Source: a virus (Duplodnaviria; Heunggongvirae; Uroviricota; Caudoviricetes). From it: a stretch of DNA of 6,692 bases. The notes below the pieces were generated by a model. It was given only the letters and a program-made list of their open reading frames with translations, searched no databases and was not told where the DNA came from. This document shows positions 1-6,692 of the stretch, one piece after another. The number at the start of each line of letters is the position of its first letter. Within the stretch, counting starts at the first letter, position 1. The stretch lies in IMG/VR virus record IMGVR_UViG_2651869782_000008; one strand, written 5' to 3'. The position numbers and the translations under genes were made by a program.

Positions 1-158
1 CCCCGCAGTACAACATCGAGATCAATAACGATGGCACGAACGGGCAGATAGGTCCGGCTGCCCTGAAGGTGGTTTATGACCTTGGGAAAAAAGCGGCAGC
101 GGACTTTATGCAACAGCAGGCCCGTGATGGTGGTCGGTTAAGTGGAGCATATCGGTAA
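1..158 (+). CDS. H: Tail tape-measure protein H, C-terminal end (5'-partial, reading frame starts at nt 3)
   Basis: Open frame from the window edge translating to ...PQYNIEINNDGTNGQIGPAALKVVYDLGKKAAADFMQQQARDGGRLSGAYR*, with stop TAA at 156-158. The stop overlaps the ATG of the next gene (TAATG), as at the lambda H/M junction. Position directly upstream of M fits the lambda order. Not in the ORF track because it has no start inside the window. Confidence 0.75.
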   Translation, partial: PQYNIEINNDGTNGQIGPAALKVVYDLGKKAAADFMQQQARDGGRLSGAYR

Positions 159-487
159 TGGAGACGTTTCACTGGAAAGTGCGCCCGGATATGAATGTGG
201 TATCAGAGCCGAAAGTGGTGACAGTGAAGCTGGGCGATGGTTATGAACAGCGTCGTGCGGCGGGACTGAATAACCAGTTGTCGACTTACAGCGTGACGAT
301 ACGTGTTCGTAAATGTGAACACCCATCTTTAAAAGCCTTTCTGGAACGGCACGGTGGCGTCCGCGCATTTCAGTGGACGCCACCTTATGACTGGAAGCCG
401 ATCAGGGTGGTTTGTCGTAAATGGTCGGCAAGCGTGGGGGCGCTGTGGGTAACCATAACGGCAGATTTTGAACAGGTCGTGGCATAG
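158..487 (+). CDS. M: Minor tail protein M (tail tip assembly)
   Basis: 109-aa ORF (METFHWKV...ADFEQVVA), the same length as lambda gpM and in the expected position between H and L. GGAG at 144-147 sits about 10 nt upstream of the ATG. Stop TAG at 485-487. Confidence 0.88.
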   Translation: METFHWKVRPDMNVVSEPKVVTVKLGDGYEQRRAAGLNNQLSTYSVTIRVRKCEHPSLKAFLERHGGVRAFQWTPPYDWKPIRVVCRKWSASVGALWVTITADFEQVVA

Positions 488-496
488 GAGGCTCTG

Positions 497-1195
497 ATGC
501 AGGATATTCCACAGGAAACACATCATGAGACGACACGCCTCACTCAGTCAGCCCAGGTGGTGCTCTGGGAAATCGATCTGACAGAGGTCGGTGGTGAACG
601 TTATTTTTTCTGTAATGAGCAGAACGAAAAAGGTGAGCCGGTTACCTGGCAGGGGCGGCAGTATCAGGCATACCCCATTCAGGGGACGGGATTTGAACTG
701 AACGGCAAGGGCAGTGCTGCCCGTCCGACACTGACGGTTTCTAACCTGCACGGAATGGTCACCGGGATGGCGGAAGACCTGCAGAGTCTGGTCGGCGGAA
801 CGGTGGTCAGGCGTAAGGTTTACGCCCGTTTTCTGGATGCGGTGAACTTCGTCAACGGAAACAGTGACGCCGATCCGGAGCAGGAGGTGATCAGCCGCTG
901 GCGCATCGAGCAGTGCAGCGAACTGAGCGCGGTCAGTGCCTCTTTTGTACTGTCCACGCCGACGGAAACGGACGGTGCTGTTTTTCCGGGGCGCATCATG
1001 CTGGCTAATACCTGCACCTGGACCTATCGCGGTGATGAGTGCGGTTATCACGGTCCGGCTGTCGCTGATGAATATGACCAGCCGACGTCCGATATCACGA
1101 AGGATAAATGCAGCAAATGCCTGAGTGGTTGTAAGTTTCGCAATAACGTCGGCAACTTTGGCGGCTTCCTTTCCATTAACAAACTTTCGCAGTAA
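497..1195 (+). CDS. L: Minor tail protein L (tail tip assembly, Fe-S cluster-binding)
   Basis: 232-aa ORF, the length of lambda gpL. AGGAGG at 486-491 lies 5 nt upstream of the ATG. The C-terminal region carries clustered cysteines (NTCTW, DECGY, DKCSKC, SGCKF) consistent with the [4Fe-4S] site reported for gpL. Confidence 0.88.
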   Translation: MQDIPQETHHETTRLTQSAQVVLWEIDLTEVGGERYFFCNEQNEKGEPVTWQGRQYQAYPIQGTGFELNGKGSAARPTLTVSNLHGMVTGMAEDLQSLVGGTVVRRKVYARFLDAVNFVNGNSDADPEQEVISRWRIEQCSELSAVSASFVLSTPTETDGAVFPGRIMLANTCTWTYRGDECGYHGPAVADEYDQPTSDITKDKCSKCLSGCKFRNNVGNFGGFLSINKLSQ

Positions 1196-1199
1196 TCCC

Positions 1200-1944
1200 A
1201 TGACACAGACAGAATCAGCGATTCTGGCGCACGCCCGGCGATGTGCGCCAGCGGAGTCGTGCGGCTTCGTGGTGAGAACGCCGGAAGGGGAAAGATATTT
1301 TCCCTGCGTGAATATCTCCGGTGAGCCGGAGGAGTATTTCCGGATGGCGCCGGAGGACTGGCTGCAGGCAGACACTGCACGGTCAGATTGTGGCGCTGGT
1401 CCACAGCCACCCCGGTGGTCTGCCCAGGCTGAGTGAAGCCGACCGGCGGCTGCAGGTGCAGAGTGATTTGCCGTGGTGGCTGGTCTGCCGGGGGGCGATT
1501 CACAAGTTCCGCTGTGTGCCGCATCTCACCGGGCGGCGCTTTGAGCACGGGGTGACGGACTGTTACACACTGTTCCGGGATGCTTACCATCTGGCGGGAA
1601 TTGAGATGCCTGATTTTTATCGTGAGGATGACTGGTGGCGTCACGGTCAGAATCTCTATCTGGATAATCTGGAGGCAACGGGGCTGTATCAGGTTCCGTT
1701 GTCAGCGGCGCAGCCGGGCGATGTGCTGCTGTGCTGTTTTGGTTCATCGGTGCCGAATCATGCCGCCATTTACTGTGGTGACGGCGAGCTGCTGCACCAT
1801 ATTCCTGAACAACTGAGCAAACGAGAGAGGTATACCGACAAATGGCAGCGACGCACACACTCCCTCTGGCGTCACCGGGCATGGCACGCATCTGCCTTTA
1901 CGGGGATTTGCAACGATTTGGCCGCCGCATCGACCTTCGTGTGA
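1200..1944 (+). pseudogene. K: Tail assembly protein K (JAMM/MPN + NlpC/P60 domains), interrupted by a +1 frame offset; possible pseudogene or sequence error
   Basis: The N-terminal part (MTQTESAILAHARRCAPAESCGFVV...PEDWLQAD) is read in one frame from ATG 1200 and hits a stop at 1434-1436. The rest of the protein (..GQIVALVHSHPGGLPRLSEAD...GVTDCYTLF...NHAAIYCGDGELLHH...STFV) is in the +1 frame and ends at 1944. The 16 nt between the conserved Ala codon (1368-1370) and the conserved Ile codon (1387-1389) is not a multiple of 3. The JAMM Glu motif (E-x-C-G) is in the first frame; the HxH-x7-S-xx-D motif (codons from 1402) and the NlpC/P60 Cys (1561-1563) are in the second. The 3' end overlaps I by 103 nt, as in lambda. 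Confidence 0.7.
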
Positions 1945-2489
1945 AAACGGGGGCCGAAGCCATCCGGGCGCTGGCCACACAGCTCCCGGCGTTTCGTCAG
2001 AAGCTGAATGACGGCTGGTATCAGGTGCGCATTGCCGGGCGTGATGCAGGTGAAACCGAATTATCTGCCCGTCTTAATGAGCCGCTGGCAAATGGTGCCG
2101 TGATCCATATCGTGCCGCGTCTGGCGGGAGCTAAAAGTGGCGGTGTATTTCAGGTGGTGCTGGGGGCGGCGTTGATTGCGGTGGCATGGTGGAACCCTGT
2201 GGGCTGGCTGGGTGCCGCGGCTGTATCGGGCATGTATGCGGCAGGGGCCAGTATGATCCTGGGCGGTGTGGCGCAGATGCTGGCACCGAAAGCCAGGACC
2301 CCAACAACAACCAGCACAGATAACGGCAAACAGAACACCTATTTCTCATCACTGGATAACATGGTTGCCCAGGGCAATGTTCTGCCTGTTCTGTACGGTG
2401 AAATGCGTGTGGGGTCACGGGTAATTTCGCAGGAAATCAGCACGGCAGACGAAGGGGATGGTGGTGAAATCGTGGTGATTGGTCGCTGA
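1842..2489 (+). CDS. I: Tail assembly protein I
   Basis: 215-aa ORF beginning MAATHTLPLASPGMARICLYGDLQRFGRRIDLRVKTGAEAIRALA and ending ...QEISTADEGDGGEIVVIGR, which matches my recollection of lambda gpI at both ends. It has a central Gly/Ala-rich hydrophobic segment. GAGAGG at 1824-1829 lies upstream of the ATG. The start is embedded in the 3' end of K. Confidence 0.88.
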   Translation: MAATHTLPLASPGMARICLYGDLQRFGRRIDLRVKTGAEAIRALATQLPAFRQKLNDGWYQVRIAGRDAGETELSARLNEPLANGAVIHIVPRLAGAKSGGVFQVVLGAALIAVAWWNPVGWLGAAAVSGMYAAGASMILGGVAQMLAPKARTPTTTSTDNGKQNTYFSSLDNMVAQGNVLPVLYGEMRVGSRVISQEISTADEGDGGEIVVIGR

Positions 2490-2507
2490 TGCAGAATGTT
2501 TTATGTG

Positions 2508-2535
2508 AAACCGCCTCCGGGCGGTTTTGTCGTTT
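2508..2535 (+). promoter_or_regulatory. Intergenic stem-loop between I and J (possible attenuator or RNA processing/stability element)
   Basis: Perfect inverted repeat AAACCGCC (2508-2515) / GGCGGTTT (2520-2527) around a 4-nt loop TCCG, followed by a T-rich tail TGTCGTTT. It lies in the 60-nt I-J gap, just upstream of the J ribosome-binding site GGAG (2538-2541). Confidence 0.35.
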
Positions 2536-2549
2536 ATGGAGCATGACGA

Positions 2550-5500
2550 ATGGGTAAAGGCAGCAGTAAGGGGCATACCCCGCGCGAAGCGAAGGACAAC
2601 CTGAAATCCACGCAGTTGCTGAGTGTGATCGATGCCATCAGTGAAGGGCCGGTTGAAGGTCCGGTGGATGGCTTAAAAAGCGTGCTGCTGAACAGTACGC
2701 CGGTGCTGGACAGTGAGGGGAATACCAATATCTCCGGCGTCACGGTGGTGTTCCGGGCAGGTGAGCAGGAGCAGACACCGCCGGAGGGATTTGAATCCTC
2801 CGGCTCCGAGACGGTGCTGGGTACGGAAGTGAAATACGACACGCCGATCACCCGCACCATCACGTCGGCAAACATCGACCGTCTGCGCCTGACCTTCGGT
2901 GTACAGGCACTGGTGGAAACCACCTCAAAGGGAGACAGGAATCCGTCGGAAGTCCGCCTGCTGGTTCAGATACAACGTAACGGTGGCTGGGTGACGGAAA
3001 AAGACATCACCATTAAGGGCAAAACCACCTCGCAGTATCTGGCCTCGGTGGTGGTGGATAACCTGCCGCCGCGCCCGTTCAATATCCGGATGCGCAGGAT
3101 GACGCCGGACAGCACCACAGACCAGCTGCAGAACAAAACGCTCTGGTCGTCATACACCGAAATCATCGATGTGAAACAGTGCTACCCGAACACGGCACTG
3201 GTCGGCGTGCAGGTGGACTCGGAGCAGTTCGGCAGCCAGCAGGTGAGCCGTAATTATCATCTTCGCGGGCGCATTCTGCAGGTGCCGTCGAACTATAACC
3301 CGCAGACGCGGCAATACAGCGGTATCTGGGACGGAACGTTTAAGCCAGCATACAGCAACAACATGGCCTGGTGTCTGTGGGATATGCTGACCCACCCGCG
3401 CTACGGCATGGGGAAACGTCTTGGTGCGGCGGATGTGGACAAATGGGCGCTGTATGTCATCGGCCAGTACTGCGACCAGTCAGTACCGGACGGCTCTGGC
3501 GGCACGGAGCCGCGCATCACCTGTAATGCGTACCTGACCACACAGCGCAAGGCGTGGGATGTGCTCAGTGATTTCTGCTCGGCGATGCGCTGTATGCCGG
3601 TATGGAACGGGCAGACGCTGACGTTCGTGCAGGACCGACCATCAGATAAGGTGTGGACCTATAACCGCAGTAATGTGGTGATGCCGGATGATGGCGCGCC
3701 GTTCCGCTACAGCTTCAGCGCCCTGAAGGACCGCCATAATGCCGTTGAGGTGAACTGGATTGACCCGAACAACGGCTGGGAGACGGCGACAGAGCTTGTG
3801 GAAGACACGCAGGCCATTGCCCGTTACGGTCGCAATGTCACGAAGATGGATGCCTTTGGCTGTACCAGCCGGGGGCAGGCACACCGCGCCGGGCTGTGGC
3901 TGATTAAAACAGAACTGCTGGAAACGCAGACCGTGGACTTCAGCGTCGGCGCAGAAGGGCTTCGCCATGTACCGGGCGATGTTATTGAAATCTGCGATGA
4001 TGACTATGCCGGTATCAGCACCGGTGGTCGCGTGCTGGCGGTGAACAGCCAGACCCGGACGCTGACGCTCGACCGTGAAATCACGCTGCCATCCTCCGGC
4101 ACCACGCTGATAAGCCTGGTTGACGGGCAGGGTAATCCGGTGAGCGTGGAGGTCCAGTCCGTCACCGACGGCGTGAAGGTGAAAGTGAGCCGTGTTCCTG
4201 ACGGCGTTGCTGAATACAGCGTGTGGGGGCTGAAGTTGCCGACGCTGCGCCAGCGCCTGTTCCGCTGCGTGAGTATCCGTGAGAACGACGACGGCACGTA
4301 TGCCATCACTGCCGTGCAGCATGTACCGGAAAAAGAAGCCATCGTGGATAACGGGGCGCACTTTGACGGTGACCAGAGCAGCACGGTGAATGGTGTCACG
4401 CCGCCAGCAGTGCAGCACCTGACCGCCGAAGTCACCGCAGACAGCGGGGAATATCAGGTGCTGGCGCGCTGGGACACGCCGAAGGTGGTGAAGGGCGTGA
4501 GCTTCCTTCTTCGCCTGACCGTGGCAGCGGATGACGGCAGTGAGCGGCTGGTCAGCACGGCCCGGACGACGGAAACCACATACCGCTTCAGGCAACTGGC
4601 GCTGGGGCGTTACACGCTGACAGTCCGGGCGGTAAATGCGTGGGGGCAGCAGGGCGATCCGGCGTCGGTATCGTTCCGGATTGCCGCACCGGCAGCGCCT
4701 GTCACTATTGAAATGATACCGGGGTATTTTCAGATAACAGCGGTCCCGAAACTGGCTGTATATGACCCGACGGTGCAGTTTGAGTTCTGGTTCTCGGAAA
4801 AGCGGATTGCGGATATCAGGCAGGTTGAAACCACAGCCCGCTATCTTGGCACGGCGCTGTACTGGATAGCTGCCAGTATCAATATCAAGCCGGGCCATGA
4901 TTATTATTTTTACATCCGCAGTGTGAACACCGTTGGCAAATCGGCATTTGTGGAGGCTGTTGGCCAGCCGAGTGATGATGCATCCGGCTATCTGGATTTT
5001 TTCAAAGGAGAGATAGGGAAAACCCATCTGGCTCAGGAGTTGTGGACGCAGATTGATAACGGTCAGCTTGCGCCTGACCTGGCTGAAATCAGGACGTCCA
5101 TTACGGATGTCAGCAATGAAATCACACAGACCGTCAATAAGAAACTGGAAGACCAGAGTGCAGCGATCCAGCAGATACAGAAGGTTCAGGTTGATACAAA
5201 TAATAACCTGAACAGCATGTGGGCTGTGAAGCTGCAGCAGATGCAGGACGGACGCCTTTATATCGCGGGTATTGGTGCCGGTATTGAAAACACCCCTGAC
5301 GGCATGCAGAGTCAGGTGCTGCTGGCGGCAGACAGGATTGCGATGATTAATCCTGCGAATGGCAACACAAAGCCGATGTTTGTTGGGCAGGGCGATCAGA
5401 TATACATGAATGAAGTGTTCCTGAAATATCTGACGGCTCCCACCATTACCAGCGGCGGTAATCCTCCGGCATTTTCCCTGACACCGGACGGGCGACTGAC

Positions 5501-6032
5501 GGCGAAAAATGCGGATATCAGTGGCAGTGTGAATGCGAACTCCGGGACGCTCAATAACGTCACGATAAATGAGAACTGTCAGATTAAGGGGAAACTGTCC
5601 GCCAACCAGATTGAAGGCGATATTGTCAAAACGGTCAGCAAGTCTTTCCCCCGCACGAGCACTTATGCCAGCGGCACCATTACGGTCACGATTAGTGATG
5701 ATCAGAAGTTTGACCGACAGGTCATGATCCCGGCTCTGCTGTTTAAAGGAAGCAGGAAGGAAAATTATGGCAGTAATAATCAACAGTCTTATGTTTATTC
5801 TGTATGCCGTTTGCAGGTAACGAAAAACGGGACAGAAATTTTTAATCAGTCAACAACGGATGCTCCGGCGGTTTTTTCTTCCGTTATTGATATGCCTGCG
5901 GGGCAGGGAACGTTGACGTTAAAGTTTACGGTCTCTTCTTCAATGGTCAATAACTGGACACCGACAACCAGTATCAGCGATTTGCTTGTTGTGGTGATGA
6001 AGAAATCCACCGCAGGTATCACGATTAGCTGA
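2550..6032 (+). CDS. J: Tail tip host-specificity protein J (central tail fibre)
   Basis: 1160-aa ORF with GGAG 8 nt upstream of the ATG. The N-terminal two-thirds are strongly lambda-J-like ([43 protein letters not shown]...). Two tandem fibronectin type III-like modules sit at about aa 615-800, followed by a heptad-like coiled-coil stretch and an AT-richer C-terminal domain. Confidence 0.93.
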
Positions 6033-6050
6033 ATTTTATAACCCATATAC

Positions 6051-6078
6051 GGGCGCCAGAAATGGCGCCTTTTTTATT
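6051..6078 (+). terminator. Rho-independent terminator downstream of J
   Basis: GC-rich 7-bp stem GGCGCCA (6052-6058) / TGGCGCC (6063-6069) with a GAAA tetraloop, followed immediately by TTTTTTATT (6070-6078). It begins 19 nt after the J stop. Confidence 0.75.
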
Positions 6079-6099
6079 GCAGAAAAGCGAGAGGTAATT

Positions 6100-6692
6100 A
6101 TGCGTAAAGTTTGTGCAGCAATTTTGTCCGCAGCCATTTGTCTGGCCGTATCCGGTGCGCCTGCATGGGCGTCTGAACATCAGTCCACGCTGAGCGCGGG
6201 GTATCTTCATGCCCGGACGAACGCTCCCGGCAGCGATAATCTTAACGGGATTAACGTGAAATACCGTTATGAATTTACGGACACGCTGGGGCTGGTGACG
6301 TCATTCAGCTATGCAGGAGACAGGAATCGCCAGCTGACCCGTTACAGCGATACCCGCTGGCATGAAGATTCCGTGCGTAACCGCTGGTTCAGCGTGATGG
6401 TGGGGCCGTCTGTGCGCGTGAATGAATGGTTCAGCGCGTATGCGATGGCGGGTGTGGCTTACAGCCGTGTGTCGACTTTCTCCGGGGATTATCTCCGCGT
6501 AACTGACAACAAGGGGAAAACGCACGACGTGCTGACCGGAAGTGATGACGGTCGCCACAGCAACACGTCTCTGGCGTGGGGAGCTGGCGTGCAGTTTAAC
6601 CCGACCGAATCCGTGGCCATTGATATTGCTTATGAAGGCTCCGGCAGTGGCGACTGGCGCACTGACGGTTTCATCGTGGGTGTCGGTTATAA
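6100..6692 (+). CDS. lom: Outer membrane protein Lom (Ail/Lom/OmpX-family beta-barrel), 3'-partial at window edge
   Basis: ATG at 6100 preceded by GAGAGG (6089-6094). Translation MRKVCAAILSAAICLAVSGAPAWA|SEHQSTLSAGYLHARTN... has a classic signal peptide with an AWA cleavage site. Alternating aromatic/hydrophobic beta-strand patterning (INVKYRYEF, WFSVMVGPSVRV, GFIVGVGY) is typical of Ail/Lom barrels. The frame is open to the end of the window. Position just after J and its terminator matches lambda lom. Confidence 0.85.
   Translation, partial: MRKVCAAILSAAICLAVSGAPAWASEHQSTLSAGYLHARTNAPGSDNLNGINVKYRYEFTDTLGLVTSFSYAGDRNRQLTRYSDTRWHEDSVRNRWFSVMVGPSVRVNEWFSAYAMAGVAYSRVSTFSGDYLRVTDNKGKTHDVLTGSDDGRHSNTSLAWGAGVQFNPTESVAIDIAYEGSGSGDWRTDGFIVGVGY

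Follow-up and report, generated by a model that had tools for sequence, protein, structure and literature searches.

The stretch of DNA analysed here (the window, 6,692 nt) is the entire contig JHRV01000099.1 of the E. coli draft assembly GCA_001265655.1. Open reading frames and Pfam matches identify a lambda-type tail-tip module in the order H 3′ end-M-L-K-I-J-lom start, with the following features.

1..158 (+): 3′ end of H, tape-measure gene, partial at the contig start (a 51-aa cut gene in the public record)
158..487 (+): M, minor tail protein, intact, 109 aa (Pfam Phage_min_tail, E = 1e-39, whole profile)
497..1195 (+): L, minor tail protein L, intact, 232 aa (Pfam Phage_tail_L, E = 1.8e-99)
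1200..1370 (+): 5′ part of K, 57 codons in the original frame, first half of the JAB/MPN domain (Pfam Prok-JAB 3-62)
1371..1371 (+): extra G, the frameshifting insertion (sole gap column of an 86-sequence K alignment)
1371..1436 (+): out-of-frame tail of the upstream frame (DTARSDCGAGPQPPRWSAQAE, from the translation), with TGA at 1434-1436
1372..1944 (+): rest of K, 190 codons and the stop, in the +1 frame (Prok-JAB 60-103 and the full NLPC_P60)
1842..2489 (+): I, tail assembly protein I, intact, 215 aa (Pfam Lambda_tail_I, E = 1.5e-24)
2550..6032 (+): J, tail tip attachment and host specificity protein, intact, 1160 aa (Pfam families and public gene call)
6100..6692 (+): lom-like outer membrane protein gene, partial at the contig end (Pfam Ail_Lom and OMP_b-brl)

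The assignment of H is based on the tail tape measure protein annotated at the homologous position in loci L001 and L002, and the Ail/Lom family is annotated at the loci homologous to the lom gene of the window. The M-L-K-I-J order, with I lying over the 3′ end of K, is found in the window and is also annotated in L001-L004. The exact M and L proteins each occur on at least 1000 contigs. The exact sequences of I (WP_052893192.1) and J (WP_052893193.1) occur on contig JHRV01000099.1 only. Over the whole window, the best complete E. coli genome is about 95% identical, and the deposited phages that cover most of it reach about 96% at best.

The borders of K show small differences between loci. 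The spacer between L and K (window 1193-1199) is 4 nt long in the window and in L003 and 5 nt long, with an extra A, in L001, L002, L090 and L091. Because this 1-nt difference compensates for the additional base in K, whole-region BLAST spans are equal (851 vs 851) and the K insertion is hidden in them. At the other end, the last 103 nt of K (1842-1944) overlap I in another frame; the Lambda_tail_I domain starts at residue 14 of the 215-aa I protein and the overlap therefore codes in both frames. The start of I is annotated inconsistently by PGAP, at the equivalent of ATG 1842 in L003 and L004 and at a GTG overlapping the K stop in L001.

K is divided between two frames. From ATG 1200, translation gives MTQTES...EDWLQA and then runs out of register up to the TGA at 1434-1436. 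The +1 frame, preceded by the TGA at 1309-1311, is open from 1312 to the TGA at 1942-1944 and contains HSHPGGLPRLSEAD and the entire NlpC/P60 domain (NLPC_P60 profile positions 1-105 of 105, E = 7e-13). The Pfam Prok-JAB profile (114 positions) is matched in two fragments, 3-62 and 60-103, which abut across the two frames. These matches and translations agree with an earlier note on this DNA, which had recognised the gene as lambda K, split within its JAMM/MPN domain, and had placed both the upstream stop and the downstream motifs as given here. The same note had assigned 58 N-terminal codons to the original frame; the frame is right, but only 57 codons (1200-1370) are true K, codon 58 containing the extra base. 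An uninterrupted ORF of about 247 codons (744 nt) is hence not present in the window, in which K measures 745 nt with a +1 shift after codon 57.

Deletion of one base in silico yields a 247-aa protein with a single Prok-JAB match of 53.7 bits and the NLPC_P60 domain. The conserved Glu of the JAB/MPN domain lies in APAESCG, in the N-terminal fragment of K. When the repaired protein is aligned to the solved JAMM-like structure PDB 2kks, the Glu of AESCG pairs with the conserved 2kks Glu, the alignment crosses the junction and HSH..S..D falls in the expected position. The JAB motif E ... HxH x7 S xx D (AESCG and HSHPGGLPRLSEAD) is present but, as written, split over two frames. The 78-residue product from ATG 1200 consists of 57 K residues and 21 out-of-frame residues. 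K is a pseudogene as written, because this product keeps the JAB Glu but has neither the HxH...S..D zinc site nor any of the NlpC/P60 domain. The repaired K protein has no exact counterpart in a collection of 15 billion proteins, and a search of this collection for the exact K-fragment proteins returned none. The RefSeq accessions of I and J are consecutive (WP_052893192, WP_052893193), which, together with the lack of a K-fragment protein, is consistent with K having been handled as a pseudogene.

In the public gene call for the contig, K is left out and a 198-aa antisense ORF (1048-1644, minus strand), which spans the frameshift site, is reported. This ORF has no Pfam match and forms a singleton cluster in the 15-billion-protein collection; it is therefore a spurious ‘protein’ created by the broken K. 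Many database entries for K are 199 aa long and start at an internal ATG (window 1344; L002 1696-2295), examples being phage Ayreon and clusters P0062-P0064 with their thousands of members. This start, the historical lambda annotation, removes the JAB Glu, and Pfam then reports NlpC/P60 only.

The site of the disruption was located with a K panel comprising 80 IMG/VR loci (three second copies among them), two complete E. coli genomes and phage Ayreon. K is 745 nt long in the window vs 744 nt in 85 of 85 aligned homologues, and the alignment contains exactly one gap column, so that the two-frame pattern is no product of chance. The indel had previously been confined to 1371-1386, and nucleotide alignment to the closest alleles (L090, L091, L001 and L004) narrows it to G1371. 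The window reads CAG GCA G ACA CTG CAC GGT CAG vs CAG GCA ACA CTG CAC GGT CAG in the intact gene, GCA-ACACTG becoming GCAGACACTG through this additional base. The motif obtained on restoration, GCA-ACACTGCACGGTCAG, is present in the intact K of L090 and L091 (IMG/VR contigs; QATLHGQIV), the local motif QATLHGQIVALVHSHPGG is found in intact K genes, and window 1429-1982 is 100% identical to L090, whose K is intact. The alternative strings without insertion at this site are GCAACACTG and GCAGAAATG/GCAGAGATG, vs GCAGACACTG in the window. In longer form, the insertion version is the 15-nt GCAGGCAGACACTGCACGG and the 14-nt alleles are GCAGGCAACACTGCACGG and GCAGGCAGA(A/G)ATGCAGGG.

Every base of K except the extra G is seen in natural alleles. 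A G to C change at 1384 was considered as a second private change linked to the insertion, indicative of a complex mutation or of a patch of locally poor quality, a reading that came from the 85-sequence panel alone, and was ruled out; L090 and L091 carry C1384 in an intact K, which therefore leaves the extra G as the sole K base unseen in natural alleles. The earlier observation that the site has neither a homopolymer nor a slippery heptamer is correct on both counts (the only run of at least 4 within 1300-1440 is CCCC at 1410, none lying at the insertion), but the insertion does produce a tandem GCAGGCAG at 1364-1371.

The insertion allele is a singleton. A megablast search with 1335-1425 against 5,426 complete E. 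coli genomes gave approximately 6,900 matching K places; all matches listed span 90 nt, not 91, and the insertion allele is not among them. An exact-pattern search showed the allele to be absent from GTDB species representatives, IMG/VR and JGI metagenomes. The progenitor haplotype (170 nt with the G removed) has a best match of 96.5% in complete E. coli genomes, and its 40-nt pattern gave no match in IMG/VR. A search by accession numbers for papers on the sequencing technology or publication of GCA_001265655.1 found none.

Broken copies of K are routine, and none is broken at 1371. Among 57 full-length K matches from an even-step sample of complete E. coli genomes, 54 span 744 nt and 3 are frameshifted, the latter annotated by PGAP as ‘C40 family peptidase, frameshifted’ (strains 25DN, ET201 and FY26). 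In two of the three, a G was lost from a G6 run (window equivalent about 1484-1489), with a further 1-nt loss in ET201, and the remaining one carries a 65-nt tandem duplication. These pseudogenes resemble the K of the window in affecting the same gene of the same module through small indels with L and I intact, and differ from it in their lesions, which are not a non-homopolymer +1 as at 1371. K-bearing E. coli genomes contain a median of 3 K copies and up to 15. The protein database also holds the singleton K variants P0001, P0002, P0003 and P0005 (275-347 aa), with internal tandem duplications, as well as L-K and K-I fusion entries. These variants and fusions are probably assembly or frameshift anomalies in an often-repeated module.

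The best explanation, to which about an even chance is given, is that the extra G is a genuine and very recent insertion. It would have arisen in a QATLHGQIV-type allele, in which either the short direct repeat GCAG-GCA underwent slipped misalignment, leaving GCAGGCAG, or a co-resident K allele of the GCAGA type took part in an out-of-register exchange. The single G after GCA shifts the frame by +1, and tails could probably be made from this prophage copy only if another prophage supplied K in trans. The tandem GCAGGCAG completed by the insertion fits slipped misalignment. In addition, no frameshift interrupts the neighbouring ORFs M, L, I and J (approximately 5.2 kb), which argues against a generally error-prone assembly, and frameshifted K genes do occur in finished genomes, as in the three sampled ones. 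The mosaic around the site, composed of B-type flanks and an A-type patch, is also found intact in the complete genome L004; the local haplotype is therefore explicable without an artefact. Against a genuine insertion stand the singleton status of the allele and its source, a draft assembly in which this repeated prophage module lies on a short contig. The extra base is also the base of the commonest allele (GCAGA..., 80 of 85 in the panel) at a switch of allele type. Spontaneous insertions away from homopolymers are uncommon, and the K lesions of the finished genomes are of other kinds.

A quasi-palindrome template switch was considered as the origin of the extra base and ruled out, as the stems GCAG/CTGC and GACTG/CGGTC are no stabler than in shuffled sequences and the product that such a template predicts differs from the sequence observed.

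The main rival, whose probability is put somewhat below one half, is an assembly, consensus or polishing artefact, the true K being 744 nt long and intact. The strain would carry at least two lambdoid alleles of K, of the types GCA-ACACTGCAC and GCAGA-(A/G)ATGCAG, whose reads were stacked together on a single contig. A gapped alignment over the patch in which the alleles diverge at 5 of 14 nt would then have retained the G column from one allele and taken all other columns from the second. Several observations favour such an error. Both ends of the contig lie within conserved prophage genes, H and lom, and K-bearing E. coli genomes contain several copies of K. The site reads GCAGA (the B-type prefix, shared by 80 of 85 panel sequences) and then the A-type suffix CACTGCACGG, with one base over. 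It lies at the switch between L003-like and L090-like haplotypes, within the sole multi-nucleotide polymorphic patch of K. Even after removal of the G, the best complete E. coli genome agrees with the surrounding 170 nt at only the 96.5% given above, whereas the stretches to either side have exact counterparts in natural sequences that run for hundreds of bases. No second instance of the allele was found in any of the collections, and the many singleton aberrant K entries (internal duplications, L-K and K-I fusions) indicate that such anomalies are common in assemblies.

Other observations weigh against an artefact. A de Bruijn graph assembler cannot output a junction k-mer missing from the reads, and, as the variable sites are closer together than typical k values, a bubble would resolve to one whole allele. 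No further disrupting indel is found in the adjacent ORFs, and the same fine-scale mosaic is intact in the finished genome L004. Chimerism was examined by greedy exact-match tiling against the panel: the M-to-I region of the window tiles in 17 exact-match segments, within the range of 2 to 81 (median 13) for the panel, and the contig is therefore not unusually chimeric overall. The observed pattern would be expected from a real mutation, slipped or out of register, as well as from a consensus error between mixed copies.

Contig-wide chimerism is hence not unusual by tiling, though short segments (10, 16, 11, 8 and 45 nt) cluster at 1347-1436, and short segments occur again in I at 2300-2347; elsewhere, the exact matches extend over hundreds of bases. 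The interval 1347-1436, which lies in K between the JAB Glu and the HxH motif, is a local hotspot of allele mixing.

Any functional reading of the split K is very improbable. In one such reading, given a very small probability, the split gene works, the NlpC/P60 part being separately translated and the shorter K being enough for tail assembly. Translation would reinitiate after the TGA at 1434-1436 at GTG 1456 or TTG 1468, or start at GTG 1321 or 1390. The +1 frame is indeed open over 1312-1944 with GTG and TTG codons, GTG 1456 sits 20 nt beyond the upstream stop so that coupling is conceivable, and the second fragment retains the full NLPC_P60 domain. However, the +1 frame contains no ATG, and its GTG and TTG candidates have no recognisable Shine-Dalgarno sequence upstream, in line with the doubt already expressed in the earlier note about an internal start. 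No such product would have an intact JAB domain, the arrangement is found in none of the 85 aligned homologues, and the JAB and NlpC/P60 fusion is maintained in Escherichia, Salmonella, Citrobacter and Edwardsiella homologues. Moreover, every examined ‘K’ entry of at most 218 aa reflects the choice of an annotation start on an intact 744-nt gene (e.g., Ayreon). The start of the 199-aa lambda K (ATG 1344) was also considered as a rescue and ruled out, being upstream of the insertion and in the broken frame.

Programmed frameshifting is rejected, because there is no two-frame homologue, no slippery site and no significant structure. The two-frame layout occurs in 0 of 85 aligned homologues and in none of the E. 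coli matches listed, and no slippery heptamer of the form X XXY YYZ was found in the overlap zone 1312-1433. The local fold of 1355-1400 has an energy of -5.4 kcal/mol (z = +0.93), 173 of 200 shuffles being as stable or better in this weak test, which used DNA parameters only. The earlier judgement that a programmed frameshift was unlikely is thereby supported, and functional homologues with the same two-frame arrangement, which would have counted against a disruptive lesion, were not encountered among the 85 aligned K genes. The programmed -1 frameshift of lambda G/GT offers a similar two-frame arrangement in a lambdoid tail cluster. In G/GT, the slippery heptamer is conserved and the two-frame layout is conserved across phages. 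In contrast, K of the window has no slippery site and its layout is unique among the homologues; the G/GT locus is, in addition, upstream of H and outside the window.

The weakest reading, with hardly any probability, is +1 ribosomal frameshifting that restores the frame, either at the insertion, where GCA-G allows no +1 re-pairing for the Ala tRNA, or at CCC-C before the rare CGG codon (CCC CGG, 1410-1415), which in the upstream frame precedes the stop at 1434. CCC-C quadruplets are prone to +1 slippage. However, the CCCC at 1410 lies downstream of the homology switch and occurs in all K genes because it encodes H-P-G; a shift at 1410-1413 would replace TLHGQIVALVHSH by out-of-frame residues with loss of both zinc-binding histidines, no slippery heptamer or fold above that of shuffled sequences supports a shift, and no homologue needs one. 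It is likewise highly improbable that the frameshift is real and the tails of the prophage still work, through a CCC-C slip (1410-1413) or a separate NlpC/P60-only product; if this were true, the JAB/MPN zinc site of gpK would be dispensable for tail-tip assembly.

The comparison with lambda places the lesion in a well-known gene. The K of the window shares with lambda gpK (PGAP ‘C40 family peptidase’; Prok-JAB PF14464 and NLPC_P60 PF00877) its position between L and I and upstream of J, its 103-nt overlap with I and, after one base is removed, its domains and the E...HSH...S..D motif. Its nucleotide identity to the panel and the best E. coli K genes is 94-98.5%. It differs in being 745 nt rather than 744 nt long, with the frame broken after codon 57, so that gpK is not encoded as written. 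In lambda, gpK is an assembly factor that is not found in virions and whose location is unknown (PMC10721106, PMC12617516). It is required for tail assembly, as the earlier note had assumed for the tail tip, and the function of its JAB/MPN domain has never been established (PMC12617516). A further parallel is provided by stf, which is disrupted by a frameshift in laboratory lambda (PMC10721106). In both cases, one tail gene of a lambdoid phage is split into two ORFs by a frameshift of a single base, the tail module being otherwise in working order. However, stf is dispensable for plaques whereas gpK is required, and the stf lesion is documented by experiment whereas that of the window comes from one draft contig.

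The proposal that the split K marks a defective or decaying prophage is not supported as stated. Within the 6.7 kb, K alone is disrupted, M, L, I and J being full length. Decay does not follow, firstly because the window is a complete 6.7-kb draft contig and the rest of the prophage is unseen, and secondly because there is no sign of it, the four neighbouring genes being undamaged and K having no change unseen in natural alleles other than the extra G. In addition, the absence of gpK from the virion and the median of 3 K copies make its supply in trans plausible, and an assembly or consensus error remains a live alternative.

In sum, a well-known prophage gene carries a single-base frameshift of an ordinary kind, which is not novel and reflects either a new null mutation or an error in assembly. 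If the insertion is real, the prophage copy in one E. coli isolate would be unable to supply its own gpK. The K of a co-resident lambdoid prophage (at least 95% identical) could plausibly act in trans, and in a strain with further lambdoid prophages the defect would probably be masked. The biological weight of the finding is small, and its practical points concern annotation, K being skipped and an antisense ORF reported in its place. Were the lesion confirmed and the phage found to plate, it would provide a cheap natural test of whether gpK needs its JAB domain; nothing observed points to such an outcome.

Two minor features of J were also observed. At 4700-4705, most panel sequences, compared with the window, lack one nucleotide at 4700 and have an additional one at 4705, which corresponds to a compensated shift or to the alignment equivalent of substitutions over two codons, J remaining in frame. 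At the 3′ end of J (5736-5963), which corresponds to the receptor-binding end, cluster 13 of the 18 window bases that are absent from the whole panel.

Follow-up and report, generated by a model that had tools for sequence, protein, structure and literature searches.

A rare, exchangeable receptor-binding cassette related to OmpC-binding alleles at the C terminus of a lambdoid phage J protein

The 6,692-nt stretch of phage DNA analysed here (the window) encodes an intact J protein, the C terminus of which is, on sequence comparisons, a receptor-binding module acquired by recombinational exchange. J is a mosaic of separately exchangeable modules: a phage 21-type stalk, a conserved prism, and a C-terminal Ig-like receptor-binding domain (RBD). 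By its sequence, the RBD belongs to the "21/A8/1A2" allele clade, in which it is a rare allele, sister to that of A8/phi330 but separated from it long ago, and not the LamB-binding version of lambda. We suggest that the likely receptor is OmpC, with a probability of about 0.65, by analogy with related J proteins. It is plausible, on the same comparisons, that the phage uses a receptor other than LamB.

The open reading frame and its translation agree on a J protein of 1160 aa, the length given in an earlier note on this DNA. The coordinates of J, its parts, and its neighbours are given in Table 1. J contains six J-specific Pfam domains in order, all above the curated cut-offs (Phage-tail_3, FNIII-A_GpJ, Ig_J, Ig_J_second, Phage_Tail_Tip, and Ig_GpJ_C), and it matched lambda J with an E value of 1e-102 in a PDB sequence search. 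The architecture is of the lambda type, with a hub, two FNIII/Ig domains, a helical shaft, a fibre prism, and the C-terminal Ig-like RBD. The gene order is M-L-K-I-J-lom, as in the lambdoid tail-tip operon (H-M-L-K-I-J-lom), and annotated lambdoid phages align over the whole window at 93 to 96% identity. Among complete E. coli genomes, no match of at least 99% to the whole window was found; the best full-length match was at about 95%. In phage 21, a terminator is annotated at the position equivalent to the hairpin downstream of J. The lom frame begins with what resembles a signal peptide, and relatives have an annotated Lom in this position.

Table 1. Features of gene J and its downstream neighbours in the window
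Feature	Position (nt)	Strand	Basis
Gene J (tip attachment / central tail fibre protein, 1160 aa, intact)	2550..6032	+	ORF, translation, Pfam, synteny
GC-rich lambda-like hub part, aa 1-716	2550..4700	+	GC 0.603, GC3 0.74
Second Ig/FNIII domain, start of family-wide GC step down	4701..5003	+	Pfam Ig_J_second, aa 716-818
Alpha-helical shaft (AHS), phage 21 type	4962..5264	+	Identity comparison
Central straight fibre (beta prism), conserved linker segment	5265..5549	+	Pfam Phage_Tail_Tip, aa 872-1000
Exchangeable receptor-binding cassette (RBD, aa ~1001-1160)	5505..6032	+	STECUZB006 match, Pfam Ig_GpJ_C aa 1037-1160
Deep-lineage core of the cassette, most AT-rich, with 17 private residues	5690..6032	+	Mismatch step, dS, GC
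Terminator-like hairpin followed by a T-run, 3' of J	6051..6070	+	Consensus scan; 8-bp stem, 6 GC pairs
lom (Ail/Lom outer-membrane protein), truncated by the window end	6100..6692	+	197-codon open frame

The hub part is about 97% identical at the amino acid level to lambda, 21, 434, PhiR70_1, and PhiR55_1, with a dS of 0.13 relative to lambda. Lambda J (P03749; structures 8xck and 8xcj with LamB) has the same domain order, and its hub and first Ig domain are 97% identical to those of the window, as are residues 1 to 800 as a whole. The shaft is of another type. It is 36% identical to those of lambda and 434, versus 98 to 100% to those of 21, PhiR70_1, and PhiR55_1. The J of phage 21 (OL657228) is also 1160 aa long and has the architecture of the window J, with a 98% identical stalk and a 95% identical prism, and the stalk and prism of PhiR70_1 are likewise 21-type. 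The lambda AHS comprises residues 809 to 861 (PMC11101478), and the lambda stalk is 28 aa shorter. All 28 extra residues of the window J lie within the shaft, at about nt 5055 to 5147, where lambda has gaps of 21 and 7 aa. We therefore rejected their assignment to the RBD: the greater length (1160 versus 1132 aa), which had been read as a clue to a swapped RBD, arises upstream of nt 5280 to 6032. The prism is 78% identical to that of lambda and 95 to 97% identical to those of 21, PhiR70_1, and PhiR55_1, but only 82% identical to that of the STECUZB006 J, despite a common RBD. The segment at about nt 5330 to 5550 is conserved, with roughly 90% amino acid identity to lambda.

The match to STECUZB006, a CDT prophage, delimits the cassette. 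Its J has only 3 mismatches in 528 nt over nt 5505 to 6032 but a different J backbone, and the adjacent segment, nt 5343 to 5504, is mismatched at about 35% of positions. In lambda, the exchangeable J specificity module has been placed at residues 960 to 1132 (Maddamsetti et al. 2018). The earlier note had proposed a swapped receptor-binding module at nt 5280 to 6032. The swap holds, as the RBD is 42% identical to lambda against 97% for aa 1 to 800, the cassette occurs on another backbone, and dS steps up. The range was too wide; it includes the divergent RBD at nt 5550 to 6032 but merges in the conserved segment upstream, and the real module is at about nt 5505 to 6032.

A second boundary lies inside the cassette. 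Relative to PhiR70_1/A8, mismatches become more frequent at about nt 5690 to 5729, where their rate goes from 0.046 to 0.27, and phi330 also diverges from about nt 5687. The dS relative to PhiR70_1 is 0.11 to 0.18 upstream and 1.2 to 1.6 in the RBD, with a dN/dS of 0.07 to 0.09; for aa 1030 to 1160, dS is 1.59, dN is 0.117, and dN/dS is 0.07. The abrupt change in dS and identity, near nt 5636 to 5729, marks a history discordant with the rest of J. PhiR55_1 is the best whole-window relative, yet its RBD is only 61% identical. The cassette is portable and under purifying selection. It is also rare: the allele was present at an identity of at least 95% in 17 of 5426 complete E. coli genomes, and its protein cluster has 44 members, versus hundreds to more than 1000 for the A8-type clusters.

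The AF2 model of the RBD is all-beta, with a pLDDT of 82. Its best structural matches in Foldseek were 9wcb and 9wca (A8 gpJ, 86% identity), followed by lambda 8xck and 8xcj (42 to 43%; TM 0.71 to 0.73). Entry 9wcb is A8 gpJ713 bound to the OmpC of EDL933, and 9wca is the closed form. The RBD is thus related in both fold and sequence to OmpC binders. Aligned separately, the C-terminal part is not near-identical to lambda J, and the closest characterised alleles are phi330 (88%) and A8 (86%), both without indels relative to the window. The similarity to the LamB-binding RBD of lambda, loops L1 to L4 included, is low (42% identity). The indels relative to lambda cancel out (-4, +5, -1) and fall at lambda 1012, at 1048/49, and next to the 1107 hotspot.

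Several of these relatives have known receptors. A8 gpJ is a natural E. coli prophage J C terminus used in Eligo's lambda chimeras; its receptor is OmpC (PMC11338833), and its RBD equals that of PhiR70_1, a phage for which we found no paper by name. A8 resembles the window in the length and Ig-like fold of the RBD, and very few differences separate their DNA upstream of about nt 5690. Beyond this point the DNA diverges by about 27%, with a dS above 1, and there are 22 amino acid differences in the distal RBD. The siphophage vB_EcoS_phi330 (PV189401) carries Stx2a and depends on OmpC, as established by Keio knockout and complementation (PMC12502783). Its DNA is nearly identical to the window across nt 5456 to 5686, including the L1-equivalent "RTSTYASG," and diverges beyond about nt 5687 as A8 does; its fibre segment before nt 5456 is of a different type. 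Two further reported OmpC users belong to the same protein and RBD fold family. The 434 J (lambda h434) has a lambda-type stalk and a 46% identical RBD, and the 1A2/PhiR55_1-type J has a 61% identical RBD (PhiR55_1). We equate 1A2 with the PhiR55_1 type only as the closest among the references, from a noisy OCR sequence with frameshifting errors.

OmpC is the likely receptor because the RBD is 86 to 88% identical to those of the OmpC users A8 and phi330, versus 74% to that of the LamB user phage 21. We word this as a likelihood because phage 21, a member of the same allele clade, natively uses LamB (PMC11336670; Borin preprint) and needs only one J mutation, I1025T, to use OmpC. For the same reason, receptor choice is labile within the clade. 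The protein divergence of 12 to 14% from A8 and phi330 could affect receptor choice as well.

The cassette might instead bind LamB as the native RBD of phage 21 does, so that the receptor would be shared with lambda despite the sequence difference. We consider this unlikely, though it is the best placed of the other receptor assignments. In architecture and length, the J of phage 21 equals that of the window, and the window retains I1025 and V1026, the ancestral state of phage 21 at the site where mutation extends receptor use to OmpC. However, A8 and phi330 also carry I1025, yet they use OmpC. The window is also closer to A8 and phi330 (0.86 to 0.88) than to phage 21 (0.74), and the phage 21 RBD is itself 82% identical to that of A8. 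At the 29 positions where A8 and phage 21 differ, of which only some may determine the receptor, the window sides with A8 at 23 and with phage 21 at 3, and it matches neither at 3.

A functionally new specificity within the clade, by which the cassette would recognise another porin or receptor such as OmpF, or two receptors, is less probable still. The 17 private residues, the deep DNA lineage (dS above 1), and the rarity of the allele are compatible with it, and OmpF is within a few mutations for both lambda and phage 21. However, the dN/dS of about 0.08 relative to the OmpC-binding allele points to a conserved protein rather than a shifted function. Nor did any positive evidence for another receptor emerge.

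By analogy with lambda-LamB and A8-OmpC, the RBD loops of the J trimer would dock into a trimeric porin from its extracellular side. From the same analogy, we infer that porin binding would splay the RBDs, trigger refolding of the stalk, and open the tail tip.

The 17 private substitutions in the RBD probably adjust the set of natural OmpC variants that it recognises. We infer such tuning against the background that A8 and 1A2 accept different OmpC variants. Some private residues lie at or beside the natural-variation and indel hotspots of lambda (1048/49 and 1053, 1077/78, and 1107), and the largest private cluster, aa 1062 to 1074, is outside the described hotspots. By hand count, 5 of the 17 are within 3 residues of a lambda hotspot, versus about 3.2 expected, which is not a significant enrichment. 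A bolder and rather doubtful proposal is that the core at about nt 5690 to 6032 is an old, rare lineage that balancing selection driven by the receptor has maintained beside the common A8 type. The private residues would then give it targets outside the range of A8 and 1A2, perhaps the 2 of 23 OmpC variants that both miss (Brodel et al.) or another porin.

The range of strains that a lambdoid phage can enter is set by its J receptor-binding cassette. This holds also for the CDT- and Stx-converting prophages that carry relatives of this allele, and the cassette therefore affects the spread of toxin genes. Lambda-derived delivery particles are already directed to OmpC in the gut by means of natural J cassettes, and a distinct sister of A8 under purifying selection is a ready candidate for widening the coverage of OmpC variants. 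The window cassette adds one new and rare member to a known J allele series. It is nothing conceptually new, because the modular exchange of J and the hypervariability of its specificity region are well documented and amount to ordinary phage mosaicism.

Base composition bears less on the exchange than the earlier note had supposed. The note was right that the first part of J is GC-rich and lambda-like and the last part AT-richer, and the GC profile along J is not flat: GC falls from 0.603 (nt 2550 to 4700) to 0.482 (nt 5280 to 6032; chi-square p = 1e-8) and is 0.423 in nt 5740 to 6032. Codon use (GC3 from 0.74 to 0.53) and amino acid make-up (GC1 from 0.60 to 0.40; more N, K, S, T, and I) both contribute to the drop. 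However, the main step lies near nt 4700 (J aa ~717), where Pfam Ig_J gives way to Ig_J_second, 580 nt upstream of nt 5280. The same step occurs in the J genes of lambda (at about J nt 2100 to 2250), 21, PhiR70_1, and PhiR55_1; with the window J these make five genes, and in each of them GC drops to about 0.50. Because lambda J shares the step, it is no indication of a swap relative to lambda, and we rejected it as such a sign for nt 4700 to 5550. The AT excess over lambda is confined to the last 450 nt or so (GC of 0.457 versus 0.552 in the last 453 nt, and 0.435 versus 0.539 in the last 345 nt). The two clues that had suggested the swap, GC and length, were thus mostly misattributed: the main GC step is present in lambda as well, and the 28 extra residues are in the stalk.

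The family-wide step and the known hypervariability of the J specificity region would suit a C terminus that evolved fast in place under diversifying selection, with AT-richness as a by-product of composition, but this is very improbable, given that the divergence is mostly synonymous, that dS jumps about tenfold at the breakpoint, and that an identical cassette sits on the STECUZB006 backbone while the RBD of the closest whole-window relative is only 61% identical.

The lowest-GC 453-nt stretch of the window starts at nt 5675, and the lowest GC lies at about nt 5675 to 6032. In the last 345 nt, the window allele has the lowest GC among eight alleles (A8, 0.467). In the alignment, a small private mosaic patch at about nt 4690 to 4780 shows mismatches relative to all references.

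Sliding identity and module-wise identity matrices revealed that J is a mosaic, with modules of unlike kinship along one protein (see the table). The window spans a tail-tip operon of the lambdoid type, and its J contains the complete set of J-specific Pfam domains in order. When the parts of J were aligned separately, the N-terminal 800 residues closely matched lambda, but the Ig-like receptor-binding domain (RBD) was far from near-identical, at 42%. The earlier note had proposed a swapped receptor-binding module at nt 5280 to 6032. The swap is borne out by this divergence, by the presence of the same RBD cassette on another J backbone, and by a step in synonymous divergence. The module is indeed C-terminal, but its true extent is about nt 5505 to 6032.

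Features of the window and modules of J, with amino acid identity to reference J proteins
Feature	Position	Remarks
H		3' end only, at window start
M	nt 158-487	
L	nt 497-1195	
K		Between L and I
I	End at nt 2489	
J	nt 2550-6032	1160 aa
J, N-terminal part	aa 1-800	97% to lambda and every other reference
J, alpha-helical shaft	aa ~801-905 (nt 4962-5264)	36% to lambda and 434; 98-100% to 21, PhiR70_1 and PhiR55_1
J, beta-prism (central straight fibre)	aa 906-1000	78% to lambda; 95-97% to the 21 group
J, Ig-like RBD	aa 1001-1160	42% to lambda
Terminator-like hairpin	nt 6051-6070	Between J and lom
lom	From nt 6100	Cut by window end

The greater length of J (1160 versus 1132 aa in lambda) had also been taken as a clue. 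The length is right, but all 28 extra residues are in the shaft, at about nt 5055 to 5147, upstream of nt 5280 to 6032. Within the RBD, indels relative to lambda cancel (-4, +5, and -1). They lie at the equivalents of lambda 1012 and 1048/49 and adjoining that of 1107, all three among the four hotspots of natural indels in Maddamsetti et al. (2018). The same authors noted nested indels upstream of the specificity region, and the shaft insertion fits that observation. The extra length belongs to a second swapped module, the stalk. This independent module exists in two types that are 36% identical to each other, one in lambda and 434 and the other in 21, PhiR70_1, PhiR55_1, and the window. The lambda shaft comprises residues 809 to 861 (PMC11101478). 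The 21-type shaft is 28 residues longer, four heptads' worth, and would lengthen the stalk that refolds upon receptor binding.

The GC profile across J was not flat. GC content was 0.603 at nt 2550 to 4700, 0.496 at 4701 to 5279, 0.482 at 5280 to 6032, and 0.423 at 5740 to 6032. The AT-richer end is real and non-random (5280 to 6032 versus 2550 to 4700, chi-square P = 1e-8), and the lowest-GC 453-nt stretch of the window begins at nt 5675. GC falls along J in two steps, at positions other than nt 5280. The drop reflects codon choice (GC3 from 0.74 to 0.53) and amino acid make-up (GC1 from 0.60 to 0.40); N, K, S, T, and I are over-represented in the RBD, and G, A, P, and R under-represented. 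The first step, at about nt 4700 (J aa ~717), coincides with the Pfam Ig_J/Ig_J_second boundary and with the start of the gpJ713 construct of structural biologists. It is common to the J genes of lambda, 21, PhiR70_1, and PhiR55_1. Therefore, it is a family-wide trait of the hub/fibre boundary and does not point to a swap with respect to lambda. The GC clue of the earlier note was misplaced, in that lambda has most of the shift too. What sets the window apart from lambda is the second step, which covers about the final 450 nt of J: GC is 0.457 in the window versus 0.552 in lambda for the final 453 nt, and 0.435 versus 0.539 for the final 345 nt. Of the eight alleles compared, that of the window has the highest AT content. 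A patch at ~4690 to 4780 (J aa ~714 to 745), at the GC step and the boundary of two Ig/FNIII domains, has clustered substitutions relative to all five reference J genes, with six amino acid changes relative to the STECUZB006 prophage. It looks like a micro-mosaic.

We compared receptor-labelled alleles over aa 1001 to 1160. The closest were phi330 (identity 0.88; OmpC by Keio knockout and complementation, PMC12502783) and A8 (0.86; OmpC by delivery into ΔlamB and ΔompC hosts complemented with OmpC variants, PMC11338833). Phage 21 (0.74; natively LamB), the PhiR55_1 type (0.61; OmpC; closest reference to 1A2, whose sequence is a noisy OCR), 434 (0.46; OmpC), and lambda (0.42; LamB) followed. 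An AlphaFold2 model of the RBD (pLDDT 82) was all-beta. Its best structure matches were 9wcb and 9wca (86% identity, TM 0.77 to 0.79), with lambda 8xck and 8xcj next. PDB 9wcb contains A8 gpJ713 and three OmpC chains ([quoted passage not shown]). Of the 29 positions that distinguish A8 from phage 21, any of which may or may not bear on receptor choice, the window has the A8 residue at 23, the phage 21 residue at 3, and another residue at 3. Based on the kinship to phi330 and A8 and this structural fit, OmpC is the most likely receptor, with a probability of about 0.65. The main rival is LamB, which we consider unlikely. Phage 21 shows that receptor choice within the clade can shift by very few substitutions: I1025T alone adds OmpC use to phage 21 J, and further mutations add OmpF (PMC11336670, Borin preprint). 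The receptor of the swapped module is probably not LamB, in line with the suggestion of the earlier note.

Natural OmpC-binding J alleles of this clade have already been characterised, put to use in engineering, and solved structurally. [quoted passage not shown] The window allele would be expected to act as A8 does, because it shares the fold and has no indels relative to A8.

Seventeen window residues are shared with none of A8, phi330, and phage 21 (1062, 1063, 1066, 1068-1070, 1073, 1074, 1082, 1085, 1095, 1106, 1107, 1125, 1132, 1133, and 1158). Several are at or adjoining positions that correspond to lambda hotspots 1048/49 and 1053, 1077/78, and 1107, but by hand count the enrichment near these hotspots was not statistically significant. 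The biggest cluster, 1062 to 1074, corresponds to no described hotspot. The sets of OmpC variants accepted by A8 and by 1A2 are not the same (PMC11338833), so a plausible candidate role for these residues is to adapt recognition to particular OmpC variants.

The J specificity region is already established as a hypervariable host-range module that recombines independently (Maddamsetti et al. 2018). Window nt 5505 to 6032 recur in the E. coli STECUZB006 prophage (NZ_CP171883.1) with 3 mismatches in 528 nt, whereas the adjoining nt 5343 to 5504 are ~35% mismatched to nt 6764 to 6925 of the locus taken from that record. The prism segment next to the RBD is thus polymorphic too. Despite the common cassette, the prisms (aa 906 to 1000) share 82% amino acid identity, so prism and RBD are exchanged separately. 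PhiR55_1 is the best whole-window relative, yet its RBD is only 61% identical. The nearest alleles, PhiR70_1 (with the RBD of A8) and phi330, are near-identical in DNA up to ~nt 5687 to 5729, beyond which the mismatch rate to the nearest allele rises from 0.046 to 0.27. Relative to PhiR70_1, dS (Nei-Gojobori) is 0.11 to 0.18 just upstream of the RBD and 1.2 to 1.6 within it, where dN is 0.10 to 0.12 and dN/dS 0.07 to 0.09. Together with the portable cassette, these values show that the distal RBD belongs to an allele lineage that separated long ago and was joined to the rest by recombination, with a protein sequence kept under purifying selection. They largely rule out rapid diversification in place.

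The last 453 nt of J had some match in 2075 of 5426 complete E. coli genomes, but at ≥95% in only 17 records, 9 of them at ≥99%. The 99% protein cluster has 44 members in a collection of 5.8 billion proteins. The next alleles are phi330-like singletons at 88% and A8-type clusters of 187 to 852 members at 86%, followed by a graded series to ~46%, every one Escherichia or Shigella. What is specific to the window is a rare, uncharacterised sister allele with deep synonymous divergence.

Many lambdoid phages of Escherichia (PhiR55_1, Ayreon, cdtI, and mEp460 among them) align over the full length at 93 to 96% identity, and thousands of E. coli prophages align at ~95%. In searches of complete E. 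coli genomes and of phage records, none matched the whole window at ≥99% (best full-length, ~95%), although single segments match different records at 99 to 100%. The exact combination of modules is absent from these collections.

Relatives disagree on the annotated start of gene I, which is placed at an upstream ATG (window 1842; RefSeq, lambda, and phage 21), overlapping K by ~100 nt, or where K ends (window ~1941; PhiR records). A minus-strand open reading frame (3642 to 5783, 713 aa, TTG start) lies wholly inside J and starts where GC drops; most likely it is not a gene but a side effect of the GC-rich codon bias of J, by which stop codons are kept out of the antisense frame. The hairpin after J is GC-rich, is followed by a T-run, and is at the place of an annotated phage 21 terminator, which suggests that lom is transcribed apart from the late tail operon. 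In the STECUZB006 prophage, cdtA, cdtB, and cdtC (cytolethal distending toxin type I; nt 10112 to 12212 of the locus taken from NZ_CP171883.1) are just past the side tail fibre genes, adjoining ssrA, and phage cdtI is among the best whole-window matches. The window, which itself ends within lom, may derive from a CDT-converting prophage.

What the first reader, a model, noticed from the sequence alone, without database searches (positions are those of the whole stretch)
6051..6692. lom moron: a host-interaction outer-membrane gene placed behind the tail operon terminator
A strong intrinsic terminator (6051-6078) is followed only 22 nt later by a good ribosome-binding site and a signal-peptide-bearing Ail/Lom-family beta-barrel gene. 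Only about 10 nt separate the T-tract from the RBS, leaving no room for a sigma-70 promoter. Expression must therefore come from terminator read-through or from a promoter buried in the AT-rich 3' end of J. Lom-family proteins are linked to adhesion and serum resistance, so this is the lysogenic-conversion part of the window.
Basis: partly seen in the sequence, partly recalled or inferred. Interest (0 to 1): 0.45.

Follow-up and report, generated by a model that had tools for sequence, protein, structure and literature searches.

The report
Lom gene behind internal tail-operon terminator
This is the ordinary lom outer-membrane gene of a lambda-like prophage, in its usual slot after tail gene J behind a conserved hairpin terminator; the layout is long known, and only the source of its prophage-state transcription is still unmapped.

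Summary
J stops at 6032. A perfect 7-bp G+C stem (8 pairs with a G-U) plus T6 lies at 6051-6078, an SD (GAGAGGT) at 6089-6095, and an Ail/Lom ORF starts at 6100 (not 6101). The ORF runs off the window because the window is a whole 6692-bp contig. Such a hairpin arises in 7 of 1000 shuffles. It is kept, with compensatory stem changes, in 29 J-lom junction variants, including lambda.

No sigma-70-like promoter fits after the terminator. None is detectable in the last 700 nt of J either, so the "buried promoter" idea has no sequence support. Lom is not behind the end of the tail operon. In lambda and in the nearest relative it sits between J and the side-tail-fibre gene stf, with a second terminator after it.

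The best reading is a promoter-less cassette inside the late operon, transcribed mainly by Q-antiterminated polymerase. This fits reports that lambda Lom rises sharply late in infection.

Lom's G+C content matches the tail genes, so two classical moron criteria fail.

Recent work reports that overexpressed Lom blocks lambda-vir, and PDB 9wso holds Lom together with LamB. Together these point to receptor masking as much as lysogenic conversion.

Verdict: already known, low interest.

The parts
2550..6032 (+). Tail tip attachment gene J (1160 aa). Its last ~690 nt encode the receptor-binding end.
   Evidence: Six gpJ Pfam domains. The C-terminal 230 aa match PDB 9wca 'A8 gpJ' at E=5e-126. GC is 47.5% in 5340-6032 against 58% upstream.
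6033..6099 (+). J-lom intergenic spacer, 67 nt, 40% GC.
   Evidence: The same length class (61-71 nt) occurs in 142 of 143 J-lom junctions.
6051..6070 (+). G+C-rich hairpin: 7 Watson-Crick pairs plus a G-U pair, with a GAAA loop.
   Evidence: -15.1 kcal/mol. In 29 junction variants 94.6% of cells are paired, 3 of 7 pairs show compensatory double changes, and 0 of 500 shuffles reach this.
6070..6078 (+). T-tract TTTTTTATT directly after the stem; together with the hairpin it forms an intrinsic-terminator motif.
   Evidence: Nearly invariant across the junction variants. The reverse strand has no T-run, so the motif is one-directional (sequence).
6089..6095 (+). Shine-Dalgarno sequence GAGAGGT, 4 nt before the ATG.
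   Evidence: Sequence. The AGAGGT core (6090-6095) is invariant in all 29 junction variants; the first G varies.
6100..6171 (+). Sec-type signal peptide (24 codons, MRK...PAWA|SE).
   Evidence: Translation. Mature OmpX/Ail chains align from residues 26-29. No signal-peptide predictor was run.
6100..6692 (+). lom (Ail/Lom family outer-membrane beta-barrel), 197 of 199 codons, cut by the contig end.
   Evidence: Pfam PF06316 E=2.6e-119. 98.5% aa identity to phage cdtI Lom, 95.9% to phage 434 Lom and 43% to lambda Lom. Contig end shown.

Best explanation
lom here is a promoter-less cassette inside the lambdoid late operon.

Transcription. A structurally conserved intrinsic terminator sits between J and lom. 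In relatives a second one sits between lom and stf. During lytic growth, RNA polymerase modified by the phage Q antiterminator at pR' ignores both. lom is then co-transcribed with J and the side-tail-fibre genes. In the repressed prophage the upstream terminator blocks unmodified polymerase coming from the tail genes, so only a trickle of lom mRNA is made. That trickle would come from terminator leak or from a weak, still unmapped start.

Translation and export. The message is translated from a strong SD and exported by a Sec signal peptide. The protein inserts as an 8-stranded barrel in the outer membrane.

Function. Lom would add host-interaction properties (adhesion was reported for lambda Lom). 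More probably it masks the phage's own receptor, so that progeny or superinfecting phage are not wasted on infected cells.

Shown here: the anatomy, family membership, conservation and covariation of the hairpin, and the absence of a recognisable promoter. Shown in relatives only: the position between J and stf and the second terminator, since the contig ends inside lom. Inferred: Q-dependent read-through (from lambda biology; Q is not in the window), actual termination, and the receptor-masking role for this Lom type.
For: - Anatomy.
- Hairpin beyond chance: 7 of 1000 shuffles.
- The same layout (J stop, about 18 nt, G+C hairpin, T-tract, about 12 nt, SD, ATG) occurs in three Lom lineages that are 43-62% identical at protein level, including lambda. 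The stem sequences differ.
- Compensatory changes occur in 3 of 7 stem pairs, with 94.6% of cells paired and 0 of 500 shuffles as high.
- No sigma-70-like site: (best 7.9, against a shuffle-maximum median of 9.7; lacUV5 scores 14.0, PR 12.6).
- lom is followed by a second terminator and then stf in the nearest relative and in lambda.
- lom's GC equals that of the tail genes.
- Literature: lom lies between two tail-fibre genes (PMC1151598). [quoted passage not shown]
- PDB 9wso contains both Lom and maltoporin.
- Contrast case: 933W/Phi24B-type lom has a 90-nt A+T-rich upstream spacer, no upstream terminator and a better promoter-like site. Its expression is reported as independent of induction (PMC3342100).
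Against: - Lambda lom is repeatedly reported as expressed in repressed lysogens. That needs some transcription start which I could not find. One array study did fail to detect it, and says little is known about the lom promoter (PMC2147009).
- Promoter scans by consensus or PWM miss activator-dependent and weak promoters.
- No expression data exist for this element.
- Q, pR' and stf are outside the contig.
- This Lom is only 43% identical to lambda Lom and is paired with a different J receptor-binding end. LamB binding therefore cannot be transferred to it.
- Tail gene K is frameshifted in this contig, so the prophage may be defective.
Confidence: 0.72

Rival explanations
1. Classical moron. 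lom has its own weak or activator-dependent promoter, overlapping the last codons of J, the 18-nt spacer or the hairpin. Prophage-state expression from it is the selected function (lysogenic conversion: adhesion, serum resistance).
For: Papers state that lambda lom is transcribed in lysogens. A short motif, TTTAT(A/T)AACCC, upstream of the hairpin is shared by two Lom lineages and contains a TATAAC -10-like hexamer. Other Lom homologues (933W, Gifsy-2) do look independently promoted.
Against: No -35 or extended -10 accompanies TATAAC, and the motif is absent from lambda. The PWM and consensus scans find nothing above the shuffle level. A start there would place the hairpin and U-tract at the very 5' end of the transcript, so it would still face termination. 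lom's GC does not differ from the tail genes. A sigma-54-like TGGCGC...TTGCA has the wrong spacing (N8 instead of N5).
Confidence: 0.2
2. The hairpin is mainly an RNA stability or processing element rather than a terminator. It would act as a 3' protective stem for the J message, or as a 5' protective stem for a processed lom message.
For: The stem is conserved by compensatory changes while the loop varies, and in one variant the loop is inverted. That shows selection on RNA or DNA structure but not on which function. Q-modified polymerase would not terminate there anyway.
Against: A nearly invariant run of six or more T directly after the stem defines an intrinsic terminator and is not needed for a stability stem. 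A similar stem plus T-run follows lom as well. The two roles are not exclusive.
Confidence: 0.08

Closest known systems
Phage lambda J-lom-stf region (NC_001416 18903-19650)
   Same: Same gene order and the same junction plan: J stop, hairpin CGTCCG-GGAA-CGGGCG, T-tract, SD GAGAGGTG, lom ATG 61 nt after J. A strong terminator lies between lom and stf.
   Different: Lom is only 43% identical. The stem sequence differs and is weaker (-9.7 against -15.1 kcal/mol). The J receptor-binding end is of another type.
Lom of phages cdtI, 434 and mEp460, and of long-tailed Stx prophages
   Same: 94-98.5% protein identity. The T-tract-to-ATG leader is invariant among the IMG/VR and genome junctions collected, and J is the upstream gene.
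   Different: Nothing of substance. The window is one more allele; the best complete E. coli genome match is 98% at DNA level.
lom of short-tailed Stx phages 933W / Phi24B
   Same: Ail/Lom family barrel with a downstream intrinsic terminator.
   Different: About 40% identity. It does not follow J. It has a 90-nt A+T-rich upstream spacer without a terminator and with a better promoter-like site. Its expression is reported as the same in lysogens and in induced cells (PMC3342100).
Cor of HK022 / phi80 / N15 and Llp of T5 (receptor-blocking exclusion proteins encoded next to the receptor-binding gene)
   Same: An envelope protein is encoded just downstream of the tail-tip or receptor-binding gene. 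HK022 carries cor about 1 kb after J, where this phage carries lom. For lambda Lom, recent data indicate binding of the phage's own receptor.
   Different: There is no sequence relationship. Cor and Llp are small lipoprotein-like proteins acting on FhuA (my own knowledge). Receptor masking has not been shown for this Lom type.
Chromosomal OmpX, Yersinia Ail, Salmonella PagC/Rck
   Same: Same fold family. OmpX and Ail structures match at E~1e-17 over the whole mature protein, and NCBIfam OmpX and Rck models give sub-threshold hits.
   Different: These are below the equivalog cut-offs, so Lom is a paralogous phage branch. They are chromosomal or plasmid genes with their own regulated promoters.

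Membership tests
Ail/Lom/OmpX outer-membrane beta-barrel family (Pfam PF06316) | Full-length match to the family profile above the curated cut-off | tested here: met
   396.6 bits against a cut-off of 23, covering profile positions 1-197 of 199.
Ail/Lom/OmpX outer-membrane beta-barrel family (Pfam PF06316) | Cleavable N-terminal Sec signal peptide | tested here: met
   MRK, then a 17-residue hydrophobic run, then AWA|S. Mature OmpX/Ail chains align from residues 26-29. This rests on inspection only; no predictor was run.
Ail/Lom/OmpX outer-membrane beta-barrel family (Pfam PF06316) | Eight-stranded barrel fold | tested here: met
   By homology only. There are end-to-end sequence matches to solved Lom (9wso_C, E=1.5e-48), OmpX and Ail structures.
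Ail/Lom/OmpX outer-membrane beta-barrel family (Pfam PF06316) | C-terminal beta-signal ending in an aromatic residue | not testable with these tools
   The contig ends two codons short. Relatives end in ...GVGYKF.
Intrinsic (Rho-independent) terminator | G+C-rich stem-loop immediately followed by a T-run, downstream of a stop codon | tested here: met
   It starts 19 nt after the J stop.
Intrinsic (Rho-independent) terminator | Structure maintained in evolution | tested here: met
   3 of 7 pairs carry compensatory changes, 94.6% of cells are paired, and slid controls give 31-61%. Caveat: the sequences are related.
Intrinsic (Rho-independent) terminator | Actually releases transcripts | not testable with these tools
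   Needs Term-seq or in vitro transcription.
Moron (Juhala/Hendrix sense: autonomous insert in a phage operon) | Own promoter | tested here: not met
   There is no room after the T-tract, and no sigma-70-like site above shuffle level in 5401-6110. Weak or activator-dependent promoters cannot be excluded.
Moron (Juhala/Hendrix sense: autonomous insert in a phage operon) | Own downstream terminator | tested here: inconclusive
   It lies outside the contig. It is present in the 98%-identical relative and in lambda.
Moron (Juhala/Hendrix sense: autonomous insert in a phage operon) | Base composition different from neighbouring genes | tested here: not met
   lom has 56.7% GC, the tail genes 53-59% and the window 56.1%.
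Moron (Juhala/Hendrix sense: autonomous insert in a phage operon) | Present in some related phages and absent from others at the same place | tested here: met
   HK022 has no lom after J and carries cor instead. Gifsy-2 has its Lom homologue between M and L.
Moron (Juhala/Hendrix sense: autonomous insert in a phage operon) | Expressed from the repressed prophage | not testable with these tools
   The literature on lambda is mixed: yes, not detected.
Receptor-masking / superinfection-exclusion envelope proteins | Binds or blocks the receptor used by the phage that encodes it | not testable with these tools
   For lambda Lom only: the anti-lambda-vir phenotype (PMC12366544) and a PDB entry holding Lom and LamB. 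The receptor of this J type is unknown to me.

The most novel reading that the evidence does not exclude
In the J-lom arrangement, lom is not a lysogenic-conversion gene. It would be a Q-dependent late gene, kept silent in the prophage by the two flanking terminators. Its job would be to mask the receptor recognised by the neighbouring J protein, so that progeny are not lost on infected cells or debris. The lom signal seen in lysogen cultures would then come largely from spontaneously induced cells. Lom surface loops would track receptor type across lambdoid phages.
Probability: 0.3. Interest if true: 0.45.

Novelty: already known. Interest (0 to 1): 0.15.

Why it matters
It matters little for discovery. 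The gene, its position and its family have been textbook lambda biology since the genome was sequenced.

The useful residue is a sharpened small question. The J-lom type of lom has no visible promoter and sits behind a conserved terminator, whereas the 933W type looks autonomously transcribed. With the new evidence that lambda Lom binds LamB, this gives a testable prediction: J-linked lom genes are late, Q-dependent receptor-masking genes rather than virulence cargo. That bears on how "virulence" annotations of prophage lom genes in pathogenic E. coli should be read.

Tried and rejected
- Rfam: no hit at gathering thresholds. Relaxed hits were terminator-like chance matches far below cut-off.
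- sigma-70 promoter: neither the consensus scan nor my own PWM found a site in the J 3' end or the intergenic spacer above shuffle level.
- sigma-54 reading of TGGCGCC-TTTTTTA-TTGCA: rejected because the spacing is wrong.
- PhoP-box and IHF readings of the TTTATAACCC motif: only partial half-sites by eye, so not pursued.
- E. coli K-12 Rac lomR, as a way into public TSS and Term-seq knowledge: the J-lom junction is deleted there and lomR is split by IS5.
- GenBank J02459 and NC_001416: no promoter or terminator is annotated near lom.
- Liu et al. 2013 and Casjens & Hendrix 2015 could not be opened, so their content is cited only through other papers.
- Lom type against J C-terminal type: each J type went with one Lom type, but the window's Lom type goes with four J types. 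The sample was selected by Lom similarity, so it gives no firm conclusion on co-evolution.
- The genome-contig scan used narrow peptide patterns and mostly returned Escherichia/Shigella plus lambda DNA contamination, so it added little taxonomic breadth.
- The identity of the 'A8' phage behind PDB 9wca was not found in the literature library.

Full report
**What is in the window.** The 6692 bases are a lambdoid tail module on the + strand:
- M: 158-487
- L: 497-1195
- K: about 1200-1944
- I: 1842-2489
- J: 2550-6032, 1160 aa with six gpJ-specific Pfam domains

After the J stop codon (6030-6032) comes a 67-nt spacer and then an ORF that starts at 6100 and runs to the last base. The window is in fact a whole contig, JHRV01000099.1 of assembly GCA_001265655.1. 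The ORF is therefore cut by the assembly, not by a mutation.

**Checking the observation.** The hairpin GGGCGCCA-GAAA-TGGCGCCT lies at 6051-6070. It is followed by TTTTTTATTG.
- Alone it folds at -15.1 kcal/mol, and it is present in the MFE fold of the spacer RNA.
- It is the only perfect stem of at least 7 bp with at least 5 G-C pairs followed by T5 on either strand. Only 7 of 1000 dinucleotide-preserving shuffles of the window contain such a motif anywhere. Here it falls exactly in the intergenic gap.
- The Shine-Dalgarno GAGAGGT is at 6089-6095, 4 nt before the ATG at 6100.
- The ORF translates to 197 residues that match Pfam Ail_Lom over profile positions 1-197 of 199 (396.6 bits, E=2.6e-119).
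- It begins with a typical Sec signal peptide ending AWA|SE. Mature OmpX and Ail chains align from residues 26-29.
- Relatives end with two more codons, K-F, and are 199 aa long.

**The junction is a conserved design.** I collected about 200 loci from viral contigs, species genomes and annotated phages. These gave 29 distinct J-lom junction sequences. They cover three Lom lineages that are only 43-62% identical as proteins: the window's 434/cdtI type, a second Escherichia prophage type, and lambda itself.

All 29 share one plan: J stop, about 18 nt, a G+C-rich stem, a T-run, about 12 A-rich nt, the AGAGGT core of the SD, then the ATG.

The stems differ by paired substitutions: GGCGCC/GGCGCC, GGCGTC/GACGCC and GGCACC/GGTGCC. 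Lambda uses a different stem, CGTCCG/CGGGCG. On the alignment:
- 94.6% of cells are paired;
- 3 of the 7 pairs show changes on both sides (27 cells);
- none of 500 shuffles reaches these values;
- sliding the partner by 1-3 columns drops pairing to 31-61%.

The sequences are related, so this is not a formal probability. Still, the hairpin is clearly under selection as a structure, and the T-run after it is nearly invariant. That combination is what defines an intrinsic terminator.

**Where lom sits.** Context from relatives says otherwise.
- In the closest complete genome (98% DNA identity), lom is followed after 21 nt by a second strong terminator (AGCCCGCCGG...GGCGGGTTTTTTTT). Eighteen nt further on comes the start of the side-tail-fibre gene.
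- Lambda has the same arrangement.
- PMC1151598 describes lom as embedded between two tail-fibre genes.

So lom is bracketed by two terminators inside the late operon. The downstream late genes stf and tfa can only be reached by a polymerase that ignores terminators. In lambda that is the Q-modified polymerase started at pR'. This is established lambda biology; Q itself is not in this contig, so its involvement here is inferred.

**The promoter question.** I then looked for one further upstream.
- The consensus scan finds no + strand site near the junction.
- My own hexamer-PWM scan of 5401-6110 gives a best score of 7.9. The median of the best hit in shuffled sequence is 9.7. Control promoters score 14.0 (lacUV5), 12.6 (lambda PR), 10.1 (PRM) and 8.6 (bla).
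- Lambda and the second Lom type give the same negative result.
- The motif TTTAT(A/T)AACCC before the hairpin is shared by two lineages and contains TATAAC. It has no -35 or extended -10, it is missing in lambda, and a start there would put the terminator at the 5' end of the transcript.
- A sigma-54-like TGGCGC...TTGCA has the wrong spacing.

The "promoter buried in the A+T-rich end of J" therefore has no sequence support, and any such promoter would still have to pass the hairpin. The lower G+C of the J end (47.5% against 58%) reflects the exchangeable receptor-binding domain. That domain belongs to a different structural type from lambda's (PDB 9wca, E=5e-126, against lambda J at 2e-74).

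**A contrast supports the reading.** Lom homologues that are not next to J look different.
- In 933W/Phi24B, the gene has a 90-nt A+T-rich upstream spacer with no terminator and a better promoter-like site (score 10.5).
- In Gifsy-2, the homologue lies between M and L, next to sodCI, again without an upstream terminator.

For Phi24B, lom expression was reported to be the same in stable lysogens and in induced cells (PMC3342100). For lambda, Lom expression is reported to rise dramatically late in infection (PMC12366544 citing Liu et al. 2013). The two architectures thus match two different expression behaviours.

**Is it a moron?** Only loosely.
- No own promoter is visible.
- lom's composition (56.7% GC, GC3 62%) is the same as that of the tail genes.
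- It does show presence/absence among lambdoid phages: HK022 has the exclusion gene cor after J instead.
- It has its own downstream terminator in relatives.

**What Lom does.** The traditional view for lambda Lom is expression in lysogens and adhesion to buccal cells. One array study did not detect it and states that little is known about the lom promoter (PMC2147009).

A 2025 study found that overexpressed Lom protects against lambda-vir but not T7. It proposed superinfection exclusion or late anti-adsorption (PMC12366544). I also found that PDB entry 9wso contains a chain named "Outer membrane protein lom" and a maltoporin chain. A Lom-LamB complex has therefore been solved.

This fits a receptor-masking role, analogous in logic to Cor and T5 Llp, with the gene placed next to the receptor-binding gene. 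Whether the window's Lom does the same for its own receptor is untested. It is 43% identical to lambda Lom and is paired with another J type. In my sample each J C-terminal type went with one Lom type, but this Lom type went with four J types, which is inconclusive.

**Verdict.** The feature is real and well above chance, but it is the canonical lom locus of a lambda-like prophage.
It is wrong in calling the hairpin the end of the tail operon and in suggesting a promoter in J.
- Best explanation (confidence about 0.7): a promoter-less cassette, gated by a conserved internal terminator, transcribed chiefly by antiterminated late transcription, and encoding a secreted 8-stranded outer-membrane barrel.
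- Novelty: already known.
- Interest: low. The remaining open point is the source of lom mRNA in repressed lysogens.

Noticed in passing
window 1196-1944 (break near 1370-1381): Tail gene K is split between frame +3 (1221-1370) and frame +1 (1381-1935). 365 nt of the window align to 364 nt in intact phage K genes, which means a 1-nt insertion. This is either a real pseudogene (defective prophage) or a draft-assembly error. The public gene call places a minus-strand ORF at 1048-1644 there instead.
   Followed up: partly
window 1-6692: The window is an entire contig (JHRV01000099.1, GCA_001265655.1). It ends two codons before the lom stop. This is probably an assembly break, because lom and stf sequences are repeated in several prophages of one genome (up to 14 places per E. 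coli genome).
   Followed up: partly
window 5340-6032: The receptor-binding end of J has clearly lower G+C (47.5% against 58%). It is of the 'A8 gpJ 713' type solved in PDB 9wca/9wcb (E=5e-126), not the lambda/LamB type. The receptor is therefore probably not LamB. I could not identify phage A8 or its receptor.
   Followed up: partly
PDB 9wso (found with window 6100-6690 and E. coli lamB): One solved entry holds both lambda Lom and maltoporin (LamB), implying a direct Lom-receptor complex. No paper on it is in the library.
   Followed up: partly
L135 1-1475: An IS4-family insertion sequence (DDE_Tnp_1 plus Nterm_IS4) is inserted in the left arm of the J-lom hairpin. The right arm, T-tract, SD and lom are left intact.
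   Followed up: yes
L049 about 1455-1475: In one junction variant the hairpin loop is inverted (ATTTCT instead of AGAAAT) while the stem is unchanged.
   Followed up: no
L171-L184 (genome-contig hits): Contigs with lambda-type Lom matches, some the length of the lambda genome (about 48.4-48.5 kb) and several at about 1x coverage, appear in assemblies of Neobacillus, Kitasatospora, Pseudomonas, Shewanella, Bradyrhizobium and others. This is most likely lambda control-DNA contamination.
   Followed up: no
window 5950-5923 (- strand); also L001 6251-6224: A promoter-like site antisense to the J 3' end (TTGACC-16-TAAACT, 9 of 12) is conserved in the nearest relative. The number of such sites in the window is no higher than in shuffles, so it is probably chance.
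   Followed up: no
window 3642-5783 (- strand): A 713-aa open frame lies antisense to J. This looks like a shadow ORF of a long G+C3-rich gene. It gives no evidence of a gene and was not examined further.
   Followed up: no
L198 3001-3029 against window 6064-6081: The terminator after 933W lom ends in TTTTTTATTGC. That is the same 11 nt as the T-tract and leader start before lom in the window. It may be chance or a trace of shared cassette boundaries.
   Followed up: no
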